IMG/VR virus record: IMGVR_UViG_3300021426_000003
Location: 103,151 to 149,019 of that record
Reading direction: 5' to 3' (one strand)
Length of the DNA: 45,869 nt
Origin: a virus
The first letter of the stretch is position 1. Each line of letters opens with the position of its first letter. Positions 1 through 45,869 of the stretch are shown here, in pieces. The notes under the pieces are model-generated. The model was not told the DNA's origin. It searched no databases and saw only the letters and a list, made by a program, of their open reading frames with translations. A program made the translations under genes and the position numbers.

Positions 1-5
1 AGGCA

Positions 6-356
6 TTGCAAAAAGCAGCTAAAGATAAAAGAACAGATTTAACCGAAGCTGAAGAAGATGCAGTTATTCTTAAAGAAATTAAACAGGTACAGGAAACAAT
101 CGAATCTTGCCCCGTTGAAAGAACTGATATTATGGGATTTATGTTGACTAGAAAAAATCTTTATGAACAGTTTGCTCCAAAGCAAATGACTAAAAAAGAG
201 ATTTATAATGTACTTGCAGGAGTATTACAGGAACTTAAATTGGTTGAACCTACTAAAAAAGACAAAGGTAAAATTATGAAACTGCTTATGCCCAAAGTAA
301 AAGGTAAGGCAGATGGTAAAGATGTTAATTTTGTTGTTGATGATATTTTGAAATAA
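6..356 (+). CDS. GatB/YqeY domain protein (probably 5'-truncated by window edge)
   Basis: KEIKQ..E.I and C-terminal MPKVKGKADGK.VN..V pattern typical of YqeY. Confidence 0.75.
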   Translation: MQKAAKDKRTDLTEAEEDAVILKEIKQVQETIESCPVERTDIMGFMLTRKNLYEQFAPKQMTKKEIYNVLAGVLQELKLVEPTKKDKGKIMKLLMPKVKGKADGKDVNFVVDDILK

Positions 357-389
357 GATATAATTATTTTCAATTGGAGGAAAATAAGT

Positions 390-587
390 ATGACAACTAA
401 AAAGACATGGTTATATCTTGAATGGCTTAGAAGAACTGGTCAGACTAATATGTTTGGTGCTGTTCCTTATTTGATAAATGAATTTGGATTTGATAATGAA
501 AAAGCAAAAGAAGTTTTAAGTGATTGGATGCAAAATTATAATCCAGATGATTATCCTGATAAGATTACACTAAAAGATTTTAGTTAA
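390..587 (+). CDS. small conserved phage protein
   Basis: GGAGG RBS; YLEWLRRTGQTNMFGAVPYL motif. Confidence 0.7.
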   Translation: MTTKKTWLYLEWLRRTGQTNMFGAVPYLINEFGFDNEKAKEVLSDWMQNYNPDDYPDKITLKDFS

Positions 588-590
588 TTT

Positions 591-619
591 TTGAATTAAG
601 AAAAATTGATTTATATAAT
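591..619 (+). promoter_or_regulatory. sigmaA-type promoter
   Basis: TTGAAT-17 nt-TATAAT upstream of ORF 654. Confidence 0.5.
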
Positions 620-653
620 ACAATAAGACGTATATAACATAAAGGAGACATAT

Positions 654-1199
654 ATGGATACAAATAAGTGTATTATTATGCTAGTATTAGCAGTTCTTTT
701 TGCGGGTTTTATAGTAGGAGTTATACAAAGCATAATTGATTTTAATAATAAAATTACAGAAATGTTTGATGATATTTCATTGCTTAAAATTACATCAAAC
801 GATACATTATCAATGATGAGTTATTATAATAGTGCAATTAAAATGGGGCAAACTGAAATCGAAAAGAACCTATTAACAGAAATCGCCTGTCTTGCTACTA
901 AAAACAACAATGACATGAAAGAACTAAAAGAAAAGATTATATCTAATAATCAAGATAATACTTTAAAAAAGAATAATATTAAAAATAAGCAACGTACACA
1001 ATATAGAGTAAAATATAAGCATCCATTTGACAATACAACTTTTTTTATTGTTTGTAATGATAGAGAAGAAGTACAAAATACTATTAATGTTCTTAAGGCA
1101 AATGAAAGTATTGGATTTAAATTTTTAGGGATTGACGATAGAATTGTTGAATCTGAAAAAAATGATTCTGATTGGAACAAATTATTTAGTTTTGATTAA
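654..1199 (+). CDS. hypothetical membrane-anchored protein
   Basis: AGGAG RBS; N-terminal hydrophobic helix. Confidence 0.65.
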   Translation: MDTNKCIIMLVLAVLFAGFIVGVIQSIIDFNNKITEMFDDISLLKITSNDTLSMMSYYNSAIKMGQTEIEKNLLTEIACLATKNNNDMKELKEKIISNNQDNTLKKNNIKNKQRTQYRVKYKHPFDNTTFFIVCNDREEVQNTINVLKANESIGFKFLGIDDRIVESEKNDSDWNKLFSFD

Positions 1200-1201
1200 T
1201 A

Positions 1202-1229
1202 TTGACAATCTATTATACAAGTATATAAT
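1202..1229 (+). promoter_or_regulatory. consensus sigmaA promoter
   Basis: TTGACA-16 nt-TATAAT. Confidence 0.6.
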
Positions 1230-1269
1230 ATATATAAATATGCTTAAATTAAATATCGGATAAAAAAAT

Positions 1270-1566
1270 ATGGATAAAGCTATTTTAGAAATGTATCTTG
1301 GTAAAAGAATTATTATCCAATGGGAGCACGAAATTGGAGAGCCAAAAAGAAAACATAAAAAGAAACGAATTGCCAAAAAATGGTTAAAGAAATATGGGAC
1401 TTGGAAAAGTTATGAAAATGGAGTATGCCCATATATAAAATATGTTGTTTTAACTAATGATTGCGTATTTATGTCAAGGCAAATGTATATAAGATTAAGA
1501 AACCAACATAATATAGATTTTATACAATATCATATTCCACATCATGGTAATAATTTTATTCATTAA
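1270..1566 (+). CDS. hypothetical protein
   Basis: ORF directly downstream of promoter. Confidence 0.55.
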   Translation: MDKAILEMYLGKRIIIQWEHEIGEPKRKHKKKRIAKKWLKKYGTWKSYENGVCPYIKYVVLTNDCVFMSRQMYIRLRNQHNIDFIQYHIPHHGNNFIH

Positions 1567-1591
1567 ATAAAATATATAGGAGAGAAATAAT

Positions 1592-1888
1592 ATGCATCCT
1601 TCAATAGATACTGAAACAGCAATTATTGTTCTTAAAAATTTACAGGACTGGTTATATTTCAGTTCAATAAATGGTGGAACAAAAATTCAAAGAGAAGCAA
1701 TTGATATCGCTATTAAAACGCTTCAAGTAGAATCATTTACTGATGCAGAACAAAGAATATTTCTTATGGCAATGACAAGAGAAAAAGAAAAGTGTAAAGA
1801 AATAGATGGAGAATTAGACGGACTTGTAAACCTTAAAAATATTTGTGAAGAGATTGAAAGAAAGGTAAAAAGTGTACTATGGAATTAA
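1592..1888 (+). CDS. hypothetical phage protein
   Basis: AGGAG RBS; overlaps next gene. Confidence 0.6.
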   Translation: MHPSIDTETAIIVLKNLQDWLYFSSINGGTKIQREAIDIAIKTLQVESFTDAEQRIFLMAMTREKEKCKEIDGELDGLVNLKNICEEIERKVKSVLWN

Positions 1889-2151
1889 TTAGTAAACAGG
1901 CGGCGATTGATGCGGCAATGCGGGATGTCTCCCCAATAAGAACGCACGAATTTAATGCAGGAGCAACTAGAGCCGCTAACAGAATTAAACAGTTGCCGTC
2001 CGCAGAGCCAGTTGATTATGGTTATTTAGCAGACTGGTTTATAAATTCTGTCGGTAACGAAGAACCAGTATGGACGGAAGAACACATTGATGAATTAATA
2101 AATGATTTTTATATTATCCCTAAGATTGAAAAAGGAGAACAAGATGGATGA
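1879..2151 (+). CDS. hypothetical phage protein (LISKQAAIDA...LPSAEP family)
   Basis: N-terminus typical of small Clostridia phage accessory proteins. Confidence 0.6.
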   Translation: MELISKQAAIDAAMRDVSPIRTHEFNAGATRAANRIKQLPSAEPVDYGYLADWFINSVGNEEPVWTEEHIDELINDFYIIPKIEKGEQDG

Positions 2152-2476
2152 ATCAATCAGCCGCAAGGCGGTAATCAACGAACTTGAACGAGCTAAAATA
2201 CGAGTTAGCCTAACCATGGTAAGACAGCCAACTCATAGCTTTGAGAGAGCAATCGGCAGAGGGACTATTGGGACTCTGGACGATGTTGAAAAAAATATTA
2301 GAAGATTGCCGCCCTCAGAGTCGAAAATAGGTAAATGGATAAGAGATGGACATCATATAAGATGCGATCAATGTGGAATGTATATGTGTGACACAGACAG
2401 AGAAGGTGATAAAATTCCAAATAATTTTTGTCCGAACTGTGGCAGTTATAACAGAGGTGAAATAAATGACCAATGA
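2144..2476 (+). CDS. Zn-ribbon phage protein
   Basis: AGGAG RBS before ATG 2144; CDQCG...FCPNCG. Confidence 0.65.
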   Translation: MDESISRKAVINELERAKIRVSLTMVRQPTHSFERAIGRGTIGTLDDVEKNIRRLPPSESKIGKWIRDGHHIRCDQCGMYMCDTDREGDKIPNNFCPNCGSYNRGEINDQ

Positions 2477-2735
2477 AAATGCAATAAATATTTTACGTCA
2501 TCTAAGCCCGCCCCATACATCTAAAGCAGCTTTTGATGCTTTTAGACAAGCGATTGAAATGGCAATTGAAGCATTAAAAGAGTCTCAGATAATACGATGT
2601 AAGGATTGTAAACATCATTGGACACACGAGTGTATGGATAGTATGCCGATTGAGAGATGCGATTTAGAACAGACATTTTATGATGCAGAAGTTGATTATT
2701 GTAGCCTTGCCGAGATGAGAGAGGTAACAACATGA
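2466..2735 (+). CDS. Cys-rich hypothetical phage protein
   Basis: GAGGT RBS; RCKDCKH...C...YCS. Confidence 0.6.
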   Translation: MTNENAINILRHLSPPHTSKAAFDAFRQAIEMAIEALKESQIIRCKDCKHHWTHECMDSMPIERCDLEQTFYDAEVDYCSLAEMREVTT

Positions 2736-3133
2736 GACCAGTTGATGGTGATGCGCTTAAACGTAGAGCACAAAAAGTAGCTACGGAAGCATGGAAAATG
2801 AAAATAAAAGCAGAAGTCGAAACAATTCTTAATCAATTTATTGATTGGATTAATGAAGCGCCAACAATTCAAGCAGAACCGAACTGGATTCCATGTGAAA
2901 AAAAAGATACAGAAAAAAATATTGATACATATATTCAAGCATTAAATAGGGCAAAAACACTTTTAAAAGCAACATACAACTTATTACAGAAGCAAAATGA
3001 AACAATTTATGTTTTAAATATGTTAGAAGAATTGGTTTATTATGATGAAGCAGAATGTGATGGAAATTGTTTGATGGATGATATTAATTATTGGTTTGAT
3101 GAATTTTGTGATGAAGAGCTAGATAATGAGTAA
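2732..3133 (+). CDS. hypothetical phage protein
   Basis: ATGA overlap with upstream gene; MRPVDGDAL...APTI module. Confidence 0.6.
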   Translation: MRPVDGDALKRRAQKVATEAWKMKIKAEVETILNQFIDWINEAPTIQAEPNWIPCEKKDTEKNIDTYIQALNRAKTLLKATYNLLQKQNETIYVLNMLEELVYYDEAECDGNCLMDDINYWFDEFCDEELDNE

Positions 3134-3161
3134 ATATATAAAATTAAAGGAGAAAATGTAA

Positions 3162-3344
3162 ATGAATCATGATGCAATACATTGTATTGATTATTCTGAT
3201 AAATGCCCAAAGAAATGCTATAGAGCACAACTTGTAAGGGAATTACAAAAATATGAGAAACTTGCTCCATATGCATTTAATTTTCCAATTAGTTGGGGAC
3301 ATTTAAAAGAAACAGATGAATGTCCTATAAAAAGAAAGGATTAA
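3162..3344 (+). CDS. small Cys-containing protein
   Basis: AGGAG RBS. Confidence 0.5.
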   Translation: MNHDAIHCIDYSDKCPKKCYRAQLVRELQKYEKLAPYAFNFPISWGHLKETDECPIKRKD

Positions 3345-3349
3345 AATAA

Positions 3350-3640
3350 ATGAAAAAAGTGCTATTAGTGTTTGTTTTAATGATTTTTTTGTTAACTAGT
3401 TGTGGTGAAGACTTTAATGTGTCATTGGCTGACGAAGATTACTCCTCAATGATTGCGCCAAACATTTTAGAGTGTGGTGATGATGTAGGAGTTGGAGGGG
3501 AAGTTTATTATTATATTATAGATAAAAATACTGGGGTTGTATATTTGGCATTTGATTCATATGAAAGACATGGTTTAACTTTAATGGTTAATAGAGATGG
3601 TTCTCCAATTACAGCAGAACAATTAGGGATTAAGTATTGA
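3350..3640 (+). CDS. lipoprotein, DUF6440-like
   Basis: Signal peptide with lipobox LTSC; IIDKNTGVVYL motif. Confidence 0.6.
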   Translation: MKKVLLVFVLMIFLLTSCGEDFNVSLADEDYSSMIAPNILECGDDVGVGGEVYYYIIDKNTGVVYLAFDSYERHGLTLMVNRDGSPITAEQLGIKY

Positions 3641-3749
3641 GGTGATAGAATGATTAAATTTATGTCTGAACATTGGGTTATTATATATGGAATGTTGATG
3701 TTTGAAATCGGACAATTAGTAGGATATCTTAGAGGGAAGAGGTGACGAA

Positions 3750-3998
3750 ATGAAGAAACTAATAGCGATGTTGATATTGACAGTGATGCTCGTATCATGT
3801 AGTTCAAGTACGGAAGCTAATGCTCGTAATGCGGACAGGTTTGAATTAATTCAATCCACTTCATGGTGCGATGTAGTAGTAGATACTGAGACTGGAGTCG
3901 AATATGCCGTATCTACTGGTGCATACAACTGGGGAAGCATGACGGTTTTGGTCGATGCAGACGGAAATCCGCTCATTTGGAAAGGAAATAAGGAATGA
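3750..3998 (+). CDS. lipoprotein, DUF6440-like (paralog)
   Basis: Lipobox LVSC; VVDTETGVEY...VLVDADGNP. Confidence 0.6.
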   Translation: MKKLIAMLILTVMLVSCSSSTEANARNADRFELIQSTSWCDVVVDTETGVEYAVSTGAYNWGSMTVLVDADGNPLIWKGNKE

Positions 3999-4156
3999 TG
4001 ACACTAGACGAAGCAATTGAGCATTGTGAAGAAGTCGCAAAGATTGTCTGCGATGAATGTGCGGAAGAGCATATGCAACTTGCAGAATGGCTGAGAGAAC
4101 TGAAAAAGCTAAGAGAGCAGTCAAAGAAGGTGGATATGAGAGAGGTGACGGAATGA
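3995..4156 (+). CDS. small phage protein (not in ORF track)
   Basis: Reads MMTLDEAIEHCEEVAKIVCDECAEEHMQLAEWLRELK...; ATGA overlaps at both ends. Confidence 0.6.
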   Translation: MMTLDEAIEHCEEVAKIVCDECAEEHMQLAEWLRELKKLREQSKKVDMREVTE

Positions 4157-4296
4157 CAAGATTAACGACGTTAATTTCATTTTGTTTGGGAGCAATTATC
4201 GCACGAGCAATGAGGATACAAGACTATTTTATTCTAACATTCGCATTAATAGCATTTGCAGTTAATATAGCGGTTGCTTGTTTGATAGAGAGGTGA
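4153..4296 (+). CDS. small membrane protein
   Basis: GAGGTG RBS; two hydrophobic stretches. Confidence 0.5.
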   Translation: MTRLTTLISFCLGAIIARAMRIQDYFILTFALIAFAVNIAVACLIER

Positions 4297-4300
4297 CGGA

Positions 4301-4603
4301 ATGAGTGTACTGATCAAAGGCATGGAGATGCCGAAAAACTGTGACGAGTGTAATATCAGTGATATTCATCTTTGCAAATTATGGATGAGGATGACAATCA
4401 GCCAAAGAATCGAGGGGAAACATCCAGATTGCCCACTCGTTGAAGTCAAAGAACCGCATGGTGATTTGACGGATAAGGATAAGCTGATGCAAGAATTCAT
4501 GGACAGCGACCTTGACCATTTGCAGAGAGACGATTGGAAAGAGGTCATTCAGATAGTGAGTGATGCAGAAGTGGTTATAGAGGCAGAAGGGAGAGAGGAA
4601 TGA
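4301..4603 (+). CDS. hypothetical phage protein
   Basis: GAGGTG RBS; KGMEMPKNC..C...CPLVEV. Confidence 0.6.
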   Translation: MSVLIKGMEMPKNCDECNISDIHLCKLWMRMTISQRIEGKHPDCPLVEVKEPHGDLTDKDKLMQEFMDSDLDHLQRDDWKEVIQIVSDAEVVIEAEGREE

Positions 4604-4854
4604 AGACTGAAAACAATAAAGAAAATGTTATAACATCTAATAAGATTATAAATAAGGCGTTTAAACTTGCTTGTCAGTATTTACAATATAATGCTCCAAA
4701 TACATTTGTTACATATGAACCTGATGAAATACGAGCATGTTGTGGTGCAGCTTCTTATGAAGATGGTTGGAAACAATGGGCTAAATACTTCCTGTATAAA
4801 GTTGAATCAAATACAGATACAGATTTGGTAAAAATGTTAAGAGAAGGAATGTAA
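4600..4854 (+). CDS. hypothetical protein
   Basis: ATGA overlap, RBS. Confidence 0.55.
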   Translation: MKTENNKENVITSNKIINKAFKLACQYLQYNAPNTFVTYEPDEIRACCGAASYEDGWKQWAKYFLYKVESNTDTDLVKMLREGM

Positions 4855-4856
4855 AA

Positions 4857-5066
4857 ATGAAATTAATAATTCTAACACGAGCTTGTAATAGTGATAGAAC
4901 ATATGTTAATCCTAATCAAATTTGCTGTATCTACCGTAACTACGGATACAATCATGACAAAGAAACTACTGTAATTCAATTTGCAGGAGAAGCTCGTAAC
5001 TATATCGAAGTCAAAGAAAGTCCAGAAGCTATTGAAAACATTATTGAAGCAGAAAAGGAAAAATAA
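4857..5066 (+). CDS. small protein (FlbD-like)
   Basis: YVNP..I...T.I.......IEVKESPEAI pattern. Confidence 0.45.
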   Translation: MKLIILTRACNSDRTYVNPNQICCIYRNYGYNHDKETTVIQFAGEARNYIEVKESPEAIENIIEAEKEK

Positions 5067-5696
5067 ATGGAGAAAAAAACAATAGAAAATATGGATTATA
5101 ATTATGATATATATACACAAATAGAAAATTTAAAAATAATAAAGGAGTGGATAAATGATATAGATATTCTATTAAAAAGAATAGAAAAAATGAATATAAA
5201 TAATATTCAAAAACAAATAGAAGAAGCCTATCAGAATGGGTATAAAACATGTATGCAAGAAAACGATTTTGATTCTCCTTGTACGAGTTGTGAAGCCTAC
5301 CAGAGAGGAGTAGAAGACGGACGAAACGAAACATGGGAGGTGGCGAAAAAAGTCTCTCTTCAGGTTGATGAGGGCGGGTTAAGTGTTGAAAAATTAGATG
5401 AAATATTTGGTTGTGCTACTTTACAGCAGGTATTTAGAAGGTATTCTGCACAGCAGACAATCGCCAAGCTGAAAGCCTACGAAGAAAAACAAAAAGCAGA
5501 GAACGAGATAAAGGTCGGGGATATTGTATATTTAAGCGGAGATAAATACATCGTCTCTTACATCAATGATGATGGATGCGCTGATTTGATCCACATCTGG
5601 AGCGGAAGTACCTGCGAAAGTGTATCGCCTGATTGCCTCACACGCACAGGAAAGCACTATGACATCGACAAGATATTGGAGGCAATGAAGGAATAA
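5067..5696 (+). CDS. hypothetical phage protein
   Basis: 209-aa ORF abutting its neighbours. Confidence 0.55.
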   Translation: MEKKTIENMDYNYDIYTQIENLKIIKEWINDIDILLKRIEKMNINNIQKQIEEAYQNGYKTCMQENDFDSPCTSCEAYQRGVEDGRNETWEVAKKVSLQVDEGGLSVEKLDEIFGCATLQQVFRRYSAQQTIAKLKAYEEKQKAENEIKVGDIVYLSGDKYIVSYINDDGCADLIHIWSGSTCESVSPDCLTRTGKHYDIDKILEAMKE

Positions 5697-5699
5697 ACT

Positions 5700-6110
5700 A
5701 TGAGTGAAGATATGATGTTACTTTTGACAATTATAATATGTATTTTATTAGTTTTTTATTTATGTAAATTTATAACTTGGGTATCAGATTTATGTAAAAC
5801 AACACCTAAAATAACATTTAAAGCTTTTAAAAAAGTCTACTGTTTATATCCTTCTAAATGGTCTTTAGAAAATACTTATATTAGGTATTACCCTCAATCA
5901 GAGAATTCTAATATTGAATCCATAGCTATTGATTTTAAATACTTTCATGATTATCTGTTATATTGTAGATTTAAAAAGAAAATAGAGAAAGACCATGATT
6001 ATGAAAAACAATTGAAAAATGAAAAGATACTTATTGAATGTCTACAAAAAGATATCAATGCTTATAGAGAAGAGAATTTGAACGAAATAAATAAGATTAT
6101 AAATAAGTAA
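5700..6110 (+). CDS. hypothetical membrane-anchored protein
   Basis: N-terminal TM helix. Confidence 0.55.
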   Translation: MSEDMMLLLTIIICILLVFYLCKFITWVSDLCKTTPKITFKAFKKVYCLYPSKWSLENTYIRYYPQSENSNIESIAIDFKYFHDYLLYCRFKKKIEKDHDYEKQLKNEKILIECLQKDINAYREENLNEINKIINK

Positions 6111-6177
6111 ATAATATAAGAAAAAACTAGACAAAATTTGACTCATATGTTATCCTTGCTTTAAGGAGGATTATACT

Positions 6178-7410
6178 ATGATTAAATCAAAAGAAGAATT
6201 AGCAAATAAAATAAAACCATTATGTGAAAAAGTATTATTTGATAAAGAGAAAAACAATAATATCCTTCAAGAAATGCAGACTTCTTTTAACATTCCTACT
6301 GGTATGACAATGGATTTGTTGACAGGAAGAATAAATTTAGAAGATGCAAATGAATTTATATTGTTTAGTTTATGTATTTGTTTAGATAAAGAATTAGATA
6401 AAAAGAATACAGCAAATTATTTTACTCCAATTGAAATAGATGGATATTCTAAATCTAAGTATCAAGAAGAAACCATTAAATTTCCAATTGAAATAAAATG
6501 TGTTCCTGTTGCTGCTGACCAGTGGATTGGTTCAACAGATGTTAATTTTATAATGAAACTCCGTAAAGCTCAATTGATTAATTATAATGTAAATGCTCAA
6601 AGAACATTACAAAAAGTCGTTAAAGGTGAACGGAGTTATTATAAAATTACATTAAATAAAGATGCTATAAATAAAATATGTGAGAGTATGAATGATGGAA
6701 ATTATATTCCTAATACTATTACTCTCAATATGCCAGAGACTACAGATTTTTCTTATGATGATTCAAGATGTATTTTAAGTATTAAATCACTTGACCATTT
6801 TGATATATCTGATGGATATCATAGATATATTTCCATGGGACAATTACATGATAAGAATCCAGATTTTAATTATCCAATGGAATTAAGAATTGTAATGTTT
6901 TCTGAAGATAAAGTAAAACAATTTATTTATCAGGAAGACCAGAAGACAAAGATGAGAAAGATTGATTCTGATTCTATGAATATGAATGCTCCAGAAAATC
7001 TTGTTGTTGAAAGATTAAATAGAGATGTTATGTTTAATCTTAAGAATAAGATAGCAAGAAATAATGGAAGTATTAATTATGCTGAATTAGCTAGTATTAT
7101 TAGATATTTTTATTTTAAAGGACAGAACGTAGATAAATCGGTTAGAAGAATTATTGAAGTTGAAAATGAAATAAAGAATAAATTTAATAAGTTAACAGAA
7201 GCTTATCCCGATCTTTTAGATAAAGTTTATAGTTTTGTTGATTTGATGATTATTTTTTATACTTTTGACAATGTAGAAATAATCGATTATAATCCTGAAC
7301 GTACAGTTAATTTATTAAATAGAATTGATGAAATTGATTCTAAAATATTTGCTGCTAAAATTCCTCGTAAAGGAATGATATCTGCTATCATTCAGTTGGA
7401 AAAGGGGTGA
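6178..7410 (+). CDS. DGQHR/DndB-like (ParB-fold) protein, SPbeta YopQ-like
   Basis: AGGAGG RBS; N.QR and ISDGYHRY (DGQHR-like) motifs; directly upstream of MrpR-like gene. Confidence 0.65.
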   Translation: MIKSKEELANKIKPLCEKVLFDKEKNNNILQEMQTSFNIPTGMTMDLLTGRINLEDANEFILFSLCICLDKELDKKNTANYFTPIEIDGYSKSKYQEETIKFPIEIKCVPVAADQWIGSTDVNFIMKLRKAQLINYNVNAQRTLQKVVKGERSYYKITLNKDAINKICESMNDGNYIPNTITLNMPETTDFSYDDSRCILSIKSLDHFDISDGYHRYISMGQLHDKNPDFNYPMELRIVMFSEDKVKQFIYQEDQKTKMRKIDSDSMNMNAPENLVVERLNRDVMFNLKNKIARNNGSINYAELASIIRYFYFKGQNVDKSVRRIIEVENEIKNKFNKLTEAYPDLLDKVYSFVDLMIIFYTFDNVEIIDYNPERTVNLLNRIDEIDSKIFAAKIPRKGMISAIIQLEKG

Positions 7411-7415
7411 CAAAT

Positions 7416-8336
7416 ATGTATAATCAAGAGCTAAAAGAAAGATACCGTATAGAGAAAGAATCTTATACAACCGTGTCTGCCTATTATTTTAGTTCTCTTT
7501 TTAAAAGAACAGAACCTTTTGAAGAACAACTTGATAAAGATGTTTGTAATTTTACAACATATGAAATTATTAATATGTATAAGACATTGGCGATGATGTC
7601 TCTTGATACAATTGCTACAATGAATAGTAATTTATCCATGTATACACAATGGTGCATTCAACAAAATCTTGTCAATGATTATCAAAATCATTATTTAGAA
7701 ATAAACAGAGATATGATGGCATCATTTGTAAATAAACTTGCAATGGATAAAAAAGTTGTATCAAGAAAGCAAGTACTTGAATGGTGTCAACAATTACCTA
7801 ATCCAAGTGATAGTTTTTGCTTATTAGGATTGTTTGAAGGAATAAGAGGAGGAGGTTATCTGGAATTAGCATTAGCTAAAATGGAAGATTTTAATAATAA
7901 TATCTTCATCGCATATAATGGTAGAGAAATAAAAGTGTCTTCGACTCTTATTGAATATGCAAAACAATCTGATGAAACACTTGAGTATCAGTCAATTAGC
8001 CAGAATATGGCTAAAGAAGTAACTTTAATTGATAATGGAAGAATAATTAAAGATTATCCTAATATTAGACGTTCTGATTCTATGCCTGTATTAAGAAGAA
8101 GAACACAAGCAAGATTAGCAAGAATATTTGATTATGTCGGCATATTAGATTATATGAATGGGAATGACATCAGAATGAGTGGCGTAGTTGAAATGGTTAA
8201 TAATAGATGTAAAGAGCTTGGAATTTCTGGTAGAGATTATATATATGGAATTGGTATAGAAGAAATAAAAAAACAGTATGATTTCAAAATAGTTCCATCT
8301 GTATTTATGGATAAGTTTGGTGAGTACCTAGTATGA
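7416..8336 (+). CDS. MrpR/YopR-like phage lytic-cycle repressor (tyrosine-recombinase fold)
   Basis: MYNQELKERY...FEEQLDKDVCNFT..EI, LFEGIRG and IRMSG motifs. Confidence 0.65.
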   Translation: MYNQELKERYRIEKESYTTVSAYYFSSLFKRTEPFEEQLDKDVCNFTTYEIINMYKTLAMMSLDTIATMNSNLSMYTQWCIQQNLVNDYQNHYLEINRDMMASFVNKLAMDKKVVSRKQVLEWCQQLPNPSDSFCLLGLFEGIRGGGYLELALAKMEDFNNNIFIAYNGREIKVSSTLIEYAKQSDETLEYQSISQNMAKEVTLIDNGRIIKDYPNIRRSDSMPVLRRRTQARLARIFDYVGILDYMNGNDIRMSGVVEMVNNRCKELGISGRDYIYGIGIEEIKKQYDFKIVPSVFMDKFGEYLV

Positions 8337-8347
8337 CTAGGTACTCA
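8321..8347. terminator. perfect 12-bp hairpin over the MrpR-like stop codon
   Basis: TGAGTACCTAGT-ATG-ACTAGGTACTCA. Confidence 0.5.
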
Positions 8348-8409
8348 TTAAATTAAAATAAATAAGAATATAATATATAATAATATATTGAAAATATATA
8401 TTAAACCTA

Positions 8410-8470
8410 TTGACTTTCCGAACGTTTGTTTTATAATAAGAATTATCAAAAGCAATCGAACAAATATTCG
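8410..8470 (+). promoter_or_regulatory. sigmaA promoter with two Gram-positive LexA (Cheo) box-like sites
   Basis: TTGACT-16-TATAAT; CGAACGTTTGTTTT (8419) between -35 and -10; CGAACAAATATTCG (8457). Confidence 0.6.
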
Positions 8471-8490
8471 GATTTAGGAGGGCTAGTTTA

Positions 8491-8838
8491 GTGAATATAA
8501 ATGAGATGGGTGAGTTTGTTGAATATTCAAAAGAAAAATTTAAAAGAGACGTTGAAAAATGGAGTAGTGATACAAATATAAAAATTAGGATAGGAGAAGA
8601 TTGGGGAGAAAATAGTTTTTGGTCGTTTTTTGTTAAAGGAACAAATTGTCAGATTAATGAAGGTGCAGTATCTATTATTGAGAATAAATTTAGTTTAGAT
8701 TTATTTGATGAAGATTATGAGGTTTATGTAAGTAAAGATGAAGTGAATAGATATTGGAAAAAAATTTTTGAATATCCTGTATATTGGATACGCATAAAAG
8801 ATAATAATAAACCCAATATTACCATCGAGGTTCTGTGA
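8491..8838 (+). CDS. hypothetical protein, putatively SOS-regulated
   Basis: AGGAGG RBS, GTG start. Confidence 0.55.
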   Translation: MNINEMGEFVEYSKEKFKRDVEKWSSDTNIKIRIGEDWGENSFWSFFVKGTNCQINEGAVSIIENKFSLDLFDEDYEVYVSKDEVNRYWKKIFEYPVYWIRIKDNNKPNITIEVL

Positions 8839-8882
8839 TGGTAATACATTTAACAAGTATAAAAAATATTATGAAGAGGGTG

Positions 8883-8911
8883 TTGACTTTCAGAATGACA
8901 TGTGATATATT
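8883..8911 (+). promoter_or_regulatory. promoter for the tRNA/ncRNA island
   Basis: TTGACT-17-TATATT with extended -10 TG. Confidence 0.6.
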
Positions 8912-9018
8912 ATATGCATGTTAAGCGAGAGCTTAACAGTTACCTTCCATAAATCTTAAAACTTTGCAAAGGTTTTCGCCGTAGTACCTTTCGAGAGATA
9001 AAACAACGGCATTTATAT

Positions 9019-9090
9019 TGGGCTATCGCCAAGTGGTAAGGCACAGCACTTTGACTGCTGCATACGTTGGTTCAAATCCAACTAGCCCAG
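9019..9090 (+). tRNA. tRNA-Gln(TTG)
   Basis: Cloverleaf; anticodon arm CAGCA-CTTTGAC-TGCTG; T-loop TTCAAAT. Confidence 0.92.
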
Positions 9091-9093
9091 CTG

Positions 9094-9160
9094 CGGGACA
9101 TTTACAGCAAATTTTTCTAAGCATTTTATCAGGGGTAAAACAAGCGAAAAAGATGTCCTG
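9094..9160 (+). ncRNA. ACAGCAA-motif small RNA copy 1
   Basis: CGGGACAT-TTACAGCAA...ATGTCCTG closing stem; inner hairpin TTTTA-TCAGGGG-TAAAA. Confidence 0.6.
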
Positions 9161-9174
9161 AAATAATAATTAAC

Positions 9175-9296
9175 ATTCATGTAGCTCAGTTGGGATGAGC
9201 ACCTGTTAAATTAAAATTCATCATTTTAGTGATGTTAACGGCATTGATTTTTCAAGTCCAAGCAGGGGGTCGTGAGTTCGAGCCTCACCATGAATG
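9175..9296 (+). ncRNA. tRNA(Asp-like) body with permuted ACAGCAA-like motif inserted in the anticodon arm
   Basis: Acceptor ATTCATG/CATGAAT, D and T arms intact; insert includes CATCAT-TTTA-GTGATG-TTAACGGCA. Confidence 0.6.
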
Positions 9297-9303
9297 TTAT
9301 ATG

Positions 9304-9419
9304 CCCCTCTTAGCTCAGATGGCTAGAGCGCTAGAAGTTGTCATTTATGTGACACAAACAGCAATTATTCTATCCCGCTGGTAACGGAGAGGTCGTAGGT
9401 TCGAATCCTACAGAGGGGC
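9304..9419 (+). ncRNA. tRNA-Thr(GGT)-like RNA with permuted ACAGCAA motif between D and anticodon arms
   Basis: Acceptor CCCCTCT/AGAGGGG; insert TGTCAT-TTAT-GTGACA-CAAACAGCAA; then CCG-CTGGTAA-CGG. Confidence 0.65.
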
Positions 9420-9423
9420 TTAA

Positions 9424-9486
9424 GGGATACATACAGCAAATATTTTTACATCAGACTTTTAATCTGGAATAGTAGAAAGTATCCTG
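9424..9486 (+). ncRNA. ACAGCAA-motif small RNA copy 2 displaying a Lys(TTT) anticodon stem-loop
   Basis: GGGATAC-ATACAGCAA...TCAGA-CTTTTAA-TCTGG...GTATCCTG. Confidence 0.65.
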
Positions 9487-9493
9487 TAAATAA

Positions 9494-9596
9494 TGTGATG
9501 CTTACAGCAAATATTCTGTAGGTAGTCAAGAGGATAAGACACTAGATTGATAATCTGGCAACACTGGTTCAAATCCAGTCCAACAAAAGCATCATG
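9494..9596 (+). ncRNA. ACAGCAA-motif RNA copy 3 enclosing a tRNA-Ile(GAT)-like body
   Basis: GTGATGC-TTACAGCAA...D arm, CTAGA-TTGATAA-TCTGG, ACTGG-TTCAAAT-CCAGT...GCATCAT. Confidence 0.65.
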
Positions 9597-9611
9597 AAAG
9601 GAGTAAAAGGA

Positions 9612-11114
9612 ATGAATTTTGCAGAAGCTATTAAAAATGAAACAAAATGGACAAGAACAGAGAATGGTGCAATTGCACTTAATACTACTGGCACTGCTTG
9701 TCTTGATTTGTTTGGAACAATTGGTGCTTTGAGAAAAGCAGACGAGGCTAGAATCACTTCTCTGTTTGAAGAAGCATACAAAGAAAATCCTCTTCTTACT
9801 ACAAAGATTCTCTTTTATGCAAGAGATATTAGAGGTGATAAAGAAACAACTGGTCTTGGTGAAAGAAGAGTATTTAGAATTATTCTTAAATATGCGGCTC
9901 TTCATCACCCTGAATGTATCAGACCTAATCTTGATTTGATTGGTGTATATGGAAGATATGATGACCTGTATGAATTGATTGGTACACCACTTGAAGATGA
10001 TATGTGGTCTGCTATGAAGAAACAGTTTGAAGAAGATAAGATTAATCTTGAAAAAGGTAATGTAATTTCTCTTCTTGCTAAATGGATTAAAACTGCTGAT
10101 GCTTCTTCTGAGAAGACTAGGAAGCTTGGTATAAAAACAGCTCTTAAACTTGGATATAATGTATTCGAGTTTAAGAGAATTGTAAGAGCGATGAGAAAGC
10201 ACCTTAGAGTTGTTGAGGGTCTTATGTCAACTAATCAGTGGGATAAGATTACATATTCTGAAGTACCTTCTAGAGCAATGATGATTTATAGAAATGCTTT
10301 TAAAAAGCATGATGCAGATAGATTTAATCAATTCGCTCAGAAAGCTGTAACTGGAGAAGTTAAGATTAATTCCACTACACTTTATCCTTATGACATTCTT
10401 GAGAAGTATAAAGGTCGAGGTTATGGGAATTATTATAGCGGTTCTAATCTGAATCAAACAGAAGAGAATATTCTTCAAGCACAATGGGATGCACTTCCTA
10501 ATTATGTTGAAGAAGGTACAAACGCAATTATAATTGCAGATACTTCTGGTTCTATGAGCGGTAGACCAATGGATACAGCAGTTAGTCTTGCGATTTATTT
10601 TGCACAAAGAAATACTGGCGCTTATCATAATCTTTGGATGAATTTTAGTTCTAGTCCTTCTTATCAAACGATTAAGGGTAAGACATTAAAGCAAATTCTT
10701 TCCAATATTGATTATGGCAATTGGTCTGGTTCAACAAATTGTGCAGCTGCTTTTGAACTTATTCTTAATACGGCTATTAAGAATCATGTGTCAGTTGATG
10801 AAATGCCTAAAAGTTTGATTATTGTATCTGATATGGAATTTGATTGGTGTGGTGGTCAGAACTGGACGTTTTATGAGGAAATGAGAGCAAGATTTGCTCA
10901 ATATGGATATGAAATTCCAACTGTTGTATTCTGGCAGGTTGATTCAAGACATGACACTTTTCATGCTGATGCAAGTCGCAAAGGCGTAGTTTTAGTAAGT
11001 GGACAGAGTACTGGTACTTTTAAGAATCTTATTGGTTCTGTTGGAATGAGTCCTACGGAATTCATGTATAAGTGTATTCTCAGTAAGAGATATGAACTTG
11101 TTACTGTTGAATAA
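9612..11114 (+). CDS. DUF2828 family protein (Ro60/TROVE-like + vWA domain)
   Basis: RTENGA, LDLF, ARDIRG..GLGER, YGRYDDL, LAKW, VPSRAM, LYPYDI motifs; MIDAS DTSGSM; SDMEFD. Confidence 0.85.
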   Translation: MNFAEAIKNETKWTRTENGAIALNTTGTACLDLFGTIGALRKADEARITSLFEEAYKENPLLTTKILFYARDIRGDKETTGLGERRVFRIILKYAALHHPECIRPNLDLIGVYGRYDDLYELIGTPLEDDMWSAMKKQFEEDKINLEKGNVISLLAKWIKTADASSEKTRKLGIKTALKLGYNVFEFKRIVRAMRKHLRVVEGLMSTNQWDKITYSEVPSRAMMIYRNAFKKHDADRFNQFAQKAVTGEVKINSTTLYPYDILEKYKGRGYGNYYSGSNLNQTEENILQAQWDALPNYVEEGTNAIIIADTSGSMSGRPMDTAVSLAIYFAQRNTGAYHNLWMNFSSSPSYQTIKGKTLKQILSNIDYGNWSGSTNCAAAFELILNTAIKNHVSVDEMPKSLIIVSDMEFDWCGGQNWTFYEEMRARFAQYGYEIPTVVFWQVDSRHDTFHADASRKGVVLVSGQSTGTFKNLIGSVGMSPTEFMYKCILSKRYELVTVE

Positions 11115-11343
11115 TATATTTGACCGACAAGGTCACCCTATATTTGAGGGTAATTAGTAATGTTTTTACCCTTAAATATAGGACTAAATCGTCTATAAAA
11201 GACGTTGGGTCATGATTGTGTCCTAGTACTGCAATAATACAAGAGTTATTACATTATGATACAAGTGAGCGAAAGGAAGTAAAAATATTTCGCAATTCAA
11301 AGAGACTAATACCTGTATTGGTCTGCCGTATACTCGGCAATCT

Positions 11344-11418
11344 GGACATGTAGCTCAGTTGGTTTAGAGCATACGGCTGTTAACCGTAGTGTCGTGAGTT
11401 CGAATCTCACCTTGTCCG
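11344..11418 (+). tRNA. tRNA-Asn(GTT)
   Basis: TACGG-CTGTTAA-CCGTA; canonical D and T arms. Confidence 0.9.
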
Positions 11419-11423
11419 TTTAT

Positions 11424-11507
11424 GGCGTAGTCGCTCAATTGGTGGAGCACCTGTCTTGAAAACAGGCAACCTGCAAGGGTATGTAGGTTCGAATCCTATC
11501 TGCGCCG
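11424..11507 (+). tRNA. tRNA-Ser(TGA)
   Basis: CCTGT-CTTGAAA-ACAGG; long variable arm. Confidence 0.88.
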
Positions 11508-11801
11508 TTTATAATTAAATTAATATCGTGGGCATCCCTTCTCGAATACTAATCTACAATATTAATTTAATTATTTCCGCAGAGTGGATGATGCGGTATA
11601 AAAGAAATCGACCATCCTGTGTGAGTAGGAGATATGAAATGTGAATCTGGCTACACACAGTGAGTCCTAAAGCCCCTGATGTAAATGGGACTATGCGTGA
11701 ACTGATACTGTCCAAATATCCAGACAAGATTCTTAATAGCCCTTCTGGAGGCACAGTTGTAAAACACATCTGAGAACGCTAGGCAAAAGGCAAAATTAAA
11801 T

Positions 11802-11917
11802 ACCGTGATGGCGAGAATAGGTAGACGCTAGGCTTGGTGAGGTATGCATTATAGAAGACGAATGATATTAAGTTACCATGGGCATATCATGTAAGGTGCA
11901 AATCCTTGCTCACGGTA
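11802..11917 (+). ncRNA. tRNA-like RNA with expanded central region and no clear anticodon
   Basis: Acceptor ACCGTGA/TCACGGT; Leu-type D arm; T arm GTAAGG-TGCAAAT-CCTTGC. Confidence 0.5.
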
Positions 11918-12072
11918 TTATCAGCTAAAGAGGTTTCGGTGTAACCCCGTGTAATTCTCTCCTACCAAAATCCCGACTGGAGATATCCTCAGAAAATCAA
12001 ATTAGCTTATCTTGGGGATATGATAAGTAATGTCTGTAACAATTTTATAAGCTGTTTTGTGTTACAGAATAT

Positions 12073-12156
12073 GCACCCGTGACGTAACAGGCAACCGTGG
12101 CAGACTTAAAATCTGCTCCTCATAAGAGGGTGAGGGTTCGATTCCCTTCGGGTGTA
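12073..12156 (+). tRNA. tRNA-Leu(TAA)
   Basis: GCAGA-CTTAAAA-TCTGC; variable arm; discriminator A. Confidence 0.9.
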
Positions 12157-12255
12157 CTTAATTGAACCTTGCAGTGGAGGTTGTAAGAATTAAAGAATTT
12201 AATGCTTTATTCTTAATTCATGAGTTAGGAAGCTGCCTCTAAACCAATAAAGCAT

Positions 12256-12311
12256 GGGATACAAACAGCAATACATTCCAAAAAAGACTTGAAATCTTTC
12301 ACCAAATGGTT
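12256..12311 (+). ncRNA. ACAGCAA-motif RNA copy 4 with Ser(TGA) anticodon loop, running into the CRISPR array
   Basis: GGGATAC-AAACAGCAA...AAAGA-CTTGAAA-TCTTT; the expected GTATCCTG strand is absent. Confidence 0.55.
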
Positions 12312-12537
12312 ATTTTGGATATCTGTTAATTTTAAGTGCTATAAAACTTTAACAAGACTCATTATATAAGTTTTGGATATCTGTTTTTTTTAAGTGTTCT
12401 AAAACAAAAAATGCCGATTGGTTACGGAATGGTTAGTTTTGGATATCTGTTAATTTTAAGTACTCTAAAACCCTCACAGGTTTTGACAGCAAGCCTCTGG
12501 AGTTTTGGATATCTGTTAATTTTAAGTACTCTAAAAC
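12312..12537 (+). CRISPR. CRISPR mini-array: 4 x 36-nt repeats, spacers 22/30/30 nt
   Basis: Consensus GTTTTGGATATCTGTTAATTTTAAGTACTCTAAAAC at 12312, 12370, 12436, 12502; last two identical, first two degenerate. Confidence 0.92.
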
Positions 12538-12561
12538 CTCAAATATTTAAAACACTTAAAA

Positions 12562-12790
12562 GTTTTAGACCACTTAAAATTTAGGAGTAAATCAAAAATA
12601 GAATAAGACATTAAGTTGTCTACGTTATCAAGAGATAATATCTTACTGTGTAACTCTAGCAGTAATCATATCGCTGAAGTTTAAACATCCATGACTCCTT
12701 GAACAGTAACGTGGAAGTGACAAAGCATTAAAGACTTTTGATAACTTTTTCGAAGAGTATTACCGTCCTTGAGACGAGACAAAATTTTAA
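12562..12790 (+). ncRNA. anti-repeat plus omegaRNA scaffold of CRISPR-associated IscB
   Basis: 12562-12597 GTTTTAGACCACTTAAAATTTAGGAGTAAATCAAAA is an imperfect reverse complement of the repeat; GTTATCAAGAG (12624) pairs with CTTTTGATAAC (12735); CTACGTTA and TTAAACA omegaRNA-like motifs; 3' end approximate. Confidence 0.8.
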
Positions 12791-12798
12791 AGGATTAA

Positions 12799-14349
12799 AT
12801 GAAATATTTAGATTATACGTTTGTAGTTGATAATAATAATGTTCCATGTATGCCAGTAACAAATAATGAAGCTGGCTATTTAATAAGATGTGGTTTGGCA
12901 AAAGTAATAAATCATGACCCATTTGTGATTCAACGACTTGACGATTACATTTCTGAATCAGAAATCAGAGATGAAATCACAATGAAGATGGATATGGGAT
13001 ATATGAATGTAGGTTTTTCTGTTGGAACGAAAGACCATGAATATCTATCAGGTCAAGTTAAATTACTTAATGGAATATCGGAAAGACTTGAACAAAGAGC
13101 AAGTTATCGCAGAACACGAAGGGGCAGAATACGTTATAGAAAAAATAAGAATGTGGATTATAAGACAATTCATAATCCGACATACAAGAATGGGAATGAA
13201 GATAATTGGATTGCGCCATCGGTTCAGCACAAGATAGATTCGCACGTTCGCCTTTACAGGAAAATCGCATCATGGATTCCAATTGATAAAATTATTATTG
13301 AAATTGCCAACTTTGATATACAAGCTATTAAGGCATTAAAGGATGGCAAAGAAATATCTGGAGTTGATTATCAACGAGGTGAAATGTATGGATTTGAAAA
13401 TGTAAAACAATATGTTAGAGAACGTGATAATTATACTTGTCAAATTTGTGAGACAGATACTATAAAAAAGGGGACTGGACTTGAAGTACATCATATTATT
13501 CCAAGGTCACAGGGTGGAAGTAACAAGCCGTCAAATTTAATTTCTTTATGTAAAAAATGTCATAACAAAGTGCATTCAAATAATAATAACAATAAATATT
13601 TTCATGAATTACAAACAAGAAAAATTAATGACACTTATAAAGATGCTACATTTATGAATACATCTAGATGGCGCATTTATGAAAGTATAGGAAGTAAATG
13701 TCCAACTTATATTTCCTATGGTTATATTACAAGTTTAAATCGTAAAACAAATAATCTTCCTAAATTTCATTATGTTGATGCAGCTTGTATTCAGAAATTT
13801 ACATATAAAACTTTAACAAAAAATATTTATCTTGTTGAACAAAAAAGATGTAACGACAGATGTATGTCTACTTTTTGGGATGCAAAATATATTGATAATC
13901 GTGATGGTAAAGAAAAGAAGGGCAGTGAATTATCATATAAAAGATTACCAAGCGCGACATCTAAGCGCACAACAAGAAAAGAAGATGTAGAAAATGATAG
14001 AGTTTATAGACAAAGAAAAACAAAAAAAGGAGAATTTAGATTTGTTTGTAATTCACGGTGCTTAAAAGCTGGTGATTTAATCCGCATTAATATTGGTAAA
14101 AGAAAAGGCATTATTGGAGAAGTTACAAATAGTCAAATAGAAAGAAATAAGTATAAAGTACGTTTTACTTATGATGGTCAAGATGTAAAATATCCATCTA
14201 TTTCTATTTCGAAAGATGAATATAATATATTGAAAGAAACAGGAAAATGTGATAGTATAAGTATTGTTCGTACTAGAAGAGGAATGATTTGGAGAAAATA
14301 CGACAGAGCGAAATACGAATCTGAAAATGTAGACCAGTATTCTTCGTAA
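12799..14349 (+). CDS. iscB: IscB RNA-guided endonuclease (OMEGA), CRISPR-associated
   Basis: PLMP-like PCMP; RuvC-I MDMGYMNVG; bridge helix RASYRRTRRGRIRYRK; WIAPS; RuvC-II IEIANFD; HNH RDNYTCQIC...HHIIPRSQGGSNKPSNLISLCKKCH; RuvC-III HYVDAACI. Confidence 0.93.
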   Translation: MKYLDYTFVVDNNNVPCMPVTNNEAGYLIRCGLAKVINHDPFVIQRLDDYISESEIRDEITMKMDMGYMNVGFSVGTKDHEYLSGQVKLLNGISERLEQRASYRRTRRGRIRYRKNKNVDYKTIHNPTYKNGNEDNWIAPSVQHKIDSHVRLYRKIASWIPIDKIIIEIANFDIQAIKALKDGKEISGVDYQRGEMYGFENVKQYVRERDNYTCQICETDTIKKGTGLEVHHIIPRSQGGSNKPSNLISLCKKCHNKVHSNNNNNKYFHELQTRKINDTYKDATFMNTSRWRIYESIGSKCPTYISYGYITSLNRKTNNLPKFHYVDAACIQKFTYKTLTKNIYLVEQKRCNDRCMSTFWDAKYIDNRDGKEKKGSELSYKRLPSATSKRTTRKEDVENDRVYRQRKTKKGEFRFVCNSRCLKAGDLIRINIGKRKGIIGEVTNSQIERNKYKVRFTYDGQDVKYPSISISKDEYNILKETGKCDSISIVRTRRGMIWRKYDRAKYESENVDQYSS

Positions 14350-14382
14350 AATTTTCTTTTAAAAGTCAAATGAATAATCAAT

Positions 14383-14447
14383 TGGGACACTTACAGCAAA
14401 TTTTTACAAGCACATTCTTTGAAAATGTATACTTATTATGTGTCCTG
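14383..14447 (+). ncRNA. ACAGCAA-motif RNA copy 5 with Gln(TTG) anticodon loop
   Basis: GGGACAC-TTACAGCAA...ACATT-CTTTGAA-AATGT...GTGTCCTG. Confidence 0.65.
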
Positions 14448-14450
14448 TAT

Positions 14451-14525
14451 GGGAAGTTAGCAAACATGGTTGTTCGGCGCTGGACTGAAAATCCAGTCAA
14501 CTTGGTTCGATTCCAAGACTTCCCA
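14451..14525 (+). tRNA. tRNA-Phe(GAA)
   Basis: CTGGA-CTGAAAA-TCCAG; acceptor GGGAAGT/ACTTCCC; weak D stem. Confidence 0.8.
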
Positions 14526-14544
14526 GTTTTATATAATAATATAT

Positions 14545-14628
14545 GGGTAGGTATGCCTAGCGGCGAAGGCGGCGGACTGTAAATCCGTTACAAAAGAAAC
14601 ACCGAAGGTTCGATTCCTTCCCTGCCCA
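14545..14628 (+). tRNA. tRNA-Tyr(GTA)
   Basis: GCGGA-CTGTAAA-TCCGT; variable arm. Confidence 0.9.
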
Positions 14629-14636
14629 TTAAATTT

Positions 14637-14708
14637 CTGGGTGTGGTGCAATAGTAGCATGCATGATTTGGGTTCATGTGGTTGCAGGTGCAAGTCCTGT
14701 CACTCAGA
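14637..14708 (+). tRNA. tRNA-Pro(TGG)
   Basis: CATGA-TTTGGGT-TCATG; atypical T-loop TGCAAGT. Confidence 0.8.
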
Positions 14709-14710
14709 TT

Positions 14711-14812
14711 GGCAATGTGGTGTAAGTACAGTGTACGGGTTATGGGAAAAGCACACTGGATAAGAGCGCTCATTATTAATCCAGAGGATATGGTTCGAAT
14801 CCATACATTGCA
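14711..14812 (+). ncRNA. tRNA-like RNA with enlarged D and anticodon loops
   Basis: GCAATG/CATTGC acceptor; CTGGA/TCCAG stem; TATGG-TTCGAAT-CCATA. Confidence 0.5.
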
Positions 14813-14847
14813 ATTGGGTTTCTTCCTAATCTTATTATTTTTGTATT

Positions 14848-14919
14848 TGGGATACTAACAGCAATTATTTTACATCGCCAAATCTAAATTAGCACTTGAT
14901 GTAGGTGCAGAGTATCCTG
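14848..14919 (+). ncRNA. ACAGCAA-motif RNA copy 6
   Basis: GGGATACT-AACAGCAA...ACATC/GATGT inner stem...AGTATCCTG. Confidence 0.6.
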
Positions 14920-14944
14920 TTTCTTTATAAAATAAAGGTTTATT

Positions 14945-15187
14945 ATGAATAAAAAATATCAATGTATTAAATCTTTTGAAACTAAATATGATTATTATGG
15001 TAAAGATTATGGCAATGCTGGAATGGTTAATGAAGGTGATATTTATATTATTGTAAGAGAACCAGTTCCTAAAAAGAAATTATATAAATTAAAAAAAGAA
15101 AATGATGATAGTAAATGGGATACAGGTTATTTGTATTTAAGAGAAAATTTCTTTAAAAGACATTTTAAAAAAGTTGAAAATGATTGA
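14945..15187 (+). CDS. hypothetical protein within the tRNA cluster
   Basis: AAGGT RBS; 80 aa. Confidence 0.55.
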   Translation: MNKKYQCIKSFETKYDYYGKDYGNAGMVNEGDIYIIVREPVPKKKLYKLKKENDDSKWDTGYLYLRENFFKRHFKKVEND

Positions 15188-15190
15188 TTA

Positions 15191-15265
15191 CTCCGCATAG
15201 CTCAGTTGGTTTAGAGCACTTGACTTTTAATCAAGATGTCGAGAGTTCGAATCTCTCTGCGGAGA
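15191..15265 (+). tRNA. tRNA-Lys(TTT)
   Basis: CTTGA-CTTTTAA-TCAAG; canonical arms. Confidence 0.9.
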
Positions 15266-15411
15266 TTAAATAAAAGATTCAGTAATGGTGCTGTATTTCT
15301 CTATAGCGCTAGAGAAATTGAAAATCGGTTCGATTCCGATAGAGATAAAGACGAGCGCAAGTCTTAATTGAGTCTTGGCAGACAGACGGTTCAATTCCGT
15401 AATCTTTTTTG

Positions 15412-15508
15412 GGGAAGATTGGTGGAAAAGTGTAGACACGAGGTCGCTCCTTAAATACATATTTGTACAGGTATGTATTTGTACAGGTTCAAGTCCTGTA
15501 TCTTCCCT
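15412..15508 (+). ncRNA. tRNA-Leu-like RNA with degenerate anticodon arm
   Basis: GGGAAGAT/ATCTTCCC; T arm ACAGG-TTCAAGT-CCTGT; long AAATACATA/TATGTATTT arm. Confidence 0.5.
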
Positions 15509-15658
15509 ATAATGATATGAGTAATGCGGTGTGGGTAGCGCCCACATGCTGTATGCAAACTTGATATTTTGAAGAGCGACAAAAGTGCGCATTATTGTGA
15601 TGCAACGGATATCCAGTTTAAGTACCAGACCATTACTCTGGGAAACATATCATTATAA

Positions 15659-15732
15659 GGGGCGTTAGCACAACGGTTTGCGTGCAGGTGGCTTATACCC
15701 ATCCGATAAAAGTTCGACTCTTTTACGCCCTA
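15659..15732 (+). tRNA. tRNA-Ile(TAT)
   Basis: GGTGG-CTTATAC-CCATC; acceptor GGGGCGT/ACGCCCT. Confidence 0.8.
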
Positions 15733-15928
15733 TTATAATATTTATTTTAAATAAGGAGGTCTATCTGGTCTTCGGACTCAAAAGATAGTAAAGCAAAGGA
15801 TACGTCCTTAAAAGAAGACAATCACAAAAAACGGTAGTTGAAATACTAGTTAATTAAACTATTCTCACATAACACTTAATCCAGCTTGGAGATTGTTTGT
15901 GTGCCTTTATGAGTGGTATGTGAATTAT

Positions 15929-16001
15929 GGCTCGTTGGTCAAACGGTTAAGACACTGGTCTTTCCAACCAGAATTAGTGGGTTCGATTCCCCTACGAGCT
16001 G
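15929..16001 (+). tRNA. tRNA-Glu(TTC)
   Basis: CTGGT-CTTTCCA-ACCAG; Glu-type D arm GGTCAAACGGTTAAGAC. Confidence 0.85.
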
Positions 16002-16042
16002 TTAATGGTTGTATTGCTAACAGCCATTACATTAAATAAAGT

Positions 16043-16120
16043 AGTAAAATGGTGTAATATAGGGGCACAAAACTTAAGAAGATTTGAGTTTAAGAGCAGG
16101 TTCGATTCCTGCTTTTACTA
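16043..16120 (+). ncRNA. tRNA-like RNA with enlarged anticodon loop
   Basis: AGTAAAA/TTTTACT acceptor; GCAGG-TTCGATT-CCTGC. Confidence 0.5.
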
Positions 16121-16164
16121 TATATTTTTTATATTAATTAAAGAAAGGGGGATTAAAATGAGAT

Positions 16165-16350
16165 ATGATATGCAAAAAATGTGGCAAGAAAATAAACCCC
16201 CACAAAGCTAATAAAGAATGGGATGAATCAGCATCATATTATAGTACAAAAATATTGCGATGTCCTGATTGTAATAATGTAATTGCCATATTGGAATATA
16301 GTAACGAAATAGAGCTTGACATTAATAATGATGTAAGATATTATATATAA
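16165..16350 (+). CDS. Zn-ribbon protein
   Basis: CKKCG...CPDC. Confidence 0.55.
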   Translation: MICKKCGKKINPHKANKEWDESASYYSTKILRCPDCNNVIAILEYSNEIELDINNDVRYYI

Positions 16351-16397
16351 AGTAACAAGTAAATAATATAAAATAATTAAATGAAAGGAATTAAAAA

Positions 16398-17006
16398 ATG
16401 GGATTTGAATGGAAAAGTGGAATGTGTTATCTATTTGATGTTGAAACAGGAAATATTGTAGCGAATTTTCCAACAACAGGTATGACAACAACAATGGGTA
16501 CGACAAAGACAGAGGAAGTGGAAAGAATGATTAAGATTATTGATGTTGATGTTGACTATGAAAAGAAGACTTTTGTAGATAAAACACAGAGAGATAAGAA
16601 TGGCAATTATATGGTAACAAAGAAAGAAGTACCAGTAGCTACCATTGTTACATTTGAAAATGGTAATACTCAGATTGCAGTTTGTGATGAAAATGATGAA
16701 TTCAATCTCGAAACTGGTATTTCTATTTGTGTAACAAGAGAGCTTATGGAACGTCTATATGGAATATCTAATGAATGTGCAAGTCCTTATAATAAAATTA
16801 TTAGACAGGGAATGAAAGCTTATAAGAATCGTTGTAAGTTTAAAGAGATTAATGAAAAGCGAATTGCTGAACAGAAAGCTATTGAAAAGAATAAAAAGAT
16901 TAAAGAGCAGAAGCGTAGAGAGAAGAGATCTGCTAAAAAGAAGGAACGTGAGATTGAAATTCTGACAGAAGCAATGAAAAGAGCTAACGCAGATTCAAAT
17001 AAATAA
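16398..17006 (+). CDS. hypothetical phage protein
   Basis: AAGGA RBS; TIVTFENG...CDENDEFNLETG module. Confidence 0.65.
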   Translation: MGFEWKSGMCYLFDVETGNIVANFPTTGMTTTMGTTKTEEVERMIKIIDVDVDYEKKTFVDKTQRDKNGNYMVTKKEVPVATIVTFENGNTQIAVCDENDEFNLETGISICVTRELMERLYGISNECASPYNKIIRQGMKAYKNRCKFKEINEKRIAEQKAIEKNKKIKEQKRREKRSAKKKEREIEILTEAMKRANADSNK

Positions 17007-17042
17007 TTAAATAAGTAAATAAAATATAAGGAGTAAAATTAT

Positions 17043-17933
17043 ATGGATACAAATTTGAGACAGGCAGATGCAAAAGTTACAGTAGCGGGAATTGTTTCTG
17101 ACAAGAAACTTGAAATGACAACAAAAGATGGTGTAAGAACCATTGAAGGAACTATTACAATTAAGACAGCAGATACCAATTTTGTTCAGATGAGAGTAAG
17201 ATGTGCTGATAAGAAGAAAGATGGTTCTGAAAATAAGACGTTTGCAGGTGTTATGACAGTTATGAATGAATATAAGTCTATTGCAGATGTTGGTGAAGAT
17301 GAAGCAGATAGAGTTCGTGCTTCTGGTCAGATTAATCTTTTTAGAAGTAATAATAATGGTAATGAGATTGTAAGTTATACAAGTAATTTCTTTAATAGAA
17401 TTAAGAATAACCAGACTTTCGAACCTAAGGCTGAGTTCGAAATTGAAATGTATATTAAGAGTCTTGTCCCCGAAGTGAATAAAGAAGGTGAAGAGACTGG
17501 CAGATATAAGATTGTTGGATGGATTCCTACATTTAATGGAATTGAGCCTCTTGATTTGATTGTCCCTGAAGAGCTTGCAGACCAAGTTTCTAGTATTTAT
17601 GAACCTAAGCAGACTGCCAGATTCTATGGTAATATTATTCAGAATGTTACTTATGAAACAATTGAAAGACCTATGGCTTTTGGTGTGAAGAAAGAAACAA
17701 AAGCTAATTTTATTAATGAACTTGTTGTAACTGGTGGTTCTCCTGTTTATGATGCAACAGATAAGGACGAAGTTGTTGAGGGTGGTAATCAGATTCCTTA
17801 TGACCCTACAGTTATTCAGGCAGCCATTGATGAAAGAGATAGACTGATTAAGGAAGGTCAGAATAAGCCTAAGACAAATACAAATAATGCAAAACCTTCT
17901 GGTGCTTCTAGAGGAAGACAGCTTGGTTGGTAA
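17043..17933 (+). CDS. putative ssDNA-binding protein (SPbeta YorF-like)
   Basis: OB-like beta-rich sequence; position before Sak4-like ATPase and helicase. Confidence 0.5.
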   Translation: MDTNLRQADAKVTVAGIVSDKKLEMTTKDGVRTIEGTITIKTADTNFVQMRVRCADKKKDGSENKTFAGVMTVMNEYKSIADVGEDEADRVRASGQINLFRSNNNGNEIVSYTSNFFNRIKNNQTFEPKAEFEIEMYIKSLVPEVNKEGEETGRYKIVGWIPTFNGIEPLDLIVPEELADQVSSIYEPKQTARFYGNIIQNVTYETIERPMAFGVKKETKANFINELVVTGGSPVYDATDKDEVVEGGNQIPYDPTVIQAAIDERDRLIKEGQNKPKTNTNNAKPSGASRGRQLGW

Positions 17934-17951
17934 TTAAAAAGGATATAATAT

Positions 17952-18137
17952 ATGGATAATGAATATATAACAATCGTTTTTCAGAATGGTGATATTTGTC
18001 ATTATAAACCAAATGAATATACAGATTATAGATATGATAGAAAATATTTTATTGTAATTAAAGATAAAAGATGGATTGGTTTCTATAATCTGGATTGTAT
18101 TGAATATATTGAAATTGGTGCTGAACCTGAGATGTGA
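17952..18137 (+). CDS. small hypothetical protein
   Basis: AAGGA RBS. Confidence 0.55.
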   Translation: MDNEYITIVFQNGDICHYKPNEYTDYRYDRKYFIVIKDKRWIGFYNLDCIEYIEIGAEPEM

Positions 18138-18251
18138 TTGTAATGTGATTGATGTGCCGTTATATATATTATGACGGCACATTTTAATAGAATAATAAAT
18201 ATAATTTAGTAAAATATGATTTAGTAAATAATATATAAGGAGAAATAATTT

Positions 18252-19253
18252 ATGGCAGTAACAGTTGATATTTTTAACCCTCAAAAAACAGTAATTGCAA
18301 AAGGTATGGCTGGGAAGTCTGCTTTAATTTATGGGTCTAACTCAGTTGGAAAAACCGCACAGGCAGTAAGAATGTCCAAGCCTTTTGTTATTGCAACAGA
18401 AAGTGGTCTTAATGCTACAGTAGATATTCCATATATTCGTGTTAATTCATGGGCAGATTTGAAAAAGATTGTAAAACAGTTTACATCTAAAACAACAGTT
18501 GAAAAAGCTCGTCAACTTTATGATACAATTATTATTGATGAACTTTATGCAGCCGCCCTTTTGTGTCAGGATTATATTCAGTCTGTAATTGGTGGTGGCG
18601 CTCTTACTCTTGGAGATACAGTTGAAGGTGGTAAAGTAAATTTATATCAGGCTTATGAAAAAGAGTTTTTTAAGACCGTAAATACGCTTCTTTCTTGTGA
18701 CTATACAGTTATTTTTATTGGTCATGCGCAGGAGAAAGATGGAAAAATGTATCCAAAAGGAGACAAAAGATCGGTTGATCCTGTACGAGATTTCGTTGAT
18801 TATGTAATCTATGTTGAAAGTAATGGTGTTGATGAAGATGGTAAAGTAATTCCTTCTTCTGCATATCTTGCTGAAACCGATAGATATTTTGCTCGTTCAA
18901 GATTTGATACAACTCCTACATATCTTCCAGTGTGGTCTGCTGAAGCACTTGAAGAGGCAGTAAATATTGGAATCAAAGGTCTTGAAGAAAAGTCTGGCAT
19001 TAAAGCTGTAACATATCAAGAGCAGAAAGAACAGAATACAACAAAAGAATATGACTATGATGAGACAATGGACGCTCTTCAAGAAGTAGGACAGAGATTT
19101 GCTTCTGCTGGTAAGATGGATGAACTTACAGAGATTGTTGAACAGACTCTTGGTAAAGGTAGAAAAGTATCTGAATGTACCAAGAGCCAAATTCAAGCTA
19201 TGGTTATTATTTTAGATGACCTAAAAGAACGTGCTGAGGAACTTGGTATTTAA
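18252..19253 (+). CDS. AAA_24/Sak4-like ATPase (YorG-like)
   Basis: Walker A YGSNSVGKT; TIIIDE; IFIGH; ARSRF. Confidence 0.75.
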   Translation: MAVTVDIFNPQKTVIAKGMAGKSALIYGSNSVGKTAQAVRMSKPFVIATESGLNATVDIPYIRVNSWADLKKIVKQFTSKTTVEKARQLYDTIIIDELYAAALLCQDYIQSVIGGGALTLGDTVEGGKVNLYQAYEKEFFKTVNTLLSCDYTVIFIGHAQEKDGKMYPKGDKRSVDPVRDFVDYVIYVESNGVDEDGKVIPSSAYLAETDRYFARSRFDTTPTYLPVWSAEALEEAVNIGIKGLEEKSGIKAVTYQEQKEQNTTKEYDYDETMDALQEVGQRFASAGKMDELTEIVEQTLGKGRKVSECTKSQIQAMVIILDDLKERAEELGI

Positions 19254-19274
19254 ATGACAATGTAAAAAAGATAG

Positions 19275-19320
19275 AAAAGCGGTATTAATGTATATATATA
19301 AAAACATAATACCGCTTTTT
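19275..19320 (+). terminator. rho-independent terminator-like hairpin
   Basis: AAAAGCGGTATTA...TAATACCGCTTTTT. Confidence 0.55.
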
Positions 19321-19339
19321 ATGTATACAAGGAGAAATA

Positions 19340-19603
19340 ATGACACAAGAACAATTCGATAGAGCTAACCATCTACAAAATAAAATAAAACATTTGAAAG
19401 ATAAAAATAACGCATTTGAAAAAGTAATTGACCGTTTAAAAGGCACACAAATGCAAGACATTCAATTTCGATTAAACGATGCTTGGGTTGCAACTCCTAT
19501 AGGAACTATTGATTATGGTGATTTAGTTAATTTTTTAGTTCAGCAAAGGCTTAAAATTGAAACAAAGATAGAAGAGATACAAAAAGAATTTGAAGAAATT
19601 TAA
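19340..19603 (+). CDS. hypothetical protein
   Basis: AGGAG RBS. Confidence 0.55.
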   Translation: MTQEQFDRANHLQNKIKHLKDKNNAFEKVIDRLKGTQMQDIQFRLNDAWVATPIGTIDYGDLVNFLVQQRLKIETKIEEIQKEFEEI

Positions 19604-19614
19604 AGGAGAATACA

Positions 19615-19815
19615 ATGAGAGACCCAAATAGACTTGATAATTTTTATTTTCAATTCAGAGAGATTCATAAAACTAAATTCCCAGATTGGAGATTTGGGCA
19701 GTTAATGTCTAATTTTTTAGGATGGGTATATTCCCAAAAGAATATTGACCCATTCTTCCCAGAAGAAGATAAGATGCTTGAATATTTTAAAGAATTTGCA
19801 GGAGTTGATTGGTAA
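19615..19815 (+). CDS. conserved small phage protein
   Basis: MRDPNR...PDWRFGQL...DPFF.ED motif. Confidence 0.7.
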   Translation: MRDPNRLDNFYFQFREIHKTKFPDWRFGQLMSNFLGWVYSQKNIDPFFPEEDKMLEYFKEFAGVDW

Positions 19816-20417
19816 TGCCTAGAGGTAGAAAAAGAGTTTGTCTTCTATGTGGTAAAACTATAGAAGATAATAATGATTCAGTTCCTTATAAAGGACGATA
19901 TGCTCATAGTGCTTGTTTTAGAGTGGCAGTAAAAGCAGTTCATGTAGATAAGACTGAGAAGCTTGAAGAAAAAGCAGAACAAAAAGCTAAGAAAAAAACA
20001 GGCAGACCTGCTAAACCTAAAGCAGAATTAAAAGATTCTATCACTGAACAGGAATATATACAGAAGAAATTATATTATGATTATTTAAGAAAATTTTTAG
20101 GTGATAAACTTCCTGCTAAAGTATATGCAGTTACTGAAAAATATATCCAACAATATGATTTTACATATCAGAAGATGTATCAAACGTTAACTTATATTCA
20201 CAATATACTTGAAAAAGAATTTACTGATGATATTGTTGGTCTGATTCCTTATTACTACGATAAGGCTGATAAGCATTACCATGCGGTAAAACAAGTAGAG
20301 GAAAATAATAAAGACAAAGACATTTCGGGAATGTATAAAAATAAAATAATTTATATAGACCCGAAAAGAAAGAAACGAAAACAAATTGATATAACATCAA
20401 TTGGAGAAGAGGAATAA
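19815..20417 (+). CDS. Zn-finger replication accessory protein (YorH-like, possible helicase loader)
   Basis: CLLC...H..C; GLIPYYYD.A; abuts helicase. Confidence 0.55.
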   Translation: MPRGRKRVCLLCGKTIEDNNDSVPYKGRYAHSACFRVAVKAVHVDKTEKLEEKAEQKAKKKTGRPAKPKAELKDSITEQEYIQKKLYYDYLRKFLGDKLPAKVYAVTEKYIQQYDFTYQKMYQTLTYIHNILEKEFTDDIVGLIPYYYDKADKHYHAVKQVEENNKDKDISGMYKNKIIYIDPKRKKRKQIDITSIGEEE

Positions 20418-22037
20418 ATGTACGAAGCATTAACAGATAAAAGAGCATATGCCAATACATTGGGGTGTTTAATGAAAGACCCTACTCTTGTAGAAGATAT
20501 AGATAGACCACTTGATAGAGAAGATTTCAATACAGAAACTTTTTATGATTTGTTGTTTGTGGCTATTTATAATCTTAGTATGCAAGGGTGTAAAACAATT
20601 GATGAATTTGCTATTGATTCATATCTCTCTGGTTTTAAAGACCAGTATAGAATATTTCAAGAAAATAGAGGGCTTGAATATTTAAATAATATTAAAGACC
20701 TATCCAGTCTTGAGAATTATGATTACTATTATCATAGACTTAGAAAATATTCTTTGCTTAGATATTATGAAAAACAAGGATTAGATACTAAATTTATTTA
20801 TGATACTTCAGTTGATGAATTTCATGCTAATGAAGAACAGCAGAAGTTTGATAATTATACTGAACAAGATATTGTATCAATGGTTGAATCCAGTTTAGTT
20901 ATCAATCCTACGATGAAATATTGTACAAATACTCTTACTACAGAAGTTCAAGCAGCTGATGGTGGTATTGAATTGATTGAAGATTTAATGAAAATTCCCG
21001 ATGTGGGATTACCATTAAATAACAATGGATTAAATACAGTTACAAGAGGTGCGAGAAAAGGTTGTTTATATATGAGGTCTTTGGTTCAAGGTCAAGGAAA
21101 GACTCGTTTTGCCGCTGGAGATGCCTGTAAAATGGCAGTGCCTTATATATATGATGTTAAGAAGAAAAAATATATCTATACAGGATTATCTGAACCTACT
21201 CTTTATATTACGACTGAGATGCCTGTTGATGAAATTCAGACAATTCTTTATGCAGCTATTAGTAAAGTTAATGAAGAACATATTCTTTATGGTGCATATG
21301 AAAAAGGTGAGCTTGAAAGAGTCAAACAAGCTATTGAATATATTGAATCAAGTCCTTTATATATAGTTCATATACCAGATTTTTCTATTGAAGATATTAA
21401 AAACATAATTAAAAAATATAATAGAGAATTTGGAGTAGAATATTTTTTCTTTGATTATATCAGCACTTCATTGAGACTTATGTCTGAAGTTAATGGTAAA
21501 TCAAGAATGGGATTGAAAGAACATCAGTTATTACTTGTGTTTGCTACCGAACTTAAAACAATTGCACAACAACTTGATGTATTTATTTTTACGGCTTCTC
21601 AGCTTAATGGTGAAGCACAAATGGCTACATATAAAGACCAGAATCTTCTTGCTGGAAGTAAGGCTCTCGCCAATAAATTGGATGTAGGTATTATTTCTAT
21701 GAGACCTAGTAGGTCAGAACAGGATAAGCTTGAGAGTATTCTTCAAAGAAAATTTAATATTCCTATGCCTGATATTGGGCATTGGGTATATAAGGTGAGA
21801 AGAGGAAGACTGACTCATATTATTATTTGGAGTAAGACTAATCTTGGCACAATGGATGAAGAAGCATTATTTGTAACTGATTTTGATTTTAATCTTATTG
21901 ATATTGATTTTACTCAGATTGAACAGGTAGAAGCAAAGATTCAAGAACATTCCGTATTAGCAAGTAGAGTAGAAGATGTACCAATTGAAGAGGATGATGA
22001 TGAACCAGTACAGACTAAAGCAGCATTTGATTGGTAA
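20418..22037 (+). CDS. dnaB: replicative DnaB-like helicase
   Basis: GQGKTR Walker A; YITTEM; FFDYI; TASQLN; K.RRG. Confidence 0.85.
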   Translation: MYEALTDKRAYANTLGCLMKDPTLVEDIDRPLDREDFNTETFYDLLFVAIYNLSMQGCKTIDEFAIDSYLSGFKDQYRIFQENRGLEYLNNIKDLSSLENYDYYYHRLRKYSLLRYYEKQGLDTKFIYDTSVDEFHANEEQQKFDNYTEQDIVSMVESSLVINPTMKYCTNTLTTEVQAADGGIELIEDLMKIPDVGLPLNNNGLNTVTRGARKGCLYMRSLVQGQGKTRFAAGDACKMAVPYIYDVKKKKYIYTGLSEPTLYITTEMPVDEIQTILYAAISKVNEEHILYGAYEKGELERVKQAIEYIESSPLYIVHIPDFSIEDIKNIIKKYNREFGVEYFFFDYISTSLRLMSEVNGKSRMGLKEHQLLLVFATELKTIAQQLDVFIFTASQLNGEAQMATYKDQNLLAGSKALANKLDVGIISMRPSRSEQDKLESILQRKFNIPMPDIGHWVYKVRRGRLTHIIIWSKTNLGTMDEEALFVTDFDFNLIDIDFTQIEQVEAKIQEHSVLASRVEDVPIEEDDDEPVQTKAAFDW

Positions 22038-22049
22038 GGAGGGATTGTA

Positions 22050-23177
22050 ATGCCATATTTAGATAAGGATGCAATTCTTAATTCACTTACTAAAGAAGAT
22101 ATAATTAAAATTTGTACTGAGATGGGAAGTCTTGAGTATAAAGAAGATTCTCAGGGGAATTTACTTTTTTCGACAGCAATTTGTCATGGTGGTGATAGTC
22201 CTCATAAACTAATTTATTATACTAATTCTCACCTGTTCCATTGCTATACCTGTTCAGATAGTTACGGAATAATTGAACTGGTTATTCGAGCATCAAGATT
22301 GAAAGGTCACAATCTTACATGGTTTAAGGCACTTGCTAAAATAGCGCAGATAACTGGTAAATCATACGAAGGTACTCCAGAAGAGCCTACAAAAACTATT
22401 ACAGATTTTGAATGGATTAATAGATTAAATTCAATTAAAAAGAATACCAAGAATGTTCCTAATCTGACAGAGATTAATGAGAATATATTAGAGATATTCT
22501 GGTATGTTCCTTATCAAGGATGGTTAGATGAACATATAAGTCGAGAAGCTTTATCAAGATTTGAAATTGGATATTATGGATTAACAAATCAGATTACCAT
22601 TCCTCATAGAGATATGAATGGAAGATTAATTGGAATCAGAGGAAGATATTTAAGTGATTATGATGCACAAGTTTTTGGTAAATATGTTCCTTTATATATA
22701 AATGGAGAATTTTTAAGTCATCAGTTGGGAAGTAATCTATATGGTTTGCATGTAGTTAAAGATAAAATAAAACAATGTAAAAAAATTATGCTCGTAGAAG
22801 CAGAAAAATCTGTGTTACAAGCTTATTCTTATTTTAGAGATGATAGTTTTGTAGTCGGATTATGTGGTTTCAATATTACTTTTACTCAGATTAAGATTAT
22901 GCTTAAGGAATTAAAAGTCGAAGAAGTAATAGTTGGATTTGACAGAGATTATGAAGAAGCAGATTCATTTGAAGCTACTGCTTATTATCAAAAGATAATT
23001 AAAAAGGTAGCTCCTTTAGTGCCTTACTGTAGGGTTTATCTTGTATTAGATAAAAAAGATAGACTTGGATATAAAGATTCTCCTACAGATAAAGGGAAGG
23101 ACACATTAATAGAATTAATGAAAGAAAAAATATTAATAACTATGGAAGATGTTAATGAGGCATTGGGAAAGACATGA
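22050..23177 (+). CDS. dnaG: DNA primase
   Basis: CH...CYTC Zn finger; IPHRD..GRLIGIRGR; TOPRIM EAEKS and FDRD; KDSP. Confidence 0.8.
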   Translation: MPYLDKDAILNSLTKEDIIKICTEMGSLEYKEDSQGNLLFSTAICHGGDSPHKLIYYTNSHLFHCYTCSDSYGIIELVIRASRLKGHNLTWFKALAKIAQITGKSYEGTPEEPTKTITDFEWINRLNSIKKNTKNVPNLTEINENILEIFWYVPYQGWLDEHISREALSRFEIGYYGLTNQITIPHRDMNGRLIGIRGRYLSDYDAQVFGKYVPLYINGEFLSHQLGSNLYGLHVVKDKIKQCKKIMLVEAEKSVLQAYSYFRDDSFVVGLCGFNITFTQIKIMLKELKVEEVIVGFDRDYEEADSFEATAYYQKIIKKVAPLVPYCRVYLVLDKKDRLGYKDSPTDKGKDTLIELMKEKILITMEDVNEALGKT

Positions 23178-23437
23178 CAGATAGAGATTTATTATTGGAT
23201 TATGGATATGATGATGTAATCATATTTGATAATCCATCTTATGAGGGAGCTTTGATTGGAGTTACATGGGACAATCAAGCGGTATATGATTATGATTTAA
23301 TGATTGAATCATTAATGAAAGAAGATAATATGACACAAGAAGAAGCCGCTGATTTTATTAGTTATAATGCTTCTTATCGTCAAGGGGATGAATATCCTAT
23401 TATTATAAATAATTTAAAGAGATTGGAGGGAACATGA
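23174..23437 (+). CDS. conserved hypothetical phage protein
   Basis: ALIG...AVYDYD.MI..L......EEA.DFI.YN. Confidence 0.65.
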   Translation: MTDRDLLLDYGYDDVIIFDNPSYEGALIGVTWDNQAVYDYDLMIESLMKEDNMTQEEAADFISYNASYRQGDEYPIIINNLKRLEGT

Positions 23438-23443
23438 TTAGAT

Positions 23444-24421
23444 ATGTATGATTATATAACAGAAGGTGAATATCTAAAAGATTATGTTCGACCTGTTACA
23501 GAAGAGGATAAAAAGAAATTACCGACTTATTCACATTCAAAATTAGAGGTGTATGAGAACTGCCCTTATAGATATTCATTGCAATATGAACAGGGGAAAA
23601 GGTCAAATGAAACTACATTGGCTTTGGAACTTGGCACTGTATGTCATCGTGTGTATGAAATTGCTTCTCAAATGTGGAAAGAAGGAATAGTTAATTATGA
23701 AGATTTAAAATTTCTTCTTGAATATGGTGATACAGATGAGAAGATTTCTGGTATTAAAGATTTAAGTAAAAAATATTTTGAAGAATGGTACGAACCAGAT
23801 TCAGAAGGACATACTTATAGTTGGAAAATGGGACAGTTTGATAAAGGACTGCATGGATATATGGATAGTTTTAGTTATAATAATTGGATTCCTTTTAAAG
23901 AGGAATATGATTTTGAATTTGTATTCAATAATAGAGCTATTATTCATGGATTTATTGATGCTATTTTAATCAATACCGAAGGTGATTTAAGGTGTTTAGA
24001 TTATAAAACTTCTAAGCGGGTTTTCGATAAAAATAAAATTCCAACCAGTCAGCAGTTTAGTATTTATTGTATGGGTATGTTAAATGATTTTGGTAAATTA
24101 CCTGTCCAATGTGATTATAAATTTATTTTATTAAATCAAGAACAGAACGCATTAACTTCTGGATTTGGTAAGAGGATTGTCAAAAAATTAAATACTGTAT
24201 TAGATAATATTGATAAGAATGGTGAGAGTGGAGTTTATATACCTAATCCTAGTCCATTATGCTGGTTCTGTCCATATAATAAAAATAACCCTAAGAATAT
24301 AGATTTTAAAAATGAATGCAAATATTATAGTTTATGGAGTCCCCATGAGAAAAGGTGGGATGTTAATAAAAGGTTTAATATTTTAAATAGCAAGGATGAT
24401 AATAGAAAGCTGGTTTTTTAA
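23444..24421 (+). CDS. PD-(D/E)XK RecB/Cas4-like nuclease
   Basis: YSHS....Y..CP; G...H; GFID...DYKTS; C-terminal CWFCPY...C. Confidence 0.8.
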   Translation: MYDYITEGEYLKDYVRPVTEEDKKKLPTYSHSKLEVYENCPYRYSLQYEQGKRSNETTLALELGTVCHRVYEIASQMWKEGIVNYEDLKFLLEYGDTDEKISGIKDLSKKYFEEWYEPDSEGHTYSWKMGQFDKGLHGYMDSFSYNNWIPFKEEYDFEFVFNNRAIIHGFIDAILINTEGDLRCLDYKTSKRVFDKNKIPTSQQFSIYCMGMLNDFGKLPVQCDYKFILLNQEQNALTSGFGKRIVKKLNTVLDNIDKNGESGVYIPNPSPLCWFCPYNKNNPKNIDFKNECKYYSLWSPHEKRWDVNKRFNILNSKDDNRKLVF

Positions 24422-24422
24422 A

Positions 24423-25085
24423 ATGAGTAAATACAATTTAATAGGTAATAAATATGGGAGATTAACTGTTTTAAAATTAGCCCCTAAACGAGAAAATAGT
24501 ACTAAAAGATATTGGATTTGTGAATGCGAATGCGGAAATATTATTGAAGTGCGAACAGCCAGTTTAATATCGGGACATACGAAATCTTGTGGGTGTTTAC
24601 ATAAAGAAATTCTTAAACAAGATAGATATGGAAATAATATAGAAAATATAAATAAACATAAAATAATATATTCTGTATGGAATAGTATGCATAGTAGATG
24701 TTATAATCCTAAAAATAAAGCATATAAATATTATGGTGAAAGAGGAATTAAAATTTGTGATGAATGGCAATATTTTCCCAATTTTAAAAAATGGGCTTGT
24801 GAAAATGGATATAATATTGGGTTAACAATAGATAGAATTGATTCTAATGGAAATTATGAACCAAATAACTGTAGATGGACAACGATGAAAAAACAGCAAA
24901 ATAATAAAAGAAACACAAGATATTTGACTTATAAAGGAATAACTAAACCAGTTGCAGAATGGAGAGATATTTATGGATTAACTAAAGACCAAATTAATTA
25001 TAGAATACGGGCTGGTTGGGACATTGAAGAAATATTAGGAATAAAACCAAGAAAAAGAACAAGAAAACCTCAACAGAAGGTTTAA
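24423..25085 (+). CDS. free-standing HNH-type homing endonuclease
   Basis: YGRLTV...W.CECECGN...SCGC; YGERGIKIC.EW; TIDRIDSNGNYEPNNCRW. Confidence 0.8.
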   Translation: MSKYNLIGNKYGRLTVLKLAPKRENSTKRYWICECECGNIIEVRTASLISGHTKSCGCLHKEILKQDRYGNNIENINKHKIIYSVWNSMHSRCYNPKNKAYKYYGERGIKICDEWQYFPNFKKWACENGYNIGLTIDRIDSNGNYEPNNCRWTTMKKQQNNKRNTRYLTYKGITKPVAEWRDIYGLTKDQINYRIRAGWDIEEILGIKPRKRTRKPQQKV

Positions 25086-25183
25086 TGTACTTGACTTGAC
25101 AAATAACAAACAAGTAAATAATATAGAAGATGATAGCAAAGAAAAGAAACAGAGGAAATTAATTTTTTAAAGCGAGGTAATAG

Positions 25184-27680
25184 ATGTTTAGTTGTCACGG
25201 GCATACATGTCATAGCAATTATCGACTCAGGGATTCAATTATCAGAGTCCCTGATTTTATTACAAGACATAAAGAATTAGGATTTTCTGGTTGTGTCTTA
25301 ACCGAGCACGAAAGTTTGGGCAGCCATCTTGAAGCTGAAAAATTCTTTGAAAAATTAAAAGATACACCAGAATATGAAGGATTTAAAGTAGGATTTGGAA
25401 ATGAGATTTATTTATGTCCAGATTATGTAACAGCAGAAAATGTTGGACATAATATATATCCTCATTTTATTTTAATTGCACTTGATGCGTTAGGTCATAA
25501 AGCATTGCGAGAATTAAGTACTATTGCTTGGACTAAAAATTCTTTTTATTCGATGATGTATAGAGTTCCTACATATTATTCCGACCTTGAAGAAATACTT
25601 GATAAATATAAAGGTCATTTAGTTGGCTCTTCGGCTTGTCTTGGAGGAAGTATTCCTAGAAAACTACTTGAATATCGTTCTATTGAAAACATAGATGTAA
25701 TCCAAGCTGAAACACTTTGGAGACAGATTAAAGAATGGATTGAATATATGGTTGAAATATTTGGTGAAGGATATTTCTTTTTAGAGATGCAACCAAATTC
25801 TCATGAAGACCAGATATATGTTAATAAATGTTTATATAAATTATCTCAAGAAACTAATGTTCCTTTTATAATTACATTTGATGAGCATTATCTTAAAAAA
25901 GAAGATAGAGATATTCACAGGGCTTATTTGAAAGCGTCAGATGGTGATAGAGAAGTCGATGAATTCTATGCCAGTACTTATATAATGACCGAAGAAGAAG
26001 TTCATGAATATATGGACGATTATCTTGGTTCAGATGTAGTGCAACAAGGTATGGATAATACAATGCTTATATATGATAAAGTACAATATTATTCATTAAA
26101 AAAGGAATTACAGATTCCTTATTTACCATTTGATTTATCTGAACCTGATGAAGATTTATTTAATAAATATAAAGATAAAATTGAATTATTAGATTATTTT
26201 TACCATTCTGAATATCCATCTGATAGACATATGACGAGAGAGCTTCTTAAATCATTAGAAAAGAATGCTCATTATCAATGTCAAAGAGGGTATGATGCAA
26301 TTCAAGAATGTTTATCTTCAATTAAGATTTCATCAGAAGCTAATAAGGTTAGATGGTCTGCTTATCTAATGCAAGTCAGAGATTATGTTAATATTGCATG
26401 GGAATCTGATAGTATTGTTGCACCATCAAGAGGTTCTGGTGGAGGATTTTGTTTACTTTATTTATTAGATATTATTCAACTTGACCCTCTTCGAGAAAAT
26501 ACTAAAATGTATCCTTGGCGTTTCCTTAATCCAGAACGTGTTAGCGTACTTGATATTGATACAGATGTTGAAGCTGCTAAACGTGAATCAATTATTCGTA
26601 AGATTAAAGAAACCTATGGTTATAATAAAGTATCAAAAGTGTGTACTCTTCAGACAGAAAAAAGCAGAAGTGCAATTTTAACAGCAGCTAGAGCATTAGA
26701 TATTGATAATGATACAGCTTCTTATATAGCTTCATTGGTTGTATTTGATAGAGGTCAACCTAGAGATTTGCATACCATGTATTATGGTAATGAAGATTAT
26801 GCTCCAGTTTTCGAATTTGTTCGAGAAATGGATGCAAGACCAGAATTGTGGGAAGTATCTCAAAAGATTGAAGGATTAATAAGCGGTATCGGCTCTCATG
26901 CAGGTGGTGTTATTATTGATGACAAACCATTAACAGAATCAACTGCACTAATGAGAACTAATTCTGGTGATATTATTACACAATTTAATCTTCATGATTG
27001 TGAAGATGCAGGATTAATTAAAATAGATTTGCTTGCAACTGATGCTTTAAATTTTATTCACGCTACATTAAATCTTTTATTAAAAAATAATGAAATTGAA
27101 TGGCAAGGTAATCTTAAAGAAACTTATAATAAATATTTAGGTATTTATAATATTGATAGAGCCGCTCCTAAGATGTGGGATATGATTGCTAAACATAAAA
27201 TTATTAATCTATTTCAAATGGAGAAGGATAGTGGTAAAAGGGCATTAGCTTTAGTCAAGCCACATTCGGTTGATGATTTAGCTACTATTAATTCAGTTAT
27301 TCGTCTTATGGCTCAAGAAAAAGGTGCTGAAACACCTCTTGAAAAATATGCTAGATTCCATGATAATATTCAGCTCTGGTATGATGAAATGACTGAATAT
27401 GGATTAACAGATGAAGAACAAAATATATTAAAAGATATTTTGGGAATATCTTGTGGCATTTGTGAAGCACAAGAATATCTTATTTTGTTGACAATGCATC
27501 CTAAAATTGGTGGTTTTAGCTTGAAATGGGCTGACCAACTTAGGAAAGCAGTGGCAAAAAAATCACCTAAAGATTTTGATAAATTGGAAAAAGAATTTTT
27601 TCAAAATATGAAAGATAAAAATCTCTCAGAGAATCTATGTAAATATGTCTGGTATGTTTTGATATATACACAGCGTGGCT
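25184..27680 (+). CDS. dnaE: DNA polymerase III alpha, exon 1
   Basis: PHP domain H.H...S...D, TEHE; RGSGGG; DIDTD; HAGG; KIDLL; ends ...TQRG + T. Confidence 0.9.
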
Positions 27681-28643
27681 AAAACTGTGGTCACGATAAA
27701 TTCGGTGAACGTATGCAAAAACGGTGTATAGTAAAATACTATGCTAACGGTATCAGTTATATATATAAATACGCTGACTAAGAGAACCTATGGTCTCAAA
27801 AGAGATAGCAGGTAATACCGTGCCAAGCCTTTATAAAGGAAGGTGTAACGACTATTATGTACATCTGAGATTAGCACAGATGGAAGCGCCGAATAGAGTT
27901 GGTTGCTTAGAAAGTGGATATATATGGATATAAAATATAATAGAGAAAATTTGGAATGGAGACCTGTTGTGGGTCTAGAAGGAAAATATGAGGTATCAAA
28001 TTACGGAGATATTCATAGATTAGAAAGAAAAGCTCCATCAGGAAATGGTGGATATCGTATATTAACAGACCATGTTTTTTGGGCTGAAGAACAAAAAGAA
28101 TATGGCGGTTGTGACCCTAATAATAGATATTTAGGAATTCATATATCTAAAAAATTAGGTAAAATGTATATTCATCGTATTGCAGCCAAAGCTTTTTGTC
28201 CGAATCCTGATAATAAGCCAGAAGTAAATCATATTGATGGTAATCACAAAAATAATTATTGTGGTTGTAAGAAAAATAATTATAAAGATAGTAATTTGGA
28301 ATGGGTATACCATTCTGAAAATATGAAACATGCTTCTGAAAATAATTTAATAAATAGAGATAGTGAGTTAAGGAAATTAAGGAGCAAAGAAAATCACTAT
28401 ATAAAACGTCCAGTAATTCAATTAGATTTAGAAGGAAATATAATAAATAAATATGAAAATGCAACTGAAGCTCGTAAACAATTAGGGTATATTTCTAATA
28501 ATTGTATTAACAGAGTATGTCGTGGAGAACGAAAAAGTTATAAAGGTTTTAGATGGCAATATGTGGATGAATAAAAAAGAGCAACCAACTCTAAAGAGAT
28601 AGTCTAGTCCCCTAACAAATATCGGGAAACCGAGGGTACATCA
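27681..28643 (+). mobile_element. group I intron with homing endonuclease in P8
   Basis: P1 CGTGGCT/GGTCACG with U.G; P7 GACTA/TAGTC; TAGAGTTGGTTGCT/AGCAACCAACTCTA brackets the ORF; splicing restores RGYGFNKAH. Confidence 0.85.
27924..28574 (+). CDS. intron-encoded NUMOD4-HNH homing endonuclease
   Basis: EWRPVVGLEGKYEVSNYG; HRIAA.AF.PNP....EVNHIDGN..NN....NLEW; NUMOD1-like C-terminus. Confidence 0.85.
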   Translation: MDIKYNRENLEWRPVVGLEGKYEVSNYGDIHRLERKAPSGNGGYRILTDHVFWAEEQKEYGGCDPNNRYLGIHISKKLGKMYIHRIAAKAFCPNPDNKPEVNHIDGNHKNNYCGCKKNNYKDSNLEWVYHSENMKHASENNLINRDSELRKLRSKENHYIKRPVIQLDLEGNIINKYENATEARKQLGYISNNCINRVCRGERKSYKGFRWQYVDE

Positions 28644-30070
28644 ATGGATTTAACAAGGCGCATACTCTCGCTTATAGTTGTATAGGTGTACAAGAAGCAT
28701 ATTTAAATTATAAATATAATCCAATTTATTGGCAAACTGCTAATCTAATTGTCAATTCTGGTTCATATGATGAAGATTCAAATGAATCTACTAATTATGA
28801 TAAGATTGGAGTTGCTATTGCGACAATTCAAATGGACGGAGTTAAAGTAGAACATCCATTAATTAATAAAGCCCAATTTGAATTCACACCAGACATTAAA
28901 AATAATCAAATTATGTTTGGTTTAAAAGGTATTAATGGTGTTAATACAGACATCGCTCAATCAATTATTCAAAATCGTCCTTTTAAATCTATGGAAGATT
29001 TTGCTTCAAGAATGATTGATACAAAGATTATTAAAAACTCACAAATGATTAAGCTGATAAAAGGTGGATGCTTTACTGAGATTGATTCTGAAGATAAAAC
29101 AGAAACCATGAAGTGGTATTTGTCTAAGTATTGCATTAATCCTGTTACCAGTTTGACGCTATCTCAATTTAATAGAATGGTTGAATATAATATTATTCCA
29201 AATGAATTTGATTTGGCTGTTAAAATGATTAATTTTAAAAAATATGTTCTTGATGATGAAGGGTTATACGAAAAATGGATTGACCCGACTAAACCTAAAA
29301 TCCCTAAAAGGGGTTATCATGATGGACATTATATTTTAGATGAGCCTTCCCAAGAATTTTTTAAAAAACATTTCACTGAAGATAGTATTGTAGATGTAGT
29401 TGGTGGATTTTATGTACTGTCTGAAAAGAAATTTACTAAAGAAATTGATAAGAAGATTGAATCTTTCAGAATCTGGCTTGATGTGGGCGATGCTATTGAT
29501 ATATATAATAAAGCTATGTTTGATGAAGTTTGGAATAAATATGCAAATGGTACAACCGATGCTTGGTCTATGGAAGCCTTAACATATTATGATAAAGACC
29601 ATGAGTTAAAGAATACTCCTGAAGGAGTATATGGTATTGTTAATTTCTTTGAACTTCCAGAAGAACCAGTTGCATATGAATTTTATACAAGATATGTAGA
29701 TGGTAAACCGAAAGCAGTACCTAAATATACTATTTCTCGTATTGCAGGAACGGTTGTTCAAGCTGATAATAATCATCATTCTGTTGCATTATTAACCACA
29801 CATGGACTTGTAAATATTAAATTTAGTAAAGGGCATTATGCTTTTTATAACAAGACAATTTCAGAAATTGGTGAAGATGGTAAGAAGAAGACAATTGAAA
29901 GTAGCTGGTTAAAACGTGGTAATAAATTATTAGTAAGTGGATATAGAAGAGGAGAACAGTTTATTCCTTGGATATATAATGATACGATTTACAGACATAG
30001 AATTAATTTAATTGAACATATTAATGAAGACGGAACATTAGAATTAAAAGCTGAAAGAGCAAAGGTATAA
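28644..30070 (+). CDS. dnaE: DNA polymerase III alpha, exon 2
   Basis: GFNKAHTLAYS...YNPIYW; FGLKGINGV; in frame with ORF 28832; spliced product about 1307 aa. Confidence 0.85.
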
Positions 30071-30071
30071 A

Positions 30072-32321
30072 ATGAGTGTAAAAGTTAAAGCTGAAATAGA
30101 AGGAATTAGATTTTTTAAAGACCAATGGGGCATCATTGTATGCTCCATTGATAAAGTATTAAAAGGTGATTTTATAGGTGATTTAAATGGTATGGTTTTT
30201 AAAGGTAATATGCCTGAGCCAGTGCTTGGTGCTACCTATATTATTATAGCTGATTATGTGGAAGACCCTAAATGGGGTAGGCAATATAATATTAAATCAA
30301 TTTATAGCGATGTATCATTTGATAAAAATGATAAAAGTGGTAGACAAAAATTTCTGCTTAATCTTTTTACTCCTAGTCAAGTACAAGCTATGTATGAGGT
30401 ATATGATGACCCATTTTCTATATTAGATGCAGAAGATGTAGAAAAGCTTGTGCAAATTAAAGGCTGTGGTATTAAAACAGCAGATTTGTGGATTCGTAAA
30501 TTTAAAAAGAACATTAATATTGCAAGAATTTTTGTTGAGCTTGAAGATTATGGTTTAACTAATAATATGATTAAACGTTTGATGGACAGATATAATTCAC
30601 CAGATTTAATTATAGAAAAAGTTAAAACAAATCCATATGTTCTTGTTAATGAAGTTGATGGTATTGGTTGGAAAAGGGCAGATGAAATTGCACTTGCTGG
30701 TAATATTAAACCTGATAGTCCAATGAGAATTGGTGCTTATATAATTTATTATCTTGATATGTGTGGTGAAAATGGTAATTCATGGATTACACCTGACGAA
30801 TTATTAGGTGCTATCCTTGATAATCTTGGAGAAGAAATTCCCGATGAAAATATTACTATGGCTATTAGAGAACTTGGTAATAAATTATGGTGGAATGAGA
30901 ATAAAGATAAAATTGGTTTATCTAAATATTATAAAATTGAACACAGAGTTGCTGAAGAGTTGATTAGAATCAGAAATGCTGAATCCGATATTCATTGTGA
31001 TAATTGGAAAGAACGTATTGAACATCTTGAAAGAAATCAAGGTTGGGATTTTACCGAAGAACAGATGAATGGTATTGAAACTGTTTTAAATAATAATGTT
31101 ACCGTTATTCATGGTTTGGCAGGAACTGGAAAAACTTCAGTAGTTTCAGGCGTTCTTGAGGCTCTTAATAATTATTCAAGTGTAATGTGTGCATTGTCTG
31201 GAAGAGCCGCTTCAAGAATGAGTGAGATTACTGGTAAAACAGGATATACAATCCATAGATTACTTGGTTATCCTAAAGGTGATTCTGAATATCAATTTTT
31301 TGAATTTAATCAAGATAATAAATTACCTTATAATATATATATTCTTGATGAAATTTCAATGGTTGATTCTAGAATATTTTATTATTTATTGAGAGCAATT
31401 CCCGATGGTGCTAAATTAATTTGCCTTGGGGATTCGGGACAGCTTGAAGCAATAGGATGTGGCAATGTAGCTTATGATATGATTCATTCTCCAGAAATCC
31501 CTACGATTGAATTAACTAAGATTCACAGACAAGCTGCTAAATCAGCTATTATTACACAGAGTATTGCAGTTAGAAACAGTAAACAAATTGTAGGAAAAGA
31601 TTGGGTTGGCAATGAAACAAGAGGAGAACTCAAGGATTTGGAGATTCATTGTTATTCTGATAGTAGTAATACATTTTATGAAGTAATGGAAATTTTTTCT
31701 AAACTGATGGCTCAAAAAGATTTTGATATTATGGACTGCCAGATTATTGTTCCTATTAAAACTAAAGGGGATGCTTGTACTTATAAAATAAATAATACAA
31801 TTCAAGAATTATATAATCCTGCTTCAAAGAATAAAAAAGAAATAACAAGATTATCAAACAATAATCCTTTTATTCTTAGAGAAGGTGATAAAGTTATTAA
31901 TACAATTAATAATTATAGATTAAGAACTCCTATTTATAATGGTAATATAGGAACAATTAAATCAATCAGCTATAATGAAGAATTAGATTCAAGAATTATT
32001 ACAATTGATTTTATAGGAATTGGGAATGTTGATGTTCCCGAAGACGCATGGAATGGGATTGAATTAGGATATGCTATTACTGTTCATAAATACCAAGGCA
32101 GTCAAAGTAAATATGTGATTTTTGGCTTGGATTTTTCGTCATATGCTCTTCTCACTAGAGAATTAGTTTATACAGGAATTACCAGAGCGCAGAAAAAATG
32201 TTATTTAATTTGTCAAACAGGAGCATTGAGATATGCAACCGCACAACAAGCTGTTTCTACAAAACAAACTCACCTTCAGGATTGTCTATATGAAGTGGCG
32301 CATCCTAAGTTGATTTTTTAA
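30072..32321 (+). CDS. recD2: RecD2-like SF1 helicase
   Basis: HhH; GLAGTGKT; DEISM; LGD..QL; IHRQ; YAITVHKYQGS; YTGITRA. Confidence 0.9.
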   Translation: MSVKVKAEIEGIRFFKDQWGIIVCSIDKVLKGDFIGDLNGMVFKGNMPEPVLGATYIIIADYVEDPKWGRQYNIKSIYSDVSFDKNDKSGRQKFLLNLFTPSQVQAMYEVYDDPFSILDAEDVEKLVQIKGCGIKTADLWIRKFKKNINIARIFVELEDYGLTNNMIKRLMDRYNSPDLIIEKVKTNPYVLVNEVDGIGWKRADEIALAGNIKPDSPMRIGAYIIYYLDMCGENGNSWITPDELLGAILDNLGEEIPDENITMAIRELGNKLWWNENKDKIGLSKYYKIEHRVAEELIRIRNAESDIHCDNWKERIEHLERNQGWDFTEEQMNGIETVLNNNVTVIHGLAGTGKTSVVSGVLEALNNYSSVMCALSGRAASRMSEITGKTGYTIHRLLGYPKGDSEYQFFEFNQDNKLPYNIYILDEISMVDSRIFYYLLRAIPDGAKLICLGDSGQLEAIGCGNVAYDMIHSPEIPTIELTKIHRQAAKSAIITQSIAVRNSKQIVGKDWVGNETRGELKDLEIHCYSDSSNTFYEVMEIFSKLMAQKDFDIMDCQIIVPIKTKGDACTYKINNTIQELYNPASKNKKEITRLSNNNPFILREGDKVINTINNYRLRTPIYNGNIGTIKSISYNEELDSRIITIDFIGIGNVDVPEDAWNGIELGYAITVHKYQGSQSKYVIFGLDFSSYALLTRELVYTGITRAQKKCYLICQTGALRYATAQQAVSTKQTHLQDCLYEVAHPKLIF

Positions 32322-32354
32322 CAAGTATATATTATAATAAGGAGAGATAAATTT

Positions 32355-32975
32355 ATGGGATTGATTACACATTTTAATAGGTTTATTGATGATTGGAAAG
32401 CAGTAAAAAACCACTGTCGTACAACAGATAATAAAGATTTTACAGATAAAGATGCAACAGATACTTTTAAAAAGAAACTGCTTATTTCAGAACATAGTCC
32501 AATTAGATTGCTTGAATTTGATTGGTCTTGGAAAGGTATTGCATATTGGGTAAGCACAGAATGGTCACGACATAAATTCGAAAAATTTATTAGTACACAA
32601 CGAGATGATAGGTTAAAGGATGATATTCCACGAGGTAAAAAACCACAAGATGCCTCTGTTAATTATGATGGTTATGCAAACATGCAAAATCTAATTGATG
32701 CATGGAGAAAGAGATTATGTTTTCAAGCGACAAAAGAAGCTAGGTCATTAGCAGAAGATTTTAAAATTAAACTTCATGTGACACATCCATATGAATCAGA
32801 TGTACTTTGTCCTAATTGTGTTTATCGTTGCGGATGCCCTGAATTCTACCCTTGTGGATATTTTAAAATGTTTAAAAATTATTTTTTAACACATCATCCA
32901 GATTGGGATATTCATGATATTCAGACTAGATATGATGTGTATAACGAGATGTTTTATGAAGGTATTGAAAAATGA
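32355..32975 (+). CDS. thyX: flavin-dependent thymidylate synthase
   Basis: EHSP; WSRH...STQR; RLC..A..E. Confidence 0.75.
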   Translation: MGLITHFNRFIDDWKAVKNHCRTTDNKDFTDKDATDTFKKKLLISEHSPIRLLEFDWSWKGIAYWVSTEWSRHKFEKFISTQRDDRLKDDIPRGKKPQDASVNYDGYANMQNLIDAWRKRLCFQATKEARSLAEDFKIKLHVTHPYESDVLCPNCVYRCGCPEFYPCGYFKMFKNYFLTHHPDWDIHDIQTRYDVYNEMFYEGIEK

Positions 32976-33580
32976 AAATAAGAAAACCAGACCAGAATGA
33001 TATTGTGATTTTTATGTATATTGTTTTTGTAATATTAATAACTGTTTTAGGATTGTTGGCAATGATTTGGAGTATAGCTGGAGCTTTTAAAATCCTTACA
33101 TCAGACCTTCCATTTTGGATGAAATGGGCTTTGCTTACTCATGGGGGAAAATAAGATGACATCATGTAAATTTGAATTTCCTTGTAGTCCAAATGACACA
33201 GTTTATTTAGTAACTTCATATAGGGTTGTTCGATTATTGGTTATGCAATTACAGGTAGTGCGAGATATTAATAATGAGCTTTCTCCTGTGATATGTTTTT
33301 ATAATTACCCTTTTATTACATTAGAAGAAGCAAAAAAGTATCTATTTGGTACATATGAAGAAGCTCAAAAAGCATATGAGGAAGAGATTTGATATGATAT
33401 TTTACTATTGTTGCACACAAGAAAATAATAATTGTCCAAACAAAGAAACTTGCATGAGGTATCTGAACGCTGAGTCAGAACCTCATACTACATTATATAA
33501 ATATTCATGTACTGAAGAAAATAATTATCATCTTTATATGAAGAAAGAAGATGATAATATTATAAATAATATAGAGGAGA

Positions 33581-33901
33581 ATGAAAATGAAAAAAAGAAA
33601 ACAGATTAATTATGAAGACATTGTTGAAATTGGATTGTCTTTAATCAAAGAAGAAACCGATGTTTTGTACGGTGAATCTGAAAAAAATCAAGCAGAATCT
33701 GCTATGAGAATTTGTGGTATTGTTGATTTTATAACAGCTTTAGATGAAGCAACTGTTTTATCTGAGTCTGATGTTTGTGAAAATCCAGATACATCAATTG
33801 ATACATCAATTTCTAAGCAGCCTAAATTTAAAGAAGCTGTAATAGCAATGTCTGACGAAGACTGGGCTAATTATTTAAAATCTGGCTTAAAGGGGAATTA
33901 A
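33581..33901 (+). CDS. hypothetical protein
   Basis: GAGGAG RBS. Confidence 0.5.
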   Translation: MKMKKRKQINYEDIVEIGLSLIKEETDVLYGESEKNQAESAMRICGIVDFITALDEATVLSESDVCENPDTSIDTSISKQPKFKEAVIAMSDEDWANYLKSGLKGN

Positions 33902-33904
33902 TAT

Positions 33905-34474
33905 ATGGCACTAATTATAATTGCGGGGAAAAGTGGTTCTGGTAAAGATGCTGTTGTTAATGAACTTTGCAGACGAGGATATAAAAGAATTAAAACATAT
34001 ACAACTCGTCCTATGAGACAACATGAATCTCAGGGGAATCCATATTATTTTATTACAGAAAAAGAATTTAAAGAAAAAGAAGCCAATGGGTTTTTTATGG
34101 AAACTAAAGAATACAATACTGTAAAAGGTACATGGTATTATGGCTCTCCTAAAAATGAGCTGCTTAGTTCTAAAAATAATATGGAAAATCGATTAATTAT
34201 TTTGACACCTTCAGGGGTGGAGGACTTTACCAAAGAAGCTCGAAGTAAAAAAATTAATGCGAAAATCATATATCTACGAGCGAATTCTGGCACGATAAGC
34301 AAACGTCTCAAGCGTAGAGGAGATGACCCTGAAGAAGTTAAGAGACGTGTCGAGAAAGATGAAACTGATTTTGTTGCATTTGAATATTTTGCTGATAAAT
34401 GTATTTATAATAATAGCGGCACTGAATTGAAAGATGTTGCTGATATTATTGATGAATATATTCAAAGCTTGTAA
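33905..34474 (+). CDS. gmk: guanylate kinase-like protein
   Basis: GKSGSGKD; YTTRPMR..E..G..YYF; WYYG. Confidence 0.85.
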   Translation: MALIIIAGKSGSGKDAVVNELCRRGYKRIKTYTTRPMRQHESQGNPYYFITEKEFKEKEANGFFMETKEYNTVKGTWYYGSPKNELLSSKNNMENRLIILTPSGVEDFTKEARSKKINAKIIYLRANSGTISKRLKRRGDDPEEVKRRVEKDETDFVAFEYFADKCIYNNSGTELKDVADIIDEYIQSL

Positions 34475-34502
34475 ATATTAAATTAACTAGGAGGATAAAT
34501 AA

Positions 34503-34706
34503 ATGATAACTTTGTATAGTACAGGATGCCCAAAGTGTCAGGTACTTGAAAAAAAATTAATTAAAGACGGAATTGAATTTTCTGTTTCTGATGATATTAA
34601 TGAATTAATTGAAAAAGGATTTATGTCTGCTCCAATTCTTAAGGTTGATGATAAATTTCTTGAATTTAAAGACGCTATTGATTGGTTAAAAAATAAGGAG
34701 GAATAA
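34503..34706 (+). CDS. glutaredoxin/NrdH-like protein
   Basis: CPKC; SAP. Confidence 0.75.
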   Translation: MITLYSTGCPKCQVLEKKLIKDGIEFSVSDDINELIEKGFMSAPILKVDDKFLEFKDAIDWLKNKEE

Positions 34707-34707
34707 G

Positions 34708-36657
34708 ATGAAAATTGATATTAAATTAATTAAAAATTTTGTTTCTCAATATAATAAATTACAGGCAGAATTTGGAACAGATATTGCAAAATTAAATGGG
34801 TTTGATGATGGACAACTTAGTTATACAGATTTTATAGATAATTTTATAGACGAAAAAGTTGTTGCTGATTCTAGTATTGATGGCAATTCAAATGTTAGTC
34901 ATAAAGATATTGTTACACTTGAACGTGAAATGCCTAAACCTCATTCAAAGCTTTTAGCTTTTAATAAAATATACTACGAAATTTCTAAAAAATTTGGTTT
35001 TAAGATTGCTAATGACTGGTTAAGAATGGAATGGGTGGGAAAATTATATATGCATGATGCTCCTTCTAGCACATTTCGCAGTTATTGTTTTGCATATGAT
35101 TTAACAGACCTTGCTGAAAAGGGACTGTTTTTTATTGAAGGGCAAAATCCTGAACCTGCTAAACATTTAACTACTTTTGTTGATTTTGTAAAAGAGTATG
35201 TAAGCTTTGCTTGTAATAGAACTTCTGGTGCAGTAGGGCTTCCAAATATTATTCCTTATATGTATTATTTTTGGAAGAAAGATGTTGAACAAGACTATTT
35301 AGGAATTAGAACAAGTCATAATGAAAAATATTATGCTAAACAAAACTTCCAAAGATTTATTTATGCAGTAAATCAACCGTATGTCAGAGATGGAAGTCAG
35401 TCAGCTTTTACAAACACTTCTGTATTTGACCATCCTTATTTTGAAGCTTTGTTTGGTGGGGCAGAATTTCCTGATGGAACTTTTATGATTGATTATGAAG
35501 AAGAAATTATTGAATTTCAGAAATGGTATATGGAAGTAATGTCAGATATTAGAAGTTCTAATATGTTTACTTTCCCAGTGAGTACAATTTCTTTGCTTAG
35601 ACAGAATGGTAAATTTGTAGATGAAAAATTTGCAAAATGGGCTGTTAAACATAATATGAAATGGTCAGACAGTAATTTGTTCATTGATGAGACTGTTAAT
35701 TCACTTTCAAATTGTTGTAGATTAAAGAGCAATATTGAAGACCTCGGGTATTTTAACAGTATTGGCGGTACAGCTCTTAAGGTTGGTTCAGTAAAAGTTA
35801 ATACAATAAATCTTGCAAGAATTGCTCTTGACACAAATAGCGAAGAAGAATATTTGGAAGAACTTAAAAATAGAACTTATATTTGCTTATGTGCTTTGGA
35901 TGCAGTTAGACATACTATTCATAGGAATGTTGAAAAAGGTATTCTTCCTAATTTTTCTTATGGATTGATTGATTTTGAACATCTTTATAATACTATAGGC
36001 TTTATTGGTGTTTATGAATCAATGAAAAAATTTGGATATATTAGAATAGATGAATTTGGTAATACTTATTATACAAAAGAAGCGTCTGCTTTTGGAGAAA
36101 AAATATTTAAAACTATGAGAAAAGTAGCAGACGATTTTATTAAAGAATATTCTTGTGATTATCAAATTAATACAGAGCAAATTCCCGGTGAAAGCGCTGC
36201 TGCTAAATTAATGAAAAAAGATAAATTCTTTTATCCAAGAGCAAATATTTATGACCTCCCTTTATATGGCAACCAGTTTATTCCTCTTGGTATTAAGACC
36301 ACTCTTCAAGAAAGAGTTAGAATTGCTGCTGAATTTGATGGATATTGTAATGGTGGCAGTATACTTCATGCAAATATTGATGCACCGTTTGACAGTTTTG
36401 AAAAAGCGTGGAAAATGGTTAATTATATTGCAGACCAGCACTTAACATATTTCGCATTCAATACAAAAATTCAGTGTTGTGAAAATAATCATGCTTTTTA
36501 TGGAGCTATTTGTCCTGTATGTGGAAAGCCTGTAGACAGTGAGTACACAAGAATTGTTGGATTTTATACTAAAATTAAATCTTGGTCGAATGAAAGGACA
36601 CAAGAATACAAACTTAGAAAATGGGAAGCAGTAAATAATAACGAGGTAGTTTTATGA
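34708..36657 (+). CDS. nrdD: anaerobic (class III) ribonucleotide reductase
   Basis: SNCCRL; EQIPGES; C-terminal Zn-site cysteines; RIVGF glycyl-radical loop. Confidence 0.9.
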   Translation: MKIDIKLIKNFVSQYNKLQAEFGTDIAKLNGFDDGQLSYTDFIDNFIDEKVVADSSIDGNSNVSHKDIVTLEREMPKPHSKLLAFNKIYYEISKKFGFKIANDWLRMEWVGKLYMHDAPSSTFRSYCFAYDLTDLAEKGLFFIEGQNPEPAKHLTTFVDFVKEYVSFACNRTSGAVGLPNIIPYMYYFWKKDVEQDYLGIRTSHNEKYYAKQNFQRFIYAVNQPYVRDGSQSAFTNTSVFDHPYFEALFGGAEFPDGTFMIDYEEEIIEFQKWYMEVMSDIRSSNMFTFPVSTISLLRQNGKFVDEKFAKWAVKHNMKWSDSNLFIDETVNSLSNCCRLKSNIEDLGYFNSIGGTALKVGSVKVNTINLARIALDTNSEEEYLEELKNRTYICLCALDAVRHTIHRNVEKGILPNFSYGLIDFEHLYNTIGFIGVYESMKKFGYIRIDEFGNTYYTKEASAFGEKIFKTMRKVADDFIKEYSCDYQINTEQIPGESAAAKLMKKDKFFYPRANIYDLPLYGNQFIPLGIKTTLQERVRIAAEFDGYCNGGSILHANIDAPFDSFEKAWKMVNYIADQHLTYFAFNTKIQCCENNHAFYGAICPVCGKPVDSEYTRIVGFYTKIKSWSNERTQEYKLRKWEAVNNNEVVL

Positions 36658-37160
36658 TTGTAAAAGGGATTATTGATGAAGATTTTATTAATTATAAAAA
36701 ACCTTCTATGGTAATTGAATTTCCTTATTGTTCATTTAAATGTGATAAAGATTGCGGGAGGGCTGTCTGTCAAAACAGTCCTCTTGTTGATGAACCAAAT
36801 ATTGAAATTGAGCACCATAAAATAATATATAGATTTTTTAAAAATGATATTTCTGAAGCAATCGTTTTTCAAGGATTAGAACCTCTTGATAGTTTTACAG
36901 ACGTACTTAAATTATTAGCCATACTTCGTCTTCCAGCTTTTGCTGTTTTTCAAATAGATGTTGTAATTTATACTGGATACACAAAAGAAGAATTACAAAA
37001 TAAGATTTATAAAGATAATATCTCTTATTTAGATAAATTAAAAAAATACAATAATATAATTATTAAATATGGTCGTTATATCCCAGACCAAGAACCACAT
37101 TATGACGAAGTATTAGGTGTAAATCTTGCTTCAGACAATCAATATGCAGAAAGGTTATAA
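36654..37160 (+). CDS. nrdG: NrdG activase (radical SAM)
   Basis: CSFKC...CQN; GLEP; IYTGY; LASDNQ; follows nrdD. Confidence 0.8.
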   Translation: MIVKGIIDEDFINYKKPSMVIEFPYCSFKCDKDCGRAVCQNSPLVDEPNIEIEHHKIIYRFFKNDISEAIVFQGLEPLDSFTDVLKLLAILRLPAFAVFQIDVVIYTGYTKEELQNKIYKDNISYLDKLKKYNNIIIKYGRYIPDQEPHYDEVLGVNLASDNQYAERL

Positions 37161-37164
37161 CAAT

Positions 37165-37350
37165 ATGAAAATTAAAGTAACAGAAGATATAGAACTTGCT
37201 AATCAAATTAGGGCAGCGCTCAGAAAAAATTCTGGGTACTGCCCATGCAAATTAATAAAAAATGAAGACACAAAATGTATGTGTAAAGAGTTCAGAGAAC
37301 AACCTGTTGGTGAATGTCACTGTGGATTATATATAAAAATAGAAGAATGA
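37165..37350 (+). CDS. ferredoxin-thioredoxin reductase catalytic-like small protein
   Basis: GYCPC...CMC...CHCGLY. Confidence 0.7.
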   Translation: MKIKVTEDIELANQIRAALRKNSGYCPCKLIKNEDTKCMCKEFREQPVGECHCGLYIKIEE

Positions 37351-37355
37351 AAAAT

Positions 37356-37715
37356 ATGAATAATAGATATTACTTTCCTTATCTTCCTTATACAACTCTA
37401 TATTATCTTCATGGTTTAGGATTTCATTATTCAGTAGATAGTGAAAATTATATATTAACTTTTCCTATTATAAGATATAAAGGAAGACCTACATTACTAT
37501 GTAGACTAGTATATAATATACTTGACAATGAATTACATTATGATATAATCAATTCAAACAATGAACTTCTAGCATTATATTATGACCGTGAATTTGGTAA
37601 TGCTGAAGATTATATTAAAAAAATAGATTCCATTGTTAATAAAAGAATCAAGACAATGGGATTCAAAAAGAAAAAGAAACAAGTAAATAATAAACAAAAG
37701 GAGAAAAAGGATTAA
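37356..37715 (+). CDS. hypothetical protein
   Basis: ORF between neighbours; start codon uncertain. Confidence 0.45.
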   Translation: MNNRYYFPYLPYTTLYYLHGLGFHYSVDSENYILTFPIIRYKGRPTLLCRLVYNILDNELHYDIINSNNELLALYYDREFGNAEDYIKKIDSIVNKRIKTMGFKKKKKQVNNKQKEKKD

Positions 37716-38326
37716 TGAACGGAACAAATATTTTTAATGGAATGTTTGGTAAGATTGAAGCAGGTTTGGTAAGACTAGATGTGCATGGTAATGTAGCTGT
37801 TAAGACTACAAATGGTTATAAGTCTTATTCTACTAAATCTAAAAGATTGATTAATTGTGATAGTTTTGTATTTGACATTGGTGAGGAATTTTTCTTTGTA
37901 ATTCCAACAAATAAAGTTGAAGTAAATGATATTATCCTTGCTGCTGGTAAGAATGGTAAGAGAGTACCGAAGTGTGTAATTGAAGTAAACGATACCTATA
38001 TTACAGTTATTAATTATGAAGATTCTGTAGTTGAAAATATTCTTCCTGAGCGTCATGTATTTATGGGGTCTACTTATTTCTACGGTAAGATTGTCTCTAT
38101 GTTTAATTTTAATAAGGGTAAAAAGAACGGTGGATTTGAAAATATCCTTAAGTTTAAGATGATGTCTGAGATGATGGGAAATGGTTCTGGTAACGGTCAG
38201 AACAATATGATGGGCAATATGATGATGTTGTCTATGATGAACAATGGTGGACTTGATAATATGTTTAATTTTGATAATATGTTTTCTTTGGGCGAAACAG
38301 AAGAAAGTGAAGAGGAGAATAAATAA
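37715..38326 (+). CDS. hypothetical protein with Met/Asn/Gly-rich tail
   Basis: Translationally coupled to the vWA gene. Confidence 0.6.
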   Translation: MNGTNIFNGMFGKIEAGLVRLDVHGNVAVKTTNGYKSYSTKSKRLINCDSFVFDIGEEFFFVIPTNKVEVNDIILAAGKNGKRVPKCVIEVNDTYITVINYEDSVVENILPERHVFMGSTYFYGKIVSMFNFNKGKKNGGFENILKFKMMSEMMGNGSGNGQNNMMGNMMMLSMMNNGGLDNMFNFDNMFSLGETEESEEENK

Positions 38327-39201
38327 TGGGAAGTGGAAGTTTTACAACAAGCAGTTTTAGAAGTTATTCAACGAGCAGAGGAAGAACTGTTGATTCTAAA
38401 GGCACAGTAACATCTGATAGTTTGCAAGATTTTTATCAGCAGACACATATTCACGAAGATTTAAAACCTTATAAAGTAGTTCGTGAGTGTTGTGATTCTG
38501 ATGAGCATCCTAACACAATTCCAGTAATTATTGGACTTGATGTGACTGGTTCAATGGGGAGAGCTTGTGTTAAAACAGCCCAGAATCTTAATACAATTAT
38601 CACATCTCTTTATGATAAATTTGATGATATTGAGTTTATGATTATGGGCATTGGTGACTTATCTTATGACACTGCTCCTATTCAAGCTTCTCAGTTTGAA
38701 TCTGATGTGAGAATTGCAGAACATCTTGATAAGGTCTATATGGAACACGGTGGTGGTGGTAATGGTTTTGAATCTTACACTGCTGCTTGGTATTTTGGAT
38801 TGTATCATACAAAACTTGATTGTTGGAGGCGTGGTAAAAAAGGTATTATTATCACAATGGGTGACGAACCTCTTAATCCCTACCTTCCTAAATATCCTCT
38901 TTCGAGAGTAACTGGAGATAATCTGGAAGCTGATGTAGAAACAAAAGATTTGTATGAACTTACAAAAGAAAAGTTTAATATTTATCATATTGCAATTGAC
39001 GATTTTGATGACTGCTATCAGGTTTATAAATCAAGAGTAGATGCTAGTTTTAGAAATTTACTTAAAGAAGATTATAAAATTTCTACTCTTGATGAACTTC
39101 CAAACACTATTGTAAAATGTATTGAAAATTCTGTTAATGGTTATTCTACAGAAAATTCTGTTGAGGCTACAGATAATAATTCCAATTTAATTAGTTGGTA
39201 A
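38326..39201 (+). CDS. vWA-domain protein
   Basis: MIDAS LDVTGSM; GGGGN..ESY; TMGDE. Confidence 0.75.
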   Translation: MGSGSFTTSSFRSYSTSRGRTVDSKGTVTSDSLQDFYQQTHIHEDLKPYKVVRECCDSDEHPNTIPVIIGLDVTGSMGRACVKTAQNLNTIITSLYDKFDDIEFMIMGIGDLSYDTAPIQASQFESDVRIAEHLDKVYMEHGGGGNGFESYTAAWYFGLYHTKLDCWRRGKKGIIITMGDEPLNPYLPKYPLSRVTGDNLEADVETKDLYELTKEKFNIYHIAIDDFDDCYQVYKSRVDASFRNLLKEDYKISTLDELPNTIVKCIENSVNGYSTENSVEATDNNSNLISW

Positions 39202-39278
39202 ATAAAATATATAAGGGGTGTTATATTAACACCCCACTTAATAAAATATTGGAGATAAAAAATGAAAGGGGTGATGAA

Positions 39279-40433
39279 ATGCCTACAAAAAACATTAAAG
39301 TTATTGTAGGTTCTTAGTCCAATTATGGTGATGAGGGCAAAGGATTAGCTACAGATTATTTTTGTAATCCTTCTGAGAAATGGCTTGGTGTATTGACAAA
39401 TGGTACATCCCAAAGAGCACATACTGTTGATACAATTGACGGTAAACATCATGTATTTTCTCATTTTAGTTCTGGGACTTTTCAAGGTGCAGATACTTAT
39501 ATTAGTATTAATTTTGCAATTAATCCTATTACTTTCGTTAATGAATATCTCACTCTACAAAATGAATTTGGTATTACACCTAAGGTATATATTCACCCAG
39601 ACTGTAAAATTATTACCCCTTTTGATATTTTAGCTAATTTGACTGAAAGAGAACAATCTGGTCTTCATAATACATGTGGCAATGGTTTTTGGAAAACTCT
39701 TGTAAGATATAAAGATGGTTATGGAATAGGTAGAATATCATTCTTTTATAAAAAGAATGAGTTTTGGATGGAATATTTAAATAATATAGAAGAGTATTAT
39801 AAAACTATATTAAAAAACATTGATTTAAATTTTAATGGCATTAAAGCACATTTTATAAATGACCTACAATTTGTATTAGACCATTCTTTCATAATTGGAG
39901 ATGAAATTCTAAAATCATATTCAAATATCATTTTTGAAAATGGACAAGGATTATTAATCGGAAGACAAAGTTCAAGAGTTGATTGGGATTTTTGTACACC
40001 ATCTAATACAGGAATGAGATATGCATATAATATAATTGAAAATAATATAATTAGTGCAGATGTAGAAGTGTGTTATGTATCAAGAACTTATTTAACGAGA
40101 CATGGTGATGGAGAACTGATTAATGAGTGTGGAGTAGAAGATATTAATAAATCAATTATTGATTATACTAATATTCCCAATGCATGTCAGGGCAGTTTAA
40201 GATTTTCTTGTTTTAATGATGAACAATTAATAAATAGATTGCATGAAGATTGGGTAAATAATATTAATCCACCTCATTATTTCTCTAATAAAAATAATTA
40301 TAAATGTTCTTTAATGTTGACTCATTGGAATGAAAAACAAATTGAATTAGAAAATATAAAAACCTGTAATTTATTTAATGGTAAAATTTATATTTCAGAT
40401 GGAAAGACAAAAGAATCGGTAAGGAGTATATAA
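39279..40433 (+). pseudogene. adenylosuccinate synthetase-like gene with in-frame TAG at codon 13
   Basis: MPTKNIKVIVGS*SNYGDEGKG...AHT...FENGQG...TPSNTG...RTYLTRHG. Confidence 0.75.
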
Positions 40434-40438
40434 TATAT

Positions 40439-40717
40439 ATGTTTGAATTGTTAAAGTTTGCGAATGAAAATAATGTTAATGTTGATATTAAGGTCATGGA
40501 TGGTTCATATAGACCTTTGGTAGGAGAAGTAATTAATATTATTACTTTTTCAAGCGTAACCAATCCTTCTAAAACTAGTCAAGTTACTGTTCTCAAAACA
40601 GATAGTGATGCTTATATTAAAAATAAAATTACATCTGCTATTAAAACGGTAGTTAGTGATGGGAAGAGCTATTCAGAAATGATGGAAGCTCGTGAAAGAT
40701 TTTTTAAGGGGATTTAA
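40439..40717 (+). CDS. hypothetical protein
   Basis: AGGAG RBS. Confidence 0.5.
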   Translation: MFELLKFANENNVNVDIKVMDGSYRPLVGEVINIITFSSVTNPSKTSQVTVLKTDSDAYIKNKITSAIKTVVSDGKSYSEMMEARERFFKGI

Positions 40718-40788
40718 AAACAATTAAAGATAATATATTGGTAAAGGCATGGGCTGAAATACCAATGCCATATGAGGGCGAGGCGTAA

Positions 40789-41244
40789 ATGGATATTAAG
40801 TTCACCAATGCAGTGAAAGATGAATTTGCTAAAAGAGAGAATAAAAAGATGACACTTGAGACAGTTACACTTGATGAATTCCTAAATGAACGTGGCGATT
40901 TTGTTAAACAGGTTGTTTATAAAATTGATGGTGATTATATTGGCGATATTAAAGGTGAAAATATAACTGTAATTTTAATGGGCAACGGTGACTTTAAAGG
41001 GGATATTAACTCAAAAAGCGGCACAGTATTTCTTAACAAAGGCAATGTTATCGGAGATATAAAAGCAGATAAGGTGCTATGCCCGACTAATAAATCTTCA
41101 GATAAATCCTCAGATGTTACGATAACTTGCCACTCATGTAAATATTATTCATCTTATGGTGACCACGATTATTATTGTAAAGAGCTTAAAGAAAACTTTA
41201 GTAATCCATATAATACATGTAGCGGATATGTGGAGAGAATATGA
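40789..41244 (+). CDS. hypothetical protein with bactofilin-like beta repeats and Cys tail
   Basis: IDGDYIGDI / GDFKGDI / GNVIGDI repeats. Confidence 0.5.
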   Translation: MDIKFTNAVKDEFAKRENKKMTLETVTLDEFLNERGDFVKQVVYKIDGDYIGDIKGENITVILMGNGDFKGDINSKSGTVFLNKGNVIGDIKADKVLCPTNKSSDKSSDVTITCHSCKYYSSYGDHDYYCKELKENFSNPYNTCSGYVERI

Positions 41245-41699
41245 AAATTACAGAAATAAAACAAGATTTATTTACAATGCCTAGCGATTACGCTTTAGCT
41301 CATTGTATTAGTGCTGATTTTAAATTGGGTGCTGGTATTGCTAAAAAATTCGATGAATTATTTGACGTACGTCAAAGACTATTTTATTTATGCGATGGAG
41401 ATTATATTAAAGATTGGGATGATGATGTAAAAGGTGACTGTCTTGTTATTAGGGTAATAGAAGACCCCACAATTTTCAACTTAATAACAAAAAGGAGTTA
41501 TTGGGACAAGCCAACATTACAAACAATAGAGAATGCATTGAAAAAAATGAAGATTATATGCGATGTTATTGGCATTGAAAAGGTTGCAATGCCTCGCATA
41601 GGATGTGGACTAGACAGACAAAACTGGTTTGATGTTAAGCCATTAATAGAAAAAGTTTTCGCAGATACTGATATAGAAATTGTGGTGTGTAGCTTATAG
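41241..41699 (+). CDS. macrodomain ADP-ribosylhydrolase (TARG1/DarG-like)
   Basis: DLF; HCISAD..LGAGIA; NLITK; MPRIGCGLD...W. Confidence 0.85.
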   Translation: MKITEIKQDLFTMPSDYALAHCISADFKLGAGIAKKFDELFDVRQRLFYLCDGDYIKDWDDDVKGDCLVIRVIEDPTIFNLITKRSYWDKPTLQTIENALKKMKIICDVIGIEKVAMPRIGCGLDRQNWFDVKPLIEKVFADTDIEIVVCSL

Positions 41700-41708
41700 G
41701 AGAATATT

Positions 41709-42230
41709 ATGAAACAAATCATCATAGTCCGTAAAGATTTAAATATGTCTAAGGGCAAGATGGCAGCTCAAGTTGCCCATGCAAGTATGGCATTTCTGAC
41801 TAATGTAATGAAAAAAAATTCTAAGATAAGTATATATAATTCGTCATATTATAGTTGTAGATTTCTTGTTCATAAAAAATTATATGAAGACTGGATTTGT
41901 GGCTCGTTTACTAAAATTATCCTTGAAGCCAAGAACAAACATCAGCTAGAGAAGGTGTATAAAATCGCTGAAGAGCTAGGACTTGAAGAAAATATTCATT
42001 ATTTCCCTATAAAAGATAATTGTTATACAGAACTTGAGCCTGAAGAAGTTGATGAAAATGGTGTTGGCAGAACGCTTACTTGTGTAGGTTTTATTCCTCT
42101 TAGTGATGAAACAGCCAATAAGATTAGTAAAAAGTATCAATTATATCATGATAATAAAAGTGATATTGACCCTTGGGATGGTGAAAAACCTCATGCTAAG
42201 AATGGGTTTGTTGAGAAGTATTGTTTATAA
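41709..42230 (+). CDS. pth2: peptidyl-tRNA hydrolase type 2
   Basis: KQIIIVRKDLNMSKGKMAAQVAHAS; KIIL; D...TE. Confidence 0.85.
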   Translation: MKQIIIVRKDLNMSKGKMAAQVAHASMAFLTNVMKKNSKISIYNSSYYSCRFLVHKKLYEDWICGSFTKIILEAKNKHQLEKVYKIAEELGLEENIHYFPIKDNCYTELEPEEVDENGVGRTLTCVGFIPLSDETANKISKKYQLYHDNKSDIDPWDGEKPHAKNGFVEKYCL

Positions 42231-42653
42231 TAGTATTATTTTTAAAGGAGAATAAATATGCAACAGTTAATTGATATTGTACTTTCGGTTTTGCTTGTAA
42301 CAATGTGTGTTTCTGGCATACTTACAATTGCAGTCTTTTGGTATCTTGTTTTATCAAGATTGTTCGATGGTATTACTGGTGTTATTCCTAATGATAAACA
42401 AGTAGAGGAGATGACTAAGTGAACTGGGATGATATGACATATGAACAGAAGAAAAACTGTTACGAAAGTTGGGTACAAGAATTAAAAGATGAATATGGAG
42501 ATAATGCAACTCCAGTTCCTTTTGAAGCATTTGACCAAGAATGGTCAGGACAATTTTATGAGGTTATCTAATGGACGAAACAGAATACGCAAGAGATGAT
42601 TTTGATGAATATGATGACGATGAATATTATGATTAAAGGAGTAAATAATATAT

Positions 42654-43091
42654 ATGGATGTAAGATTTAAGAGATTAAATAATTTGGCAAAAATTCCCAC
42701 AAGAGGAAGTAAATTTTCAGCAGGATATGATTTGTATGCTGCTACTGATAAAGATATTCAGATTCCACCTCATTCTACAGTAAAGATTGGAACTGGGCTT
42801 GCTATGGATTTACCTAATGGTTATTTTGGAGCAATCGTAGCTAGAAGTGGTATTGCTACTAAAAGAGGACTTAGACCTGCAAATGCTTTAGGTGTATGCG
42901 ATTTTGATTATAAAGGAGAGTATATTGTTGCTCTTCATAATGATACAACTGAAACAAAAACAGTACAGGCTGGTGAACGTATTGCTCAGTTAATTCTTCT
43001 TCCTTATCAGGATATTAATTTTATTGAAGTAGAAGAACTTGCTAAAACTGATAGAGGTGATGGTGGATTTGGACATACAGGAGAGAAGTAA
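42654..43091 (+). CDS. dut: trimeric dUTPase
   Basis: AGYDL; RSG; GVCDFDYKGE; RIAQL; RGDGGFGHTG. Confidence 0.95.
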   Translation: MDVRFKRLNNLAKIPTRGSKFSAGYDLYAATDKDIQIPPHSTVKIGTGLAMDLPNGYFGAIVARSGIATKRGLRPANALGVCDFDYKGEYIVALHNDTTETKTVQAGERIAQLILLPYQDINFIEVEELAKTDRGDGGFGHTGEK

Positions 43092-43543
43092 TGGGAACGA
43101 GAAGTACAATTACTTTTTATGAAAAATTTAATACAGAGCTTATACCTTATGCAAACATTTATCAACAATATGATGGTTATCTTGAAGGAGTAGGTGAAGA
43201 TTTATGTAAATGGTTAAAAAATAAAATTATTGTAAATGGATTTTCGCCCAATGATAAAAGAGATATTGCTAATGGAATTGGTTGTTTAATCGCACAATAT
43301 GTTAAAGACCATAAAGATGATGTTGGTGATTTATATATATTCCCTATCGAAGATAGTTGTGAAAACTGTGACTATAATTATTCTGTAATTATTGATGAAA
43401 GTTGGACAATATCATTATATGAAACAGAAAGAAAAGCAGAAGATATTACAACTATAGAAGTTGGTAATTGGGGAAAGGAACCATTTTTCAAAGGTACTAT
43501 CCAAGAACTCCTTGATTATATTGAAAAACATAAAGAGGAATAA
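43091..43543 (+). CDS. conserved phage hypothetical protein
   Basis: MGTRS...Y.QYDGY.EG.G..L; NGIGCLIAQ. Confidence 0.7.
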   Translation: MGTRSTITFYEKFNTELIPYANIYQQYDGYLEGVGEDLCKWLKNKIIVNGFSPNDKRDIANGIGCLIAQYVKDHKDDVGDLYIFPIEDSCENCDYNYSVIIDESWTISLYETERKAEDITTIEVGNWGKEPFFKGTIQELLDYIEKHKEE

Positions 43544-43546
43544 TAA

Positions 43547-44305
43547 ATGACAGAAAAAGAAGCACAAGAAATTATGGAGAAAACCATTATTAATGGCACT
43601 CCTCATCCTAATACCCTTGAGTATATTGAAGCTTTAGAGATTTCAATTGATATACTTGGCGCTGATTATACGAGAGAACAATTAAAAAATTGGATACTCT
43701 GTGGGAAGTATCCTTTTCTTATTCCTAGATATGAATGGAATGGAGAAATTATAGAAGAATATGATTATATATCTACATATCTTGATGATATGCCAGATGG
43801 TTGGAGAAAAGCATTTGGCGAAATGATGTGTGAAGAGATTAAACAGGAACTTGTCAGGTGTAATTATCTTAATGAATATAGAATTCTTCAGATTAAAGAA
43901 AAATATGGTGAACTTCGTTGGTATGATAATGGCACTCCAATAGATTGTAAAGTTCCAGAAATCATTGATAACTATTCTATGTTATCACAAAATATTTGTA
44001 TTATCTGCGGTAAACCTGATGTGCCAATTATAAATAATGGTTGGATTTCTCCTTATTGTAAGAAATGCTATACAACTCCATCCGATTGGTATAAAAAAGA
44101 ACACCCAGATAAAATTGATGAATGGATTGAATTTCATTCTGATGATTGGGAAGGATATAATAAAGAAGAAACCAATAAAATGGTAAGTACTTACACTGTA
44201 CATACATGGTCTAAAGAAAAAGGTGATGAAGAGATTATCTATGATATCTCAGAAACTGCTAATAAAATCAGAGAAAAATGGGAAGCTGAACACGGTAAAG
44301 ATTAA
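43547..44305 (+). CDS. conserved phage hypothetical protein
   Basis: DGW; QIKEKYGELRWY; C..CG...W....C..C. Confidence 0.7.
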   Translation: MTEKEAQEIMEKTIINGTPHPNTLEYIEALEISIDILGADYTREQLKNWILCGKYPFLIPRYEWNGEIIEEYDYISTYLDDMPDGWRKAFGEMMCEEIKQELVRCNYLNEYRILQIKEKYGELRWYDNGTPIDCKVPEIIDNYSMLSQNICIICGKPDVPIINNGWISPYCKKCYTTPSDWYKKEHPDKIDEWIEFHSDDWEGYNKEETNKMVSTYTVHTWSKEKGDEEIIYDISETANKIREKWEAEHGKD

Positions 44306-44487
44306 AATGAATATATTAAATAAAATAATCTCATTATTTTTAAATAATAAAAAAGCAGTCACCAATATTGTCTGTTGTTCTGGATGTAAACATTTATTTT
44401 ACTGGAATGACGGTAGCGTTGGATGTGACATTGAAAAAGAATATATCTGTATACCAAATGGATTTATTCATAGAGAGGAGTCAAAAA

Positions 44488-44844
44488 ATGATTCACAAAA
44501 ATAGAGGTAACAGGCGCTGGGTTGATAAGCGTAAAAGAAGACACAAATATAATCTTTATCAGAGAATTTGGGGAGATGCTAAAACATTTCTTGATGGAAT
44601 CCTTGGTAAATATGATAAGGGTAAAATTCACAACCAAGAATATTATAAAAAAACCAATAATAGGACAGCATCTAAAGATCGAGTGAGTGGTGGCAAACTT
44701 GGTAATAATTATCGTCATACCGATAAAAAGAAAGTCGAGAGTTGTAATGACAGAATAAAAGATTATGAAAGCTGGTTTGATGATGATATGTATAATGCCA
44801 TGTTAGCAGACTGTGAAGACTATGATTTATACGGAGATGAATAA
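44488..44844 (+). CDS. basic hypothetical protein
   Basis: GAGGAG RBS before ATG 44488. Confidence 0.5.
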   Translation: MIHKNRGNRRWVDKRKRRHKYNLYQRIWGDAKTFLDGILGKYDKGKIHNQEYYKKTNNRTASKDRVSGGKLGNNYRHTDKKKVESCNDRIKDYESWFDDDMYNAMLADCEDYDLYGDE

Positions 44845-45291
44845 ATGAAATATCCTAATCTTGAATTACTTGAATACATTACAGAGAATACTGCAAACGA
44901 ATTATTTAAAGACGTATTAATAATGTCCACTTATCATAAATTCAAAATGTATGTATTTCCTCAAACTTGGAGTTCAACTGCACTTGGATTTGATGGGTGT
45001 GGTGGTTGCAGTGGACAGGCAATTACAGAAGCCTATACTACAGTAGTAGAAATGACATCATATAAATTCGAATCTGGTAAGGATATAAGAGGAATAGTTT
45101 ATAAAGAATTAGAAGACAAAGTTTATGCAGTTTTCTTTGATGGGTGTATTGCATATATGTGTTTAAATCCCGATTCTGAATTTTTGAAAGATTGTAACAA
45201 TATGCGTATGGAGTCACAAAAAGGAGCAAAGTATTATGTTGATGAAAGTCTTAATGATGAATATGAGTACAGTAGAGTATCCATTTTATAA
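44845..45291 (+). CDS. hypothetical protein
   Basis: FPQTWSSTALGF...GQAIT.AYT motif. Confidence 0.6.
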   Translation: MKYPNLELLEYITENTANELFKDVLIMSTYHKFKMYVFPQTWSSTALGFDGCGGCSGQAITEAYTTVVEMTSYKFESGKDIRGIVYKELEDKVYAVFFDGCIAYMCLNPDSEFLKDCNNMRMESQKGAKYYVDESLNDEYEYSRVSIL

Positions 45292-45362
45292 GTATATTTG
45301 TGGCGTTACAAGTTTAACATGTTGTGGGTGTTCTTTGTTTTGCGAACATAGGAGAGAAAAGA

Positions 45363-45713
45363 ATGAAAACGCTGACAGAACAAATAAAAAAGATTAAAAG
45401 TCAATACGATTTCCCTATATGGTTAATCAAAGAGACCCTCGAATATCACAATGGCGATGAGGCTAAAGCGTTTGAAGAATTAAGAAATATATATTCTGCT
45501 ATTGGTGACCATCCAGAAATTGTGGTTAATAGAAATATTAAAAAGTTCATGCATAAAGCGAATCATTTAAAAGCTGAACATAAACTGGACGAAATAAGAC
45601 AATATCTTGATAATAATTTACATCCACTTGTTAGTCCAGATAATTGGTCGGTATACTCTGACCTAACAGATTTGGTTGATAAACTGGGTGAACTAATTAA
45701 AGAAGATGAATAG
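45363..45713 (+). CDS. hypothetical protein
   Basis: AGGAG RBS before ATG 45363. Confidence 0.55.
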   Translation: MKTLTEQIKKIKSQYDFPIWLIKETLEYHNGDEAKAFEELRNIYSAIGDHPEIVVNRNIKKFMHKANHLKAEHKLDEIRQYLDNNLHPLVSPDNWSVYSDLTDLVDKLGELIKEDE

Positions 45714-45724
45714 GAGAAAATAAA

Positions 45725-45869
45725 ATGGCTATATCATTAACAGCAGAGCAAAAGCAAGAAGTATTTGAACCAATGTTCAAGAATTTTGAGACAGAAGAAA
45801 TCTTAGAATATTTTAAAGAAATAGTAACTAAAATACCAAATGCTATTTTTTATAAACCAGCAAGTAGTT
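45725..45869 (+). CDS. 3'-truncated ORF, possibly an HD-domain protein
   Basis: MAISLT...IPNAIFYKPASS at the window edge; resembles the PASSTGKYH N-terminus of phage HD proteins. Confidence 0.4.
   Translation, partial: MAISLTAEQKQEVFEPMFKNFETEEILEYFKEIVTKIPNAIFYKPASS

Follow-up and report, generated by a model that had tools for sequence, protein, structure and literature searches.

Within the window (the whole stretch of phage DNA analyzed here, 45,869 nucleotides in length), positions 12312-14349 carry, in order, four 36-nt repeats, a linker of 24 nt, a degenerate repeat in inverted orientation, an omegaRNA scaffold of the HEARO type, and a gene for a 516-aa IscB. Comparison with related loci suggests, with a probability of about 80%, that the locus encodes a functional CRISPR-associated IscB similar in type to DelIscB and forms a portable cassette (about 2.06 kb) on a large phage that is SPbeta-like and infects Firmicutes of the gut or rumen. 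A preliminary description of this DNA had identified a phage-encoded CRISPR-associated IscB with an omegaRNA that starts with an anti-repeat. That identification is right, and the coordinates and all of the features given for 12312-14349 hold.

IscB is a miniature Cas9-ancestor nuclease, and CRISPR-associated IscBs, reportedly described by Altae-Tran et al. in 2021 under the name CasIscB, provide the clearest present-day analogues of the transition from a transposon nuclease to Cas9. To the best of our knowledge, little is known of their natural role. The locus offers a phage-borne family (about 40 protein clusters), strong comparative evidence for the repeat:anti-repeat:omegaRNA design, natural targets of a CRISPR-IscB (a prophage-like element and a type I restriction gene), and a testable idea of how an array without Cas1-Cas2 gains spacers. 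Additionally, a 516-aa nuclease with a natural single guide would be a candidate compact genome editor.

The IscB protein and its cassette

The IscB gene (12799-14349, + strand) was characterized by NCBIfam, Pfam, alignment, and a structure model. Its product passes the curated equivalog model guided_IscB (NCBIfam NF040563) with 289.6 bits versus a cut-off of 175 over residues 8-331, and it contains the Pfam domains RRXRR (residues 8-194) and HNH. The N-terminus is of the PLMP type (PCMP at residues 16-19 aligns with the PLMP of canonical IscBs), and an arginine-rich bridge helix spans residues 103-114, with a conserved RRTRRGRIRYR stretch. The RuvC residues D65, E168, H324, and D327 and the HNH residues H231, H232, N246, and H255 are invariant across 60 aligned sequences. 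The C-terminus is predicted to form a TAM-interacting-type region with clade-specific insertions. By relatedness, the closest solved structures are those of IscBs (TbaIscB, HfmIscB, and OgeuIscB). Similarly, a Foldseek search with the AF2 model (pLDDT 79.7) returned IscB structures as best matches (8csz, OgeuIscB, E 6e-26; 9liq; 9nvu; 9k30), with Cas9s far lower. A REC lobe is absent; the bridge helix and RuvC-II are separated by no more than an insert of 11 residues, which was modeled with low confidence. The domain set, catalytic residues, and fold are thus shared with canonical transposon IscBs that act with an omegaRNA (OgeuIscB and KraIscB; HEARO). However, identity to canonical IscBs is 35-41% over about 82% of the length, and the clade of the window differs from them in the insert after the bridge helix and in a longer C-terminus. 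The source of the guide also differs, being a CRISPR array here and a transposon end in canonical IscBs, and no TnpA is present here; residence of IscB in an IS200/IS605 element with TnpA is typical, not universal.

The complete phage genome is 149,019 bp in length, has direct terminal repeats, and received a completeness rating of 100%. Neither cas1, cas2, nor Y1 tnpA was found in the whole of it, which extends to the complete genome what had been described for the window. The phage DNA polymerase is nearest to those of SPbeta-like and other Firmicutes phages, at 37% identity. Chimerism of the contig, raised in the preliminary description as a possible source of error, was checked by means of an independent metagenome contig (L121) that is collinear with window positions 11564-16782 at 97-98% identity, spanning tRNAs, array, and IscB; the contig is not chimeric.

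The boundaries of the cassette (12313-14368, about 2.06 kb) are indicated by a relative, L230, that shares only this segment, at 87% identity, in the 4.6 kb read around its IscB. Homology to L230 stops at the right edge of the cassette (14350-14368, + strand). The cassette lies in unrelated contexts, namely a tRNA island in the window, the neighborhood of a GmrSD_N gene in both L229 and L230, and, in L129, a site flanked by nucleotide-metabolism genes. Embedding in a tRNA island, as first described, applies to the window, where 12 tRNA genes lie on both sides of the cassette; as a general context it was rejected, being present only in the window, L002, and L121.

The layout of the locus is common to all relatives for which sufficient upstream DNA was available (about 25 loci, on contigs that are phage or phage-like), within a family of about 40 related protein clusters. 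Array and anti-repeat are present in 15 of 15 IMG/VR relatives as well as in L121, L129, L131, L229-L231, and L236-L241. Such consistent recurrence of the arrangement, accompanied by co-variation of repeat and anti-repeat, is more than chance. No Cas1 was found in the 15 related phage records, five of which are at least 90% complete.

Repeats, anti-repeat, and omegaRNA scaffold

All elements of the array are given on the + strand. Repeat 1 (12312-12347), which is scaffold-distal and marks the left edge of the cassette, and repeat 2 (12370-12405) are degenerate, with 3 and 4 mismatches to the consensus, while the scaffold-proximal repeats 3 (12436-12471) and 4 (12502-12537) are identical to each other and represent the consensus. 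Spacer 1 (12348-12369) is shortened to 22 nt and is identical in L121 and in L002, a 93%-related phage. Spacer 2 (12406-12435) and the scaffold-proximal spacer 3 (12472-12501) are each 30 nt in length; no target was found for the former, and the latter matches a type I restriction gene, hsdR, at 29 of 30 positions. The linker (12538-12561, 24 nt) starts with CTCAAAT and continues as a partial second copy of the anti-repeat.

The anti-repeat (12562-12598, + strand) is a degenerate copy of the repeat in inverted orientation. Over its first 20 nt, it shows 90% complementarity to repeat positions 17-36 (the 3' part), with a weaker match to about 12598, and its 3' AAAAA pairs with the 5' GUUUU of the repeat, adjoining the guide. 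Repeat 4 is predicted to pair in cis with the anti-repeat, with the linker as the loop, and this hairpin is present in the minimum-energy fold. The scaffold (12599-12798, + strand) reaches the start codon of IscB. Rfam HEARO (RF02033) matches 12599-12763 on the + strand with 51.7 bits (E 7e-9), though under the gathering score of 83, and the scaffold includes the nexus-like CGUUAUCAA element of canonical HEARO, to which it is homologous, and a co-varying terminal hairpin at about 12764-12778. Positions 1-52 of the HEARO model have no counterpart in the scaffold, these first 52 positions being replaced by the anti-repeat.

Comparison among relatives bears on the strand that is read. Compensatory changes were identified in 24 of 43 scaffold pairs, and, from clade to clade, repeat and anti-repeat change in concert at repeat positions 6, 18, 21-23, 25, 27, 28, 30, and 31. 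The pair at repeat position 14 is G.U in 9 of 10 rows of the pair comparison, and G.U pairs between repeat and anti-repeat exist only on the + strand, as the minus strand would give A.C mismatches. Of 16 loci, 10 have duplex energies in favor of the + strand, but the window is not among them; this mixed result led to the replacement of duplex energies as a strand criterion by pair-level co-variation and G.U counts. A scan of the locus for promoters and terminators gave nothing above shuffles. The earlier proposal that a + strand transcript would yield a natural single guide is well supported by these comparisons of sequence (co-variation of scaffold and duplex, G.U pairs restricted to the + strand, and the fold in cis).

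As a working CRISPR-IscB, the locus would be expected to operate as follows. The array and scaffold would be transcribed together from the + strand, and the last repeat would fold onto the anti-repeat such that a natural single-guide RNA is formed with the scaffold-proximal spacer as its guide. Spacer-repeat units further upstream may base-pair in trans with anti-repeats on other transcripts and be trimmed by host RNases, like crRNA:tracrRNA. IscB would then cut guide-matching DNA beside a TAM, which could disable, within the infected cell, a rival mobile element and a restriction system. Decay of the locus into a relic without current function would account for the short array, its two degenerate repeats, and the shortened 22-nt spacer. 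This seems extremely unlikely given the invariant catalytic residues, the compensatory evolution of the scaffold, the identity of the two proximal repeats, the near-perfect matches between spacers and targets, and the retention of the same layout in about 40 protein clusters.

The layout itself has precedent. DelIscB has the same layout, has been validated experimentally, and cleaves DNA with a 16-nt guide; its repeat/anti-repeat hairpin can be shortened to give a single guide (PMC12660989). As judged from the published layout, both systems have an IscB-sized protein without a REC lobe and, on the same strand upstream of the ORF, spacers and repeats followed by an anti-repeat and an omegaRNA-like scaffold. 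Further, independent branches of CRISPR-IscB are known (PMC10734277), and the novelty initially ascribed to the locus was therefore too high. DelIscB differs in that it came from an estuary metagenome, with no phage context in PMC12660989, whereas the cassette described here is portable and resides on phages of 80-220 kb. Moreover, natural protospacers are identified here, as is a type II-A-like leader junction on the opposite strand.

Leader-type junction and spacer supply

The reverse complement of CTCAAAT is ATTTGAG, which abuts GTTTT on the minus strand. The minus-strand end of the array, ATTTGAG/GTTT, is an exact leader-repeat junction of type II-A group 1, a motif defined in previous work (PMC5382924). 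The exact form is present in the window and in L002, L003, L004, L005, L014, and L016, and variants (CTTTGAG, GTTTGAG, or ATTTGAA) are present in other clades. The initial clue that only the reverse complement of the repeats looks type II-like is not general: in other clades the + strand also reads GTTTTAGA...AAAAC. In addition to the junction (PMC5382924), the array shares with type II-A CRISPR-Cas9 the 36-nt GTTTT...AAAAC repeats, the 30-nt spacers, and a crRNA:tracrRNA-like pairing with the guide 5' of the duplex. Unlike type II-A systems, it has no REC lobe in its effector and no cas1/cas2, its anti-repeat is fused to the array transcript, and, on the strand needed for the scaffold, its leader-type junction falls at the 3' end of the array.

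These features raise the alternative that the locus is a minus-strand, type II-A-style array whose crRNAs would serve a host Cas9 and tracrRNA, either as a hijack directed against rivals or as a decoy or antisense, with IscB using at most the scaffold-fused guide. The minus strand does present the exact ATTTGAG/GTTT junction, repeats of the GTTTTAGAG type, and, as in type II-A arrays, degenerate repeats at the end away from the junction. Further, RNAs from the minus strand would be antisense to the mRNA of each of the six mapped targets, with which a purine bias agrees (see below), and a dependence of phage arrays on host Cas proteins has been proposed earlier (PMC7162821). However, in every clade co-variation links the anti-repeat to the repeat, the anti-repeat lies directly 5' of a + strand scaffold, the G.U pairs of the duplex would become A.C mismatches on the minus strand, and the validated DelIscB has a same-strand layout (PMC12660989). 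Moreover, no host array with these repeats was found either by exact words in 185,579 species genomes, where a 24-mer and a 20-mer of the repeat returned nothing or one chance match in a coding region, or by BLAST of the array against 399 Clostridia genomes, which gave only weak single matches. On balance, service to a host Cas9 is an unlikely explanation of the locus.

The host searches also answer the proposed comparison with host type II repeats, which turned up no counterpart, and they bear on how a CRISPR-IscB array on a phage would be supplied with spacers. Borrowing of host Cas1-Cas2, as first suggested, has circumstantial support in that no Cas1 was found in the phage or in 15 relatives, that spacers turn over, and that the ATTTGAG/GTTT junction is present; the failure to find a host array counts against it. 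The minus-strand junction, as a sequence motif, hints at spacer supply by host enzymes. More speculatively, new spacers may enter at the scaffold-proximal repeat, with a host type II-A adaptation complex recognizing the opposite-strand ATTTGAG/GTTT. We offer only tentatively, and as somewhat doubtful, the idea that the array is fed in trans by this complex and read in the opposite direction by the phage IscB, such that each new spacer would be inserted beside the anti-repeat and would immediately serve as a natural single-guide RNA. If true, the locus would represent a living hybrid between OMEGA and type II CRISPR and, for the phage, a self-reprogramming weapon directed at resident mobile elements and restriction systems.

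Array turnover was evident when related phages were compared: the same arrangement recurs and repeat and anti-repeat co-vary, while closely related phages differ in their spacers. Internal deletion or recombination is a further source of change in the arrays (L236 versus L237; in L230, the last repeat is the same as its third), and a rule that the proximal spacer is the newest is thus not proven.

Spacer targets

Four spacers from three phages of the clade map to a single metagenome contig (L117), which comprises a prophage-like element (integrase, invertase, and a small ORF) and the adjoining type I restriction gene hsdR. These are spacer 3 of the window (29/30), spacer 5 of L230 (26/27), and spacers 1 and 2 of L229 (26/30 and 25/30), with protospacers in hsdR, a 66-aa ORF, a Tn916-type integrase, and a DNA invertase. 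Spacer 3 of the window matches hsdR in two contigs (L117:11124-11153 and L141/L235). The spacers have no match in the phage's own genome outside the array, and matches to the GenBank phage set were noise. Full or core spacer words (spacers 2 and 3 of the window, L004, L013, L009, and L230) occur in IMG/VR only in the arrays themselves. When all spacers were compared to 14 whole related phage genomes, a single off-array match was found (L010 spacer 1 in L011, 27/30).

Such targets also bear on whether the cassette could be a selfish IscB element that uses its guides for its own homing or retention in phage genomes, as IS200/IS605 OMEGA systems do, and attacks no other element. A discrete cassette in unrelated contexts (tRNA island, GmrSD_N neighbor, and nucleotide-metabolism genes) would be expected of such an element, and canonical IscBs are transposon-borne. 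Nevertheless, the phage genome lacks TnpA, spacer GC is 40% versus 30% for the phage, and each array holds several different spacers that turn over. The spacers match a foreign integrative element and hsdR, not the flanks of the cassette or the empty sites of related phages, and a purely selfish role is very unlikely.

Attack on competitors has parallels among other phage-encoded CRISPR systems. The CRISPR system of phage ICP1 acts against the PLE island. Systems without adaptation genes in huge phages have compact arrays, no Cas1/Cas2, and spacers against competing elements or host genes (PMC7162821). The locus described here differs from those of ICP1 and huge phages in that its effector is an IscB, not a Cas protein of types I-VI, and in that one target is a type I restriction gene. 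The natural targets (prophage-like element and type I restriction gene) and the phage setting appear to be new for a CRISPR-IscB.

No firm TAM/PAM motif was found in the flanks on either side of six protospacers. A G at +2 is present in 3 of 4 protospacers, and in 4 of 4 only if a 27-nt spacer is counted as 3'-shortened. A coding-strand bias was observed in all six mapped spacers, and the purine fraction across 60 spacers is 0.55 (p=6e-4). This bias is not predicted by a DNA-cutting IscB, and it would also fit antisense RNAs from the minus strand. As to the host, indirect hints come from the target hsdR, which has homologues distributed across Clostridia of the gut and rumen, and from a weaker spacer match (26/28) in a Ruminococcus sp. 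genome.

IscB protein and its portable cassette

The product of the 516-codon ORF at the end of the CRISPR-IscB locus (12312-14349, + strand) scored 289.6 bits against the NCBIfam IscB equivalog model (cut-off 175) and contained the Pfam RRXRR and HNH domains. The solved structures closest to it were IscBs, and its AlphaFold model (pLDDT 79.7) matched OgeuIscB at a Foldseek E-value of 6e-26, with Cas9s far behind. The RuvC residues D65, E168, H324 and D327 and the HNH residues H231, H232, N246 and H255 were invariant in an alignment of 60 sequences, in agreement with the 516-aa IscB with RuvC and HNH motifs proposed in the preliminary description. Upstream of the ORF, and as that description had read them, lie four 36-nt repeats (the IscB-proximal pair identical, the distal pair degenerate) separated by spacers of 22, 30 and 30 nt, a 24-nt linker, an anti-repeat that starts at 12562 and is a degenerate inverted copy of the repeat, and ~200 nt of non-coding DNA. 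The omegaRNA-like scaffold that had been suspected there was recovered by covariance-model search: positions 12599-12763 (+) matched HEARO, the Rfam model for the omegaRNA of IscB, at an E-value of 7e-9 and 51.7 bits, below the curated threshold of 83. HEARO model positions 1-52 have no counterpart here, and the anti-repeat occupies exactly that place.

A protein search recovered ~41 related clusters (42-91% identity over the full length, 513-579 aa), separated by a clear gap from ordinary IscBs (430-450 aa), which are only 35-41% identical. The order of array, anti-repeat, scaffold and IscB was shared by every relative with enough upstream DNA, counted over 15 IMG/VR contigs (19-222 kb), the independent metagenome contig L121 and the metagenome loci L129, L131, L229-L231 and L236-L241; their arrays comprise 2-8 repeats of 36 nt with spacers mostly of 30 nt. 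Of a 4.6-kb stretch around IscB in the sister phage L230 (87% identical), only window positions 12313-14368 are shared with this phage, and the cassette therefore spans the distal repeat to 19 nt beyond the stop codon. It sits in unrelated neighbourhoods, and a tRNA island is peculiar to the window and its closest relatives. In L229 (1-800) and L230 (1-897), a gene of the GmrSD_N (DUF262) family of modification-dependent restriction enzymes lies directly upstream of the cassette, in place of tRNAs.

Predicted RNA design and strand of the guides

Sixteen loci were aligned over a stretch that starts at the last repeat and ends at the start codon. The consensus scaffold showed compensatory changes in 24 of 43 pairs, and several pairs alternate with G.U. 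The repeat varies by clade and the anti-repeat varies along with it, with Watson-Crick pair switches at repeat positions 6, 18, 21-23, 25, 27, 28, 30 and 31. The guide-adjacent 5' GUUUU of the repeat pairs with AAAAA just before a conserved UAGA at the scaffold start, and the 3' half of the repeat pairs with the 5' half of the anti-repeat, a Cas9-like topology. In the minimum-energy fold, the last repeat, linker and anti-repeat form a cis hairpin, by which the scaffold-proximal spacer would serve as guide in a natural single-guide RNA. Co-variation and predicted fold both favor the + strand order of spacer, repeat, anti-repeat and scaffold put forward earlier. The same layout of array, anti-repeat, scaffold and IscB was reported and experimentally validated for the CRISPR-associated DelIscB (PMC12660989).

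The array could alternatively yield minus-strand RNAs, either of an antisense type or meant for host Cas9. Such RNAs would also fit the bias of the spacers. In each of the six mapped cases the + sense spacer is identical in strand to the coding sequence of its target, and the + sense of 60 unique spacers is purine-rich (mean 0.55; 38 above and 19 below 0.5; Wilcoxon p=6e-4). Of 10 distinct rows, however, 9 have G.U at repeat position 14, which would give an A.C mismatch on the minus strand, and the probability of this alternative is considered low. With + strand IscB guides, the purine and strand bias could stem from a TAM that is short, purine-rich and located 3' of the protospacer.

Natural targets and acquisition of spacers

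Spacers differ between close relatives, the window and the 93%-related phage L002 having only the distal 22-nt spacer in common, and average 40% GC versus 30% for the phage. No spacer matched the genome of the phage itself outside the array. When a 22-mer of spacer 3 (scaffold-proximal) was scanned against metagenomes, the spacer matched contig L117 (OCTX014520710.1) at 29/30 positions within a type I restriction R-subunit gene (hsdR; Pfam HSDR_N, ResIII, T1R_D3) and, again at 29/30, a 96%-identical hsdR allele in a rumen MAG. Spacers from three IscB phages match this contig, the others being L230 spacer 5 (26/27, in a 66-aa ORF) and L229 spacers 1 (26/30, in a Tn916-type integrase) and 2 (25/30, in a DNA invertase). 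L117:1-8800 is a prophage-like integrative element, encoding the integrase, a repressor-like regulator, the invertase, Erf and a zinc-ribbon protein, and directly adjoins hsdR. Because four spacers map to L117, the spacers of this clade appear to aim at one such element and the adjacent hsdR, which may be either cargo of the element or its chromosomal neighbor. Other clades gave two weaker matches: one is between L010 spacer 1 and a sister phage, and the other lies in a prophage-like part of a genome from Ruminococcus sp.

In three cases, variant spacer pairs fall on one site (L016 s2/s3, L239 s3/s4, and L009 s3 with L006 s1). The paired spacers (L016:5491-5585; L239 array; L009/L006 arrays) differ at few, partly synonymous-looking positions, so that the same site seems to be targeted in two alleles of a gene; this suggests repeated acquisition from one favored protospacer.

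Neither Cas1, Cas2 nor a Y1 transposase was found in the whole 149,019-bp genome, which extends to the complete phage an absence first noted for the window, and Cas1 was absent from the 15 related phage records. Adaptation genes are commonly missing from phage CRISPR systems (PMC7162821). Degenerate repeats always lie at the IscB-distal end of the array, and [C/T/G]TCAA[A/T][T/G/C] is kept in every clade immediately 3' of the last repeat. Read on the minus strand, this junction is ATTTGAG (or C/GTTTGAG, ATTTGAA) followed by GTTTT, a reversed counterpart of the ATTTGAG-type leader-repeat junction, which is conserved in type II-A group 1 arrays and on which adaptation in Streptococcus thermophilus depends (PMC5382924). 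As no Cas1 occurs in any of these phages, supply by a host type II-A complex is the simplest idea, and we infer that such a complex would insert new spacers at the scaffold-proximal repeat. The borrowing of host Cas1-Cas2 envisaged earlier has circumstantial support from the missing phage Cas1, the turnover of spacers and the II-A-like junction; against it, searches of 185,579 species genomes (exact words) and 399 Clostridia genomes (BLAST) recovered no host array that shares these repeats, the junction base differs among clades, and internal deletion and recombination also alter arrays.

CRISPR-associated IscB is a kind already known, having arisen several times (PMC10734277), and viral contigs are known to carry IscB/HEARO genes (PMC9755519). 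Apparently new against the literature consulted, each with possible overlap with loci of Altae-Tran 2021 or the 2022 virus-CRISPR survey, are the phage-borne portable cassette and the size of its family, the comparative support for the predicted RNA design, the natural targets and the reversed type II-A-like junction.

Phage setting

The window forms the final 45.9 kb of its parent virus record (149,019 bp), which has direct terminal repeats and is rated complete. All large ORFs of the record share a single strand, with matches to phage replication genes, and its DNA polymerase comes closest, at 37% identity, to those of SPbeta-like phages and other phages of Firmicutes. The cassette is surrounded by twelve tRNA genes, as the tRNA-island setting had implied, and since L121 independently reproduces the order tRNAs, array, IscB, tRNAs at 97-98% identity, chimeric assembly is ruled out at this locus. 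Within the island, 9594-11114 (+) encodes a 506-aa DUF2828/DUF7788/VWA protein (PHROG 850, 'RNA-binding protein').

Positions 39393-40433 (+) encode an adenylosuccinate-synthetase-like protein that is short, at 346 aa, and fits PurZ by size and family (Pfam Adenylsucc_synt; PHROG 1211). PurZ belongs to phages that replace adenine with 2-aminoadenine, and if the assignment holds, the base replacement would shield the phage's own DNA from many restriction enzymes and guide nucleases. The DNA polymerase (25184-30070, +) appears as two pieces (832 and 412 aa) that match the same polymerase PHROGs, with a NUMOD1/NUMOD4 homing-endonuclease ORF between them (27903-28574); either a split gene or an intron that carries a homing endonuclease could account for this arrangement. 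The large subunit of the anaerobic ribonucleotide reductase (34708-36657, +) matches its PHROG over two separate stretches, so that an inserted element, for example an intein or intron, may be present.

Follow-up and report, generated by a model that had tools for sequence, protein, structure and literature searches.

A phage-borne CRISPR-associated IscB locus with spacers matching a mobile restriction-carrying island of Lachnospiraceae

CRISPR-associated IscB proteins are presumed to represent a step between transposon-encoded IscB and Cas9. In one such system, DelIscB, the published account describes an upstream noncoding RNA with spacers, repeats and an anti-repeat, and a short target-adjacent motif (TAM), NAC (PMC12660989). 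Our literature search, which left out the 2021 discovery paper (Altae-Tran et al.), found no report of natural targets or of a phage role for CRISPR-IscB. Phage-encoded, adaptive CRISPR immunity is known from the lytic Vibrio cholerae phage ICP1, whose class 1, type I-F system includes its own Cas1 and Cas2-3 and is directed against PLE, a chromosomal mobile element (PMC6452262). Group 1 type II-A arrays grow at a leader end reading ATTTGAG/GTTT, which is essential for adaptation (PMC5382924).

The locus described here lies in a stretch of 45,869 nucleotides (‘the window’; positions 103,151 to 149,019 of IMG/VR record IMGVR_UViG_3300021426_000003) belonging to a rumen phage with a complete, circular genome of 149 kb (ends overlapping by 127 bp). 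It sits within a tRNA cluster and comprises the following features, in window coordinates:

12312..12537, plus strand: CRISPR mini-array of four 36-nt repeats (starts 12312, 12370, 12436, 12502) with spacers of 22, 30 and 30 nt
12348..12369, plus strand: spacer 1, 22 nt, old and shortened, in common with L001
12406..12435, plus strand: spacer 2, 30 nt, matching 26/30 to L131:829-858 (3' flank CGT) in the arm-repeat/integrase-upstream region of the tRNA-Cys island form
12472..12501, plus strand: spacer 3, 30 nt, newest and scaffold-proximal, matching 29/30 to hsdR of a mobile hsdRMS island
12538..12544, minus strand: type II-A leader end in reverse orientation, with ATTTGAG abutting GTTTT of repeat 4, the probable insertion site for host Cas1-Cas2-Csn2
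12562..12597, plus strand: anti-repeat, predicted to pair in cis with repeat 4 (core 12562-12581 with 12518-12537)
12599..12763, plus strand: omegaRNA/HEARO-like scaffold (Rfam RF02033, full-length, E 1.9e-8; 51.7 bits, where the gathering score is 83)
12799..14349, plus strand: iscB, 516 aa (NF040563, 289.6 bits against a cut-off of 175; Pfam RRXRR, PF14239, and HNH, PF01844)

The closest PDB matches of the predicted effector are IscBs. All catalytic residues are present (RuvC D65, E168, H324 and D327; HNH H231, N246 and H255), these RuvC/HNH residues are invariant in 13 aligned homologues from a clade at 51-88% identity, and the N-terminus has a motif of the PLMP type, in the form PCMP at residues 16-19. 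The complete 149-kb genome encodes no TnpA (Y1, PF01797), the transposase of IS200/IS605-type elements, and no Cas1 or Cas2; the type II-A gene set is absent, the effector being IscB. The wider clade of phage IscBs comprises at least 40 protein clusters (50-91% identity) and has an array in every locus long enough to read; related phages retain the same layout of repeat-spacer array, anti-repeat and scaffold. Judged by its architecture, a repeat-spacer array and anti-repeat joined to a scaffold, the locus is CRISPR-associated IscB and a member of that group. A promoter scan gave results at chance level, and the RNA runs contained only diverged relatives of the phage (as contigs), making them uninformative on transcription of this locus.

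A gene with a GmrSD domain (569 aa) lies immediately upstream of the CRISPR-IscB array in sister phages (L016:208-1917, L027:1591-3300). A DUF2828/vWA (Ro60-like) gene is found at window positions 9594-11114, among tRNAs and repeated ACAGCAA motifs (9094-14919), and a gene of this kind also adjoins iscB in L115-L117. ARAGORN predicts tRNA-Ile(TAT) (15659-15732) and tRNA-Leu(AAG) (16042-16121), both with anticodons unusual for bacteria, and members of the cluster containing the DNA polymerase III alpha gene (25184-27682) are between 460 and 1704 aa long, a spread that points to introns or inteins present to varying extents.

The initial annotation of this DNA had described spacer 3 as GC-rich and as reading LTGFDSKPL, and had recognized in it the LTGFD motif of the type I restriction subunit HsdR. 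Both observations are borne out: frame 2 yields this peptide, the GC content is 53% (31.5% for the phage genome, in which only 2.0% of 30-mers reach such a value), and the likeness to hsdR extends to the DNA. When metagenome contigs were scanned for exact 25-nt matches, two were found, one an array copy (L029) and the other a true protospacer (L028:11124-11153), which matches at 29/30 positions with the 5'-most base as sole mismatch, and which lies inside an hsdR ORF (TIGR00348, 412 bits, cut-off 285) reading ...LTGFDSKPLDVLYVD. A second hsdR allele (L030, L125-L130), likewise from the rumen, also matches at 29/30, its single mismatch being synonymous and 6 nt from the 3' end, on the TAM side. 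IscBs use ∼13-16 nt adjoining the TAM (PMC13180657), and the L028 allele therefore has a perfect working seed. The search revealed no 30/30 hsdR allele with a TAM. Escape mutation at the target was considered and set aside: the two alleles encode proteins that are 96% identical yet differ by 14% over hsdR, so that synonymous changes prove nothing. Exact scans of viral contigs and GTDB species representatives with spacer 3 returned nothing, BLAST against plasmids and phages gave chance matches only (E 2-8), and the phage genome holds no second match. Spacer 1 yielded no target, and neither the array repeat, spacer 2 nor one sister-phage spacer was found in viral contigs.

Because LTGFDSK is kept in most HsdR homologues, a feature that inflates DNA similarity, the match might have arisen by chance through a conserved protein motif. 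Among 80 hsdR homologues from genome collections, however, the next best has 4 mismatches to spacer 3 (mode 6-10), and even those encoding the identical peptide (L031-L034) differ at 6-8 bases, so that motif conservation alone does not account for the match. The last two bases of spacer 3 fit an unusual Asp after KPL that marks the target hsdR clade. Independent spacers matching the same element, and an attachment site common to phage and island (both described below), likewise speak against coincidence; a chance match is in practice already refuted, and we give it next to no credence.

The target hsdR heads a complete hsdR-hsdM-hsdS operon (921, 518 and 416 aa; PADLOC REase_I, MTase_I and Specificity_I) that adjoins a tyrosine integrase and is followed by genes for ERF, DUF4313 and a large LRR/choline-binding surface protein. 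These genes form an integrative island of ∼18 kb, ∼30% of which is hsdRMS, observed in integrated, absent and excised states. Downstream of an identical host PBP1A, six contigs have an empty site (tRNA-Thr(GGT), yigZ, mgtE) and four have int-hsdRMS. In L129 the att junction is that of the excised island, its core being the 3' portion of the tRNA, and the contig ends join collinearly within one gene, giving a circle of ∼18.3 kb. The target hsdR is thus on a mobile integrative island and not in the core chromosome. Of the possibilities raised for a guide against a restriction gene, the one that stands is an hsdR on a competing element; a core gene of the host is not what was found.

Other forms of the island occur elsewhere: that in L131 is at tRNA-Cys, and that in L028, with the allele whose 3' seed is perfect, lies beside a different, Tn916-like int/xis. 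The tRNA-Thr form has the allele with one mismatch 6 nt from the TAM. In its integrase, att site, excised circle and size the island fits the description of phage satellites (7-20 kb), and no packaging-hijack or capsid genes were recognized on it by Pfam; neither mobilisation genes nor dependence on a phage came to light. Searches of viral contigs and plasmids found no relative of the island helicase. In 86 host-genus representatives, none of the helicase, the island ERF and the target hsdR clade was found; these genomes are mostly MAGs, so that the result shows only non-core status. Among islands with identical HsdR (L125-L135), hsdS varies in length from 400 to 416 aa, consistent with specificity shuffling. 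A second island at the same tRNA-Thr(GGT) (L176:1614-7947, genome G462) has an integrase that is ∼71% identical and an MmeI-type IIG restriction-modification (R-M) gene, with no type I system.

By the identity of TypA encoded near it (75-78% to Lachnospiraceae, 48-64% to others), the island is assigned to a Lachnospiraceae host. L030 is labelled ‘Bacteroidales RUG12352’, but this was not accepted as evidence for the host, since the same island adjoins genes with Lachnospiraceae-like TypA; mis-binning is the likely origin of the label.

The phage leads to the same host by a separate route. Its attP (phage genome 731-857, outside the window; L141:700-960) aligns over 127 bp with the host promoter of tRNA-Thr(GGT) and with 60 nt at the 5' end of that gene (90.6% identity in L125, 94% in genome G415), and one island form inserts at this same Lachnospiraceae tRNA gene, the island carrying its 3' part and the phage its 5' part. 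The two integrases are 52% identical and both are flanked by GGTAAYCA arm repeats. On the strength of the attP match and the related integrases, which are independent of the spacer evidence, we classify the phage as temperate, as infecting this Lachnospiraceae genus, and as using the attachment site of one island form. Phage DNA was best represented in runs from animal guts, including several from cattle or sheep; in two 400-genome samples of Lachnospiraceae, the host was not found at strict cut-offs.

The att cores of phage and island overlap in the T-arm, and tandem integration would be possible; no genome was seen to contain both. The product of an LRR gene near the phage integrase (genome 3448-4890) and the LRR/choline-binding protein of the island (L129:14447-18268) share 52% identity across 190 aa, a likeness that hints at module exchange between them.

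Island loci were gathered through hsdR only, and therefore provide an unbiased test for the remaining spacers. Spacers vary between relatives: the arrays together contain 52 distinct ones, eight of which match one island family. Six of the 49 other spacers match somewhere in 140 kb of island DNA with ≤5 mismatches (one spacer at 30/30), whereas shuffled controls gave 0/490 at ≤7 mismatches and the real spacers had no match under 7 mismatches in 774 kb of other hsdR loci; one further spacer matches the island with a single mismatch across the 14 nt at its 3' end. The eight targets, among them that of spacer 2 (26/30, upstream of the tRNA-Cys integrase), fall in the integrase, a resolvase, ERF (twice), a 100-aa ORF, an intergenic stretch, the integrase-upstream region and hsdR. 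All island matches come from a close clade (IscB at least 87% identical), and for the arrays of more distant relatives (L003, L012) the search turned up no convincing target. The array of L027 has strongly degenerate repeats with differing ends, yet two of its spacers match the L028 island.

A 3' NGT adjoins five of the eight targets, both hsdR alleles included, against a GT background of 0.053; this corresponds to a probability of ∼2e-5 before allowing for the post-hoc choice of motif, and three targets are without NGT. The 5' flanks of the eight targets have no common motif. NGT is thus a candidate TAM. The flank of the array itself on this side is GTT, and no combination of seed and NGT occurs in the phage genome. 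The check proposed with the initial annotation, for a near-perfect hsdR protospacer with a consistent 3' motif, hence came out positive, and the motif is common to other targets.

These targets bear on what the guide is for. Dedicated RNA-guided anti-restriction would mean that spacer 3 is kept because hsdR is cut or silenced while hsdM/hsdS methylation is left, which would aid phage infection of R-M-positive hosts. Its target does fall within a conserved helicase motif of full-length HsdR; spacer 3 is identical in L110-L113 and in phage strains from two further studies, remaining unchanged across all three studies although iscB differs by ∼2%; the phage has no PF01555 or PF00145 methylase for self-protection; and the MmeI-type system at the same tRNA marks such islands as defence carriers. 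However, only one of the eight island-matching spacers lies in hsdRMS, which makes up nearly a third of the island; HsdR protein that the cell already contains would act on entering DNA before the phage nuclease is made; and intact catalytic residues make plain repression unlikely. We consider this explanation unlikely, and less likely than adaptive anti-island immunity. Because hsdR is on a mobile island and seven of the eight spacers target it outside R-M genes, the spacer 3 guide is read as directed against the element itself and not against restriction in particular, and the interpretation first offered for it is partly supported. The anti-defence function first proposed for the guide would accordingly be a likely consequence, not a demonstrated purpose.

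The order of spacers in the arrays points to how they are gained. Worn repeats and spacers common to relatives are distal, and new ones are proximal; in the phage array, the two repeats flanking spacer 3 (12436-12471, 12502-12537) are identical, and the two distal ones have 3-4 changes. The reversed leader end lies in the 24-nt loop between repeat 4 and the anti-repeat. WTTTGAG occupies this junction in most related phage arrays, and host-genus type II-A arrays (L178-L181) have the same junction and the same 66-nt period and 36/30-nt geometry; Csn2 was present in five of 86 host-genus genomes. The reversed leader end suggests borrowed host spacer acquisition, in which host Cas1-Cas2-Csn2 would extend the array from its reversed end, so that every new spacer would come to lie directly at the scaffold to which it is fused. 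Among 51 host type II-A spacers, there was no match to phage or island. Use of the array on the minus strand by host Cas9 was rejected, there being no common flank on that side.

Such an origin also fits a passive record, with host type II-A proteins writing island fragments through the leader motif and IscB no longer defending the phage. The match of motif and geometry to host arrays would be expected in that case, as would the worn repeats and shortened spacers in several arrays, but three observations make it very improbable. The common motif is 3' in omegaRNA orientation, opposite the PAM side expected of host Cas9 given the reversed leader, so that NGT would reflect IscB, through spacer choice or later selection; the active-site residues are invariant across a clade as diverged as that aligned here; and the spacers concentrate on one element family.

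We consider it probable that the locus is an adaptive, phage-borne CRISPR-IscB directed against a small integrative island family of the phage's Lachnospiraceae host. New spacers would enter at the repeat next to the scaffold, probably through host type II-A adaptation proteins acting in trans; a transcript of spacer, repeat, anti-repeat and omegaRNA would load IscB, which would cut island DNA beside a 3' NGT-like TAM. Spacer 3 would by chance have been taken from the island hsdR, where IscB carrying it would cut. The likely effect is that the island is blocked or cured, most plausibly as an incoming or excised circle, in the lysogen or at induction, since HsdR would act before IscB is made and a break in an integrated island endangers the lysogen. 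The phage would gain the exclusion of a rival, possibly a parasite, for its tRNA-Thr(GGT) att site, with the loss of type I restriction from the host pool as a by-product. More tentatively, and with some doubt, the locus can be read as a Cas9 ancestor turned into a full adaptive counter-defence that lacks adaptation genes: a reversed host type II-A leader end would be hidden in the omegaRNA loop, host Cas1-Cas2-Csn2 would write guides into the active position, IscB would set the TAM, and guides deleting restriction-carrying att-site rivals would amount to RNA-programmed anti-restriction.

Each of the known systems is matched in part. Like phage satellites and defence islands, the target island is small, bears an integrase, encodes a helicase-like protein and has defence cargo that can be exchanged (type I R-M here, an MmeI type in another host genome), but unlike them it has no identified capsid or packaging-hijack genes and encodes ERF, DUF4313 and a large LRR/choline-binding protein (PMC9122126). 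With group 1 type II-A arrays the phage array has in common 36-nt repeats, 30-nt spacers and ATTTGAG/GTTT at the growing end; in contrast to them, its junction is on the strand opposite the guide RNA, within the repeat:anti-repeat loop, and cas9, cas1 and cas2 are lacking (PMC5382924).

Like the ICP1 system, the locus is phage-encoded and apparently adaptive, with several spacers against a chromosomal mobile element with anti-phage potential, but it relies on a single 516-aa Cas9 ancestor without adaptation genes, in a temperate phage that has the attachment site of the island (PMC6452262); the island is at most a candidate satellite. With this locus, the ICP1/PLE paradigm would come to include a single-protein class 2 precursor, and gut Lachnospiraceae as hosts. 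The locus resembles DelIscB in its upstream spacers, repeats and anti-repeat and in its short TAM (NGT, as predicted), and differs in being carried by a temperate phage, in a tRNA cluster, with natural targets identified (PMC12660989). The clade offers compact nucleases, possibly with a relaxed TAM, and the phage locus suggests a concrete role for CRISPR-associated IscB in element-versus-element conflict, one in which the targets are named, a short TAM can be predicted and a way of acquiring spacers in trans is visible.
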